Notes: a model not told the origin generated them from the sequence alone. Numbered from the whole stretch's first letter, positions 1 through 61,606 are shown. The stretch: 61,606 nucleotides of DNA, filler included, from Nitrospinota bacterium (GCA_030620925.1; 14 parts of 14 records of this genome joined end to end with filler, not necessarily neighbours in it), one strand, 5' to 3'. Numbers and translations: made by a program.

Positions 1-412
1 GGGAGCAGGTAAGGAGACCTTGCCCAAGCTCCTTACCGGTCCCGTCCTCCGAACGGGACCACCCCGCAAAGCGAGACTCACTCCCCGGAGATGTGTTATT
101 TGAATTATCGGCTGAACTAATCGGATAGTTTATATCCTATTTGATTATCCAAGGCGGGAAACGGCTTCATGGGTGGGTTGTTGATGATCCCGCAGAACGA
201 GGGATTTGCAAGGGCAGGCGAGATTCTTCACTCCGTCTCGCGTTCCGCGGAACTACGTTCAGAATGACAGGAATGCGGAAGAGGGGTATCCCGCGTACAG
301 CGGGACCGTACCCCTGCCATGGTCGCGCCTGGAAGGCGATCCTGTGGCAGGTGTTTTGGGCGGCGACCCCGCGGGGCGCGAGAGCACAGCATTGATGCTG
401 TGAGCAGCAGTC

Positions 413-470
413 AAAAAAGTTTTTGGAAGAGGGTATGGGGGGAACCTTTATACAAAAAGGTTCCCCCATA
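413..470. repeat. Palindromic repeat (GGGGGAACCTTT-N-AAAGGTTCCCCC family), intergenic copy
   Basis: AAAAAAGTTTTTGGAAGAGGG leader, then hairpin TATGGGGGGAACCTTT-ATACAA-AAAGGTTCCCCCATA (434-470). A related copy lies inside dnaE2 at 3161-3254. Confidence 0.7.
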
Positions 471-517
471 GATTTTTCTTTTGTCCCTTTTTCTCGCTTT
501 TCCTTGTCTATCATTCC

Positions 518-546
518 TTGATTTTCGTATTTTCTTCGCTTATAAT
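518..546 (+). promoter_or_regulatory. Sigma70-type promoter upstream of dnaE2
   Basis: TTGATT-N17-TATAAT. Confidence 0.6.
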
Positions 547-594
547 GGCTAATGGTAGTTGTGTTTTGTCTGGAAACGTGCCGGCGGAGGAAAG

Positions 595-3500
595 ATGGGA
601 CAGGATTTCGTGCATCTGCACTGCCACAGCAACTATTCGCTGTTAGAAGGTGCAAACAAGATACAGGCGCTGCTGGACGCCGCCGCGGAAGCGGGTATGG
701 AAGCGTTAGCCGTCACTGATACCAATGCCCTCTACGGCGCTGTTGAATTCCACAAAGCCGCCCGTGAGCGGGGGATAAAACCCATCTTCGGCGCGGAGGT
801 GGACGACCCCGAAACGGGTCGTAAAGCGGTGCTCCTGGCCAGGGATCGGAAAGGATATTCCGCACTCTGCCGGGTCATCACCGCCCGCCGGCTCGACGAA
901 AACTTCTCCCTGGAAGATGCACTGGCGGATGAGAGAGCGGGCCTGTTCATCCTGAGCGCGGAGCCAGAGCTTCTGCGCACTCTCATGGATAAACGGGGCA
1001 AAGAGGGGCTCCGCGTGGAGCTGTCCGCTTGCTCCCCGGGCGGAATGAGGGAGCTGGCCCGTTTCGCAAATGAGAACGGCCTCCCGGCGGCGGTGACCAA
1101 CGATGTCCATTTCGCCCGCGGGGAAGGCTTCCGAATCCACAAGGTGCTGGCCGCCATCCGGGAGAACGCCACCATACACGGCGTCAATGCCGACAAACTG
1201 TGCAGCCCGGAATCCTGGCTCAAACCGCCTGACTTCATGGCGCGGATCGCCGGTGAATATCCCGAAGCCCTGGCGGAGACGGCGCGGATAGCCGAAGCGT
1301 GCAGCGTAGAGCTGGAGCTGGGCGTCAACAGGTTCCCCGCCTACCCGCTGCCGCCGGGGGAGACACCCTTCTCTTACCTGTGGAAAGTCTGTTTCCGGGG
1401 CCTGAGCGAGCGCTACCGGCCCATCACGCCGGAAGCAGTGCGCCGATTGGAGATGGAGCTTGATACCATCCGGAAGTTGGGCTACGCCGAGTATTTCCTG
1501 GTGGTATGGGATATCGTGGAGAAAGCCAAAGAGCTGGGCATCCCCACCGTGGGCCGCGGCTCGGCGGCTAACAGCATCGTCTCCTACGTCCTGGGCGCGA
1601 CGCACGTGGACCCCTTGGAACACGACCTTTATTTCGAGCGTTTCCTGAACCCGGAACGGGTGAGCCCCCCGGATATAGACCTGGATTTCTGCTGGCGGCG
1701 GCGGGACGAGATACTGGAATACGTCTACGAGCGTTACGGCGAGGACAGGGTGGCCATGATAGCCACCATCAACAGGTTCTCCGCCCGCTCGGCGGTGAGG
1801 GATGTCGCCAGGGCCATGGGGATGCCCCAATCCGAGGTGACCGCCTTCACCCGCCGGTTACCACACGTGGCGGTCTCCGCCATCGAGAAAGCAGTGGAGA
1901 CACTGCCAGAATCCCGCGACCTGCCCCTGCACAGGGAGCCTTATAAGACCATACTGGAGATCGCTGCCGCTATGGACCGCTACCCACGCCACCTGGGCGT
2001 GCACACCGGCGGCATGATCATTACCCCCGGCCCGCTCACCGATTACGTCCCCCTCCAGCGGGCGGCCAAAGGGCTGGTGGTTACCCAGTGCGATATGTAC
2101 GCCGCCGAGGACATGGGTCTCATCAAAATAGACCTGCTGGGCCAGCGCTCCCTCTCCGTCATCGCCGACACCCTGATCGACATAAAAGAAAAGGGGGTGG
2201 AGCCGGAGATGGCCCACCACCGCCTCATAAGCGACCCCGATACGCTGCGCCTCATGCGGAAGGGAAAGAGCATGGGCTGTTTCTACATCGAGTCGCCGGG
2301 TATGCGCAGCCTCATGATCAAGCTCAGGGTGGAGGATTTCCCCACGCTGGTAGCGGCAAGCTCTGTCATCCGGCCCGGCCCCGCCGACAGCGGCATGATG
2401 CGCCGTTTCATCGACCGCCACAACGGCCGTGAGGAGATCGTCTATCCGCATCCGACCATGCGTTTCCTGGAGGAGACGCACGGAGTGATGATCTACCAGG
2501 AGGACGTCATGCGCGTGGTACGGGAGGTGGCGGGCATGAGCCTGAGTGAGGCGGACTCCATACGGCGGGCCATGAGCTTCAAGGGTTCGCCGGAAAAAGT
2601 GCTGGCGCTGAAGAAGCGGTTCATGGAAGGGGCGGGCGGAAAGGGCGTGGAGGAAGAAACGGCCGAAGAGATATGGCGGCAGGTAAAGAGCTTCGCCGGC
2701 TACGCCTTCTGCAAGGCCCACAGCGCCTCTTACGCCCAGGTCTCTTTCGAGGCCGCATACCTGAAGGCGCATCACCCGGCGGAGTTCATGGCCGCGGTGC
2801 TATCCAACGGGGGCGGGTTCTACCCGGCGTTCGCTTACGTGGAGGAGGCGCGGCGCATGGGGCTCGCCATACTGCCGTCGGACGTGAACCGCAGCGAGCG
2901 CCGCTACATCGCCGAAGGGGAAGGCATACGCCTGGGTCTCATGTCGGTGCGAGACCTCACCCGGAAGGCCGTCGATTCCCTGCTGGAGGCTCGAAAGGAA
3001 GGCCGTTTCGTCTCGCCCACCGATTTCTGCCGCCGGGTGGACATCACCCTGAAGGAGGCGCAGAACCTGGTCCTCTGCGGCGCATTGGACTGCTTTGAAT
3101 TCACCCGCCCCGAGCTGATGTGGAAACTGGAGCTGTTCTGGTCCGATAATGGTCATGGCGAAAAAAGTTTGGGAAGGGGGGCCGGGGGAGAACCCTTTTT
3201 AAAGGGTTTCCCCCGGAAAGGGATCCGGGGAGAACTTTTTTTAATGAGTGCTCTCAAGGAGAAACCTTCCGCCATAGTGCCCCGTGTGCCCGACTATTCG
3301 TGGGAGAAGAAGCTGGCCCTGGAGCGGGAGATACTCGGTTTCGAGGTCTCCGTTCATCCCATGACTCTATACCGGGACGCCCTGAAGGATGAGGGACTCA
3401 TATCTGCCGGGGATATACCCAAACACGCGGGGAAGAGGGTGCGCGTGGCGGGGACCATGGTCACCAACCGGCGGGTGCGTCTCAAGGGGCGGGAGGAATA

Positions 3501-3711
3501 TATGAAGTTCGTCACCCTCCACGACGAGACGGATATCTTCGAGGCGACGCTTTTTCCCGCCGCCTACCAGAAATACGGCCACCTGCTGGTCACCCGCGGG
3601 CCTTACATCATCACCGGCCTGGTGGAGGAGGATTACGGCTACTGCACGATTACCGTGAACCCCGGAGAGCGGGGAGTGGAGCTTATAGGCCCCGATGCGC
3701 CCCCGCCCTGA
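595..3711 (+). CDS. dnaE2: DNA polymerase III alpha subunit, error-prone DnaE2 type
   Basis: PHP domain start (FVHLHCHSNYSLLEG), GRGSAANS, PPDIDLDF, KIDLLG, YAFCKAHSASY and a C-terminal OB fold. About 1038 aa with no C-terminal tau-binding extension. ATG at 595 follows GGAGG; the track starts at 559. Confidence 0.85.
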   Translation: MGQDFVHLHCHSNYSLLEGANKIQALLDAAAEAGMEALAVTDTNALYGAVEFHKAARERGIKPIFGAEVDDPETGRKAVLLARDRKGYSALCRVITARRLDENFSLEDALADERAGLFILSAEPELLRTLMDKRGKEGLRVELSACSPGGMRELARFANENGLPAAVTNDVHFARGEGFRIHKVLAAIRENATIHGVNADKLCSPESWLKPPDFMARIAGEYPEALAETARIAEACSVELELGVNRFPAYPLPPGETPFSYLWKVCFRGLSERYRPITPEAVRRLEMELDTIRKLGYAEYFLVVWDIVEKAKELGIPTVGRGSAANSIVSYVLGATHVDPLEHDLYFERFLNPERVSPPDIDLDFCWRRRDEILEYVYERYGEDRVAMIATINRFSARSAVRDVARAMGMPQSEVTAFTRRLPHVAVSAIEKAVETLPESRDLPLHREPYKTILEIAAAMDRYPRHLGVHTGGMIITPGPLTDYVPLQRAAKGLVVTQCDMYAAEDMGLIKIDLLGQRSLSVIADTLIDIKEKGVEPEMAHHRLISDPDTLRLMRKGKSMGCFYIESPGMRSLMIKLRVEDFPTLVAASSVIRPGPADSGMMRRFIDRHNGREEIVYPHPTMRFLEETHGVMIYQEDVMRVVREVAGMSLSEADSIRRAMSFKGSPEKVLALKKRFMEGAGGKGVEEETAEEIWRQVKSFAGYAFCKAHSASYAQVSFEAAYLKAHHPAEFMAAVLSNGGGFYPAFAYVEEARRMGLAILPSDVNRSERRYIAEGEGIRLGLMSVRDLTRKAVDSLLEARKEGRFVSPTDFCRRVDITLKEAQNLVLCGALDCFEFTRPELMWKLELFWSDNGHGEKSLGRGAGGEPFLKGFPRKGIRGELFLMSALKEKPSAIVPRVPDYSWEKKLALEREILGFEVSVHPMTLYRDALKDEGLISAGDIPKHAGKRVRVAGTMVTNRRVRLKGREEYMKFVTLHDETDIFEATLFPAAYQKYGHLLVTRGPYIITGLVEEDYGYCTITVNPGERGVELIGPDAPPP

Positions 3712-3730
3712 TGGGCGATAGGTGGTTTGG

Positions 3731-4133
3731 TGTAGGGGCGTATTGCATACGCCCCACTAGGGCGGGTTTCAAACCCGCCCCTACGCAGCATCCTGTCATT
3801 CTGAGTCCCGCGGTTAGCGGGACGAAGAATCTCGCCTGCCCTGGCAAACCCGCTTTCTTTTGCGCTTTCAAAATCCCCCTCCCCTTAATCCCCTCCCTCC
3901 AGTGGAGGGGAGATTTGTCGATTCGAAAGATTTCGGACCGATGAATCGTTAAATGAGTACGATAAGGGAGGTATTAGTTCTCCCTCCCCCTCGGCCCGCC
4001 TGCCGCGGGGCGTTCCGGTTGGGGAGGAATTAAGGTGGGGGTGAATACAATAAATTGATCGCGTTCCCGCGTGCCGGGGGATGCCGCTCCTACCGGATCT
4101 AGCGTAGGGGCGGGTTTGAAACCCGCCCTACAA
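3731..4133. repeat. Cluster of intergenic palindromic repeats (GTAG-type REPs, GTCATTCTGA..GAAGAATCTC element, CCCTCCCC..GGGGAGG element)
   Basis: GTAGGGGCGTATTGCATACGCCCC, GGGCGGGTTTCAAACCCGCCCCTAC and GTAGGGGCGGGTTTGAAACCCGCCCTAC; the same motifs recur in many other intergenic regions of the window. Confidence 0.8.
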
Positions 4134-4269
4134 TCGATATGCATCATTACCCACAACCCTTTAGGGCAAACCCAATGACCCCACAAACATAATTTAGCAG
4201 AAACGCCGGCAAACGTAGGGCCGAGCGCCCGCGCAGAACCCGTGTCGGGGCAACGGTTACTTTTTTTTG

Positions 4270-4341
4270 TTGACAGGATGGTTACGTTATATTATTTTGA
4301 ATATACAAATATATGTAATCCTTATAATTTGGTTTCCAAAT
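4270..4341 (+). promoter_or_regulatory. Promoter and candidate operator of the marR-permease operon
   Basis: TTGACA-N17-TATTTT (4270-4298); inverted repeat ATTTGG-TTT-CCAAAT (4327-4341) just before the RBS. Confidence 0.5.
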
Positions 4342-4360
4342 AAAAGGGGGCAGTTCATAA

Positions 4361-4819
4361 ATGGGTAAAGTCGAAGACCATGCGGATAGACTCCAGAAAA
4401 CGTTAAAGCATTTCATCCGTAGCCACCAGTTTCGAGACCGCAACGAGATGAGCCCCTTCGGAGTTACTGTTACCCAGTGTTACGCCCTTGACGCTCTGGG
4501 GGACAGCGGCAGCCTGACCATGAGCGAGCTGGCGGAGAAGATGTACCTCACCACTCCAACCATGACCGGCGTGGTGGAGGAACTGGTGAAGAAAGGGTTA
4601 ACGGAAAGAAAGTTCGACCAGCGGGACAGGCGGTTGATCCGTGTGGCCCTGACCCCCAAAGGGCTGGAAGTCTACGACCAGATCAGGGGTACGCTGCTGA
4701 ACAGATACAAGGATATTCTCAGGAGACTCAAACTTTCCGGTAGGGACGTGGACAAGGTCATCAGCGTGCTCAATGTGCTGACCGCTGATCCCGGGGAAAG
4801 TTGCGCCGAGTGTAAATAA
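4361..4819 (+). CDS. MarR-family transcriptional regulator
   Basis: Winged-HTH pattern LTMSELAEKMYLTTPTMTGVVEELVKKGL and DQRDRRLIRVALTPKG; C-terminal CAEC. Confidence 0.9.
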   Translation: MGKVEDHADRLQKTLKHFIRSHQFRDRNEMSPFGVTVTQCYALDALGDSGSLTMSELAEKMYLTTPTMTGVVEELVKKGLTERKFDQRDRRLIRVALTPKGLEVYDQIRGTLLNRYKDILRRLKLSGRDVDKVISVLNVLTADPGESCAECK

Positions 4820-4875
4820 CGCCGCACACAGGGAAGTGGACTTTTTACATACGCCTTTCAGAAGGAGATTAGAAA

Positions 4876-5817
4876 ATGTATGGTGAGTTGTGGATCATAG
4901 CCAAGACGGCCGGTCATATACTGGCCGAATTGTGGTGGTTCGTGGTGTTGGCCATAGTCATCGCCTCGATAATGTCCGCGCTCAAGCTTGATAAGAAGGT
5001 GTCCCTCTACTTTCATCGGGCCAAAGGGTGGGCTATTTTTGGAGCACTGCTTCTGGGTCTGGTCAGCCCCCTGTGAGCCATAGGGGTCCTCCCCGCGGTA
5101 GCGGCCATGCTGGCTGCGGGGGCGCCCATGGCACCCGTGATGGTGTTTCTGATTTCATCGCCGCTCATGAGCCCCAGCGCCTTTTTCATAACCCTGGGCG
5201 GTTTGGGATTAAGTATCGCCCTTTGGAAGCTGGTCTCCGCTGTTATCCTGGGCCTGGCTGCGGGTTGGATGACGGACCGGTTATCCAGACGCGGATATTT
5301 TGGTAATTCCATTCTTCGACTGGAAACCGCCCCGCCTGAGCAGAACCCGCCAACATCATGCTCCGCCTCAGGAAACGAAGTGCAGACCGAAAGCGCGGGA
5401 AGAGTAACCGGCGAGGATATAAAAGCAACGCTCCGCCTCACCTGGAAGTTCAGTGTTTTCATCGGCAAGTTCATCCTCATTGCGGTGGTAGCCCAGGCGG
5501 TGGTGATGCGTTTCGTCCCCCAGGATTGGGTGGTGACCGCCGTGGGCACCAAGAACGCATACGGAGTGCTCTACTCCACCATGATCGGCATTCCCACCTA
5601 TATAAGCAGCATCAGCGCCGTCCCGCTGCTCAGTGGGCTTATGGACCTGGGGATGGACAAGGGCGCTGTGCTTGCGTTCATCATAGCAGGCCCGGTTATG
5701 TCCGTGCCCTCCATACTGGCGGTGATGGCCCTGTTCAGGCGTCGGGCCCTCTACGTCTACATGATGGTGGGATTCATAGGAGCCATCCTTTTTGGATATA
5801 CCTACCGCCTCTTCTGA
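4876..5817 (+). CDS. DUF318/ArsP-type permease with in-frame TGA, predicted selenoprotein (U67, 313 aa)
   Basis: Track ORFs 4876-5076 and 5107-5817 are in the same frame and separated only by TGA 5074-5076. The joined sequence GLVSPL-U-AIGVLP...FLISSPLMSP matches the family motif PxCxCgxxP...FLxxxP. A hairpin follows the TGA. Confidence 0.8.
5076..5115 (+). promoter_or_regulatory. Candidate bacterial SECIS element of the permease
   Basis: Upper stem-loop CCGC-GGTA-GCGG (5093-5104), loop starting 20 nt after the UGA; possible lower stem AGCCA/TGGCT. Confidence 0.5.
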
Positions 5818-6106
5818 GTTAAGGGAAAATAACCGAGTCCTCCCGATAATAAGGCAGACCCCCCGTTTCAGGCGTTCCCTTTCCACAACAGGGCAAGAAG
5901 ACGGAGCTGAGAAAAATAAAACGGTATCCGCAATTGTCGAAACGACTTAACAGCGGCTTGTAAACCATATTTTTATTGCATCGTATACCCCATAAATGGT
6001 AAAAATAGTTGCTGTCAAAGGAGTTTGATTACACTATCATTTTGAAACTCCAGGCTGTGCTCGTCGTTTTGATTCAATCAAAATTTACGATGTGGGCTGT
6101 AACAAT

Positions 6107-6935
6107 ATGGACAAGCTATTAGACGCCCTTTTGTTGAGCAAAGATAAGGAAGCAGTCGAACTAATTACCCAGGCATTAAAAGCCAGCGACTACAAAATAT
6201 TGCGAAGGCGCCGGAAGAAAGAATTCGCGATGATTATCGTCGATCTGGATGATAATAACGCGGACCCCTTCAAGGAAATCAAAGACGCCAGAAAAAGGAA
6301 TGCCGATCTGGGAATTATCGCCATGGGGAAAACCGGTAGTCCGAAAAATGTGGTCAAGGCCATTAAAGCGGGAGCGGATGAGTACCTGTGGAAGCCGGTG
6401 ATTCCGGAGCAGGCAGCATTAGTCGCAGCAAGGTTCAGTGAGCGACACAAGCTCGAGATACAGGCCAGGGAAGCGGAGTTTTTTAGAAACCTGGCCAACA
6501 CCGATGAGCTCACCAGCCTATATAACTATAGATTTTTCCATCAACAACTGGATGCCGAAATATCCAGGTCCGTCCGACTTAAGAACAGCGTATGCCTCCT
6601 CATGCTGGATATCGATTTTTTCAAAGACTACAACGATTTCTTCGGCCACATGGCGGGGGACAAAGTCCTCAAGCAGATAGCCGGCATACTCGAACAGCAA
6701 AGCAGAAATTACGACACTGTGGCCAGATACGGAGGTGAGGAATTCACCGTTATAGCTCCTGAAGAAAGCAAGGCCGCCTCTAAGGCGCTGGGGTTAAGGC
6801 TTATGAATACAGTAAAGGAATTTGCCTTCAAAGGAGAGGAGAAGCTACCCGACGGAAAGCTTACCATAAGCGTGGGGATAGCATCTTTTCCTGAGGACGC
6901 CACTACAAAAATGGAACTGCTGGAGCGCGCCGACC
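6107..6935 (+). CDS. Diguanylate cyclase with N-terminal degenerate receiver domain (3'-truncated by contig end)
   Basis: TDELTSLYNYRFF, DIDFFKDYND, I-site RNYD and GGEEF; N-terminal AIKAGADEYLWKP receiver signature. Confidence 0.9.
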
Positions 6936-7035
6936 NNNNNNNNNNNNNNNNNNNNNNNNNNNNNNNNNNNNNNNNNNNNTTAATTAATTAANNNNNNNNN
7001 NNNNNNNNNNNNNNNNNNNNNNNNNNNNNNNNNNN
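6936..7035. other. Artificial contig linker (first of 13)
   Basis: 44 N + TTAATTAATTAA + 44 N. Also at 10503-10602, 14638-14737, 17570-17669, 21324-21423, 24738-24837, 30725-30824, 35067-35166, 38759-38858, 44015-44114, 47350-47449, 50792-50891 and 58382-58481. Genes are cut at these points. Confidence 0.98.
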
Positions 7036-9608
<2,573 letters not shown>

Positions 9609-10154
9609 TCAATCTCTCTTTTGAAACGTCTTCTGAAACTGCCCGCCTTCCCCCAGGGAGGCGCTCTGCAAGACCCCCGTCTCCGCTGTAAACCCATTAT
9701 ATCATGCTCAAATCCCTTTAAAACCTTAATATTTTTCCATTTGCGCCGTATTTCGGGCGTCCCGCCTACTCGCCCGTTTCTGCTCAGCCTGCAGTGAAAA
9801 GGCTGTCTACGGAAGCTGCGGCCTCAGTGAGATAAACAGGCATAATTAAAACGCCACCCGGTCTGCCGGTCTTGATTAATCCAGGCCGCTTGACGCTCCT
9901 CTGCGGCAGCAATTTCCCTTTAATAAGATACCCTGCGGGACAATTGAGGATAACCTCTGCGGAGAGAATCTGGAGCATCCATCATGGTAAGAAAAACCGG
10001 GTGCTTTGTCGGACAAACGCTTATCACTGCTCCAGTTTGGTGTTTCATGCCGCAGCGATGCAAAATCCACCGCTCTATTATCATTCTTTATCTATACCTC
10101 TCTTCTCCTTGCCGGTAAACGATGAGATATTCCCTTCGTTGTCGAGTGTATCGG

Positions 10155-10502
10155 TTACACCCTCATGGGCATCACCACACACAGGTATTCCTCGCTGCTC
10201 TTGCCTTTGACAACGCTGGCGCTGGCCCCGTCTATTATATCTATTTGCACTTCTTCCGTTTCTATGGCAGTCAAGGCCTCCATCAGGTACCTGGCGTTAT
10301 AGCCCAGCTCCACTTCGTCCCCGCTCAACTGTATATCGAGCTCCTCTTTGGCTTCTCCCATCTCAGGACTGTTAGAGCGTATTTCCATTCTCTGGGCGGA
10401 AAGGCTCATAATCACTGGTTTGGATCTCTCGTTGGACAGAATCGAGACTCTCCTCAGCGCCCTGTTGAGCCTCTCCCTGCTTACAAAAACCTGCCGTTTA
10501 AA
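10155..10502 (-). CDS. dnaN: DNA polymerase III beta clamp, C-terminal fragment
   Basis: SPEMGEAKEEL, GYNARYLMEAL and terminal VVMPMRV. Confidence 0.92.
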   Translation of the reverse strand, partial: FKRQVFVSRERLNRALRRVSILSNERSKPVIMSLSAQRMEIRSNSPEMGEAKEELDIQLSGDEVELGYNARYLMEALTAIETEEVQIDIIDGASASVVKGKSSEEYLCVVMPMRV

Positions 10503-10602
10503 NNNNNNNNNNNNNNNNNNNNNNNNNNNNNNNNNNNNNNNNNNNNTTAATTAATTAANNNNNNNNNNNNNNNNNNNNNNNNNNNNNNNNNNNNNNNNNN
10601 NN

Positions 10603-10692
10603 CACAGGGTGGTGGACGGAGCCGAGGCGCAGCGTTTCCTGAACGACCTGACGGCGCTGCTGGAGACGCCGGACGAACTGGTGGACGTCTGA
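10603..10692 (+). CDS. 2-oxoacid dehydrogenase E2 (dihydrolipoamide acyltransferase), C-terminal fragment
   Basis: Manual translation HRVVDGAEAQRFLNDLTALLETPDELVDV* contains the (D)HRxxDG catalytic motif; not in the ORF track. Confidence 0.8.
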   Translation, partial: HRVVDGAEAQRFLNDLTALLETPDELVDV

Positions 10693-10739
10693 GGACCTTC
10701 GTAACAATAGAGTCCAAAAGAAATTGCGAACGAGCCTTT

Positions 10740-10877
10740 TGAAACCCCACGGCAAGCGGGATTTGCCCCTGTATTCCCGAATCGTAGGGGCAGGGCTTGC
10801 CCTGCCCGAAAAGGGCGCAGTCCCGCGGAACGCAGGACAGGCGCGACCGTAGGGGCAGGCCTTGTGCCTGCCCTATA
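10740..10877. repeat. REP-like palindrome cluster
   Basis: GTAGGGGCAGGGCTTGCCCTGCCC and GTAGGGGCAGGCCTTGTGCCTGCCCTA. The block GTCCCGCGGAACGC(A/G)GGACAGGCGCGACCGTAGGGGCAGG is shared with 21058-21098. Confidence 0.8.
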
Positions 10878-11225
10878 TGAGTTCCTCTGATTCCAGACCG
10901 ATAACAGGATGAAGTTCCTGCATCGAAAGCCAAAATTGGATACCCACTCATTCATGGCTGGGAGCATCATGTCTCGCCTCGGCGGGTCGAACCCCGTCAC
11001 TTGTGGCGGGGGTATTCAATGCCCCAAGTACTGAATTACTGCTCAAAAAATTCCAAATAGTCAGGTATGACCGATTCCCCTCAAAGTCGTCTCCATCCAT
11101 GCTTTCGCCTGAAAAACGAGCTCGTATAAGAGGCGGAAAAACCGAATGTTTGATTTTTTTCCGCCGGTCGTGTAAGCTTTGGTGCACTTTGCGTTGAACT
11201 TGATCCGGATGAAAGGGAGGAAGAA

Positions 11226-11912
11226 ATGGACATCAAGCTGTTGGGGATAAGCGGAAGCCCCGTGACAGACGGAAACACTGAAGCAATACTTCTCGCGGCC
11301 CTCAAGGCCGGTGAGGAGATGGGCGGTGTGGAGACGGAGATTGTCTCCCTCGACGGGAAGAAAGGGCTTGAGCTGCGGGACTGCAACCACTGCAACTGGT
11401 GCCTGAGCAAACAGGAAGAGGGGAAGTTCTGCCGCTATCAGGATGAGGACGTGATGGGGGAGATTTACCCCAAGATACTGGAGGCCGACGGCTTGATCGT
11501 TGCCTCGCCGGTTTACATAGGCAGAATGTCCGGCTATGTGGCCAGCATGTTGGACCGCCTGAGGGTGGTGGTGCACGGAAACGTCTACAAGGACGGCCTG
11601 AAAAACAAGGTGGGCGGGGCCATCGCCGTTAGCTGGTTCAGGAACAGCGGGCTGGAGACAACGCTCCAGGCCCTGGTCATGAGCTTTATGACCTTCAAGA
11701 TGATACCCGTTGGCTCAGGCGCGGGGTCCCTCTTCGGAGGCGCGGCCACCGCCACGCAGAACGGGACGGGTAAGTTCGACCCCGAAATCCGCCACGGCGT
11801 ACTGCAGGATGATTTCGGCCTGAACAGTTGCTGCCACACGGTGCGCAACGTGGTGGAGCTGGCCCGGCTGATAAAAGCGGGCAAGGGAGTAGTGGAGAGC
11901 AAGGTCACCTGA
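11226..11912 (+). CDS. Flavodoxin-like / iron-sulfur flavoprotein (NADPH-dependent FMN reductase family)
   Basis: GISGSP..GNT, CxxCxxC-x8-C cluster motif, ADGLIVASPVY. Confidence 0.85.
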   Translation: MDIKLLGISGSPVTDGNTEAILLAALKAGEEMGGVETEIVSLDGKKGLELRDCNHCNWCLSKQEEGKFCRYQDEDVMGEIYPKILEADGLIVASPVYIGRMSGYVASMLDRLRVVVHGNVYKDGLKNKVGGAIAVSWFRNSGLETTLQALVMSFMTFKMIPVGSGAGSLFGGAATATQNGTGKFDPEIRHGVLQDDFGLNSCCHTVRNVVELARLIKAGKGVVESKVT

Positions 11913-12181
11913 AAGATAGCTAATATAGTGGAGGGGTGTCCTCTTAAAGAAGGGGGCTCCCTTCTCATTTTCCCTGTCGAAGCCCGAAATCAAGTTCTCG
12001 CCGTCGGCGCTCTGTTTCCCGGCGTCGGTCTGTTTTATTCTATCCGGCAATCCATTAGTTTCCTGGACGGGATCGCTCCGCCTCCCTGAATTGATATTCG
12101 ACCGACCGGCAAATATATTAGTTATACGCTGCCGTTTAAGCGGAAGAGGAATAATCGAACCCTGATGGATATTTTCGTGTC

Positions 12182-13435
12182 ATGAAAACAGAACGCATCG
12201 AGCTCTCTTATGGTTCCGGCACTATTCCGATCCATATACCCGAAGACAGGCTGGCGGGAGTCTACAGGCCCAGGGAAGTGGAATACCCGTCGGTTGAAGA
12301 GCTGGAAAAAGCCGTCGGGGAGTCGGATGTAAGTCAGTTTTGCAGGGGTATGAACGTCAGCATCTTACTGGAGGACGAGACGCGAGGCAATTTGCAGGAG
12401 AGATACCTTGAAGCTCTCCTGCCCGCTCTGGCAGGTGCTAAACAGGTTAAGGCTATCGTCGCCACCGGCTCGCACGACCATTCGAGCGTAGGCAATCTGA
12501 AGCTCGCCGGCAATATTAAGAAGCGGCTCGATCAGTCCCGGATAGATAACGGCGTATACATTAACGATTGCAGGGATTCGGAATTCTCCTATTACGGGAA
12601 AACGTCTTACGGGACGGAGGTGCGCCTTAATTCGCAGGCCGACGATGCGGAAACGGTTATCCTCCCCAGCACCATGAAACCTCACTATTTTGCGGGTTAC
12701 TCGAATCCGGTAAAGAATATCATGCCGGGGATGGCCTGCTTTAAAACGATCGAGCAGAACCACAGCCTGGCGCTGGAAAAAGAATCGACGTTCTGCAGGC
12801 ATCCTCTCCATCCCGATGAAAAGCGGAGGGGCAACCCCGTTGCGGAAGACATGATGGAGGCAGCGGCCCTTTACTTGAAAGACAGACGTTCTGTCGCCTT
12901 GGCGGTGGCGGGCCGCCACGTCTTTGTGGGGGATATACCACGGGCGGCTTCCAGCGGCATGAGCAAAGTGGATGAGCTGATGGGATTTTCCGTGGCCCCT
13001 GAAAAATATGTTATCGTCTCGCCGGGCAAGGATTATGAGGGTGCAGACCTTTATCGCGCCCAGCGGGGGCTTGAGCTGACGAAGTATGCCGTTCGTGATG
13101 GGGGGGAGGTGCTTTTAGTCGCCGAGATGGCCGGAGGGATTACGTATGACGAAACGACGCGCCTGAATTTTCACGACAGGTTGAAGACCCCCGGAAAGAT
13201 ACCCGCAAAAAGGGAAGAATACGTGCTCTATTCCCATAAGGCGGTGAAGCTCAATGAATACGTAAACCGCGTTGACAAAATTAATGTTTTCTCTTCCCTC
13301 GATGACGCCGTTCTTGAAGATATCAGGATGGCCCCTGCGAAGAACTGCCAGCATTTAGTCGACGCCTGGCTGGCGAAAGATACTGATTCAAAAATTCTCG
13401 TCTTCGATCACGCCAACAGGCTCGCCGTTTATTAG
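12182..13435 (+). CDS. Lactate racemase (LarA)-family protein
   Basis: DETR, ATGSH, PHYFAGYSNPVKNIMPG, NH and NPVAEDM motifs of LarA/DUF2088 proteins. Confidence 0.8.
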   Translation: MKTERIELSYGSGTIPIHIPEDRLAGVYRPREVEYPSVEELEKAVGESDVSQFCRGMNVSILLEDETRGNLQERYLEALLPALAGAKQVKAIVATGSHDHSSVGNLKLAGNIKKRLDQSRIDNGVYINDCRDSEFSYYGKTSYGTEVRLNSQADDAETVILPSTMKPHYFAGYSNPVKNIMPGMACFKTIEQNHSLALEKESTFCRHPLHPDEKRRGNPVAEDMMEAAALYLKDRRSVALAVAGRHVFVGDIPRAASSGMSKVDELMGFSVAPEKYVIVSPGKDYEGADLYRAQRGLELTKYAVRDGGEVLLVAEMAGGITYDETTRLNFHDRLKTPGKIPAKREEYVLYSHKAVKLNEYVNRVDKINVFSSLDDAVLEDIRMAPAKNCQHLVDAWLAKDTDSKILVFDHANRLAVY

Positions 13436-13532
13436 AAATAATAGCCCTTTGTCCTGCGTGCGTTGCGCATTACGCGGCCTTCTCCTTTATTCGTTGTCGT
13501 TTAATGCCTGATGCAGGGCTCACCTGACCGGC

Positions 13533-13562
13533 TTGACGCTCATGGAGACCCGAGAATATAAT
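13533..13562 (+). promoter_or_regulatory. Sigma70-type promoter upstream of the glycosyltransferase
   Basis: TTGACG-N18-TATAAT. Confidence 0.6.
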
Positions 13563-13674
13563 GTGAGCCGACAAAAGAGCCGATAACTTTTAAGCCGGTG
13601 CTCTGTAGTTAAAGGGCGAGGCCCGGGATTTCAAGTTGTAGCAGGATGAGGAGTTACAGGCGGCTGCCGGGAAA

Positions 13675-14409
13675 ATGGATGCAGTTATCGTAATACCGAC
13701 ATATAACGAGGCGGAGAATATAAAAAAACTGCTCGATGAGATTTTTTCATTGGGTCTGGACCTGGATGTAGTAGTCGTTGACGACTCTTCACCGGATAAG
13801 ACGGCGGATGCAGTCGAGCAATTGCGCAGCAGCAACAGCAGGATACATTTAATCAGACGCGACAAACCGAAAAGCTTCGGGGAGTCGTATAAAGACGGTT
13901 TCGAATATGCCTTGAGCCTGGACCCGAAGTATATTTTTCAGATGGACGCCGACCTTTCTCACCCTCCCGAGTTTATCCCCGATTTTTTAGCGAATATCCC
14001 CGACAACGATCTGATAATCGGTTCCAGGTATTTAAACGGTATACGCATCATAAACTGGTCCATCAGGAGGCTGCTGTTGAGTCTGTTTGCCAACAAGTAC
14101 GTGAAATTCGTGCTGGGCCTCCCCTTCGAAGACTGCACCAGCGGTTTCAGGTGCTGGAAGGCGGAGGCGCTGAAGGGTATCCGTATGAGCCGCGTTTCCT
14201 CAAACGGGTACGCTTTCCTCGTCGAGATGGCCTATCTCGCGCATAAGAATGGATATGTCGTAAAGGAGATTCCCATAATATTTGTGGAACGAAGGGTCGG
14301 GGCTTCGAAGATGTCCTCGAAGCTGATGTTCGAATCCGGCCTGCTTCCCTGGAGGCTTTTGTTGAGGAGTATTTTTTTCAAGGCCTCCCTATCCGGGGAA
14401 AACGAATAA
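13675..14409 (+). CDS. Polyprenol monophosphomannose synthase-like GT2 glycosyltransferase
   Basis: IPTYNEAENI, VDDSSPDKT, QMDADLSH, DCTSGFRC, FVERRVGASKMS. Confidence 0.9.
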   Translation: MDAVIVIPTYNEAENIKKLLDEIFSLGLDLDVVVVDDSSPDKTADAVEQLRSSNSRIHLIRRDKPKSFGESYKDGFEYALSLDPKYIFQMDADLSHPPEFIPDFLANIPDNDLIIGSRYLNGIRIINWSIRRLLLSLFANKYVKFVLGLPFEDCTSGFRCWKAEALKGIRMSRVSSNGYAFLVEMAYLAHKNGYVVKEIPIIFVERRVGASKMSSKLMFESGLLPWRLLLRSIFFKASLSGENE

Positions 14410-14479
14410 GCAGGGGCGGCCCCGCGTTCGGCGGGATGAAAACCGCCCCTGTTGGGCAGAGGCTCTTGATGCATATCAA

Positions 14480-14620
14480 TCGTAGGGGCGAGCGGCGGCT
14501 CGCCCTTACCAGTCGCGGCAAGATGCCGCTCCTACAAGAGCTAGGTAGGGCGCCTTCCTGACGCGATTGTAGGGGCAGGTCTCGTGCCTGCCCAGGGCGA
14601 TCACAAGGATCGCCCCTACG
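14480..14620. repeat. REP-like palindrome cluster
   Basis: GTAGGGGCGAGCGGCGGCTCGCCC, GCGGCAAGATGCCGCTCCTAC, GGGCGATCACAAGGATCGCCCCTAC. Confidence 0.8.
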
Positions 14621-14737
14621 AGATGTTGCCCGGAACANNNNNNNNNNNNNNNNNNNNNNNNNNNNNNNNNNNNNNNNNNNNTTAATTAATTAANNNNNNN
14701 NNNNNNNNNNNNNNNNNNNNNNNNNNNNNNNNNNNNN

Positions 14738-14763
14738 GCCTGAACTGGAACGACGCCCATTGA
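14738..14763 (+). CDS. Probable last codons of DNA polymerase I
   Basis: LNWNDAH* resembles the GxNWxxAH* terminus of PolA; only 7 residues are visible. Confidence 0.45.
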
Positions 14764-15024
14764 AGCCGTCTACGATGCCGGGGGAACTCTTTTGTAAAGC
14801 TTCTTTTCAGCTTTGCTGCGATACTTTGATCAGGCAAAGTCCCCCCTTCCTTGATGGGAGGGGAAAAAGGGGAGGGTGAAAATGGGCGAGCAGCGCTCGC
14901 CCCCTACACCGCACCGAACATTGTCATTCTGAGCCCTGCTCGACGCGAAACTTAGAATGACAGAATGTGCTGGTTTTTCTTTTTTAAATTGGGCAAGGCG
15001 AGCCTTGCCCGGATGGTCTGAGCC

Positions 15025-17154
15025 ATGGCTGAATATTTCAACGAAAAGAAGATACTCGATTTCGTCAAAAACTCCGGGCGTTCCGGAGTTTCTTTGAGCG
15101 CAATAAACCGGCGGCTGGGCGTTCCCGCCAGAGAGCGAAAATCTCTGCGGCGGATGCTGCAAAGGATGTCGGCGGCGGGTATGATAGAAAAGAGGCCGGA
15201 CGGCAAGTACGGCCTCCCTTCGCGCTCCAGGGTGATCGTGGGCAAAGTCCACGGCAAACAGCAGGGCTACGCCTTCGTTGAGTCGGAAGACGGGGTTACG
15301 GAAGACGTTTACGTCCGGGGGGAGAACCTCGCCGACGCCATGCACAGGGACAGGGTGGAAGTGCAGGTCATCGCCTGGAAGAGCGGGGGCAGGATGGAGG
15401 GCAGGGTGAGCCGTGTCCTCGAGCGGGGCAATGAGGATGTGGTCGGTTATTACGAGACGGAGGGGAAGGTGGCACGCGTGGTTCCCGCCGAACGTAAGAT
15501 CGTTCACCAGATTCACATACCTCACAAGGAGAGGCACGGGGCGCGGAAGGGGGATGTTGTCCTGGCCCGGATTACCGAGTACCCCAAAGAGGGCGGAATG
15601 CCCAGGGGGAAAGTGATGGAAGTCCTGGGCAAACCCCAGACGGAAGACATAGAAATTCAGGTCATCATACATAAACATGACATCCCCCACGAATTTTCCC
15701 CCGGGACGATGGAAGAAGCTGCGGAATGTCCTGCCGAGGTGAGTGAGGAACAGCTCGCCGACAGGGAAGACTTGAGGGACGAGCTCCTTTTCACCATCGA
15801 CGGCGAGGATGCGCGGGATTTCGACGACGCCGTATCACTGGAACGACTGAGCAACGGCAACCTGCTCCTGGGGGTTCACATCGCAGACGTGAGCCACTAC
15901 GTGCTGCCGGGGGGCGCGCTGGACAGAGAGGCGCGAAACCGCGGCACCAGCGTCTATTTCCCCGACAGGGTTATACCCATGCTCCCTCCACAGCTTTCCA
16001 ACGAAATATGCAGCCTCAAACCGGAAGTCGACCGCCTCGCGTTGAGCGCTTTCATGGAGCTGACCGATAAAGGCGAGTTGCGCGGCCACCGCGTAGCCGA
16101 GAGCGTCATCAGAAGCAAGGCCCGCCTCACCTACACCATCGCCAATCAGCTTATTTCCGGAGATAAAAGGGGTGCGGCGAAGAAATTTGCCCATTTGCGA
16201 GGCGCGCTGAAAGTGATGGCCGACCTGGCAATGACCCTCCGCATGAACAGGATGTGGGCGGGCAGCATGGATTTCGACCTGCCCGAGCCGGAGGTGGTGT
16301 TCGATGTTGAGGGGGGCATGCAGAGCATCGTCCGCGCCGAGCGGAACACGGCTCATCAGCTCATCGAAGAATTCATGCTCATGGCTAACAAGACGGTGGC
16401 GGCCCATATATCCGAATCGGGCGTGCCCTCAGTTTACAGAACCCACGAGAAGCCCGACCCGAAGAAACTGACGGAGTTCGCCGAGTTCGCTCGCAGCATG
16501 GGCTATAAAACCGACGGTGTAGAAAGCGGGAACTCCAGGGAGCTCCAGCGCCTGCTCGATGAGGCGGCGGATAAACCGGAGGAGCTGATAATCAACAACC
16601 TTTTGCTGCGCTCCATGATGCAGGCCAAATATACCGTTAATAACATCGGCCACTTCGCCCTGGCCTTCGACTGCTACACCCATTTCACCTCTCCCATCCG
16701 GCGCTATCCCGATCTCGTGATCCACCGCATCCTCAAGCTGCTGCGGCGCAGCGGCCCCGCCAAGGCCAAGAAAGAAGGGCTCTTCGATGGGTTGGGAAAC
16801 GTAGCCGAACATTCGTCATACAGGGAGCGCGCTGCGGTAGAGGCCGAGCGCGAGGTGATGAAGTTGATGAGCGCCGAGCTCATGATGGGCCATCTGGGGG
16901 AAGAGTTCGACGGCGTCGTTATCGGCATTATCTCCAGCGGGCTGTTCATCGAGCTCGAACAGTTCTTCATCGAAGGGTTCATCCACGTCACGGAGCTGAA
17001 AGACGACTACTATTTTCTCGACGAAGGCACACATGCCCTGGTGGGCGAGAGAAAGGGGCGTGTTTACAAAATTGGAGACAGGGTCCGCGCCCAGGTGGCC
17101 AACGTGAATATCCAGCAGCGACACATCGATCTGTCCCTGGTGAGCAAGCTCTGA
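15025..17154 (+). CDS. rnr: Ribonuclease R
   Basis: FTIDGEDARDFDDA, HIADVSHYV, IEEFMLMAN, HFTSPIRRYPDL and C-terminal S1 domain; upstream of smpB. Confidence 0.95.
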   Translation: MAEYFNEKKILDFVKNSGRSGVSLSAINRRLGVPARERKSLRRMLQRMSAAGMIEKRPDGKYGLPSRSRVIVGKVHGKQQGYAFVESEDGVTEDVYVRGENLADAMHRDRVEVQVIAWKSGGRMEGRVSRVLERGNEDVVGYYETEGKVARVVPAERKIVHQIHIPHKERHGARKGDVVLARITEYPKEGGMPRGKVMEVLGKPQTEDIEIQVIIHKHDIPHEFSPGTMEEAAECPAEVSEEQLADREDLRDELLFTIDGEDARDFDDAVSLERLSNGNLLLGVHIADVSHYVLPGGALDREARNRGTSVYFPDRVIPMLPPQLSNEICSLKPEVDRLALSAFMELTDKGELRGHRVAESVIRSKARLTYTIANQLISGDKRGAAKKFAHLRGALKVMADLAMTLRMNRMWAGSMDFDLPEPEVVFDVEGGMQSIVRAERNTAHQLIEEFMLMANKTVAAHISESGVPSVYRTHEKPDPKKLTEFAEFARSMGYKTDGVESGNSRELQRLLDEAADKPEELIINNLLLRSMMQAKYTVNNIGHFALAFDCYTHFTSPIRRYPDLVIHRILKLLRRSGPAKAKKEGLFDGLGNVAEHSSYRERAAVEAEREVMKLMSAELMMGHLGEEFDGVVIGIISSGLFIELEQFFIEGFIHVTELKDDYYFLDEGTHALVGERKGRVYKIGDRVRAQVANVNIQQRHIDLSLVSKL

Positions 17155-17168
17155 CGGCGCGACCGGCC

Positions 17169-17197
17169 TTGCAAAAAAGTTTGCCCGGTTCTATAAT
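17169..17197 (+). promoter_or_regulatory. Sigma70-type promoter upstream of smpB
   Basis: TTGCAA-N17-TATAAT. Confidence 0.65.
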
Positions 17198-17292
17198 TAT
17201 CTAAAGAGCAATTTCCTGAATATTACTGAGAAATCTCACCGGGATCGGTTAATTAACGTTTGTTAAACTCATGAAATTGTCATTTTAAGGCT

Positions 17293-17569
17293 ATGGCCGG
17301 AGAAAAAATAGTTTGCACAAACAAAAAGGCCCGCCACGATTATAGTATCGAAGAGACCTATGAGGCGGGAATGGTGTTGACCGGCACGGAGTTTAAATCC
17401 TTGAGGAACGGCCGGGCAAACCTGAAGGACAGCTACGCCCGGGTGACGGATGGGGAGGTGTTCCTCGTAAGCTGCTACATCAGCCCTTACGAAATGGGCA
17501 ACAGTTCCAACCACGAGCCGGAGCGTGCCCGGAAACTCCTGCTCCACAAACGAGAGATAAAACGCCTCA
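17293..17569 (+). CDS. smpB: SsrA-binding protein (3'-truncated)
   Basis: [33 protein letters not shown]. Confidence 0.97.
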
Positions 17570-17789
17570 NNNNNNNNNNNNNNNNNNNNNNNNNNNNNNN
17601 NNNNNNNNNNNNNTTAATTAATTAANNNNNNNNNNNNNNNNNNNNNNNNNNNNNNNNNNNNNNNNNNNNAGGCGAGATTCTTCGCCCCCCGGAAGGCGGG
17701 CCCTTCGCCCGCTCGAGGGCAAGACTCAGAATGACAGCGCAAGATGCTTCTCGTATACCCCGTGACGCAGGATGCTTCTGGGTGCCGGG

Positions 17790-18309
17790 CAATTGTTTCA
17801 TGTAAGTTTTTCTGACTCCGTTGAAGAATTCTATGCTCCGTGGGTCCCTGTAATCGGGGTAGGTCCACTCAAGGGTTGTGAATGTCCCTTCACGGAACAG
17901 GTAGACGAGATCGGCGTAGATGCCGTCCCTGAGGTAGGGTCTGTGGCTATATTCTTTGGTAGTTGCCAGTATGAGGTTCGCCGGAGAGAGATAACCGGGG
18001 TCCAGGTTCACCGCCCTGCGCTTTGTATCCGGAGCGGCCAGCTCTTTTTCCAGGGCGTTGGTGATGAGCTTAATATCGGGCAGAAGCGTGGGTTGAATAA
18101 GGTCATGAAAGCTCACGAACTTCCGTGTGAGACCGGCGCCCATTTCTTTCCGGTAGTAGTCGGTGAAATCGAAGGGGAAGGGGGTACACTCCATGTCCGG
18201 CGCCGAAGCGTTGGGTCATGGAATCGAGCGCGTCCTCAGCATCGGGCCTGCAGGTGTAAATCAGGCCCAGAATGAATTTTACAGGTTGCGGTTGGGTGGG
18301 AGTTCCCAT
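17790..18309 (-). pseudogene. DUF4416-family protein, frameshifted near 18200, with no stop at the expected end
   Basis: The N-terminus (MGTPTQPQPVKFILG..QRFG) and the body (FDFTDYYRKEMG, NLDPGYL, LATTKEYSHRPYL, WTYPDY) are in different frames. Confidence 0.7.
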
Positions 18310-18322
18310 TTCGACGTAGGTG

Positions 18323-18601
18323 CTAAAATTCTATGGAGAATTGTTGGAATTGACCGGTGGGCTCGGACCATTTTACCTCGACCCTGTCAACCCTTGCCCC
18401 CGGCGGCCCCTCATGGCACCACTCGATCAGTGTATCTATGGCTTCCTTTTCACCTTCGGCCGTGATTCCGACGCTGCCGTCCATTTCGTTCCGCACCCAG
18501 CCGGTGAGTCCCAGAGCGGCGGCCTGCTGCTGAGTATCGGCTCGATAGAATACGCCCTGGACGATCCCGGTGACGATTATATCAGCTCTAACAAGAGACA
18601 T
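18323..18601 (-). CDS. acyP: Acylphosphatase
   Basis: GIVQGVFYR, LTGWVRN, GPPGARV. Confidence 0.95.
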   Translation of the reverse strand: MSLVRADIIVTGIVQGVFYRADTQQQAAALGLTGWVRNEMDGSVGITAEGEKEAIDTLIEWCHEGPPGARVDRVEVKWSEPTGQFQQFSIEF

Positions 18602-18783
18602 GGCTCGATTTAATGATCTATCTGCTTGGGAAATAGTTTAATCGCGCCTGGAAGGCGCTTCTACCTGGCTTAGGAGCGGTATCTTGCCGCGATTTTACAA
18701 GGATCGGCAAGTTAACTTAATTTAATCGTCTTGCGGTGTTCCTTTCGGAACATAAAGGGTTATGATGATTTAAACCATCTGCT

Positions 18784-19530
18784 CTAGAGGCTTTTGCCTT
18801 TGAGCGCGCTTTCTATCTCGGAACAAATCTGGTCCGCCGCCTGTGCGGGGTATGCGGCGTCCCTTATGGGGCGGCCCACCACGATGAAATCGGCCCCCGC
18901 TTCTATCGCCTTAGCAGGGGTGGCGGCGCGTTTGTGGTCGTCCTTCTTCGCTTCGAGGGGTCTTACGCCCGGAGTGGCCACAATAAACTCGCCCTTGATG
19001 CCGAATTTGATGCCCATAATCTCCTCCGGCGACGCCACGACGCCGTCCATGCCCGCTTCTTTGCTGAGACGGGCAAGGTTGAAGACGGCTTCCTTGCTCT
19101 TGAAGCTGAAGCCGACTTTGCGCAGGGCGTCATCATCCATGCTGGTGAGGATGGTCACGGCAAGCATGATGGGCGGCTGGGAGCTGCCTGTTTTATGAAC
19201 GGCGTCTGCCGCGGCGCGCATCATATCCCGGCCTCCGGAGGCGTGCACGTTGAACATATATACGCCGGTTTCAGCGGCCCAACGTGCCGCATGGGCGACG
19301 GTAGTGGGGATATCGTGGAACTTGAGGTCCAGGAAGCATTTGGCCCCCTGCCGGTGAAGCTCTTCCACTATGGCGGGGCCTTCTCTGGTGAAGAGCTGAA
19401 AACCGACTTTGAAGGCTCCCACGTGGTCTTTCAGCCCGCTGATGAGTTCCCGCGCTCGGCCACCATCGCTCACGTCAAGCGCGAAGATGAGCCTATTCCT
19501 CGGTTCCAGCTCCCTGGTGTTCACTGTCAT
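18784..19530 (-). CDS. pyrF: Orotidine-5'-phosphate decarboxylase
   Basis: LIFALDV, FLDLKFHDIPTTV, VTILTS, TPGVR, VVGRPI; start is 19530 or 19554. Confidence 0.95.
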   Translation of the reverse strand: MTVNTRELEPRNRLIFALDVSDGGRARELISGLKDHVGAFKVGFQLFTREGPAIVEELHRQGAKCFLDLKFHDIPTTVAHAARWAAETGVYMFNVHASGGRDMMRAAADAVHKTGSSQPPIMLAVTILTSMDDDALRKVGFSFKSKEAVFNLARLSKEAGMDGVVASPEEIMGIKFGIKGEFIVATPGVRPLEAKKDDHKRAATPAKAIEAGADFIVVGRPIRDAAYPAQAADQICSEIESALKGKSL

Positions 19531-20278
19531 CTGTACTCTCTTCTGTGGATTCATCCTCGGCCCTTGGTCTCGAGGTAATCTTGGAGGCTATGATGCTGAT
19601 TTCGTACAGGGCGTAGAGTGGTCCGGCCATCATGAGCTGTGTGAAGACATCCGGCGGCGTCAGAACGGCCCCAACGATAAACATGATCAGTATGGCGTAT
19701 TTCCTGTTGGCGGCTAACGATTCGGGGGTGACCACCCCGATCTTGGTCAGGAAAATCATGACCAGGGGGAGTTCGAAAACGGCCCCGAAGCCCAGCAGCA
19801 GCTTGGTTACGAAGGCGACGTAGTCGGACAATCTGAAGGCATTGGTTTCTATGGCCTCGGGAGCGAAGCGCTGAAGGAACTTCAGTCCCAAGGGGAGTAT
19901 GGCGAAGTAGCAGAACACCGCCCCGGTGAAGAAGAGGAAGGTTGCGATGATGACGAAGAGGACGGTGTGTTTTTTCTCGTGCTCGTAGAGGCCGGGAGCC
20001 ACAAACTTCCATATCTGGTGCAGTATAACGGGCATGGCCAGCAGAACCCCGGTGAAGAAAGAGACCTTGAGGATGGTTATGAATGCCTCGGTGGGGGCCA
20101 GCGCCATCAGTTGGCCCGGAAAAGGTCTTTTAAGAATGAGAAGGATTTCCTCCGCATAGGAGTAGCTCACGCCGAAGCCTATCCCGATGGCGATGAAGAC
20201 TATGATCAGCCTTTTTCGGAGTTCTTCCAGGTGGGTCATGAAGGGTAATTTATCTTCATTCATATCAGCGGTTGTCAT
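19493..20278 (-). CDS. tatC: Twin-arginine translocase subunit TatC
   Basis: HLEELRKRL, FVAPGLYEHEK, FELP, LTPPD. Confidence 0.96.
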   Translation of the reverse strand: MTTADMNEDKLPFMTHLEELRKRLIIVFIAIGIGFGVSYSYAEEILLILKRPFPGQLMALAPTEAFITILKVSFFTGVLLAMPVILHQIWKFVAPGLYEHEKKHTVLFVIIATFLFFTGAVFCYFAILPLGLKFLQRFAPEAIETNAFRLSDYVAFVTKLLLGFGAVFELPLVMIFLTKIGVVTPESLAANRKYAILIMFIVGAVLTPPDVFTQLMMAGPLYALYEISIIASKITSRPRAEDESTEESTDDSEHQGAGTEE

Positions 20279-20765
20279 CTTCTATCCCATCCCTGGAGGT
20301 ATCGGTTGGATCGGTGTCTTTTTCTGTCCGCTCGTCAGGAGTTTTTACTTCCTGGTTTTCGCTCGTCTGGTCTATGGGGGTGTCGTGGGTTGGATTTTGC
20401 TCCGGGATGTTTTCCGCCGTCTGCAGCGTTTCGGAGTCGGGCTCGTCGTCATTTTTCTGGTCGTTTTCATGAAAACTGGAAGAGCTTATTTCTTTTGTGT
20501 CCAAGCCCGTATCGTCTTCGTATTCATCCATGTCTTCGAATTCGATGTCGGTTTCTAAAGAGCGTTTGGCGTCGTTTATGCTCTCCTTGAAATCGCTGAT
20601 GTCCACTTCGCCGCCTATGTTATCGCGCAGTTCCTGTGCCGCCCGCTTGAACTCTGCGTATCCCCTGCCCAGAGATTTTGCGATGCCCGGGAGCTTAGTG
20701 GGGCCCAATACGATCAGGGCCAGTATCAAGACTAACATAAGCTCCCAGGTGCCTATGCCGAACAT
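20265..20765 (-). CDS. tatB: Twin-arginine translocase subunit TatB (TatA/B family)
   Basis: MFGIGTWELMLVLILALIVLGPTKLP with a long acidic tail, directly upstream of tatC. Confidence 0.85.
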   Translation of the reverse strand: MFGIGTWELMLVLILALIVLGPTKLPGIAKSLGRGYAEFKRAAQELRDNIGGEVDISDFKESINDAKRSLETDIEFEDMDEYEDDTGLDTKEISSSSFHENDQKNDDEPDSETLQTAENIPEQNPTHDTPIDQTSENQEVKTPDERTEKDTDPTDTSRDGIEDDNR

Positions 20766-21009
20766 GATATTTTTGCCTTTCGCCGTTATCAAAAGGAAAA
20801 GAGCAAAGACGTCGTCTGTAAGTGCCCATATTCATTCAGATATTTAGTCAATTCTAAAAAATATAGCAGAAGGCAGGGGCTTTATCAAGCTAATTATATT
20901 TTCGTTGCGATCCCACAATGGAGCATGACAGGGGCGGGGTGTAGCGTATTGCAAGATTGTGCCTGCCTTGTTGAAATGACCCTGCTAGACCATGAGTTAT
21001 TGTGGCATC

Positions 21010-21303
21010 ATCGCGGTCCCGCCTGCCGCGGGATGCCGCTCCTACAAAAGCCAGGTAGTCCCGCGGAACGCGGGACAGGCGCGACCGTAGGGGCAGGTCT
21101 CGTGCCTGCCCAAGACGCGGGACTGCCCTGCCCTAAAAATTGGGCGGCCGTGGGGGCGGGTTTCAAACCCGCCCACCAGGATGATGGAAATTTGCGAAGG
21201 GCAGGTTTGAAACCTGCCCCTACTGGACGTTATAGAGAACGTTGAGGGTCGTAGAAGCGAATCTTGTATTCGTCCCGGGCGATCATTCCGCCGCACGCGG
21301 GAC
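21010..21303. repeat. REP-like palindrome cluster
   Basis: GGGGCGGGTTTCAAACCCGCCC, GGGCAGGTTTGAAACCTGCCCCTAC, GTAGGGGCAGGTCTCGTGCCTGCCCA and several 19-bp hairpin modules. Confidence 0.8.
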
Positions 21304-21423
21304 GCTCCTGCATGGGAGACGTCNNNNNNNNNNNNNNNNNNNNNNNNNNNNNNNNNNNNNNNNNNNNTTAATTAATTAANNNNNNNNNNNNNNNNNNNNN
21401 NNNNNNNNNNNNNNNNNNNNNNN

Positions 21424-22603
21424 CAGCGCCCCCATACCCACCATGGCGTAAGCGCCGGAGCCCGCGGTAAACTGGGGTGAAATGGCGTGAACCACAAGTC
21501 CCCATGGCCCCGCCCATCATGGCGCCTATAAACAGCGAAGGAGCGAAGACTCCCCCCGAACCCCCGGAACCCAGCGTAAGGCTGGTGGCAATGATTTTGG
21601 CGAACATCAGCCCTACCAGCAGTGCTATAGGTAGCTGCGCAATCAATGCTTGATCCACGGCATCGTAGCCGGTGCCATATACATGGGGAAGGAATATTCC
21701 TATTACTCCCAGGGCAAGCCCTCCCAGCGCGGGCCTCATGTATTCAGGCAGACGCAGTTTTTCAAAGTAGTCCTCCACCCTGTACAGCGTCCTAACGAAC
21801 AGGTAACCCACCGAGCCCGCCACCACTCCCAGAATCAGATAGGGAATGAACTCCCAGGCGCTTATCAACTGATAGGGGAGCACCGTGAATGCCGGGGAGT
21901 CGCCCAGGTAATGGCGGGAGATTACAGTGGCCGTCACCGACGAGACCACTATGGGGCTGAAACTGGTGTATCGGAAATCACCCAGCAATATTTCCACCGA
22001 AAAGAGCGCCCCGGCGATGGGTGCGTTAAAGGTGGCCGCTATTCCCGCCGCCGCCCCGCAGCCCACGAACGTCTTGAGGTTCCTTCCCGATACTTTGAAT
22101 ATCTGGCCCACTGAAGAGCCCACCGCGGAACCTATCTGGGCTATGGGCCCTTCCCTGCCCACCGCGGAACCTGAGCCGATGCAGATGGACGAAGCCAGCG
22201 CTTTGACGAAAACCACCCTGGGCCTGATGATTCCGCCCCTGATAGCCACCGACTCTATGACTTCAGGGACGCCGTGCCCCCTGGCTTCCCGGGCCAGCTT
22301 ATAAATCAAGACACCCACCAGCAGCCCCCCGATCATGGGCAAAAACAGGCGGTGAGACCAGTGCACGGACTGGAGCACGGTCAACATAGTGCTATCCCCG
22401 CCATAGAGGAGGGTGCCGAAAAATTTAATGAGCAGCCTGAACCCCACCGCACCGTATCCGCCCAGGATACCTATGGCTATGGCCATGGTGATGACGAAGG
22501 CATGGTCGGTCTTATTGAACCGTCTCAGTATATTTATAATAGTCGGGAAATGGGTTTTGAGCAGGTTCCACTGCGGGGCCCGCTCTTCACTTACTTCATT
22601 CAA
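21424..22603 (-). CDS. CLC chloride channel/transporter (3'-truncated; apparent frameshift near 21501)
   Basis: GHGVPEV, GREGP, FNAPIAG, GGSGGVFAPSL. The conserved GAYAMVGMGA continues in another frame after a GGGG run. Confidence 0.9.
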
Positions 22604-23531
22604 AGTCCGTCCACCTCCCTTCCGCTTCTTCTATTTCCCACTGGCGCAATTTTTTCCTGGCCTGCACCCGCTTTCTTATATAACCGACCACCAGCAGCCA
22701 GGTAAAGAGGAACCAGAGGGCTGAGATGCTGGTCCCGATGGGAATCCAGGAATAGGTCACGCGCACTTTCTTGTGCCATCTTGTTTCCAACTGCCTCATG
22801 GTCATGCCATAGGTTAGTTTCAACGCGTAGTTAAGGTTTTTATGCTCCCTCAGTCGTCTGATGAAAAGGATGAAATCCTCCCGGCCGTATTTATCCAGCA
22901 AGTAGGAAACCATGCTTATACTCTGTAGATAAGCGATTCGGACCTCCTGCTCTTTCTCCGGGAAACCGCTGGTCAGCTCCTCAAAGGGGTAGAAGGAGTC
23001 GGTAACCGAAACCCACATCATGGTGGTGGTTTCCCCCAGCCCCCATTCACCCGCCTCGTACATGGCGAAGCCTTCATTGAGCCAGCGCGGAATTACGAAT
23101 CTTCCTCCCACGGCCCTTCCCAGCAGCACGTGAGACACCTCGTGAGCCGCCGTCTTCACTATATCTTTCCTCTTCCCCCTCAACAGCCTCGGAGAGCGGA
23201 TGAGGATAAGATTTTTCCGGGAAAAAGCTGCAGCCGCGGCCCAGGGGGGTATATTGCTCCCCCGAGGTTGAAGGGTCATCATCCGGGCATGCGAGGGAAC
23301 GATGTAAACCTTCGTGGGAGGTATGTTTACCTCTCCGATATCCGATACTATCCTGCTTCTGATCCCTTCTAAATTCCGATGCAGCGTTTCGGCGTAATGA
23401 TCGTCCTGGGAAACGTAAAGTATCTTGAAGTGCGGAAGTGTTTTCTCCTTCCACTGCGCGGCAAGCACCATCGGCGGGAAGAAAAATAATAAGAGGAATG
23501 AAAGGACGGTTATACGGGAACCAGAGTTCAA
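22596..23531 (-). CDS. Peptidase MA-family (gluzincin-like) metallohydrolase
   Basis: Signal peptide, [14 protein letters not shown] and a C-terminal TM segment. Confidence 0.8.
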
Positions 23532-24737
23532 TTTGCTCCGAGTTTCTCCTTCAGAATTTTGTTGGCCAGCCCGGGATTGGCCTTTCCGCCCGTGGCCTTC
23601 ATCACCTGGCCCACGAAAAAACCCAAAAGCTTATCCTTACCCCCTCGATAAGCCTCCGCTTCATCAGGATTCTGGGCGATGACGGTTTCCACTATACTTC
23701 CTAATTCTTCTTCGTCGCTTATCTGGACCAATCCCTTCTTCTTCACAATCTCCCGGGCATGTTCGCCGCTGCCGTACATCTCCTCGAAAACGGTCTTGGC
23801 TATCTTGCCGCTGATGACCCCCTCGTCCATGAGTTTCAGCATCTCCGCCAGATGCCGGGGAGTGATGGGGGCTTGATCGGCATCTATGCCCTGGTTGTTG
23901 AGCTCCCTCAGAAAGTCTCCCATCAGCCAGTTACTCACAACTTTAGGCTGAGGATAGAGCTCGATGCACCTTTCGAAGAAATCAGCCAGCGGTTTCGAGG
24001 CAGTGAGGACGGAAGCGTCGTAATCGGGAATATCGAATTCGCTGAGGAAGCGAGCCTTCTTCTGATCCCGCAACTCGGGGAGGGAAGCCCGCACCTCCTC
24101 TATCCATTGATCTGAAATTTCCGTCAGCACCAGATCAGGCTCCGGGAAGTAGCGGTAATCGTGCGCTTCCTCTTTGGAGCGCATGGGGTTTGTTACACTG
24201 TTGACGGCGTCCCACAGCCTTGTCTCCTGCACCACGCGCTCCCCCGCTTCCAGCAAGCCGGTCTGCCGTTCTATCTCGTATTCCAGGGCGTGCTGGACGT
24301 TGCGGAAGGAGTTCATGTTCTTTATTTCGGTTTTTACGCCCAACTCCCGGCTCCCTTCCGGCCGCAGCGATATGTTGGCGTCGCAGCGCAGGCTCCCTTC
24401 CTCCATGTTCCCATCGCACACTTCAAGGTACTGGAGCATGGACTTAAGCTCCGTGAGGTAAGCCCTGGCTTCCTCCGGGGAGCGCATAACCGGCTCGCTG
24501 ACGATCTCTATCAGGGGAACACCGCAGCGGTTGAAATCCAGGTAACTCCGGTCAGGGTCTTTGAGGTTCTCTCCGTGGATAAGTTTTCCGGCGTCCTCTT
24601 CCAGGTGTATGCGAGTTAAGCCTATGCGCTTGGCCTGGCCGTCCATCTCTATATCGATATGGCCTCCGGAAGCCAGCGGCTCGCTGTATTGAGATATCTG
24701 GTAGCCCTTGGGGAGGTCCGGATAAAAGTAGTTCTTC
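23528..24737 (-). CDS. gatB: Asp/Glu-tRNA amidotransferase subunit B (5'-truncated)
   Basis: [45 protein letters not shown]. Confidence 0.97.
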
Positions 24738-24837
24738 NNNNNNNNNNNNNNNNNNNNNNNNNNNNNNNNNNNNNNNNNNNNTTAATTAATTAANNNNNNN
24801 NNNNNNNNNNNNNNNNNNNNNNNNNNNNNNNNNNNNN

Positions 24838-25646
24838 GACTGAGGTTCAGGAAAAGGATAGGTCTGCTGGGTTCCGCCGTTTGCGACCATCCAAATATAA
24901 GATACATCTTCGAGGGAATAAACGAGATGGGGGGAGAGGTCTCCACATCGTCGCTGCAGATAGACAGCATAGACGAAGAGTTGGTGCCTCTTCTGTTGAA
25001 AGGAGGGAGAAAGTCTCTCACCCTGGCCCCAGAAGCGGGAACGGAAAGGCTGCGCAGGCTGGTCCGCAAGGGCATTGAGGACGAAAAAATACTCGAGACA
25101 GTCCGGTTGCTGTTCGCCGGTGGTCTGCTCAATCTCAGGCTGTACTTTCAGGTGGGGCTTCCCACGGAGACCGGCGAGGATGTGGAAGCCATCATCTCGA
25201 TGGCCAAAAGAATCAAGCATGTTATGGTATCCACCGCTGAGAAAACGGACCGCCTGGGTGACATAACACTCAGCATATCTCCCTTCGTTCCCAAACCGGG
25301 AACCCCCTTCCAATGGGAGGCCATGGACGACATCCGCTCCCTGGATGGCAAGATAAAGCATATAAAAGGAACACTGGCGGGGGAAAGCAACGTCAATGTT
25401 ATCAACGATCTGCCGAAATATTCTTACATACAGGGGATACTGGCCAGGGGTGATAGGAAGGTGGGGGAACTGCTCTCGAAAACACTGGAGTGCAAGGGCG
25501 ACTGGATGGCCGCCCTCAAAATGATTAACCTCAATCCCGATTTCTACGTGTGCAGGAAGCGCGACGGCGACGAAACCTTTCCCTGGGATCACATAAATAC
25601 CGGCCTGCCGAAAGATCACCTGAGAAACATCCACAAACCCGACTAG
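24838..25646 (+). CDS. Radical SAM protein, C-terminal part (5'-truncated)
   Basis: SLTLAPEAGTERLR, YFQVGLPTET, FVPKPGTPFQW, FPWDHINTG; the CxxxCxxC motif is not in the fragment. Confidence 0.75.
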
Positions 25647-25666
25647 CGAACGGAAGACCGAGAGCG

Positions 25667-26446
25667 ATGCACGACCAGTATAAGATAAACGATGCCGGAG
25701 ACGTAGCCTACATCACACTGAATACCCTGGAAGATTTGCAGGGCATCCGCCACGGTTTCAGCGTAAAGGAGAATGAAAAAAAATCGGACGCCGAACCCCT
25801 CAACTTCGTCTCACCTCTGGACCGCAGGCGGTTCATGAAAGAACTGGGGCTCCCCTCCACCGATCCGGCAATGGTGCGCCAGATACACAGCGACCGCGTA
25901 CTCACCATCGACAAAGATACAGACCCCTCCCTGCTCAATAAATCTATCAAAGCGGACGCCATGATCACCAGAGTCAAGGGGATTCCCATGGCCCTCCTTA
26001 CAGCGGACTGCCTGCCGCTTCTGCTGGTTAACCGGGAAGCAGGGGCGGCAGGGATAGCGCACGCTGGACGAAGGGGCACCCGGCAGGGTATAGCGGCAAA
26101 GACCGTGCAAACTATGCGGGAGGAGTTCGGCGCCCGCCCTGAAAGCACTCTGGCGGCATTCGGGCCCGCAATAGGGCCCTGCTGCTACGAGGTGGGAGGA
26201 GATGTCGCCGATGGGTTCAGCAGGAAATACGAGTGGTGGGAAAAGATTCTGAAACCGGGAAGAGACGGCAGGTTTTATCTCGACCTTTTCCTCGCCAACA
26301 GGATACAGCTAATGGAAGCAGGTATTGAAGAGGGGAATATTATTGAACCGGGGCTGTGCACTTCCTGCCAGAGCTCCCTCCTCTATTCTTATCGCGGGGA
26401 GGGGGGAATAAAAGGACATATCCTGAGTTTCATCATGCTCGATTGA
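25667..26446 (+). CDS. pgeF: Peptidoglycan editing factor / YfiH-type nucleoside phosphorylase
   Basis: QIHS, ADAMIT, TADCLP, AHAGRRG, GPAIGPCCYEVG, YSYR. Confidence 0.9.
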   Translation: MHDQYKINDAGDVAYITLNTLEDLQGIRHGFSVKENEKKSDAEPLNFVSPLDRRRFMKELGLPSTDPAMVRQIHSDRVLTIDKDTDPSLLNKSIKADAMITRVKGIPMALLTADCLPLLLVNREAGAAGIAHAGRRGTRQGIAAKTVQTMREEFGARPESTLAAFGPAIGPCCYEVGGDVADGFSRKYEWWEKILKPGRDGRFYLDLFLANRIQLMEAGIEEGNIIEPGLCTSCQSSLLYSYRGEGGIKGHILSFIMLD

Positions 26447-26616
26447 CGGATATATATCCCATCGGTGGAAACGAACCGCATTTACGAGGCTTAAACTCCC
26501 AGCAGCTGTCTATCGGCTTATCAGGGCGCTTTCACGGCGTGAGCCCGCCCCAGTTTAGTCTTGTCTGAGTTGGGCAAAACTGTTACTATCTTTCTTATAA
26601 CATAGAATCGCGAACC

Positions 26617-27315
26617 ATGCCTGTGACAGAAATAGAGAAAAACCTTAAGGAAGTCAGAGAACGGATGGCCAGGGCCGCGGAACGCGCGGCGAGGGACCCG
26701 GCCGAAGTTGAGTTGGTGGCCGTCACCAAAACCTTAGACGTACCTACGATCCGTGAAGCCATTCAGGCCGGCCATAGGCTCTTCGGGGAGAACAGAGTCC
26801 AGGAAGCCAGGGGTAAAATAGAGGCGCTGGGCGAAGAAGCCCGGTGGCACATGGTGGGCCATCTACAGACGAACAAAGCCAAGGAGGCTATAAGGCTTTT
26901 CGAGCTAATCCATTCCGTGGACAGTCTGCGGCTCGCCGAAGAGCTCGACAAGCGCTGCCGGCAGGAGGGGACCACCATGGATATACTGGTGCAGGTAAAT
27001 ATCTCCGGCGAGCAGACCAAACACGGCGCAGAGGCTGCAGAGGTTATAGACCTGGTGGAGAAGATTTCGGCTCTGCAGTACTTGAAAATAAATGGGCTAA
27101 TGTCTATTCCGTCCTTCTCCCCCGTGCCGGACCACTCACGCCCCTACTTCCGCCAACTCAGAGAAATAAGCAGGAAAATCGCCGATATGGGGATTGAGGG
27201 GGTCTCCATGGAAGTACTCTCCATGGGCATGACCGGCGACTTCGAGGTGGCCGTAGAGGAGGGGGCTACCATGGTGCGCGTGGGGACCGCCATTTTCGGT
27301 CCCAGGGGAAATTGA
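26617..27315 (+). CDS. yggS: PLP homeostasis protein (YggS family)
   Basis: LVAVTK, FGENRVQE, WHMVGHLQTNK, LSMGMT, VRVGTAIFG. Confidence 0.95.
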   Translation: MPVTEIEKNLKEVRERMARAAERAARDPAEVELVAVTKTLDVPTIREAIQAGHRLFGENRVQEARGKIEALGEEARWHMVGHLQTNKAKEAIRLFELIHSVDSLRLAEELDKRCRQEGTTMDILVQVNISGEQTKHGAEAAEVIDLVEKISALQYLKINGLMSIPSFSPVPDHSRPYFRQLREISRKIADMGIEGVSMEVLSMGMTGDFEVAVEEGATMVRVGTAIFGPRGN

Positions 27316-27346
27316 CCGCACCACATATTTTTTACGGAGAAATAGA

Positions 27347-28162
27347 TTGATCAAAGGCAAGAAGATAGCTTTCATCGGGGCGGGTAATATGGGGCAGGCG
27401 CTGATCCGCGGTATCCTGAGCGCTTCCCTGGTCGATCCGGGAAATATAACCGCCGCCGATACGGATGCCGAGAAGCTGCAGCAGCTCAACAAGGAGTATG
27501 GAATAGCCACCACGCAGGATAACTCCGATGCGGTATCCTCTTCCGAGGTGATCGTCCTCTCGGTAAAGCCGCAGGTTATGGAGTCAGTCTTGCGCGGCGT
27601 CTCCCCTGTAGTCGACGACTCGAAGCTCGTCCTCTCAATAGCTGCAGGGACCACCATAGAATCTATAAAATCGCAACTCAAAAACGGACCCAGGATCATC
27701 AGGATCATGCCGAATACACCCGCCCTGGTGGGGGAAGGCGCGGCGGCACTGGCCCCGGGCGGCAACGCTACTGAAGAAGACGTAAATCTCGCCCTGGAAG
27801 TATTTTCCTCGGTGGGAAGGGCTATAATAGTTGAAGAAAAGATGATGGACGCTATCACGGGGCTCAGCGGCAGCGGCCCGGCCTATGTATTCCTTTTCAT
27901 AGAGGCGCTTTCCGACGGGGGCGTAAAGATGGGGCTGCCCAGGGACGTCTCACTTCTGCTAGCCGCCCAGACGGTCCTGGGAGCGGCTCGCATGGTGCTG
28001 GAATTGGGCAAGCATCCGGGGGAGCTCAAAGACATGGTTACCTCCCCGGGGGGCACCACCATTGAAGGGGTTCACGCCCTGGAGCATGGAGCACTGCGAT
28101 CAATCACCATTGATGCGGTAGAAGCCGCCACGCTGCGCTCGCAGGAATTGGGGAAGGCTTAA
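27347..28162 (+). CDS. proC: Pyrroline-5-carboxylate reductase
   Basis: FIGAGNMG, RIMPNTP, SGSGPAY, VTSPGGTT. Confidence 0.96.
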   Translation: MIKGKKIAFIGAGNMGQALIRGILSASLVDPGNITAADTDAEKLQQLNKEYGIATTQDNSDAVSSSEVIVLSVKPQVMESVLRGVSPVVDDSKLVLSIAAGTTIESIKSQLKNGPRIIRIMPNTPALVGEGAAALAPGGNATEEDVNLALEVFSSVGRAIIVEEKMMDAITGLSGSGPAYVFLFIEALSDGGVKMGLPRDVSLLLAAQTVLGAARMVLELGKHPGELKDMVTSPGGTTIEGVHALEHGALRSITIDAVEAATLRSQELGKA

Positions 28163-28194
28163 AGAAAGGAATACTCCTTAAGAGGGAGACGACA

Positions 28195-28497
28195 TTGTTC
28201 GTCTTGGGCAACTTTATCGGGGCCATCTCCAGCGTTTTGAATTTTGTGCTGACACTGTATATATTTCTCATTATCTGCAGGGCAATAGTATCATGGATTA
28301 ATCTCAACCCATACCACTCGCTGGTAGAGGTTCTGCATAAAATTACCGAACCTGTACTGGCGCCTGTAAGAAGGAGGATAAACTTACGCTTGCCTATAGA
28401 TATATCTCCCATAGTGGTTATAGTAATTATAATTTTTCTTCAGGGTTTCGTAGTCAGTTCACTGAGAGATCTCTCGGAGAGGCTCAGGATTCCCTGA
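28195..28497 (+). CDS. yggT: YggT family membrane protein
   Basis: SW, ITEPVLAPVRR, IDISPIV; conserved position after proC. Confidence 0.9.
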   Translation: MFVLGNFIGAISSVLNFVLTLYIFLIICRAIVSWINLNPYHSLVEVLHKITEPVLAPVRRRINLRLPIDISPIVVIVIIIFLQGFVVSSLRDLSERLRIP

Positions 28498-28578
28498 TGA
28501 ATTGGGCACCAAGTGAGGGGAAAAAACTGGTCAGGGGCGGCCACCACGCACGGCGTAAAAAGGAGCGGAGGTGAAAAA

Positions 28579-29052
28579 ATGAGAATTACTCCCCTGGATT
28601 TCCGGCAGAAAGAGTTTAAAAAGTCTTTCAGTGGTTACAATATGAATGAGGTGCAGGATTTCCTCCTGGAGTTCGCCTCTGAATATGAGAACCTGATCAA
28701 CGAGTTCAATATTATAAAAGAGGAAAAAGAGCAGCTTCTGACGGAACTCAACAACTATCGCGCCTTCGACCAGAAGCTGAAAGAGACCCTGCTTGCCGCT
28801 CAGCAGATGAGCGAAGACCTCAAGGTGGCCGCAGACAGGGAAGCCCAGCTGGTCATAAAGGACGCCAAGCTCCAGGCTGAAGAGATTAATCGCAAAACCC
28901 ACACGACCATTGAAAAGCTGGAGAAAGAAATAGAGGACCTCAAAAGCCTTAAGAAAACTTTCAAGACCCAGCTGACGTCTCTTGTGGAGAGCCATCTGAA
29001 AATGATGGAAAACAGCGCTCCTGAAGAAGTAGAGCAGGAAGAGCGCGAATAA
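28579..29052 (+). CDS. divIVA: DivIVA domain protein
   Basis: MRITPLDFRQKEFKKSFSGYNMNEVQDFL followed by coiled coil; GGAGGT RBS. Confidence 0.88.
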   Translation: MRITPLDFRQKEFKKSFSGYNMNEVQDFLLEFASEYENLINEFNIIKEEKEQLLTELNNYRAFDQKLKETLLAAQQMSEDLKVAADREAQLVIKDAKLQAEEINRKTHTTIEKLEKEIEDLKSLKKTFKTQLTSLVESHLKMMENSAPEEVEQEERE

Positions 29053-29096
29053 TTCCAATCGGCGAAAAAGAACAATTATAGATAGCTCATATATCC

Positions 29097-29393
29097 ATGC
29101 TGGACACGAAGAAGGTTCCGGGAGGGATCAAATTCAGGGTAAGGGTGCAGCCGAGGGCCTCGCGGGCGGAAATATCCCGGGTGGAAGAGGGTGCCCTCAA
29201 GCTTAAGCTCACAGCCCCTCCACTGAAAGGCGCGGCAAATGAGCAGTGCTTGAAACTGCTGTCGAAAGCTCTGGGCGTTAGCAGGTCGGACCTTTCAATA
29301 ACCGGCGGGGATAAATCCCGGAGCAAATGGATAGAAGTTAAAGGCCTGGACGAATCGTCCCTGAAACGATTAATCGCTCGAATAACAGAATAA
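29097..29393 (+). CDS. DUF167 (YggU) family protein
   Basis: [24 protein letters not shown]. Confidence 0.9.
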
Positions 29394-29437
29394 ATACCCC
29401 CCTTATCCATCTTCTCCCGCAACAGCAGGAAGACAAA

Positions 29438-30505
29438 ATGATCAAACCCATACAGTTCCTGGATAGCGGCGTGCTCCTCCTGGATCAGACCAGGCTACCG
29501 GGCGAAGAAGTCTACGTAGATATCAAAGACCACCTGGCAATGGCCGAAGCCATAAAATCCATGGTGGTGCGCGGTGCTCCCGCCATAGGAGTGGCCGCCG
29601 CAGGAGGCATATCCCTTGGCGCCGCCGCAATAAGAGCCGACAGCTTCGAAGCGTTTTACAGTGAGCTGGAAGAAATCTGCGCGATAATGGGGAACACCCG
29701 GCCCACCGCAGTCAACCTTTTCTGGGCCATAGAGCGCATGAAAAGGGTCGCTGCTGAGAACCGCTCGCTGGAAGTGGACAAGATAAAAAAGCTCCTGGAA
29801 GCCGAGGCCAGGCGGATGCTGGAAGAAGACATCCAGCACAATAAAGACATGGGGGCTTTTGGCCAAGGGTTCATCTCGGACGGGGATACCGTTCTCACCC
29901 ACTGCAACGCCGGCGCCCTGGCCACTGCGGGTTTCGGCACCGCCCTGGGGGTGATCAGGGCCGCGCATCTGAAGGGGAAGCGCGTAAAAGTCATAGCCGA
30001 TGAAACGCGCCCGTTCCTCCAGGGAGCCAGGCTCACTGCCTGGGAGCTGGACACGGACGGCATCCAGGTAACCGTCATTTCAGACAACATGGCCGGTTAT
30101 TGCATGAGCAAGGGAATGGTGAACCTGGTTCTCGTAGGGGCGGACAGAATAGCCGCCAACGGGGATGTGGCAAACAAAATCGGAACCTATCCCCTCGCCC
30201 TGCTGGCCAAAGAACACGGCCTCCCTTTTTACGTCGCCGCCCCCACCTCCACGCTCGACCTGTCCACCACCACAGGTGACGATATACCCATCGAAGAGAG
30301 AGACCGAACCGAGATCACCCACTTTCAGGGACAGCTTGTGACTCCCGAAGGCGTCGATGTCTTCAATCCCGCTTTCGACGTAACCCCCAACCATCTGGTG
30401 CACGCCATCATAACCGAAAGGGGCGTGGCCAAAGCGCCCTACGAGAAGAGCCTGCAGAAAATATCGATCGAGGACCGAAAGGAAGCGACCACAAAGAGCA
30501 ACTGA
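29438..30505 (+). CDS. mtnA: S-methyl-5-thioribose-1-phosphate isomerase
   Basis: [45 protein letters not shown]. Confidence 0.95.
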
Positions 30506-30648
30506 TCGCCGGAAGTCTATTCCCCCTGAATCTTATGGACATATGAGACTCCCCCTTGTAAAATAGTCACCATTGGCACCAAATAGACACCAGATGAATA
30601 TAAAAAGGGTAGTCAAACAGACGTGAAGTTTTACTAGTAGCGGAACGT

Positions 30649-30724
30649 GGGCGGGTAACTCAGTGGTTAGAGTGTCGGCCTTACAAGCCGAAAGTCGCAG
30701 GTTCGAATCCTGCTCCGCCCACCA
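30649..30724 (+). tRNA. tRNA-Val (anticodon TAC)
   Basis: 76-nt cloverleaf: GGGCGGG/TCCGCCC acceptor stem, ACTC/GAGT D arm, TCGGC-CTTACAA-GCCGA anticodon arm, GCAGG-TTCGAAT-CCTGC T arm, encoded CCA; not covered by the ORF track. Confidence 0.97.
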
Positions 30725-30972
30725 NNNNNNNNNNNNNNNNNNNNNNNNNNNNNNNNNNNNNNNNNNNNTTAATTAATTAANNNNNNNNNNNNNNNNNNNN
30801 NNNNNNNNNNNNNNNNNNNNNNNNCGCGGGAATAAACACGGATGGAATTTGAGCCTTGGTGCCTTGGTGGTTAAGTATCTATGTTCATCAGCGGAACGTC
30901 ACGCGGCAGGCGTGATGTTCATCCGTGGTTGCATTTAATAAGCTCTGGAGCATGTTAGAATTTGTAGCTGCG

Positions 30973-31001
30973 CTTACATTATACAGGCCGGAAAGTATTA
31001 T
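30973..31001 (+). promoter_or_regulatory. Candidate promoter for the small CU ORF
   Basis: CTTACA-N17-TATTAT in an AT-rich stretch. Confidence 0.35.
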
Positions 31002-31055
31002 ATTAAGATGAACAGGTGTAATAAATACTTGAAAAATGAAGGGAGAATCGGATAG

Positions 31056-31208
31056 ATGAACGAGCAAGAAGAAAGAGAAGTTTATACCGACGAGAAGTTC
31101 GAGCCCTGCTGACCCAGCGTCATGGTCGTTTCCCTGGTGGGGAAACTGTTTATTTTCCTGGGCAAGAAGGTCGGCTCGCTTTTTAAACGGTTGGCTTATT
31201 CCAAGTAG
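31056..31208 (+). CDS. Candidate 50-aa selenoprotein with a CU motif (unknown family)
   Basis: AAGGGAG RBS 10 nt before the ATG. Translation MNEQEEREVYTDEKFEPC-U-PSVMVVSLVGKLFIFLGKKVGSLFKRLAYSK*. TGC-TGA at 31107-31112 is followed by the perfect hairpin GTTTCCC-TGGTG-GGGAAAC. Confidence 0.55.
31128..31146 (+). promoter_or_regulatory. Candidate bacterial SECIS hairpin
   Basis: 7-bp perfect stem starting 15 nt after the UGA, with a GGT-containing apical loop. Confidence 0.55.
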
Positions 31209-31378
31209 GGGCGGGTTTCATTAATACGCCGCGAAGAAAATGTTTTACGTGCTCGGACGATTTCAGGCAAACCGTGGTGTTTATCAATCATAGGGGCAGT
31301 CCCGCGTGTGGCGGGATCAAACCTGCCTTTTATGATAATAGGCATTTTCAAAGGGCGGGTTTTAAACCCGCCCCTACG
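31205..31378 (-). mobile_element. Relic of a REP-associated tyrosine transposase (RAYT, IS200/IS605 Y1 family) between REP palindromes
   Basis: Minus strand 31291-31217 encodes MIDKHHGLPEIVRARKTFSSRRINE, matching the RAYT segment LxEIVRxFKxFSxRRIN; flanked by GGGCGGGTTT(T)AAACCCGCCCCTAC-type REPs. Confidence 0.65.
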
Positions 31379-31454
31379 AGAGCCAACGGTTTCGTCAAGT
31401 CCTGTAGTCCCGCGATGCGCGGGATTACCACCCATGACGTATCAACCATATCCA

Positions 31455-32477
31455 CTATGGTTTCCTGGCCCATACCATCCCAAATTGTTCGGGAATTAAT
31501 TCCCTGGAGCCCTGCACCTGGAAGCCGGCTCCGGCAAGGTAATCAGAGACCTCTGCTATAGAATGGGTGCGTGCATCATCGGAGTAAAATTTCTGAATCA
31601 GGGCGTATAGTGATGGAATAAGTGGGCCACTGCGATCATCATTGAGCATCTGGTCTATGACGATCATTCCTCCGCCGGAAGGAAGAGCGTCAAAAGCTTT
31701 CTTGAATAGTTGTTTTGCCTTATCAGAGCCGTATGCGTGCATGTTGCCCGCATTGAGGATTACGTCCGCTCCTTCAGGGAAGGTGTCTTTATGTAAATCA
31801 CCGTCATAGGTTGAGATGCGGTCGCTCAATCCCTCCTTCTCAATGAATTCCCCGGCCACTTCGGTAACCAAAGGAAAATCGAACACGATGGCTTTGAGGT
31901 CAGGATACTTCTGAGCAGCAGCGATGCAGTATGCGCCTGAGCCGCCGCCCAGGTCGAGTAGCAGCGAATGGTGTGAGAAATCGTAGAGCTTGGCCAGCAA
32001 CCTCCCAACCGCGATGGAGCCGGTGTATCCCGCTTCGGTTAGAGCTCTGGCCTCCTTGGGGTCAGAGGAAAAATGATAGTACATACCCTCGATGTCTGAG
32101 CGGACCTTTCCTCTGAAGATGTCTGTAAGCTCACCCGCCATAGAATAAGCTTTGTTGAACACGTCTATGAGATAGTCACCGAAATAGCTTGGCTTACCCT
32201 TTACCATATACTTTTCCGTCTCCTCGGTGTTCCTGAACAGATTTCCATCCCTCTCCACCAGGTCAAGCGCCAGACAGCAGGTCATTAAATCCTCCGCTCC
32301 ATTCTCCGTTATTCCCATGCGTTTGGTAATATCCGATAAATTGGCCGGTTCCTTTGATAATTCCGTGAACAGTTCAAATTCCAATGCCGCTTTCAGCACC
32401 GCTGATAAATAAAAGCCGTGACCGATCTCGTTTAACCTCCTGGTATCAACTCTGCGTTCACTTGTTTTTTCACTCAT
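31455..32477 (-). CDS. SAM-dependent methyltransferase (O-methyltransferase family 2, with dimerisation domain)
   Basis: LLDLGGGSG, FDFP, GDL, N-terminal LKAALEFELF dimerisation helix. Confidence 0.9.
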   Translation of the reverse strand: MSEKTSERRVDTRRLNEIGHGFYLSAVLKAALEFELFTELSKEPANLSDITKRMGITENGAEDLMTCCLALDLVERDGNLFRNTEETEKYMVKGKPSYFGDYLIDVFNKAYSMAGELTDIFRGKVRSDIEGMYYHFSSDPKEARALTEAGYTGSIAVGRLLAKLYDFSHHSLLLDLGGGSGAYCIAAAQKYPDLKAIVFDFPLVTEVAGEFIEKEGLSDRISTYDGDLHKDTFPEGADVILNAGNMHAYGSDKAKQLFKKAFDALPSGGGMIVIDQMLNDDRSGPLIPSLYALIQKFYSDDARTHSIAEVSDYLAGAGFQVQGSRELIPEQFGMVWARKP

Positions 32478-32675
32478 GATTTCCCCCCTCTTCAGGTCGG
32501 TTCAAGATCTTTATAGCTAATCAGTTGAGCGAAATTATAAACCCATGTTTTTTAATGTCAAGTCGTAAAAAAGTCGATTTTACCCTTCGGTGAATGACGC
32601 TATGAAGTGGGTCGTTCAACTGCCGAAGAGTTCGCCCATGCGGATAAGGAGGTTTACGCCTCCATTATGGAATTG

Positions 32676-33170
32676 TTAATCCACCAGTATCGAGAGTATG
32701 TCTTCTACAGAGGGGCGTTCTCTGTAATTGCGGCCTTTGAAAACCCATTTGATGATGCCTTGATCGTCCATGAGGATGGTGGCGGGGACGGCGACTACGC
32801 CCACGGGCGAGTTCTGGTCGACCAGGTCGAACTGTTCTATAACTGTTTTTTCCGTGTCACTGAGTAGTTGGAGGGGAAATTCTTCTGCGCCGGGCACTCT
32901 GTGCAGTATTCTCTTCTCGAACTGTAGGGAGTATTCGGGCATGTCCACGCTGAGACCCACTGCCTGAACCCCTGCGTCTTTCAGGCGCGTATACTCTGAA
33001 CAGATGGCCGCAAACTGTGACCTGCAGAAAGGTCACCAGTGGCCGCGGTAGAATACGAGCGCGGTGTACGGGGCCTGTTTCAGAAGGTCTGAGAAGAGGA
33101 CTTCTTCGTCTTTCTGGTTGGGGAGCTTAAAATCGGGGAACGTTGCGCCCGTTTCTATATCTGGGTGCAT
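32676..33170 (-). CDS. AhpC/TSA peroxiredoxin-like protein with UxxC motif, predicted selenoprotein (U46, 164 aa)
   Basis: ATG at 33170 after GAGGGGG. MHPDIETGATFPDFKLPNQ...LVFYRGHW-U-PFCRSQ reads through TGA 33035-33033 into track ORF 32676-32960 (GLSVD, LLSD, PATILMD). Confidence 0.9.
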
Positions 33171-33375
33171 TTATTTAACCCCCTCAAGGTCATGATTCAC
33201 GATGCATGATTATTTGTAGGGGCAGTCCCGCGTGCCGCGGGATCGCTATATTTCGCACCTGGAAGGCGCTCCTACAAAATCAGAGAGCACCAGGGGTAAC
33301 CCAAGGGTTGCCCATACAGATTATATTCTATAACGCATTGTTCCGGAGGCACATATTCGTGCATAGTGGCTCGTG

Positions 33376-34557
33376 TTAGATAACTCCTTCTGAATTGAGG
33401 TCTTTGATCTGTTGGTCGTTGTAGCCGAGCCCCTTGAGCATTTCTTCGGTGTGCTGGCCGAAGGTAGGTGAGGGGGTGACGGCTTCGCCGGGGGTATCGG
33501 AAAATTTCACCGGAAACCCTATCTGGGGGACGCTGCCCTCTACAGGGTGGTCTATGGTGAAGAACATCTCGCGGGTGTTTTTAAGCTGGTCGTCCTCCAT
33601 CATTTCGTCAATTTCCAGTACGGGGCCGAAACATACGTCCCACTCGGACATGAGGTCCACCCATTCCTGGCGCGTTTTGGTCTGGAAAATGCTGTCCAGC
33701 TCGGCCCTGACCTCTTCCCCTTTTTCTCCCGCCGCGAACTGGAGTTCCAGGAGGTCTTCGCGTTCCAACGCCTTGCAGAAGTTGGTCCAGAACTTATCTT
33801 CGAGATTGCCGGAGGCCACGAACTTGTCGTCCTTGGTTTTATAGATTCCGTAGCAGGGCGCGGTTCCTGCCAGGGGCAGGGTGCGGATGCCGGGGTTCAT
33901 TTTATTGGAGATGTAGTTGGCCATGGGCAGCACGCAGAAAGCGGCCATGCAGTCGGTCATGGAGACGTCCACCTGCTGCCCCTTACCCGTGCGGTCTCTG
34001 GCCAGCAGGGCCGCCAGGACGCCGAAGGCGGGGAAGACGCCTCCGCCCGCCATGTCGGCGATGGGGATGCCGGGGATTATTGGCCTGTCGGTGTGCCGTC
34101 CGGTAACGCCCAGGATGCCGCCGTAGCCGATGTAGTTTATGTCGTGCCCCGCTTTTTGGACGTAGGGGCCGTCCTTGCCGTAGCCGGTGCCGGAGACGTA
34201 TATGATGCGGGGGTTGATCTCGCTCAGGGATTCGTAGCTCAGGCCCAGGCGGTCCATGACGCCGGGGCGGAAGGTCTCGAAAACCACGTCGTATTCTTTC
34301 ACCATGTCCCGGAAAATCTCTTTCCCTTTTTCCGATTTGAGGTTGAGCTTCATGCTCTTCTTGTTGCGGTTGCAGATCAGGAAGGCCACGGCCTCTTCTT
34401 TGTATTTGGGGCCCAGGGTGCGGCCGTAGTCCCCCAGGGTGGGTTCTTCTATTTTGAGCACCTCGGCTCCCAGGTCCGCAAGCAGCAGTGTGGCGAACTG
34501 ATAGGGAACCAGTCTCCCCAGGTCGAGAATTTTAACCCCTTCCAGCGCTCTGGCCAT
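33376..34557 (-). CDS. CaiB/BaiF family III CoA-transferase
   Basis: LEGVKILDL, LADLGAEVLKIE, NRNKKS, FRPGVMDRLGL, AGHDINY. Confidence 0.93.
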   Translation of the reverse strand: MARALEGVKILDLGRLVPYQFATLLLADLGAEVLKIEEPTLGDYGRTLGPKYKEEAVAFLICNRNKKSMKLNLKSEKGKEIFRDMVKEYDVVFETFRPGVMDRLGLSYESLSEINPRIIYVSGTGYGKDGPYVQKAGHDINYIGYGGILGVTGRHTDRPIIPGIPIADMAGGGVFPAFGVLAALLARDRTGKGQQVDVSMTDCMAAFCVLPMANYISNKMNPGIRTLPLAGTAPCYGIYKTKDDKFVASGNLEDKFWTNFCKALEREDLLELQFAAGEKGEEVRAELDSIFQTKTRQEWVDLMSEWDVCFGPVLEIDEMMEDDQLKNTREMFFTIDHPVEGSVPQIGFPVKFSDTPGEAVTPSPTFGQHTEEMLKGLGYNDQQIKDLNSEGVI

Positions 34558-34582
34558 AAGTCTATCCTCCTCAAGTGAAAGC

Positions 34583-34661
34583 AACCACAGATGAGCACAG
34601 ATGAACACAGATAAACCCGGATTGCAGATAAATTAATTATCAGTGTTCATCTGTGGTTCCA
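34583..34661. repeat. CACAGAT-unit direct/inverted repeat element
   Basis: AACCACAGATGAGCACAGATGAACACAGAT ... ATCAGTGTTCATCTGTGGTT; degenerate relative at 30831-30930. Confidence 0.7.
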
Positions 34662-34806
34662 TTAGGGGGAATATACTAAACGGCTGAAGGAAGTTCAACA
34701 GGACTTTGCGCGGGATGCAAGAAACATGATGCAGGGTCTTTCTGCAGGCGCGACTAGTCGCGGCGGGTTTTACCGCGATCCAATAGGAAACCTCGTTCCT
34801 ACTCGA

Positions 34807-35066
34807 CTGTCATTCTGAGCGAAGCGAAGAATCTCGCGTATCTTAGCTATCCGGTTTTTTTCCCGGAAACACGCCAGGCTCTGCCTTCCGTTGGAGGGGA
34901 AAGGGGGGAGGACAGGCGAAGACGCCCGGAAACATAAGGGTGCTGCAAAGACAGGCGAGATTCTTCACTTCGTCCCGAGGAAGGCGGGACTCCGTTCAGA
35001 ATGACAGGATGCGGAGTGGTGCGTAGGGGCGTCCCGCGGCACGCGGGCCCTCGCCTGGGCAGGCAC
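34807..35066. repeat. Inverted pair of GTCATTCTGA..GAAGAATCTC elements plus REP
   Basis: GTCATTCTGAGCGAAGCGAAGAATCTC (34809-34835) and a reverse copy GAGATTCTTC...TCAGAATGAC (about 34957-35005); other copies at about 219-269, 3795-3833 and 17674-17735. Confidence 0.8.
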
Positions 35067-35166
35067 NNNNNNNNNNNNNNNNNNNNNNNNNNNNNNNNNN
35101 NNNNNNNNNNTTAATTAATTAANNNNNNNNNNNNNNNNNNNNNNNNNNNNNNNNNNNNNNNNNNNN

Positions 35167-37025
35167 GTTTTGGTCATGAACAGGTCCTGAACCACCAGGA
35201 AGTCCAGCTTTCCCAGCGGTTCTTCAGCGCCGATATCCTCTACCGGGTCTACCCCCACCAGGTAGAGCCCCCCCACTTCCCCTGATCCCGCTCCGGCAAT
35301 TAGCTCCCGGCCGCTTTTGCCATTGCCGGATAAAGGAGCGGAGGGATAAAAATCTTTCAATTTCTCACTACCTTTTCCGTTCTCGTAGCCCGGAAGCCAT
35401 GCAGGGGCGACTCCCAGGTCTTCCATTCCCCTCAAGTTACCGCCGCTCCCCAACATGAGTATGGACGTATTCCTCCCGCTGCCCATGATGGTGGAGAGAA
35501 AATCGAGGGTGTCCAGCAGAGAGTCGTCAGCGGCATCGTAGTTGAACAGTATGGCCCTCGCTCCACCGCCTGCAAACAGTTTCGCCGCGCCCCTTACCTC
35601 CGCGGCGGTTACCCCTGTCTCCTCAGCCGCTTCATCCAGTGACAGGTTTTTTACGCCTAAAGCGATTTCTTTAAATCGCGCCGGAACCGGCGGTTCTTTC
35701 ACCAGAGCTTTTATTAAGCTCATGAGCAGAACCTTGCCCGTGCCCTCTTTGTAATTCAATTGTTGGGTGGCCAGGGCGTCGAGTTCAGTAGCGCCGCTGT
35801 TGGCGATGATGAGCCTGGCACCGCTCCTGCTGACCGCTTTCCTCACCCGCAGACTGAAGACGGGATGCTCTTCCGTCAGGTCTTCCCCCAAAATAATGAT
35901 GGTCCCTGCTCCGTCGATTGCAGAGAGCGAGCCCATGGCCCTGTCGCTGTTTCTTATGCGGGCCAGTTGCGCCCTGGATGACGGATGAAAGCCGTTGTCC
36001 ATGTTATCGGTGTGCATGACGCCCCGCATAAGCTTCTGGAACAAGTAGGCGTCTTCGTTCGAGCATCGCGGCGAACAGACGCCGCCCAGACCGGACGACC
36101 CTTTGTTGCGCATCACCTCCGACAGGCCGTCTGCCGCTCTCTTGATGGCTTCCTCCCAGGAGACGGGCACCAGCTCTCCGTTTTGGCGGATGTGGGGCCG
36201 GGTGATCCTCTCCTCGCTGTTTATGTAGTGGTAGCCATACCTTCCCTTGTCGCACATCCACCACTCGTTAACCTCCATGTTGACCCTGGGGGTGAGGCGA
36301 ATAACTTCGTTTTTCCTGTTCCAGGTGGTTATATTGCAGTCCACACTGCACAGGTTGCATACGCTCTCCGTCTTCTCCAGCTCCCAGACCCTGGCCTTGA
36401 ACCTGAAATCAGTGCTGGTCAGCGCCCCCACGGGGCAGATGTCCGCGAGGTTGCCCTGGAAGCTGTTGTTCAGGGGGCGGTTTTGGAAAAGGGTTATTTC
36501 CTTTTTGTCACTCCGCTGTTTTACCCAGAGCTCGTTGGTGCCGGTTATCTCCTCGGTGAAGCGGGTGCAGCGCAGGCACAGGACGCAGCGTTCGGGGTCG
36601 AAGATTATCTTATCGCTCAAGGGTCGGCGTTTATACCGAGTCATCTTCTGGAACTCGAAGCGGCTTTCTCCCTCACCGTGGGCCATCGTATAGTCCTGCA
36701 GGGGGCACTCTCCGCCTTTGTCGCAGATGGGGCAGTCCAGGGGGTGGTTGAGGAGCAGGAACTCCAGAACGGCCTTCCGCTCCTTGATCACCGCGGGAGA
36801 CTCCGTATAGATTTCCATACCCTCCTTGACAGGTATATTGCAGCCTATCTGAAGTTTGGGGACGCCTTTTATCTCCACGTAGCACATGCGGCACGTCCCG
36901 CTCAGGGAGAGGCCGGGGTGGTAGCAGAAATGGGGGATCGCCACACTTACTTTTTTTGCCGCTTCGATAGCGTTGACGCCTTCCTCTACGGCGACCTCCA
37001 CGTCGTTTATTTTGATGGTGATCAT
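35167..37025 (-). CDS. nuoG: NADH-quinone oxidoreductase subunit G (3'-truncated)
   Basis: IPHFCYHPGL, CRMCYVE, NHPLDCPICDKGGECPLQD, RCVLCLRCTRF, ICPVGAL, CNLCSVDC...CDKGR. Confidence 0.88.
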
Positions 37026-37116
37026 CTCTTCCGCCCTATTCCATGGTTATCATGACCGGTCGCTGATGTTTTATTATCTATATATTATATGTCTTCCAAG
37101 TTTCGGGAAGACCGGT

Positions 37117-38508
37117 TTATTTTTCCGCCCCACCGGTGATTGAGGAGGGGTCCAGAATACGGTCCAGTGTTTTTTCGTCCAGTAAGCCTTTCTCCAGTAT
37201 TATCTGCCTGATGGTCACGCCGCGTTCGACGGCTTCCTTGGAAACTTCCGCTGCTTTGAGGTAACCGATATAGGGGTTGAGAATGGTGGCCAGGGCCGGG
37301 CTGTTCTCGAAGTATTCACGACATCGCTCGGTGTTTGCGGTGATGCCCTCGATGCACTTGCCGGTAAAGAGGGGGAGGAAGTTTTTGAGGATTTCCATGG
37401 AGAAAAGGATGTTGTAAGCGATGACCGGCATCATGACATTGAGTTCATACTGACCACCCTGGACGGCCATGGACACCGTCAGGTCGTTCCCCATCACCTG
37501 AAAGGCTATCATGTTCAGGCATTCAGCCATCACCGGGTTAACCTTGCCGGGCATGATGGAAGAACCCGGCTGCACCGCCGGCAGGTTTATCTCGTTTATG
37601 CCCGTGGTGGGGCCGGAGCTCAGCAGGCGCAGGTCGTTAGCTATACGGATCAGCTCCAGGGCCAGCGCCTTCAAAGCCCCTGAGAACGCCGCCGTCGCCA
37701 GCCTGCTCTGCATGGCTTCCCTGGCGTCGGGGGCCGGTCTGAGGGGCAAACCGGTAAACTCGCTGAGCCTTGCTATCACCGCTTCCCTGTAGCCGGGGCT
37801 GGTGTTGAGGCCGGTGCCCACCGCTGTTCCGCCGAGGGCGACTTCGTTCAATTGGCTGCTGCTTTCGTTTAGATGTAATAGGGCTTTCTCCAGAGCCGCT
37901 GCCCAGGCATCGAACTCCTGACCAAGGGTAACGGGCACGGCGTCCTGGAGGTGGGTGCGGCCGGATTTAATCACCTGTGAGAACTCGATCCCTTTCCCCC
38001 GCAGCGCATCTATCAGGCCCTGGAGGACAGGCTCCAGCTCTCTGTGCTGAAAAAGGGTCGAAATGTGGATGGCGGTGGGGAAAGTGTCGTTTGTCGACTG
38101 GCCCATGTTCACCTGGTCGTTGGGGCTCAGGAAGCCGTGTTCGCCATTTGAGTGGCCCATTAACTCAAGAGCCCTGTTAGCCAGCACCTCGTTCACGTTC
38201 ATGTTGAATGATGTTCCCGCGCCGGCCTGGAAAACGTCCACCACGAACTGATCCATGAACTTGCCGGAGAGCACCTCGTCGCAGGCGGACACGATGGCCC
38301 TACCCTTCTCCTCGTCCAGCGCCTCCAGCTCCATGTTGGTGAGGGCGGCGGCTTTCTTTATCAACACGTAGCTGCGTATGAAAAAGGGGTGCTCCCGGAT
38401 GCCGCTTACCGGGAAGTTTTCCAACGCCCGCCGGGTCTGTATTCCGTAATATGCCTCCCGGGGAACTTCCTTTTCACCCAGGGAGTCCTTTTCTATCCTG
38501 TCGGTCAT
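37117..38508 (-). CDS. aspA: Aspartate ammonia-lyase (fumarase/aspartase family)
   Basis: RIEKDSLG, QAGAGTSFNMN, GRTHLQDA, GSSIMPGKVNP; class II fumarase cannot be fully excluded. Confidence 0.8.
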   Translation of the reverse strand: MTDRIEKDSLGEKEVPREAYYGIQTRRALENFPVSGIREHPFFIRSYVLIKKAAALTNMELEALDEEKGRAIVSACDEVLSGKFMDQFVVDVFQAGAGTSFNMNVNEVLANRALELMGHSNGEHGFLSPNDQVNMGQSTNDTFPTAIHISTLFQHRELEPVLQGLIDALRGKGIEFSQVIKSGRTHLQDAVPVTLGQEFDAWAAALEKALLHLNESSSQLNEVALGGTAVGTGLNTSPGYREAVIARLSEFTGLPLRPAPDAREAMQSRLATAAFSGALKALALELIRIANDLRLLSSGPTTGINEINLPAVQPGSSIMPGKVNPVMAECLNMIAFQVMGNDLTVSMAVQGGQYELNVMMPVIAYNILFSMEILKNFLPLFTGKCIEGITANTERCREYFENSPALATILNPYIGYLKAAEVSKEAVERGVTIRQIILEKGLLDEKTLDRILDPSSITGGAEK

Positions 38509-38858
38509 TAAATCTCAACCCCCTTAATTGAAGGAATTACCTCGCGAGTCCCTGTGCCCCTTACCGAGCGCACCGGAAGAACGGAGCAAGTTGCGCTCAT
38601 AGTCGATTTTCCCCTCTCCCTGGATCCCGCCTGCCGCGGGACGTTCCGCTGGAGGGGCCAGGGGAGGGTGAGATAAAAAACCTTGCATCTATTCATCCTC
38701 CCTTAACTTCTCCAGCTAAAGGTTAGACCAAGGGAGGGGAAAGTTCAACTTCGTTCAANNNNNNNNNNNNNNNNNNNNNNNNNNNNNNNNNNNNNNNNNN
38801 NNTTAATTAATTAANNNNNNNNNNNNNNNNNNNNNNNNNNNNNNNNNNNNNNNNNNNN

Positions 38859-40298
38859 ATCGCAGGTAGATCAAAGCACTTTTACAGTATATTCGAAAAG
38901 ATGAAGCGCCAGGATATAAGCTTCGAGGAAGTTTACGATCTTGTGGGTATCCGCGTCATCGCTTTTGCAATGCCCGACTGCTATACAATACTGGGTCTGG
39001 TTCATTCGCTGTGGAAACCGATCCCCGGCCGGTTCAAGGATTATGTCGCCCTGCCGAAATCGAACATGTACCAATCCTTGCACACCACGGTTATTGGGCC
39101 TGAAGGACAGCGCGCCGAGTTTCAGATACGAACCGAGGAGATGCACAAGATAGCCGAGGAAGGCTTCGCCTCTCACTGGCAATACAAGGAAGGCAAGGCC
39201 ACAGAAGATCAATACCAGGACAAGATAAACTGGCTGAGGCAGCTCCTCGAATCGCAGCAGGAGTTGAAAGACCCCCGGGAATTTCTGGAGGCGGTGAAGA
39301 TAGACCTCTTCCCCGATGACGCATACGTTTTTACTCCCGCCGGGGATGTAAGGAGGCTTCCCAGGGGCTCCACCATTATAGATTTCGCTTACCTGATCCA
39401 TACGGATATCGGCCATAAATGTTCCGGTGCCCGGGTCAACGGCCGGATGGTACCCTTGAAATATGAGCTCAAGAACGGCGACCGGGTGGAGGTGATCACT
39501 TCTCCCAACCACAAACCCAGCAGGGATTGGCTGAACATCGTTAAGACTTCCCGGGCCAGAACCAAGATTAAAGCCTGGCTCAAAGCCGAGCAGAGGAAAT
39601 GGAGCGTGGCTCTCGGGAAGGAGTTGGCCGAGAAAGAGCTCAAGCGGCATCATGTTAACATCAGCAAAATCATAGGCTCGGAAAAGTTTCAGGAAACCGT
39701 CAACAGGTTCGGGTTCAGCGCCGAGGAGGACCTGCTGGCGGCCATCGGCTACGGCAAGCTGTCAGTGCTTCAGGCGTTCAAGCCCTATCTCCCCGAAAAG
39801 GCCGCTCCCCCCAAAAAGAAAGTCCAACAACCCGAAAAACCGCTGGATGGCACGGGAATAAGGGTGGGTGGACTGGAAAACGAAAACATAATGGTGCGCA
39901 TTGCCAAATGTTGCAGCCCCGTTCCGGGGGACGACATAGTGGGATTTATCACCAGGGGCCGGGGCCTTTCGGTGCACTCGGTGGATTGTCCCAGCGTGCA
40001 CATGCTTGAATACGACTCCGAGCGCATGATAAAAGTGGAATGGGAAACGGATAAAGAGAACACTTATTCGGTTAAAATCTATGTGGTTACGTGGGACAAG
40101 GCGGGCCTTCTGGCCAAGATAAGCTCGGCTATCGCTTCCAGGGGAGTGGACATAAGAGAGGCCAACGTGGAGACCAGGGACGACAAAAAGGCATACCTCC
40201 ATTTCATCATAGAAATAGCTGACCTCTCGCACTTGAAGCAAGTGCTCTCGTCCATAAGTAAGATTGAAGGGGTGTTGAGTGTGAAGAGGGGCCCCTGA
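38859..40298 (+). CDS. RelA/SpoT (p)ppGpp synthetase/hydrolase (5'-truncated)
   Basis: KHFYSIFEKM, YQSLHTT, EFQIRT, TGS domain (DFAYLIHTDIG), CCSPVPGD and ACT domain. Confidence 0.95.
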   Translation: MAGRSKHFYSIFEKMKRQDISFEEVYDLVGIRVIAFAMPDCYTILGLVHSLWKPIPGRFKDYVALPKSNMYQSLHTTVIGPEGQRAEFQIRTEEMHKIAEEGFASHWQYKEGKATEDQYQDKINWLRQLLESQQELKDPREFLEAVKIDLFPDDAYVFTPAGDVRRLPRGSTIIDFAYLIHTDIGHKCSGARVNGRMVPLKYELKNGDRVEVITSPNHKPSRDWLNIVKTSRARTKIKAWLKAEQRKWSVALGKELAEKELKRHHVNISKIIGSEKFQETVNRFGFSAEEDLLAAIGYGKLSVLQAFKPYLPEKAAPPKKKVQQPEKPLDGTGIRVGGLENENIMVRIAKCCSPVPGDDIVGFITRGRGLSVHSVDCPSVHMLEYDSERMIKVEWETDKENTYSVKIYVVTWDKAGLLAKISSAIASRGVDIREANVETRDDKKAYLHFIIEIADLSHLKQVLSSISKIEGVLSVKRGP

Positions 40299-40375
40299 GG
40301 GCCCCTCCTCTGAGTGTCGGCGTAAAAAAAAGGCGCCTGCCCTCAATAGAAAATATGGGATCGGGAGGCGCCTGA

Positions 40376-40567
40376 TTAAGCTACTCTAGTAACCTTCCCC
40401 GAACGCAGGCATCTGCTGCATACCTTGACCCTGCGGGGTTTGCCGTCGATGATAACCCTCATTTTTTGAACGTTGGGATTCCATACCTTGCGGTTGACGT
40501 TATGGGCGTGGCTTATCTGTCGACCCACCTGAGGTCCTTTTCCGCATATATCGCACCTGTTAGCCAA
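40376..40567 (-). CDS. rpmB: 50S ribosomal protein L28
   Basis: [22 protein letters not shown]...PNVQ...[12 protein letters not shown] start at 40567 after GGAG (alternative ATG at 40573). Confidence 0.95.
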
Positions 40568-40693
40568 TTCCATCCACTCCCGTAAGTAAGATATTGCCAA
40601 ATGTGTTAAACTTTCCATATAATAGCACCCACGGTTCTCTATTTCAAACAAAATGTATTCTGGATTCACTTCCAGGAAGTCGGGAGGTGTCCC

Positions 40694-40954
40694 ATGGCGG
40701 AAAAGAGCATAGGGCGGGTGGTCAAGTATTTCTCCAAGGCGGGAGCCGCTGCCATTGAACTGGAGAGAGAAAACCTCAAAATCGGTGATACCGTGGTCTT
40801 CAGAGGGCATACCACCGATTTCACCCAGACCATCGATTCCATGCAGGTAGACAACCAGCCCATAGAGGAAGCGAAGCCCGGCGATTCTGTAGGCATCAAA
40901 GTCAGCGAGCGAGTCCGCCCGCACGATGAGGTGTTAAAGGTAATCCCCGATTAA
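40694..40954 (+). CDS. Small translation-factor-like beta-barrel protein (U32 peptidase C-terminal-like)
   Basis: [42 protein letters not shown]. Confidence 0.8.
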
Positions 40955-41010
40955 TAACACCGGGCGACCATACGCCCGCCTCATAAAACTATTAGAGAAA
41001 GGGTATCCCC

Positions 41011-41874
41011 GTGCCAAAGAAGAAGTGCGCCGCTTTACTGGCTGTTTCCACCCTTGCCATATTCATGTTTCTGCCCCGGGTATGGGCCTGGGAAGCGAGA
41101 GGTTTCAGGACACCGGAGAGCGTCCTTGCCGACCCTGCCACCGGATACATCTACGTCTCCAACATCAACGGCTCGCCTACCGCGAAGGACGGTAACGGCT
41201 TCATATCCAGGCTGAACTCCGACGGATCTATAAAAGAACTCAAGTTTATCCGCGGAGGCGGTGCTTTTACGCTTAACGCACCCAAGGGCCTGGTCCTGGC
41301 CGGGGGTCTGCTCTACGTGACGGACATCACCCACGTGCTGGCCTTCAACCTCGAAGATGGAACGATCGCCGCCGACATAAACCTTAAACCGCTGGGCGCT
41401 TCCTTCCTGAACGACCTGGCCGCCGACGCAGAGGGAAACCTCTATGTCTCGGATACCGCCACCAACTCCATCTTCCTGATCAAAACCGCGGCGGGGAACG
41501 AGGTCAGCCTGTTTATACGGAATAAAAGGCTGAGGGGACCTAACGGGCTGGCGATCCATCCGGTAACGGGAGATATTATCGTGGCCAGTTTCAGCGGGGG
41601 CCGGCTCCTTAAGATCAAAGGAGGGGGAGTCACGCAGCTGGAGGTGGGCAGACGCTTTGAAAATCTTGACGGCGTAGATTACGACAGCGAAGGCAACATC
41701 TATTTCTCCGACTTCGGCGCCGGGGTGGTCTATAAAGTGGGGCAGAACGGGAAGGCGGTTGCTGTGGACAAGAGGCTGAACAGCCCTGCGGACATCTTTG
41801 TAGACAAAGTGAATAACATCCTTCTGATACCCGATTTTTCCGCAAACCGGGTGAAAGCCATCCCTCTTAAATGA
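41011..41874 (+). CDS. Secreted SMP-30/gluconolactonase-like beta-propeller protein
   Basis: Signal peptide, PESV, YVSNING...KDGNGFIS, FLND, GPNGL, LDG. Confidence 0.8.
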   Translation: MPKKKCAALLAVSTLAIFMFLPRVWAWEARGFRTPESVLADPATGYIYVSNINGSPTAKDGNGFISRLNSDGSIKELKFIRGGGAFTLNAPKGLVLAGGLLYVTDITHVLAFNLEDGTIAADINLKPLGASFLNDLAADAEGNLYVSDTATNSIFLIKTAAGNEVSLFIRNKRLRGPNGLAIHPVTGDIIVASFSGGRLLKIKGGGVTQLEVGRRFENLDGVDYDSEGNIYFSDFGAGVVYKVGQNGKAVAVDKRLNSPADIFVDKVNNILLIPDFSANRVKAIPLK

Positions 41875-41904
41875 GGGATATCAACCTGAAGAGGACGGAA
41901 CGTC

Positions 41905-42705
41905 ATGTGGAAGGACAATAAAAGGTGCGCAGTAGGTCTATCTTTCGATTTCGACGCCGAATCCCTCTGGATGGGGAACTACCGGTATGATTACCCCGCC
42001 GTGCTGGCCCGCGGCGAATACGGGGCCAGGGCCGGTCTGCCCAGGATTCTTAAAATTCTGGGGCGGCACGACGTCAAGGCCACCTTTTTCGTCCCCGGCT
42101 ACACGGCGGAGAAATACCCTCACCTCATTCAGCAGATTCATGAACAAGGCCACGAGTTGGGCCACCACGGCTACTTGCACGAGAACCCGGGCAAATGTCT
42201 GCCGGATGAGGAGCGGGAGATCATCCAGAAGGGTATCGACTGCCTGAAGGATATTACCGGCTACGCCCCCGTTGGCTACCGCATCCCCAGCGGCGTGCAC
42301 AGCCCCCAAACGCTGGAGCTGCTGCTGGAGTTCGGCTTCCAGTATGAGAGCAGTATGGTGGCCGACGACACGCCTTACATGCTCGATGTCGGGGACGGCG
42401 GCGCAAAGATGCTGGAGATTCCCTTTAGCTGGGAGCTGGACGACGCCCCCCACTTCTTGTTCCGCCAGAAGCCTTACCAGACGGGGATGTCCAGCCAGTC
42501 AAAGGTCTACGAAATATGGGCCGCCGAGTTCGAGGTCTGCTACCAGGAGGGAGGTTACTACGGCCTCACCTGCCACCCCCAGGTGATCGGCCGCCGACAC
42601 CGCGCCCAGATGTACGATAAGCTTCTAGCCTTCATCAAAAGCTTCCCCGACGTCTGGATCGCTACCCATATAGATATCGCCCGCCACATCCTGGACTCGC
42701 AATAG
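41905..42705 (+). CDS. Polysaccharide deacetylase family (CE4) protein
   Basis: SFDFDAE, ATFFVPG, HELGHHGYLH, WELDD, HPQVIG. Confidence 0.9.
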   Translation: MWKDNKRCAVGLSFDFDAESLWMGNYRYDYPAVLARGEYGARAGLPRILKILGRHDVKATFFVPGYTAEKYPHLIQQIHEQGHELGHHGYLHENPGKCLPDEEREIIQKGIDCLKDITGYAPVGYRIPSGVHSPQTLELLLEFGFQYESSMVADDTPYMLDVGDGGAKMLEIPFSWELDDAPHFLFRQKPYQTGMSSQSKVYEIWAAEFEVCYQEGGYYGLTCHPQVIGRRHRAQMYDKLLAFIKSFPDVWIATHIDIARHILDSQ

Positions 42706-42789
42706 AGCGAACAGTCAGATACCCGCCCATTCATGGGCGGGAGTGTCATGATTTTCACGAACCCCCGGACTTGTCCGGGGGTTGTTTTT

Positions 42790-43092
42790 GTAGAGACAAT
42801 TCATGAATTGTCTCTACGAGTGGTTGTACTTTACATGTTACTCTGGTTACTAGAGTCTCCCTCCCTTGACGGGAGGGATTAAGGGAGGGTGATCAAGGGT
42901 GACCATCCCGCGGAAAGCGGGATATAACCCGCCCAACTGGGGCGTATGCGATACGCCCCTACAATCGCGCCTGTCCCGCCTGCCTCGGGGCAGGGGTGGA
43001 GGGGATTAAGGGAGAGTGATCAAGGGCGACCGCCGGTCGCCCCTACCCTGGCTCTTGTAGGAGCGGTATCCCGCAGCAGTCGGAATCGCGAT
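42790..43092. repeat. Palindromic repeat cluster
   Basis: Perfect 28-bp palindrome GTAGAGACAATTCATGAATTGTCTCTAC (also at 57971-57998), CTCCCTCCCTTGACGGGAGGGA, GGGCGACCGCCGGTCGCCCCTAC (also at about 58007-58029). Confidence 0.85.
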
Positions 43093-43201
43093 TAAGCCAT
43101 ACCGTGCACGGTGGGTTTATTTGCTGAGGGTTCATGAGCGGCGGGTGAGCTTGTTGGCGAATATGCTTATTAGCCCGTCGAGCGTGATGCAATCCATAAT
43201 T

Positions 43202-43233
43202 AAAAAGGCAGGGCCATATCGGCCCTGCCTTTT
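43202..43233 (-). terminator. Rho-independent terminator downstream of the repeat-protein gene
   Basis: AAAAAGGCAGGGCC-ATATC-GGCCCTGCCTTTT, with A/T tracts on both sides. Confidence 0.75.
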
Positions 43234-43267
43234 GGATATTTTTTTTCGGTGTCGCTTGTCGTTCAGA

Positions 43268-44014
43268 CTATTTTCTCTTCTTTTTCTTGCCCTTTTTGAG
43301 CTGATCCGGGGGGTATTTGGTCTTGTGGTCTTTGAAATGGGTATACGGCTTTTCAGTTTCCAGCTCGAGGCTTACGTGGCTCCCCAGGTTTGCCTTTAAA
43401 TTCTGCGGCAGGGAAACAGAGACTAACCAGTTATCCCCTTTAAGGTAAAAGTATACCTTTTTCGTTATATCATAATAAACAGAGACGGAAGGATAGTAGT
43501 AATAGCGATGTTCCGCCGCGCTTCCGTGGGCTTTAGCCGGGGGTGATGGAACAGGTTTGGCTTTTGCCTGTACAGTCGGTGGGCCCTGCTTGGCCTTTGC
43601 CTGTCCTGTCGGTATGACAGGTTTGACCTTTGTCTGTCCTGTCGGTATGACAGGTTTGGCTTTTGCCTGTACAGTCGGTGGACCCTGCTTGGCCTTTGCG
43701 TGTCCTGGCGGTTGGACAGGCTTAGCCTTTGTATGTCCTGGCGGTTGGACCGGTTTGACCTTTGTATGCCCTGGTGGCAGGACAGGTTTGGTTTTTGCGT
43801 GTCCTGGCGGTTGGACAGGCTTAGCCTTTGCGTGTCCTGGCGGTTGGACAGGTTTAGCCTTTGCGTGTCCTGGCGGTATGACAGGTTTGGTTTTTGCGTG
43901 TCCTGGTGGTTGGACAGGTTTAGCCTTTGCCTGTCCTGGCGGTATGACAGGTTTAGCCTTTGTATGCCCTGGTGGCAGGACAGGTTTGGTTTTTGCGTGT
44001 CCTGGCGGTTGGAC
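43268..44014 (-). CDS. Pro/Lys-rich repeat protein with Tyr-rich C-terminal domain (5'-truncated; missed by the track)
   Basis: 249 open codons from the contig edge: (VQPPGHAKAKP)-like x14, then AHGSAAEHRYYYYPSVSVYYDITKKVYFYL...YPPDQLKKGKKKRK*; terminator follows. Confidence 0.85.
   Translation of the reverse strand, partial: VQPPGHAKTKPVLPPGHTKAKPVIPPGQAKAKPVQPPGHAKTKPVIPPGHAKAKPVQPPGHAKAKPVQPPGHAKTKPVLPPGHTKVKPVQPPGHTKAKPVQPPGHAKAKQGPPTVQAKAKPVIPTGQTKVKPVIPTGQAKAKQGPPTVQAKAKPVPSPPAKAHGSAAEHRYYYYPSVSVYYDITKKVYFYLKGDNWLVSVSLPQNLKANLGSHVSLELETEKPYTHFKDHKTKYPPDQLKKGKKKKRK
43553..44014. repeat. 33-bp coding tandem repeat, 14 imperfect units, running off the contig
   Basis: Unit approximately GGTTTAGCCTTTGCGTGTCCTGGCGGTTGGACA. 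Confidence 0.95.
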
Positions 44015-44114
44015 NNNNNNNNNNNNNNNNNNNNNNNNNNNNNNNNNNNNNNNNNNNNTTAATTAATTAANNNNNNNNNNNNNNNNNNNNNNNNNNNNNN
44101 NNNNNNNNNNNNNN

Positions 44115-44318
44115 CATAACCGTGACGTCCTGCCCGTCGATCATTATCCGGCCCCGGTCGGGCTTGATGAGACCCACGATTTGTTTAATGAGAACGCTCT
44201 TGCCCACTCCGCTGGGACCTATGAAAACAGTTATCTTGCCCCCCTCTATATGGCAGGATACGGAGTCCAGCACTTTGTTATCCCCGAAGGATTTGGTTAC
44301 GTCTATCAGTTCTATCAT
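44115..44318 (-). CDS. MlaF/Mkl-type ABC ATPase (3'-truncated)
   Basis: Walker A GPSGVGKS, LIKPDRG; downstream of two MlaE-type permeases. Confidence 0.85.
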
Positions 44319-44324
44319 TGCCGG

Positions 44325-45065
44325 TTAACCATACATCAGTTCGCTTAAAAAGTAATTTATTACTATGGACAGGGCGGATATGCTCACTATGCTTCTGTTT
44401 GTGGCCTGCCCCACACCACGGGCACCCGGCTTGGAATGGTACCCGAAGTAACAGCTCAGGATGCAGATGACTATGCCGAAAACAAGCCCTTTGACCATGC
44501 TGAACATTATGTCCCTGGGAGTCACGAAGTTCGCCAGGTTGAGCATGAACACGCCCGAATTGACATTTAGCTGATAGACCGACACGATGTAACCGGAAGC
44601 CAGGCAAAAGAAGTCGGCTACCAAAACCAGGAGCGGCACCATAACCATCACGGCCAGGAATTTGGGCACCATGAGGTACCAGAAGGGGTTCACCGCCATA
44701 ACTTCCATGGCGTCTATCTGCTGCTTCACGCGCATGGTGGCGATGCTCGCCGCCATCTCCGACCCCGATTTGGCCGCCACCATGGCCCCGGCCACGATGG
44801 GGGCCATCTCCCTTATGCTGGCCATCCCCACGAACATGCCCACCATGCTTTCACCGCCGAATTCCTTGAACAAACCGTATCCCTGAATGGCGATACTGGA
44901 ACCGATGAAGAAAGCCACCGCCCCCACAATGGGCAAGGAGCGGATACCGATGCGATACGCTTCCTCGAGGAACATCCTGAAGCTGGGTGTGGCGATGAAT
45001 ATCCAGCGAACGATATCCCAGCCGAAAAACCCTATTCGTCCTATTTCATGAAACAGTCTAAACAT
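44325..45065 (-). CDS. MlaE/YrbE-family ABC permease
   Basis: REMAP, MRVKQQIDAMEVMAVNP, GARGVGQAT. Confidence 0.9.
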   Translation of the reverse strand: MFRLFHEIGRIGFFGWDIVRWIFIATPSFRMFLEEAYRIGIRSLPIVGAVAFFIGSSIAIQGYGLFKEFGGESMVGMFVGMASIREMAPIVAGAMVAAKSGSEMAASIATMRVKQQIDAMEVMAVNPFWYLMVPKFLAVMVMVPLLVLVADFFCLASGYIVSVYQLNVNSGVFMLNLANFVTPRDIMFSMVKGLVFGIVICILSCYFGYHSKPGARGVGQATNRSIVSISALSIVINYFLSELMYG

Positions 45066-45147
45066 TATCTACGGTCCGTCCATCTGCTCCTTATGCCGCT
45101 TCTCACCCATGGTGGGGAGAAGCCGGGTTAACGGCGCGAGCACGGGT

Positions 45148-45915
45148 TTACCCCGTAACGTTATACATTGCGTAAGACAGGAAATAGTTCACACCCAGAA
45201 AGAGAATGATGGATTGCACCACCGCGTCATTTACCGCTCTTCCCACGCCTTCCGCTCCGCCGGTGGCGTTGAAGCCCTTGTAGCAGCTCACCATTCCGAT
45301 TATTGCGCCGAACACAGTGGTTTTTATAACCCCGCTCCATATATCAAAGGCATTGACGAAGGTGTACAGGTCGGCCACGAAGGCGCCGTGATTGACTCCC
45401 TTCAGCCAGACGGCAACCACGTACCCGCCGGCTATGCCGGTGGTGGCGGCCAGCGTGTTTACCAGGGGGCAGGCCACCATGAGGCCGATAAAGCGCGGCA
45501 CCACCAGGTATCTCATGGGGTTTACCGCCATAACCTCATGGGCGTCTATCTCATCCTGCACCCGCATGGAGCCCAGCTCCGCGGTCACCGAGCTCCCTCC
45601 CTGTGCGGCGATCATTATTCCCGCCAATGCCGGCGAAAGCTCCCTGAAGATAGCAACCACCAGTATGCTGCCCAGTATGCGTTGTGTTCCGAACAGTTGA
45701 AGCGCTTCGACTCCCTGCAATGCGATCACCATCCCGAAAGGCGCCACCACCGATATTACCGGCAGCAGACAACGGGAGGTATGTTCCCTGATGGAGCGGA
45801 TGGTCTCGAAGGCATAATAAGGAGGGGTGAAGGCGCAGCGGACTATAGTCAGGACGAAAAGACTTATCTTGCCTATGCCCGACAGGTGTTGATAAATACT
45901 GAGATTGTTGGCCAT
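45148..45915 (-). CDS. MlaE/YrbE-family ABC permease (second paralog)
   Basis: RELSP, AELGSMRVQDEIDA, GGAEGVGRA. Confidence 0.9.
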   Translation of the reverse strand: MANNLSIYQHLSGIGKISLFVLTIVRCAFTPPYYAFETIRSIREHTSRCLLPVISVVAPFGMVIALQGVEALQLFGTQRILGSILVVAIFRELSPALAGIMIAAQGGSSVTAELGSMRVQDEIDAHEVMAVNPMRYLVVPRFIGLMVACPLVNTLAATTGIAGGYVVAVWLKGVNHGAFVADLYTFVNAFDIWSGVIKTTVFGAIIGMVSCYKGFNATGGAEGVGRAVNDAVVQSIILFLGVNYFLSYAMYNVTG

Positions 45916-46060
45916 AATAGCTCTGTCAGTTGTAAAATGTATGCTTGAAAACCTTATTTTTATCTATATTCATTATTCATTATGTTATTAGCAAATATAT
46001 ATTCACGTCAACCTAATTAAAGCTCACAGGCAGCCGATTTCCGGCCTGAGGCAAGTTCGG

Positions 46061-47349
46061 ATGCAGCTTCGGGAAAGGAATTTTTACGCAGGTAAGCAGA
46101 GAGGCTTACAGCGTTATGGCCGACACTTCTTGTTGTTTCCCCTATTATCTATTCTTGCTGTTTTTCCAGGAGGCGCCAGGTCTTCAGGAGATTCCCTTTT
46201 TAAAGATGTAAAATTCGTGATGCCGGGTAACGTCAGGTCTGTTATTTTGGAGGATATGGATGCCGACCACTTGAAGGACTTGCTGGTTTTTTTTACCGAA
46301 AACCAGCACCCGATCACTGAGCGCAGGGGTTGTATATTCTGGCAGATATCGGCCAAAGGATTCCCACCCGAGCCCGATCAATGCTGGGCCGTGCCTTCCA
46401 GGGCGTCGATCATGGATACCGGCGATATCGATGGAACACCCGGCAGAGAAATATTTTACTTGACGCCCGAAGGGGTCGTCCTATCATCCCTTAAGGGCAG
46501 GGTCTACGATTCACCAGTGCCTTTGATAAAACAGAATGCCTGCCTCCCAATCTCAGCCGTTCAGGAGCTCCCGGCGGTTGACTTCTTTAAGGACTGGGAC
46601 GGTGACGGCCAGGACGAAGCGCTGCTGTTCAATCCCGAAAAAGCCCTCTTTTTTAAGCGCCGGTCCGATGGGAACACAACCCTGTGGAGCGAGATCAAAC
46701 AGGCCCCTCGCGCATATCTGTCGGAGACTCCCCCCTCCCAGTCTCTGGACAGGAATTTTATCCTCCGCCAATCCCTCTGGATGCCGGAGATTAGAAGTAG
46801 TGGGGCCGGAGTGACCTTTTAGTAACATGGATGGATGAGCTAACCGTATACCTGCAGGGGGCTGACGGCCTTTTCCCCTCAGAGCCTTCATTCGAGTACT
46901 TTTTCCACCTCATGGATGAAAGGGAGCGGGCCGAGGAGCACGCCATCGTTCACGTCGAGGTGGTGGACCTGCAAGGAGACGGTATGGCCGATCTTGTCCT
47001 GAGCAAAATGGAAGGTGGAATAACCAACGCAAAAAATAAAATACTGGTATATATTAAAAACAACGACGAGCTGAACCCGGCTTCGCCCGATCGGGTGATA
47101 GCCAATGTTAAAGGCGCGGCGGGGGGTATAGTGCACGACGCCAACGGTGACGGACGCGGCGACATAATTGTGCCCTCCATACGGATGGGCGTGCTCTTGT
47201 ACATCAACATGTTTATCAGCCGACAGGTGACCGTTACCTTTGCTTTCTATCTCATGAACGAGGAGAATAGCTACCCCGGTAAACCTGCGACCTCAAGGAA
47301 GGGGATATCGTGGGGGCCATGCCGAGGTTAAATGGAGATTTCGATGGCG
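46061..47349 (+). pseudogene. FG-GAP/VCBS-repeat secreted protein broken by frameshifts
   Basis: DxDGDG motifs (DIDGTPG, DWDGDGQDE, DLQGDGMADL, DANGDGRGD). GRSDLLVTW precedes the second ORF in its frame (break near 46800); LNGDFDG at the contig end is in a different frame from the second ORF. Confidence 0.65.
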
Positions 47350-47449
47350 NNNNNNNNNNNNNNNNNNNNNNNNNNNNNNNNNNNNNNNNNNNNTTAATTA
47401 ATTAANNNNNNNNNNNNNNNNNNNNNNNNNNNNNNNNNNNNNNNNNNNN

Positions 47450-48333
47450 ATGTCCCCGCACTTGATCTCCAAATAACCGCAGATTTGCACCTCGCCTGTA
47501 TGGGATATGAAGGCGAAAGACTGGCCGCCCATGCAACCCTTGGTGACCGCTTCCATGCCGTGGGTCTCGAAGTCGAATTTTATGCCGTCCTCTTTGGCCC
47601 GCTGCCTGAGGACCCTGTAGTAGTGCGGGCCGCAGGTAACTTTAATGTGCAGAGGCACTTTCTCCTTCTGGTCGTAGACCCAGTTGAGCAGGTCTTCATA
47701 CTGCTGGGGGCTTATCTCCTGGTCGATGATGTTTTTGCCCCTGCCCACGGGCACCAGCAGGAAGGGGTCGAAGGCCACGGCGCCCAGCTCGTAGGCCAGC
47801 TTATGTATATCTTCCAGGAGGTGGATGTTGTGTTTGGTGACGGTGGTGTTTATCTGGAACTCCAGGCCTGCTTCATTCAGATACTTGACGCCTTGCATGG
47901 CCCCCTCAAAGGCGCCGGGCACCTGTCGGAAGGCGTCGTGCGTCTCGGCGTTCGGGCCGTCCAGGCTTATGCTCACTCTCTGAATGCCGGATTCCACCAT
48001 CTGTACGGCGTTTTCCCTGGTGATGGAGGTGCCGTTGGGAGACAAGACCATCCGCAGCCCCAGGTCTGTGCCGTAGCGGGCGATCTTGAAAATATCCTCC
48101 CTCAGCAGGGGGTCCCCGCCGGTGAGGATCATTATGGGCTGGGCGAAGGAAGCCACGTTATCCAGCAGCTTCAGGCATTCCTCGGTGTTGAGCTCGTTGG
48201 GATAGGGGCCGAAACGGGCCGCGGCCCGGCAGTGCACGCAGTTCAGCTTGCAGCTTCGGGTAACTTCCCAGGCGATCAGCCTGGGGAGGGGCGCTTCATC
48301 TTTATTTCCATGTCCTTTATGTCCGGGGTGCAA
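47450..48333 (-). CDS. ahbD: Heme b synthase, radical SAM (3'-truncated)
   Basis: RLIAWEVTRSCKLNCVHCRAAA, TGGDPLLR, LLVPVGRG, TCGPHYYR, TKGCMGG; TTG start at 48333 after AAGGAG; follows hemB. Confidence 0.88.
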
Positions 48334-48359
48334 AGCCTTGTTCTCCTTTGAATTATCCG

Positions 48360-49337
48360 TTACAGACCCTGAAGGGTGGCCGCCGCTTTTGGGGCGAAAT
48401 AGGTGAGTATCACGTCCGCCCCGGCGCGCTTGATGCTGAGCAGCGCTTCCATCATCACTTTTTCGCCGTCCACCCATCCGTTTTCCGCCGCGGCCTGTAT
48501 CATGGCGTATTCGCCGCTCACGTTGTAGGCCGCTAGGGGTACCCCGAACTCGGCTTTGACCCTGTAAATAATATCCAGGTAGGGGAGGGCGGGTTTCACC
48601 ATGACCATGTCCGCTCCCTCGGCCAGGTCCTGCTCCACCTCGCGCAGGGCCTCGTCGCCGTTTGCGGGGTCCATCTGGTAGGATTTGCGGTCGCCGAACT
48701 GGGGCGTAGAGTCCGCCGCCTCCCTGAAAGGTCCGTAAAAGGCGGAGGCGTATTTGGCGGCGTAGGACAGTATGGGGATATCCTGGTGTCCGTTCTGGTC
48801 GAGCTTCTCCCTGATGGCCGCCACCCGGCCGTCCATCATGTCCGAAGGGGCTACGATGTCCGCGCCCGCCCGCGCGTGGGATAGAGACTGCTCGGCCAGC
48901 AGCTCCAGGGTGGCGTCGTTGTCCACGTCCCCGTCTTTGATGACGCCGCAATGTCCGTGGCTGGTATACTCGCAGAGGCAGACGTCTGTCAGGACCAGTA
49001 TGTCCCGCACCTCGTCCTTGATGGCGCGGATCGCCCGCTGGACTATTCCCTGGTCGTCGTAACCCTGGGAGCCCAACTCGTCCTTGCTCTCGGGGAGCCC
49101 GAACAGAATCACCCCCAGGATGCCCAGGGCCTGCACCTGTTTGACCTCGGCCACCAGTTGATCGACTGAAAAATGATAGGTGCCGGGCAGGGAAGAAATC
49201 TCTTCTCTGATCCCGTCGCCCGGGCACACAAACATCGGATAGATAAAGTCGCTGGGCGAGAGCCTGGTTTCACGAACCATCTCCCTTATGAGGCCGTTTT
49301 TCCGCAGCCGCCGCATCCTGGTGTTGGGGAAATACAT
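48360..49337 (-). CDS. hemB: Porphobilinogen synthase (Zn-type)
   Basis: [43 protein letters not shown]. Confidence 0.97.
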
Positions 49338-49372
49338 GGCCGCTTCTCCTTATTGTTTGAGCAAGCCGGTAG

Positions 49373-50554
49373 TCAGGCGATGCCGATCTCTTCGTCGGTG
49401 AGGTAGCATGCAGGGTCCTGGTGCCAGATGTCGCCGTGGATGGCTTCCGCCCTGACCCGGAACCCGCCGCAGATATCCTGCCATTTGCAGTCTCCGCACC
49501 GCCCTTTCAGAACCTCCTTTTTATTTCTGAGCCCGTACATGACGGGATCGGACAAGTCAGTCCAGATTTCGCTGAACTTGCGTTCCCTGATGTTGCCGAA
49601 GGTGTAGTGAGACCAGAACTGGTCGGCGTGTACGTTGCCCAGGTTGTCCACGTCGGCGATTTTGTATCCCGAGCCGTTTCCTCCCTGCATCTTGAGCAGC
49701 TCCATGATCTCCTCGGCCCGCGCCGGGTCTTCCTTGAGGACGGAGAGGTAGAGGTAGACGTTGTCGCAGTGGTTATCGACGGTGAGCAGCTCCACGTCCA
49801 TATTGTTCCTGTCGTATTCCATGGCTTTTTCGAAGAGGAAATCGAGCACCTTGCGTTTCTCGTCGGCGGGCACGTCGTCTTCGACCATACTGGAGCCTCG
49901 CCCGGTGTAAACCAGGTGATACATGCAGAACCGGGGCACACCCTTCTCTTCCATCACTTTCATGATTTCAGGGAGGTCTTTGTAGTTCAGCTTGGTGAGG
50001 GTGAACCGGATGCCCGTCCGGACGCCGAATTCCCTGCATAGTTGTACACCGCGCATGGCTTCGTCGAAGGCGCCTTTGTGCACCCTGAATTTATCGTTGG
50101 TTTCAGCCAGTCCGTCTATGCTGATCCCCACGTACTGGAATTTCACTTCCTTGATTTTCTTCACGGCCGCTTCGTCGATGAGGGTGCCGTTGGTTGAGAT
50201 AACCGCCCTGAGCCCCTTTTCGGTGGCGTAAGCGCCCAGCTCGTAGAGGTCTTCCCGCATGAGGGGTTCGCCGCCTGAAAAGAGGATGACCGGAGCGCCG
50301 AAATCGGCTAAATCGTCTATGAACGCTTTTGCCTCGTCGGTGCTCAGCTCGCCCTCGTCGGGTAGGTCTTTTGCATGGGCGTAGCAGTGGATGCAGTGGA
50401 GGTTGCACTGTCGGGTCATGTTCCAGACCACGATCGGTTTGGCGTCATCGGCGAACCGCAGCATGTCGGCGGGCAATTTAGTGACGTCCCTGCTATACCG
50501 GATGGCATCGGCGGGAGTCGCTTTGTCACACAGGAGTTTGGTGATTCCCAGCAT
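49373..50554 (-). CDS. ahbC: 12,18-didecarboxysiroheme deacetylase (Fe-coproporphyrin synthase), radical SAM
   Basis: KPIVVWNMTRQCNLHCIHCY, FCMYHLVYTGRG, LTVDNHCD, SPASM Cys cluster, DPACYL; context ahbC-hemB-ahbD. Confidence 0.88.
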   Translation of the reverse strand: MLGITKLLCDKATPADAIRYSRDVTKLPADMLRFADDAKPIVVWNMTRQCNLHCIHCYAHAKDLPDEGELSTDEAKAFIDDLADFGAPVILFSGGEPLMREDLYELGAYATEKGLRAVISTNGTLIDEAAVKKIKEVKFQYVGISIDGLAETNDKFRVHKGAFDEAMRGVQLCREFGVRTGIRFTLTKLNYKDLPEIMKVMEEKGVPRFCMYHLVYTGRGSSMVEDDVPADEKRKVLDFLFEKAMEYDRNNMDVELLTVDNHCDNVYLYLSVLKEDPARAEEIMELLKMQGGNGSGYKIADVDNLGNVHADQFWSHYTFGNIRERKFSEIWTDLSDPVMYGLRNKKEVLKGRCGDCKWQDICGGFRVRAEAIHGDIWHQDPACYLTDEEIGIA

Positions 50555-50932
50555 TAAATGGGCCTTTCTCGCAAAATGTTTTGAAAATCAGGTGGACCAT
50601 CCGCAGTCCCTGCCCGTGGGCGTTAAAATGTGCGAAGAGGTCTTTCAAGGGGGTGCATGTATGTTTAATAGAACGTTAAATACCTAATTTAATTATAATG
50701 TTAAGGGCTCCAAAGTCAACTGTAAAGCGACCTTCGGCCCATTGCCCGGCACGTTATGCGGTTGTAGGGGCGGGTTTCAAACCCGCCCACCNNNNNNNNN
50801 NNNNNNNNNNNNNNNNNNNNNNNNNNNNNNNNNNNTTAATTAATTAANNNNNNNNNNNNNNNNNNNNNNNNNNNNNNNNNNNNNNNNNNNNCATCGTAAT
50901 AAACTGAAGATTTCCCATGAGGAGGGGACAAA

Positions 50933-51994
50933 ATGAGCGGAAAAGATTCTTACGGCGTTCTAATGAAGAATTTAGGTTTCCCAGAGTCGGGCACGCTCAG
51001 GGCGCTGCTCGAATATCTCATCTCGCCGCGGCAAGCGGGCCTGGCGGCGGCCATGCCCGGGCACCCGGATGATCTGGCGGAAAAGCTGGGTATGGACAAG
51101 GCGGCGGCTATGAGCGACATCCATGACATGTACCGCAGAGGGATAATATTCCCCAAAAACAGGTATACCATGGAGAAGTGCCGCTTCGCCAAGACGGCCG
51201 GTGAATTTCACGACGCCATAGGTTCACGCCTCACCAACGACCCTGAGGCGGAACCCATGCTCTATAAGCTGATCTGGGATTTCCGGCGTTCCGACATGGA
51301 CAAGGATATGGCCGAAAGGTCCGCTAAGTATGAGGCCCCTATAATTCGCGTGGTGCCCCCCTACATACTGGTCAAGGACCATCCCGAGCTGCTCCCCAGC
51401 GAAAACCTGAAAGAGCTCATATCGGCCCAGAGCTTGATCGCCGAGGCTGGATGCACCTGTAGGAAGACTAAACGGGCCCTGAAAGACCCCTGCACATGCA
51501 CCTCCGACGGAGACTGCATCGTCTTCGGCCGCGCCGCGGAAAACTGCATCACGCGGGGTACGGCGAAGGAGATAACCCAGGAAGAGGCCATGGATTTCTT
51601 CATCAAGATGGAAGAGAACGGAGTCATCCACAACTGGCTGAACTATGCGGGCACGGAGCTTTACATAATGTGCAACTGCTGTCCCTGCTGCTGCATCGCC
51701 ATTCATCCGCTGCGGGAGCATGGTGTGGACTATCACAAATGGTGGACGCCCAGCCGATGGGAGGCAAAGGTAGACGCTGAACTGTGCGCCAGTTGTGAGC
51801 AGTGTGTAGACTACTGCGGCTTCGAAGCCATAGAGATGCAGGAGGTTGAAGGGGAAGATAAGGCCGTTGTGCTGCCGGAAAAATGTATGGGATGCGGCGC
51901 CTGCGTCATACGCTGCCCCAATGATTCCATAAATTTCGACCTGGTGCGGCCGCCGGAGCATATCCCGGAAAAGCTTGTCGCTACCTTCCATTAA
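50933..51994 (+). CDS. 4Fe-4S dicluster-binding protein with N-terminal HTH-like region
   Basis: CTCR, CNCCPCCC and two CxxCxxCxxxC ferredoxin motifs at the C-terminus. Confidence 0.85.
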   Translation: MSGKDSYGVLMKNLGFPESGTLRALLEYLISPRQAGLAAAMPGHPDDLAEKLGMDKAAAMSDIHDMYRRGIIFPKNRYTMEKCRFAKTAGEFHDAIGSRLTNDPEAEPMLYKLIWDFRRSDMDKDMAERSAKYEAPIIRVVPPYILVKDHPELLPSENLKELISAQSLIAEAGCTCRKTKRALKDPCTCTSDGDCIVFGRAAENCITRGTAKEITQEEAMDFFIKMEENGVIHNWLNYAGTELYIMCNCCPCCCIAIHPLREHGVDYHKWWTPSRWEAKVDAELCASCEQCVDYCGFEAIEMQEVEGEDKAVVLPEKCMGCGACVIRCPNDSINFDLVRPPEHIPEKLVATFH

Positions 51995-52043
51995 AGACGG
52001 GCACCGCCCCTGGACCGACAATCGGAGGAGAAAGGACAGACGT

Positions 52044-53204
52044 ATGCCCATTCAGATTTTCGATGAACAACATAACCTGTTCAGGAACTCGCTGCGCCGT
52101 TTCTGCGAAAATGAGATCGCGCCCTATGCCGAGGAGTGGCGCAAGCAGGGGGAGGTTCCCAGGGAGATATGGCGCAAGCTCGGTGATCAGGGCTTCATCG
52201 GCTACTGGGTAGACGAGGAATACGGCGGCGCCGGACTCGATTTTTCCTATTCAGTTATCATGGCCGAGGAGCTCACACGGGCCGGTTCGACGGGCTTCAA
52301 TGCAGGGTTCAGCGTCCACAACGATATCGTTATGCCCTATATTGGTATGTTGGGCAGCCACGAGCAGAAGCTGAAATGGCTCCCCAAGTGCTGCACGGGA
52401 GAATATGTAATCGCCATCGGCATGACCGAACCCGGTTCAGGCTCCGACCTGGCGGCGTTGAAGACCACCGCCGTTCGCGACGGCGACGACTACGTGCTTA
52501 ACGGTCAGAAGACCTTCATCACCAACGGCTACAACTGCGACCTCATCGTGGTGGCCTGCAAGACAGACCCCAAGGCCGACCCGCCTTACAAGGGCGTCTC
52601 TCTAATCGTTGTTGAGAACGGCACACCGGGCTTCATCAAGAACCGCAAGCTGGATAAGATAGGCCTGCACGATTCGGATACCGCGGAGCTGTTTTTCGAT
52701 GACTGCCGCGTGCCGGCGGAAAACCTGCTGGGAAGGGAAGGGGACGGGTTCATCCCCATGATGAAGAACCTCCAGCAGGAGCGCCTCATCTCCGCCGTGG
52801 GTTCCATAGTGGGAGCGGAGGGCATGCTGGAAATCACGATCGAATACACCAAGACACGCACCGCCTTCGGCCGTCCTATATGCTCCTTCCAGCACAACAC
52901 TTTCAAGATAGTGGAGATGGCCACCGAGATAGAGATGGCCAAGACTTTCACCTACGCGCTGGTGGAGGAGCACCTGGCAGGCGTGGATATCACCCGGAAG
53001 GTCTCGATGTGCAAATGGTATAACGCCGAGCTGGCCAATCGCGTGGCCTACCACTGCGTCCAGCTCCACGGCGGCTACGGCTACATGGAGGAATACCAGA
53101 TCGCCCGCGCCTACCAGGACGCCCGCGCTGGGACCATCGCCGCCGGTTCTACTGAGATCATGAAACGGATTATAGGCAGTATGATGGGATTGGGAGAAGA
53201 TTAA
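52044..53204 (+). CDS. Acyl-CoA dehydrogenase (LCAD-like), copy 1
   Basis: MTEPGSGSDL, NGQKTFITNG, QQERL, QLHGGYGYM; 386 aa. Confidence 0.95.
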   Translation: MPIQIFDEQHNLFRNSLRRFCENEIAPYAEEWRKQGEVPREIWRKLGDQGFIGYWVDEEYGGAGLDFSYSVIMAEELTRAGSTGFNAGFSVHNDIVMPYIGMLGSHEQKLKWLPKCCTGEYVIAIGMTEPGSGSDLAALKTTAVRDGDDYVLNGQKTFITNGYNCDLIVVACKTDPKADPPYKGVSLIVVENGTPGFIKNRKLDKIGLHDSDTAELFFDDCRVPAENLLGREGDGFIPMMKNLQQERLISAVGSIVGAEGMLEITIEYTKTRTAFGRPICSFQHNTFKIVEMATEIEMAKTFTYALVEEHLAGVDITRKVSMCKWYNAELANRVAYHCVQLHGGYGYMEEYQIARAYQDARAGTIAAGSTEIMKRIIGSMMGLGED

Positions 53205-53221
53205 CAGAAGGGAATCGCCGA

Positions 53222-54382
53222 ATGCCAACCAATATCTTCGATGAACAACACGAGCTGTTCAGGAACACGGTACGCCGCTTCTGCGAGAATGAAATAGCGC
53301 CCCACGTCGAGGAATGGCGCAACAATGGAGAAGTTCCGCGGGAAATATGGCGCAGAATGGGCGAGCAGGGGTTTATCGGTTTCTGGGCGGATGAAGAGTA
53401 TGGTGGTGCGGGGTTGGATTTCGCCTATTCCGTAATCATGATAGAAGAGCTTTGCCGGGTCAGCGCTTCCGGCCTGAACAGCAAATACACCGTGCATAAC
53501 GATATAGCCCTGCCCTACATCAACATGCTGGGCACGGCTGAACAGAAATCGAAATGGATGCCGAAATGCTGCAACGGAGAGCATATCGTAGCCATCGGTA
53601 TGACCGAGCCGGGAGCAGGCTCAGACCTTGCGGCCATAAAGACCACCGCTGTTCGCGACGGCGACGATTACGTCATCAACGGCCAGAAGACGTTCATCAC
53701 CAACGGTCACACCTGCGACCTGCTGGTGCTGGCATGCAAGACCGACACCAAAGCCGTCCCCGCTTACAAAGGCGTCTCCCTCATCGTGATTGAGGACGGC
53801 ACGCCCGGTTTCGTTAAGAACCGCAAGCTGCAAAAGATAGGCCTGCACGATTCGGATACCGCCGAACTCTTCTTCGAGGACTGCCGTGTGCCCGTTTCCA
53901 ACCTGCTGGGAGAAGAAGGGGACGGATTTAAGCCCATGATGAGGAACTTGCAGCAGGAACGCCTCGTGGCCTGCGTGGGCGGCATAGTTACCGCGGAACA
54001 CCTCCTTGATATCACCGTCGAATACACCAAGACGCGCACCGCCTTCGGCCGCCCCATCTGCTCCTTCCAGCATAACACCTTCAAGATAGTCGAAATGGCT
54101 ACTGAAATAGAGATGGCCAAGACTTTCACCTACTCCCTGATTGAAGACTACCTCTCGGGGATGGATATCACCACAAAAGTGTCCATGGCCAAGTGGTACA
54201 ACTCAGAGCTGCTCAACAGGATCGCTTACCACTGCGTACAGCTCCACGGCGGCTACGGGTATATGGAGGAGTATGAGATCGGCCGTGCTTACCAGGATGT
54301 CCGCATGAGGACCATCGCCGCTGGTTCCACCGAAATAATGAAGCGCATCATAGGAAAGAGGATGGGCCTGGGAGAAGATTGA
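53222..54382 (+). CDS. Acyl-CoA dehydrogenase (LCAD-like), copy 2
   Basis: Same motifs; 386 aa. Confidence 0.95.
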   Translation: MPTNIFDEQHELFRNTVRRFCENEIAPHVEEWRNNGEVPREIWRRMGEQGFIGFWADEEYGGAGLDFAYSVIMIEELCRVSASGLNSKYTVHNDIALPYINMLGTAEQKSKWMPKCCNGEHIVAIGMTEPGAGSDLAAIKTTAVRDGDDYVINGQKTFITNGHTCDLLVLACKTDTKAVPAYKGVSLIVIEDGTPGFVKNRKLQKIGLHDSDTAELFFEDCRVPVSNLLGEEGDGFKPMMRNLQQERLVACVGGIVTAEHLLDITVEYTKTRTAFGRPICSFQHNTFKIVEMATEIEMAKTFTYSLIEDYLSGMDITTKVSMAKWYNSELLNRIAYHCVQLHGGYGYMEEYEIGRAYQDVRMRTIAAGSTEIMKRIIGKRMGLGED

Positions 54383-54474
54383 TAGAGAGCAGCGCCGGAC
54401 GGGGTGGGGGAGATCCTGAGTCGAGGGATTAAACCCGCACCTGCTACATCAACTAAGACGAAAGGATCGACGAT

Positions 54475-55635
54475 ATGCCCATCAACATATTCAACGAGCA
54501 GCACGACCTGTTCCGAAACTCAGTCAGACGGTTCTGCGAAAACGAAGTGGCCCCCTACGCCCTCGAATGGCGCGAAAAGGAGAACATTCCCCGTGATGTC
54601 TGGCGCAAAATGGGCGACCAGGGGTTTATCGGGTTCTGGCTGGACGAAGAGCATGGCGGCGCAGGGCTGGATTTCTCTTATTCGGTGATAATGGTGGAGG
54701 AGCTTTGCCGGTCGGGCTCCTGGGGGCTGAACACCGGCTACAGTGTGCATAACGACATTGCCATGCCCTACATAGACATGCTGGGCACTCCCGAGCAGAA
54801 GGCGCGGTGGCTGCCTAAATGCTGCACCGGCGAATATTTAACCTGCATCGGAATGAGCGAGCCGGGCGCAGGCTCCGACCTGGCGGCCATAAAGACCAGC
54901 GCCGTGCGAGACGGCGACGACTACGTGATAAACGGGCAGAAAACTTTTATCACCAACGGTCACAATTGCGACCTCATCGTGCTGGCCTGCAAGACCGACC
55001 CCAAGGCCGATCCTCCTTACAAGGGAGTTTCCCTCATTGTCGTCGAAGACGGCACACCGGGTTTCATCAAGAACCGCAAGCTGGAGAAGGTGGGTCTGCA
55101 CGATTCGGATACCGCCGAACTCTTCTTCGATGATTGCCGCGTTCCGGCGGCGAATCTGCTGGGTAAGGAAGGGGACGGGTTTAAACCCATGATGACGAAC
55201 CTGCAGCAGGAGCGCCTGATAGTCGTGGTGGCCTACATAGCGCTATTGGACAGGATGCTGGAGATCACCGTGGACTATACAAAGACGCGCACCGCTTTCG
55301 GCCGCCCCATCTGCTCCTTCCAGCACAATACCTTCAAAATAGTGGAGATGGCCACCGAGATCGAGATGGGCAGGACGTTCACCTATTCCCTGCTGGAAGA
55401 TTATCTCTCCGGCGAAGACATCACCAGGAAGGTCTCCATGGCCAAATGGTATTTATCCGAGCTGACCAACCGGGTGGCTTACGACTGCGTCCAGCTCCAC
55501 GGCGGTTACGGATACATGGAAGAATATGAGATTGCCCGTCTGTTCCTCGACGCCCGCGTCAACACTTTAGGCGGTGGAAGCACGGAGATCATGAAACGCA
55601 TCGTAGGGAAGATGATGGGCCTTGGCGAGGATTGA
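54475..55635 (+). CDS. Acyl-CoA dehydrogenase (LCAD-like), copy 3
   Basis: Same motifs; 386 aa. Confidence 0.95.
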   Translation: MPINIFNEQHDLFRNSVRRFCENEVAPYALEWREKENIPRDVWRKMGDQGFIGFWLDEEHGGAGLDFSYSVIMVEELCRSGSWGLNTGYSVHNDIAMPYIDMLGTPEQKARWLPKCCTGEYLTCIGMSEPGAGSDLAAIKTSAVRDGDDYVINGQKTFITNGHNCDLIVLACKTDPKADPPYKGVSLIVVEDGTPGFIKNRKLEKVGLHDSDTAELFFDDCRVPAANLLGKEGDGFKPMMTNLQQERLIVVVAYIALLDRMLEITVDYTKTRTAFGRPICSFQHNTFKIVEMATEIEMGRTFTYSLLEDYLSGEDITRKVSMAKWYLSELTNRVAYDCVQLHGGYGYMEEYEIARLFLDARVNTLGGGSTEIMKRIVGKMMGLGED

Positions 55636-55732
55636 TATAGAGCAGAACAAAATCGGGGTGAGGGCGGTCCCGCGCCACAGGATTAAACCCGCCCCTATTA
55701 ACTGTTTGACGTAGTACACAAAGGGGAGATAG

Positions 55733-56890
55733 ATGATAGATTTCAGCTTCACGCCTGAACAGGAGCTTTTTCGTAGAACAATCAGGGAGTTCGTCCAGCG
55801 TGAGATTCGACCCATGTCTCCAGAGTGGGATAAGAACCACGAGTATCCCAGGGAGGTGTTTAAGAAGATGGGGGAACTGGGTCTCCCCGGGGTGCACGTT
55901 CCTACCCAATACGGCGGCTCGGGGATGGACAGGGTCACCAGCGGCATAGCGGCGGAAGAGGTGGCGCGGGGCGATTTGAGCTGCGGTTACTCGGTCATGC
56001 TGGGGGGGCTCCTGGGGGACCTCATAGACGAATACGCTGTGGACAGGTTGAAGCAGGAATGGCTGCCCAGGATAGCCGGCGGTGAATCGGTGGTGGCCCT
56101 TGGGCTCACGGAGCCCTCGGCAGGCTCGGATGCAGCGTCCATCAAGCTGAAAGCCGTGCGGGACGGCGATGAATACGTCCTCGACGGCGAAAAGACCTCC
56201 ATCTCCATGTGTTCCGTCGCAGACGCCATCGTCCTTTTCGCCCGCACCGGCGCCGAGGAGGAGAAACATCGGGGTGTGAGTACCTTCCTGGTCCCGTTAG
56301 ACCTCCCGGGCATCACCACCACCCAGTTCAACGACATGGGCCATCACGCCGTAGGGCGGGGGTCGGTCTTCTTCGATAGCGTGCGCATACCCGCGGACCA
56401 TCTGATGAGTTCCGAAGGGACGGGGTTCATCCAGGTGATGATCGGTTTCGATTACACCAGGGCCATCATCGGTCTCATGTGCCTGGGTTCGGCTGCCGCT
56501 TCGGTGGAGGATACCATCAACTACGTGAAGGAGCGCGAGGCTTTCGGGAGGCCCATAGCCCGCTTCGAGGGGGTCTCCTTTCCCATTGCGGAGGCGCTGA
56601 CCAGGATAGACGCCGCCCGCTGGCAGTGCTACCGTACCCTGTGGCTCAAAGATAATGAGCTGCCGCATACCGCCGAGGCGGCCATGTGCAAATGGTGGGC
56701 GCCCAGGATTTCGGTGGAGATCATCCACGAGATGCTGCTCCTGCACGGCCACTACGGCTACACCGACGAATTTCCACTGGAGCAGCGGCTGCGCGACGTG
56801 ATAGGTCTGGAAATAGGGGACGGCACGGCGCAGATACAGAAGATAGTCATCGCCCGCGAGCTCATAGGCAAGGAATACAAACCTTACTGA
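55733..56890 (+). CDS. Acyl-CoA dehydrogenase, cyclohexanecarboxyl-CoA dehydrogenase-like
   Basis: LTEPSAGSDA, GEKTSIS, HGHYGY, RDVIGLEIGDGTAQIQK (Asp at the usual Glu position, as I recall for AliB-type enzymes). Confidence 0.8.
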   Translation: MIDFSFTPEQELFRRTIREFVQREIRPMSPEWDKNHEYPREVFKKMGELGLPGVHVPTQYGGSGMDRVTSGIAAEEVARGDLSCGYSVMLGGLLGDLIDEYAVDRLKQEWLPRIAGGESVVALGLTEPSAGSDAASIKLKAVRDGDEYVLDGEKTSISMCSVADAIVLFARTGAEEEKHRGVSTFLVPLDLPGITTTQFNDMGHHAVGRGSVFFDSVRIPADHLMSSEGTGFIQVMIGFDYTRAIIGLMCLGSAAASVEDTINYVKEREAFGRPIARFEGVSFPIAEALTRIDAARWQCYRTLWLKDNELPHTAEAAMCKWWAPRISVEIIHEMLLLHGHYGYTDEFPLEQRLRDVIGLEIGDGTAQIQKIVIARELIGKEYKPY

Positions 56891-56992
56891 ACCGAATAAA
56901 TATTAGTGTCGGGGAGACGGATTTTTCGGAACCCGGGGGAGGGATAATCTCCGCATAATTAACCACGAATGGTGCAAAGGGGGGGAACAACT

Positions 56993-57925
56993 ATGATAAT
57001 CGACGTTCATTACCATATACGCACGGATGATAAGGGCCTCGATGCTGAATCCATCGAATGGCGTGTCAACTGGTTGGCCGGCCTGTCAACAAAAATGGGA
57101 GTCAAGGTTTCTGCGGATCAAATCCGCAAGCAGGTTGTGGAAACGCTGGTGGACCCCGACGGTGAGCATATGCTGCAGTGGATGGATGAAACCGGCGTGG
57201 ACGTCGTGGTGGCCTTCCCGGTGGACAACATCGAAGGCCCCTACGCAGCAGAGGATGCCATCATAAAATGGACCAAGGCCGTTGCCGATATCGCCAACCG
57301 CAATCCGGATAAGGTGGTGGCTTTTGCCGGGGTGGACCCCAGGCGCAAGAACGCCCCCCAGCTCCTCAAGCGATACGTAGAAGAGTTCGGGATGAAGGGC
57401 GTCAAGTACCATCCCGACCTCGGTTTCTACCCCGACGGCGAGGAATCTTACGCTGTCATGGAAGTGGCCGCGGAATACGGCCTGACGCTCCTATCCCATA
57501 CCGGCCAGCTCAATCCCCCCTATCGGAACAAGTATGCCCACCCTATCTACCTGGACGACCTGGCCGTCGATTTTCCCGAAGTTAAGATCATCGCCGCTCA
57601 CATGAACAATAAGAGCTGGCAGGATTGGGCGGTTCTGGCATCTATGAAAGACCATCTCTACGGCGACCTTGCCATGTGGCAGTTTCACGCAGAGGCGGAT
57701 TACGATCGATTCTGCCGCGCCCTCCGGGAAATGATAGACACCGCCGGACCGGACAAAATCTTGTTCGCCACCGATGCCCCTGGATTCGAGCCGATAATCC
57801 CTTCTAAACGCTGGATAGAAATCATGCGCAGTCTGCCTGAGAACGCTTCTCCTGGCACCAGTTTCACGACCCAGGAGGTGGACGCCATGCTGGGAGGCAA
57901 CGCACGCCGAGCCCTGGGCCTGTGA
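56993..57925 (+). CDS. Amidohydrolase_2 family protein
   Basis: IIDVHYH, GVKYHP, SHTG, IIAAHM, ILFATDAP. Confidence 0.9.
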   Translation: MIIDVHYHIRTDDKGLDAESIEWRVNWLAGLSTKMGVKVSADQIRKQVVETLVDPDGEHMLQWMDETGVDVVVAFPVDNIEGPYAAEDAIIKWTKAVADIANRNPDKVVAFAGVDPRRKNAPQLLKRYVEEFGMKGVKYHPDLGFYPDGEESYAVMEVAAEYGLTLLSHTGQLNPPYRNKYAHPIYLDDLAVDFPEVKIIAAHMNNKSWQDWAVLASMKDHLYGDLAMWQFHAEADYDRFCRALREMIDTAGPDKILFATDAPGFEPIIPSKRWIEIMRSLPENASPGTSFTTQEVDAMLGGNARRALGL

Positions 57926-57969
57926 TCAGCGCCGCGCATGTCGCGCCCCAAACAAGAGGCTATATGGTC

Positions 57970-58240
57970 CGTAGAGACAATTCATGAATTGTCTCTACGA
58001 GGACACGGGCGACCGCCGGTCGCCCCTACGACACCCAACGCCCCCAGCAATTTCTCGTAGGGGCGGGTTTCAAACCCTCCCAATGGGGCGAATACAAGAT
58101 TCGCCCTACGATCGCGCCTGTCCCACGTGTCACGATACTATCCAGCATTGTAGGAGTGGCATCCTGCCGCGGCCAGTTATTTATATTCACGCCCTCACAA
58201 TTTGTTTAAGGATCCGTCACGATCCCGCGGCAGGCGGGCG
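57970..58240. repeat. REP-like palindrome cluster
   Basis: CGTAGAGACAATTCATGAATTGTCTCTACG, GTAGGGGCGGGTTTCAAACCC, GGGCGAATACAAGATTCGCCCTAC, GTAGGAGTGGCATCCTGCCGC. Confidence 0.8.
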
Positions 58241-58249
58241 GCGATTATG

Positions 58250-58381
58250 CTATCTTATCCAGATGGAGAACCTGTCGAACGAGTATTCTTTGAGTTTTCC
58301 CCACTCGGTATCCACTTCGTGCGGTTGTAGCTCGCCGCTCACCGCCTTCCCGAAACCTTCCGCCATCTCGGCGAGTATGGA
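58250..58381 (-). CDS. C-terminal fragment of an unidentified protein (possibly an MBL-fold hydrolase)
   Basis: Open frame from the contig edge: SILAEMAEGFGKAVSGELQPHEVDTEWGKLKEYSFDRFSIWIR*. Confidence 0.5.
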   Translation of the reverse strand, partial: SILAEMAEGFGKAVSGELQPHEVDTEWGKLKEYSFDRFSIWIR

Positions 58382-58481
58382 NNNNNNNNNNNNNNNNNNN
58401 NNNNNNNNNNNNNNNNNNNNNNNNNTTAATTAATTAANNNNNNNNNNNNNNNNNNNNNNNNNNNNNNNNNNNNNNNNNNNN

Positions 58482-58857
58482 TATGGCTCACTCGCTAGAG
58501 GTGAGATCCCCGTTTTTGGACCACCTTCTCCAGGAGTTCGTAGCTACCATTCCCCTGAAATTCAAGGTGCGAGGTTCGGAGCTGAAGTACATCCTCAAGC
58601 GCGCCGCCGCGGGGTACCTCCCTGAGGACATAGTGCGCAGGCCCAAACACGGGTTCCAGGTGCCGGTGGGGCGATGGTTCAGGGAGGAATTGAGCGGCTA
58701 TCTGAGGGACGTCCTTATCGAACACTTGAAAGACCTTTTCCAAATGGGTTATATTGAGGAACTGTTGCGCGAACACCAGGTAACGATGCGCAGGGATCAC
58801 GGCCAGAAATTGTGGACGCTGCTCATGCTGGCCCTGTGGCTTAAGGAACACCGCTAG
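58482..58857 (+). CDS. asnB: Asparagine synthase (glutamine-hydrolysing) family, C-terminal fragment
   Basis: MAHSLEVRSPFLDH, RPKHGFQVP, LWTLLMLALW. Confidence 0.88.
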
Positions 58858-58900
58858 CACGACGCGTGATACTGAATCGTATACGTAAGGGAGAGGACTG

Positions 58901-59539
58901 GTGATCCTATCGAAAAAGAAGCTTATCATCATTCTCGTGGTGATTATTATCGCCTCTCTGATGGTCAAGGTATATCTGCACTCAGCAGCGGAATATAAGA
59001 CCGCCCTGAGCCTGGAAAAATCTGATAATAACAAGCAGGCTTTAGACCACTACGATCGGGCCCTGCGATGGTATCTGCCCCTCAACCCCTATTCCCTCAA
59101 ATCCCTCGAGGCCATGTGGGAAATGGGAGCACGGATGGAAAAGGAAGGGGGAAATCTTTCGCTGGAAGCATACCGCAGCGCGCGTGATGCCATTCAAAGC
59201 ATCAGGAGTTTCTATACCCCCTATAGTGGGTGGCTTGCCAGGCTGAACGATAAAATAGCAACCATCGAGGCATCCATAGAAACCTATTCGAAGGAGGACA
59301 CTTCTCCTGCCGAGAGGAAAAAAGCGGCTCTGGCCAGGCTGGAGATCGACAGGGGACCTTCGGTTGGCTGGAGCCTGGTTACTGAAATAGGATTCGTGGG
59401 ATGGGTGCTTTGCGCGGTGGGTCTTGCATTTGCCGTGAATACAGTATTAAAAGATGGAAATGGCCGTCGGCCACTCACCTGGGGCTTGCTTTTAACCCTC
59501 TTCTTCGTCCTCTGGCTGGTGGGTATGGCCAACGCCTGA
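58901..59539 (+). CDS. Hypothetical membrane protein
   Basis: N-terminal TM segment, TPR-like helical region (HYDRALRWY), two C-terminal TM segments; GAGAGG RBS. Confidence 0.75.
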   Translation: MILSKKKLIIILVVIIIASLMVKVYLHSAAEYKTALSLEKSDNNKQALDHYDRALRWYLPLNPYSLKSLEAMWEMGARMEKEGGNLSLEAYRSARDAIQSIRSFYTPYSGWLARLNDKIATIEASIETYSKEDTSPAERKKAALARLEIDRGPSVGWSLVTEIGFVGWVLCAVGLAFAVNTVLKDGNGRRPLTWGLLLTLFFVLWLVGMANA

Positions 59540-61300
59540 GAGTTCTTTATCCCATACCGGAAGGAATATATGCATGCTTGTTCCTTTGCCTGCTTCGCTT
59601 TCTACATCTAGATACCCATCGTGCTTTTCCACTATTCTGTAAGCGATGGCCAATCCCAAGCCGGTCCCTCCTTCTTTAGTGGTGTAGAAGGGGTCGAAAA
59701 TTTTGTCTAATTCCGCATGCGGTATGCCCTTCCCCGTATCTTCGACTATTATCTCCACATATCTCTCCGCCCCTTTTTGGCTCTGATCGGCCTGGGCGTA
59801 GCTCTCGGGTTGCACCTGGATGGATTGGGGGGTGTTTTCCTGCAGGTAGGTGCTCACCCTAAGGGTACCCCCGCCTTCCATGCTTTCCATGCTTTCCATG
59901 CTTTCCATGGAATTCAAGCACATGTTCCATAAAACCTGTTTCAGCTCTTGCGGGTCAACCATAGCCAGCAGAGGGCCCTCCCGGAGCTGGGTTAGAAACT
60001 CGACCGGTCGGTCGGCGTCTTTCCTCCTCCCCATAAACTCCACGGTCTCTCTGATGATTGAATTTATATCCACAAGTTCCTTGTTGGAGGGTTTGGGGCG
60101 AGCGAAGGAAAGGAAATCGGTTATTATTCGGTCCAGACGTTCAGTCTCATTCAGCACGATTTCCATCAGCCGCACATTTGTGGAGTCCTTGCCGTCTCCC
60201 TGGCTCAACATCTGTATGGAACCGCTTATAGACGCCAGTGGATTGCGGACCTCATGAGCCATGCCGGAGGCCATCTCTCCCATAAATGCCAGCCGCTCAG
60301 ACCTCTTCATCTTCTCTTCCATAACCTTGATGGCCGATAGGTCGGTGAAGGTAATTATTATTCCCTTGACTCTGTTACTCTCATCAATCAGGTGGGATAA
60401 GGTGAAACCCAGATGAAGCTCTTTTCCCTCTCTCCTCAGGTATAGGCCCTCGAAGCGATGAATGCTCGGGCGGGAAAATGCGTAATCATCATAGAGCCCC
60501 TCGAATTTATCCCTGGGTAGTATTTCCTGGCAAGACCTGCTCAACACTTCCCTCTCCCTGAGGCCGAGTATCTCCTGGCCGTATCGGTTCAGGGAAGTGA
60601 CTCTGTATTCAAGGTCGACGGTGAGGAGCCCGATTTGCATACTCTGCACCACGTTCTCATGGAAGTTTTTCAGCTCGATGAGGTCTTCCCTGCTCTCTTC
60701 CAGTTCTCTTCCCGTATCCTTAAGCTTTCCAGCCATGTAACCGCTAAGGAAGGCCACCATGTAAAAGGCGGCTATCTTGAGGAAAAGGGTATAGAGGAGG
60801 TAATCGTTATTCCAGGGGGAGAGGAAATCGAGGTAATATTCCTTCGGTTCGAGCACATGATAGAACTCCAGGTTGACCATGATACCGAAAAATATGCTGG
60901 CCCCGGAAGCGGCAAAATAGCTTCCCCTTTTATAGAGGATCACACTGGAGGTGATTATGGTGAGGATATAGAGGAATGAAAAAAAACTGTCCACCCCCCC
61001 CGTATAATATACGACGATGGTCTCCAGCAGCAGGTCGCTCATTATCTGCAAATAGCAGAAGTGAATCAGCCGCTTCACGCGCGGCAGCATCATGGCATAA
61101 ACTATTGTCAGCGCACAGGTTATAGCAATAATGAGGCTGATGGGAAATATGAGGGAAGTCTCGGTGAGAGGGGGGCGAAACAGGATAATGCTGCCTAAAA
61201 AGGTGGTGATCAGCACCACCCTGAAAGCCATGAGAAACTGTATTTTTATCCTCAGTTCCTGCTCGGTGGGTTCTTTCTCTATCCGTTTGGTCCTGCTCAC
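59492..61300 (-). CDS. pilS: PilS-like PAS sensor histidine kinase
   Basis: Multi-TM N-terminus (YYTGGVDS), PAS domain, H-box AHEVRNPL, DTGKGI, FYTTKEGGTGLGL; downstream of pilC. Confidence 0.85.
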   Translation of the reverse strand: MSRTKRIEKEPTEQELRIKIQFLMAFRVVLITTFLGSIILFRPPLTETSLIFPISLIIAITCALTIVYAMMLPRVKRLIHFCYLQIMSDLLLETIVVYYTGGVDSFFSFLYILTIITSSVILYKRGSYFAASGASIFFGIMVNLEFYHVLEPKEYYLDFLSPWNNDYLLYTLFLKIAAFYMVAFLSGYMAGKLKDTGRELEESREDLIELKNFHENVVQSMQIGLLTVDLEYRVTSLNRYGQEILGLREREVLSRSCQEILPRDKFEGLYDDYAFSRPSIHRFEGLYLRREGKELHLGFTLSHLIDESNRVKGIIITFTDLSAIKVMEEKMKRSERLAFMGEMASGMAHEVRNPLASISGSIQMLSQGDGKDSTNVRLMEIVLNETERLDRIITDFLSFARPKPSNKELVDINSIIRETVEFMGRRKDADRPVEFLTQLREGPLLAMVDPQELKQVLWNMCLNSMESMESMESMEGGGTLRVSTYLQENTPQSIQVQPESYAQADQSQKGAERYVEIIVEDTGKGIPHAELDKIFDPFYTTKEGGTGLGLAIAYRIVEKHDGYLDVESEAGKGTSMHIFLPVWDKELSGVGHTHQPEDEEEG

Positions 61301-61467
61301 ACCGCGACCTCTCGGGTATCTGGTCGATATTTTCAGAATCTCAACCGTCTATCGAATTGGATGAGAGTGATAGATGATCGACCTCCGCCGGCTCGCGCCC
61401 GGATACTCCGCGTATCAGACCTGTCGTCGTTCCAAATGCGCCGCCACCCTAAAAAATTATTCAGCCA

Positions 61468-61606
61468 TCAACCGGCGAGAGAAGCGATGTCGAAAATAGG
61501 CAGGAACATGGCTATTACTAAACCTCCGATAACCGCACCCAGCACCACCATAATCATAGGCTCCAACAGCGAGGTGAGAGCGGCCACCGAGGCATCCACC
61601 TCTTCA
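61468..61606 (-). CDS. pilC: Type IV pilus platform protein PilC / T2SS F family, C-terminal fragment
   Basis: Manual translation EEVDASVAALTSLLEPMIMVVLGAVIGGLVIAMFLPIFDIASLAG*. Confidence 0.88.
   Translation of the reverse strand, partial: EEVDASVAALTSLLEPMIMVVLGAVIGGLVIAMFLPIFDIASLAG

Follow-up and report, generated by a model that had tools for sequence, protein, structure and literature searches.

Adjacent cysteine and selenocysteine residues have a precedent in animal thioredoxin reductase, whose C-terminal Gly-Cys-Sec-Gly acts as a selenenylsulfide electron shuttle, and vicinal Cys pairs are found at the edges of membrane helices in the mercury transporters MerT and MerF. In the known CU-motif families, as their names also suggest, the CU lies at the extreme C-terminus. 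Such families, as given in the available part of PMC13188914, include the Csac_0668-type 2Fe-2S protein, SaoL, SaoC (Cys-Cys-COOH), SaoB (CUxxT) and KCU-star; the same source also names a selenobacteriocin and a 'putative mercuric transport protein' selenoprotein, and holds that Cys-containing homologs exist for nearly all selenoproteins. Its bSECIS model describes an apical loop of 3-9 nt on an upper stem of 4-16 bp, with G present among the first two positions of the loop, usually as N1-G-[G/U]-N-N2 where N1 and N2 pair, a UGA-to-loop distance of 16-37 nt and an MFE of at most -7.5 kcal/mol, while a subset of selenoprotein genes does not fit the model. According to the accessible description of BSepDB, the number of recorded bacterial selenoprotein families exceeds 100, and MAGs labelled Nitrospinota (GTDB UBA8248) belong to the top ten bacteria by count of selenoprotein genes. 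The minimum ORF length of that resource is 200 nt, so a gene of 153 nt would be missed; as far as these sources describe them, discovery methods need either Cys homologs or ORFs of at least about 200 nt, and the 153-nt gene considered here escapes both.

The window, by which we mean the whole 61,606-nt stretch of DNA that was analysed, consists of 14 short contigs of a single fragmented assembly with N44-TTAATTAATTAA-N44 linkers between them (13 copies of TTAATTAATTAA, flanked by 26 runs of 44 N). The contig carrying the small ORF is 4.2 kb long (30825-35066), and because it starts at 30825, sequence to the left of that position is no true neighbour of the small ORF. The features discussed below are the following, where G001 denotes the related genome in which a homolog was found.

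30973-31001, plus strand: promoter-like site, CTTACA, 17 nt, TATTAT; 9/12 matches, a weak candidate
31041-31045, plus strand: Shine-Dalgarno core GGGAG, 10 nt upstream of the ATG at 31056
31056-31208, plus strand: small ORF of 50 codons plus TAG with TGA as codon 19, the proposed micro-selenoprotein gene; homolog in G001
31107-31112, plus strand: TGC-TGA (Cys18-Sec19) in the E-P-C-U-P-S motif, identical in G001
31113-31205, plus strand: post-UGA coding part, residues 20-50, hydrophobic and then Lys/Arg-rich; one long predicted helix
31128-31146, plus strand: bSECIS-like hairpin with a 7-bp stem plus U.G closing pair and a GGU triloop; loop 22-23 nt past the UGA
31205-31377, no strand: repeat unit with perfect 14-nt inverted arms GTAGGGGCGGGTTT / AAACCCGCCCCTAC; context, outside the gene
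31455-32477, strand opposite to the small ORF: O-methyltransferase, downstream of it
32676-33170, minus strand: AhpC/TSA-like ORF with an in-frame TGA (U46 in WUPFC); AhpC-TSA Pfam match 8.2e-25
33376-34608, strand opposite to the small ORF: family III CoA-transferase, downstream of it

The anatomy that the first-pass annotation had proposed, namely an ATG at 31056 behind a ribosome-binding site, 18 codons ending in TGC (31107-31109), a TGA (31110-31112) and 31 further open codons before TAG (31206-31208), is present at each of the positions claimed, and the read-through peptide is MNEQEEREVYTDEKFEPCUPSVMVVSLVGKLFIFLGKKVGSLFKRLAYSK. Its candidate promoter exists as a site with 9 of 12 matching positions, but sites of that quality are no more frequent than chance, with two in the region against 1.1 expected. 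The AhpC-like UxxC protein that it placed on the same contig is the minus-strand ORF listed above. It had further pointed out that the TAG overlaps the adjacent repeat, and the stop indeed shares bases with the left arm GTAGGGGCGGGTTT, of which the window holds 13 copies against 0.5 expected and whose perfect inverted partner lies at 31364-31377. TGA terminates 9 of the 16 long ORFs in the window and is therefore not a reassigned sense codon. No mer or ars genes were found on the 4.2-kb contig, and an Rfam scan of 28000-35000 returned tRNA-Val as its only match above threshold, with nothing at the site of the small ORF.

Relatives of the neighbouring CoA-transferase were collected from species-representative genomes (n=246), the best being 82% identical and the next at most 51%. 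The 82%-identical enzyme sits in G001, a MAG labelled 'uncultured Nitrospinota bacterium', and a six-frame search of this genome with the 50-residue peptide gave a single match (E 1.4e-13) with one internal TGA, so that a homolog of the kind which the first-pass annotation had suggested looking for does exist. The match is 59% identical over residues 1-49 of 50 (62% in the full alignment), crosses the TGA without an indel in 50 codons, keeps the TGA at codon 19 and is invariant at residues 16-31; homology thus extends to both sides of the TGA, as the note had required of a true selenoprotein. In both genomes, reading on from the upstream stop, the first in-frame start is an ATG that precedes the TGA by exactly 18 codons; in G001 a Shine-Dalgarno sequence, GAGGT, lies 7 nt ahead of this ATG. 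The G001 ORF stops at a TGA seven codons beyond the stop of the window ORF. A two-sequence profile, searched against the 32 other genomes with CoA-transferase relatives, served as a control and reached a best E of 0.039. The comparison set consists of two diverged sequences, those of the window and of G001, together with close strain variants.

Around the small ORF the locus has been rearranged. In G001 the ORF has 46 nt to the contig end and is convergent with the adjoining AhpC-like gene, which carries its TGA at the same position as in the window; the methyltransferase and the repeats of the window are absent from this interval, and window-type methyltransferases in G001 are represented just by 46%-identical paralogs. 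Both contigs end shortly upstream of the small ORF. The methyltransferase as a route to orthologous loci yielded no genome contigs and one 1325-nt JGI contig, which stops inside the gene, short of the small ORF. When the window was compared with G001 by blastn, 31094-31169 was the only part of the region that aligned (85.5%), the flanking intergenic DNA being unalignable, and upstream of the small ORF a short AT-rich block (about 31021-31039) aligns weakly to G001.

Investigating the substitution pattern between the window and G001, we obtained pS 0.55 and pN 0.24 for the whole small ORF (synonymous excess, P 0.0048), and the proposed frame has the lowest pN/pS of all six frames (0.44, with 0.77-1.08 for the other five). 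The excess is significant for the part following the TGA (pS 0.50, pN 0.16, P 0.0078), whereas the part preceding it, taken alone, has no significant coding signature (pS 0.70, pN 0.39, P 0.2), and the claim that this part is translated rests on the conserved ATG, the Shine-Dalgarno sequence, the length and the open frame. Two neighbouring genes served as calibration, the CoA-transferase (pS 0.56, pN 0.10) and the AhpC-like gene (pS 0.67, pN 0.24; 62% identical between window and G001). Judged by these values, and with flanks that cannot be aligned, the small ORF evolves as a coding gene under a constraint like that of the AhpC-like gene.

Metagenome contigs covering the small ORF came from four runs (X1-X4) of four studies, marine or marine-sediment where labelled; the differences from the window are fully accounted for in X2 record 6 and X3 record 14, and for X1 and X4 the statements made here concern the differences listed. 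X2 spans 30888-31177 with four differences, two of them inside the ORF, namely 31121 C>A, which is synonymous in Val22, and 31126 T>C (V24A), and X3 record 14 spans 30916-31125 with three differences that leave the Cys-TGA codons untouched. Among the differences listed, those of X1 are synonymous (31178, 31184) or conservative (V25I, L42F, K44R, K50R). An in-frame ATG (31122, Met23) lies 9 nt past the TGA in window and G001, and of the nine bases between the two codons 31121 is the sole variable one among the differences listed. At this third position of Val22 the window has C, G001 has T and the four runs have A, always encoding Val; that the only change between TGA and ATG falls on a wobble site favours read-through over re-initiation.

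The same contigs bear on the C-terminus, about which the first-pass annotation had been cautious owing to the overlap of stop and repeat. X1 and X2 end the small ORF at the position of the window's stop codon, using TGA, and they have different Arg codons at residues 44-45; X1 has about 1.1 kb extra at the locus, and its repeat arm is not intact. A C-terminus at residue 50 is hence no artefact of repeat insertion, and the caveat on the ancestral C-terminus is largely answered by related strains that lack an exact copy of the arm and yet terminate there.

The perfect 7-bp hairpin announced for a position 15 nt past the TGA is found at 31128-31146, with GTTTCCC (31128-31134) and GGGAAAC (31140-31146) enclosing TGGTG, and occurs as a single copy in the window. 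It is conserved in the homolog, where the loop is UGGUA in place of UGGUG; this one base is the only change and replaces the U.G pairing of N1 and N2 by U-A, so that the pair is kept. In window and G001 alike the MFE is -9.2 kcal/mol, the stem has 7-8 bp, the spacing is 22-23 nt, and all four features of the bSECIS model outlined above are present. As a positive control, the selD gene of G001 shows a 7-bp stem with a GGAC loop and 20 nt spacing past its in-frame TGA, and for the AhpC-like gene no canonical bSECIS was found by a perfect-stem scan in which bulges were disallowed. By itself the hairpin is weak evidence, because 22 of the 1827 TGA triplets in the window (1.2%) precede a perfect hairpin of at least 7 bp with bSECIS geometry and because the 71-nt stretch around it is no more stable than shuffled sequence (z -0.45; 62 of 200 shuffles equal or surpass its stability). 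The evidential weight therefore lies in its conservation.

As for the Sec machinery, whose presence the first-pass annotation had suggested checking, the relative G001 holds selA (614 bits) and selB (393 bits) side by side, both exceeding the curated cut-offs, and a selD with an in-frame TGA (213 bits, also exceeding its curated cut-off), but a tRNA-Sec was not found there: the two top-scoring RF01852 matches are identified by ARAGORN as tRNA-Trp and tRNA-Ser, and the remaining four are 75-81 nt long. Among 52 long ORFs scanned on the other contigs of the window there were no sel genes. The AhpC-like ORF with its conserved in-frame TGA provides sequence evidence suggesting that the window organism decodes UGA as Sec.

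The encoded protein is predicted by AlphaFold, on a two-row alignment, to be disordered at residues 1-19 and to form a single helix at residues 20-49 (mean pLDDT 69.7; about 84 for residues 21-40). The best 19-residue Kyte-Doolittle window comprises residues 18-36, scoring 1.96 for the window peptide and 1.76 for that of G001, and the post-UGA part has a net charge of +6 to +7. Helix 20-49 and these hydropathy maxima fit membrane association, which is the location we infer. Earlier wording had called the tail hydrophobic, then basic and amphipathic-looking; the order of hydrophobic and basic parts holds, with a second half rich in Lys and Arg, but the hydrophobic moment is not above that of shuffled sequences, 7-25% of which attain it. 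Similarly, the acidic N-terminus is true of the window (net charge -5) but is not conserved, the tail in G001 having a charge of 0. The conserved core is E-P-C-U-P-S and the helix that follows.

Broad searches for further family members returned no relatives. A word-indexed search of 5.8 billion predicted proteins, queried with the peptide itself as well as with the 2-row alignment, gave no candidate homolog of the small protein (205 candidates of longer length, none at E up to 1), HMMER found no match among 1.84 billion representatives, a scan of JGI metagenomes with the peptide gave 595 pattern matches of which none was confirmed, and a scan of viral contigs gave 87, again with none confirmed. 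The absence of any such protein from both predicted-protein collections agrees with the earlier expectation that the gene would be invisible to standard gene callers. The first-pass annotation had anticipated homologs with either TGA or Cys at position 19; the TGA form is that of G001, and a Cys homolog was absent from the predicted-protein, JGI metagenome and viral contig searches. The family was unrecognised at the outset and is so in the domain databases, since neither Pfam nor NCBIfam has a family past threshold: at E up to 0.01 Pfam has none for the small protein, at E up to 10 it lists Cupiennin only (residues 29-39, E 0.056, 14.1 bits against a cut-off of 27), a match that is absent for the G001 protein, and NCBIfam at E up to 10 has none for either peptide. 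In particular, the CU and small families KCU-star (NF033934), SaoC (NF040734), SaoL (NF040728), SaoB (NF040727) and selenobacteriocin (TIGR04081) were unmatched. In the available parts of PMC13188914, PMC12013277 and PMC13326102 no such family is described, and the supplementary deep-Sep/BSepDB lists may hold a related entry.

The same data can be read differently. One alternative consists of two short cistrons, in which the UGA ends an 18-residue peptide, ATG 31122 starts a 28-residue basic hydrophobic peptide and the hairpin is unrelated to Sec. The coding signature that is significant past the TGA only, the in-frame ATG shortly after it in both species and the fact that neither a Cys homolog nor a tRNA-Sec was found all speak for this, yet ATG 31122 has no Shine-Dalgarno-like sequence upstream, the three intervening codons vary at the Val22 wobble position only, E-P-C and the TGA are invariant, as is the placement of the upstream ATG together with its Shine-Dalgarno sequence, and a hairpin fitting every element of the bSECIS model is spaced canonically from the UGA, the lineage being one that uses Sec, so we regard two cistrons as very unlikely. 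Under another reading the conserved element is a non-coding RNA, for instance a small RNA, or an intrinsic terminator or attenuator preceded by a short leader peptide, and the ORF is incidental. The strongest nucleotide conservation covers the TGA and the hairpin (31094-31169), and a terminator-like pattern is flagged in the window for the hairpin together with the TGTTTATTTT behind it, whereas the G001 hairpin lacks a T run and is not flagged, which leaves no conserved terminator; moreover, downstream of the hairpin it is chiefly the synonymous sites of a single frame that differ, and no Rfam family matches at the site. Neither the window contig nor G001 has a same-strand gene downstream of the small ORF, and there is thus nothing to attenuate. 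We rate this reading as the faintest of the prospects considered.

That the ORF arose by chance and lacks function, its intergenic similarity reflecting shared ancestry, would agree with a family seen in one narrow clade and with blank broad searches. Such a view is hard to reconcile with neighbouring genes whose synonymous divergence of 0.56-0.67 is near saturation and with intergenic flanks that no longer align, while the small ORF has kept 62% identity without an indel at a pN/pS of 0.44 and has stayed intact amid rearrangement of its surroundings (the methyltransferase, the repeats and the extra sequence of about 1.1 kb in X1); we hold it to be highly improbable. A further alternative accepts the gene and the Sec insertion but assigns the product another role, that of a membrane-active peptide of bacteriocin- or toxin-like kind whose N-terminal tail would serve as leader and whose cationic helix would carry the activity. 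The charge of the post-UGA part on a hydrophobic helix lends it compositional support, residues 29-39 give the sub-threshold match to the spider antimicrobial peptide family Cupiennin, and the selenobacteriocin family named in the available part of PMC13188914 puts Sec peptides of that kind on record. Still, the Cupiennin match is below threshold and missing in the G001 protein, neither TIGR04081 nor any other NCBIfam family matches, the acidic leader-like tail is not conserved, and genes for processing, export or immunity are not seen on the two contigs, both of which end just upstream. A membrane-active peptide is accordingly unlikely.

Taken together, the sequence data make it likely that the small ORF is a real 50-residue selenoprotein gene, probably monocistronic, of an undescribed family; the selenoprotein reading follows from the in-frame TGA, the hairpin and the protein on both sides being conserved in a related sediment bacterium, G001. 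What we propose beyond this are the actual insertion of Sec at UGA 31110, the membrane location and the chemistry. Translation would start at ATG 31056 behind the GGGAG core, and the ribosome would reach UGA 31110 after 18 codons, where the hairpin at 31128-31146 (GGU triloop, 8-pair stem, 22-23 nt downstream) would recruit SelB with Sec-tRNA(Sec), so that selenocysteine could be inserted beside Cys18 and the 31 further codons translated. The predicted product would consist of a short, poorly conserved and disordered N-terminal tail, a Pro-Cys-Sec-Pro site and the long helix 20-49, which may tether the protein to the cytoplasmic membrane by spanning it or lying on it and would place the vicinal Cys-Sec pair at the membrane interface; the pair probably stands at the start of a membrane-binding helix. 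There it might cycle between selenenylsulfide and thiol/selenol forms as a redox relay or bind soft metal(loid) ions. Provided that the protein is real, we tentatively put the redox relay foremost, see metal(loid) binding as a possible second and think some other chemistry rather doubtful.

The recoding mechanism proposed is the standard bacterial one, and what is unusual is the size of the gene and the lack of Cys relatives. We see an even chance that the protein is the founding member of a micro-selenoprotein class of 60 residues or fewer, without Cys-only relatives, in which Cys-Sec heads a single membrane-binding helix and serves at the membrane surface as a selenenylsulfide relay or in handling soft metal(loid) ions; lacking Cys-only relatives, such a class would be obligately Sec-dependent. 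Genes of this class would be passed over by ordinary gene callers and also by selenoprotein pipelines built on Cys/Sec homolog pairs or on a minimum ORF length. If this is true, selenoprotein-rich sediment lineages may conceal many more such genes. Confirmation would establish a new family whose sole conserved chemistry is a Pro-Cys-Sec-Pro site beside a membrane helix, would mean that the selenoproteomes of selenium-rich sediment bacteria are undercounted among small proteins, and would provide a minimal natural UGA-plus-bSECIS cassette of about 40 nt, from an uncultured lineage, for use in recoding studies.

Compared with described systems, the recoding signal is closest to that of selD in G001, since in both genes the UGA is followed after 20-23 nt by the loop of a 7-bp hairpin with an early loop G; selD encodes a 300-residue enzyme with many Cys homologs, whereas the small ORF has no known homologs outside one clade. 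Like the known CU families the small protein is bacterial and short and has a Cys directly before Sec, for which a role as metal(loid) or substrate ligand has been proposed in those families, but its CU is internal, at residues 18-19 of 50, with a predicted helix of 30 residues behind it. Thioredoxin reductase offers the precedent for a CU redox site and differs in being a large flavoenzyme with a eukaryotic 3'-UTR SECIS and in having no sequence relationship to the small protein. MerT and MerF differ in that they are multi-helix proteins, the small protein having neither a Pfam match at threshold nor a mer/ars context, but they share with it the placement of adjacent soft-ligand residues at the start of a hydrophobic helix, an arrangement that suits the transfer of Hg or thiophilic ions.

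The SECIS-like hairpin behind the TGA of the small ORF (31056-31208, the proposed micro-selenoprotein gene), together with the following TGTTTATTTT (window 31128-31156, + strand), also matches a simple intrinsic-terminator pattern. The T run behind the hairpin provides Leu-Phe-Ile-Phe codons, and it is not retained in G001, the related MAG labelled Nitrospinota that carries the only homolog found. The same contig and its G001 counterpart share a further candidate:

32676-33170, minus strand: AhpC/TSA-like thioredoxin-fold ORF, Sec in a WUPFC motif
L086 318-830, minus strand: its G001 counterpart

Here the TGA is kept in G001 at 62% identity, and since a perfect-stem scan gave no canonical bSECIS for this ORF in either the window or G001, its SECIS element may be atypical. 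No tRNA-Sec was recovered from G001. Its two best matches to Rfam RF01852, the tRNA-Sec model (C18:15161-15237 and C436:758-846; loci L097 and L100), were identified by ARAGORN as tRNA-Trp(cca) and tRNA-Ser(tga), i.e., false positives of the model, one barely exceeding the gathering score (47.4 vs 47 bits).

Regarding the genomic context, the window consists of 14 contigs, so that genes flanking a linker are not neighbours:

6936-58481, 13 sites (e.g., 30725-30824): N44-TTAATTAATTAA-N44 linkers at the joints between contigs

Consequently, tRNA-Val (30649-30724) and an IF-2B family gene (29438-30505), both across a linker from the small ORF, do not adjoin it. Elsewhere in the window, four consecutive tandem acyl-CoA dehydrogenase paralogs of 409, 386, 386 and 385 aa lie on a single contig (51975-56890, + strand), preceded by a 4Fe-4S ferredoxin-domain protein and followed by an amidohydrolase, and a MarR-family regulator precedes an ArsP_1-type predicted permease (4361-5817, + strand).

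Two dispersed repeat families were found in the window, namely GTAGGGGCGGGTTT with 13 copies (0.5 expected) and the palindromic AGTCCCGCG-NNN-CGCGGGAT with 11 copies (0.03 expected):

31205-31377, 31291-31318, 31406-31425, 33217-33244, and others in the window: repeat sites

These two families probably caused the fragmented assembly. The contig of the small ORF begins within a repeat copy (CGCGGGA at 30825), and the contigs covering it in all four sequencing runs, X1-X4, likewise end just upstream of it.

The gene order in the window runs from the AhpC-like gene to the small ORF, with repeats and one further gene in between:

31455-32477, minus strand: O-methyltransferase, compared with loci L086 and L002

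Neither this gene nor the repeats are present at the corresponding place in G001, the best methyltransferase elsewhere in that genome being 46% identical, and in run X1 approximately 1.1 kb of extra sequence separates the methyltransferase from the AhpC-like gene. The small ORF itself thus sits intact within a structurally plastic locus.
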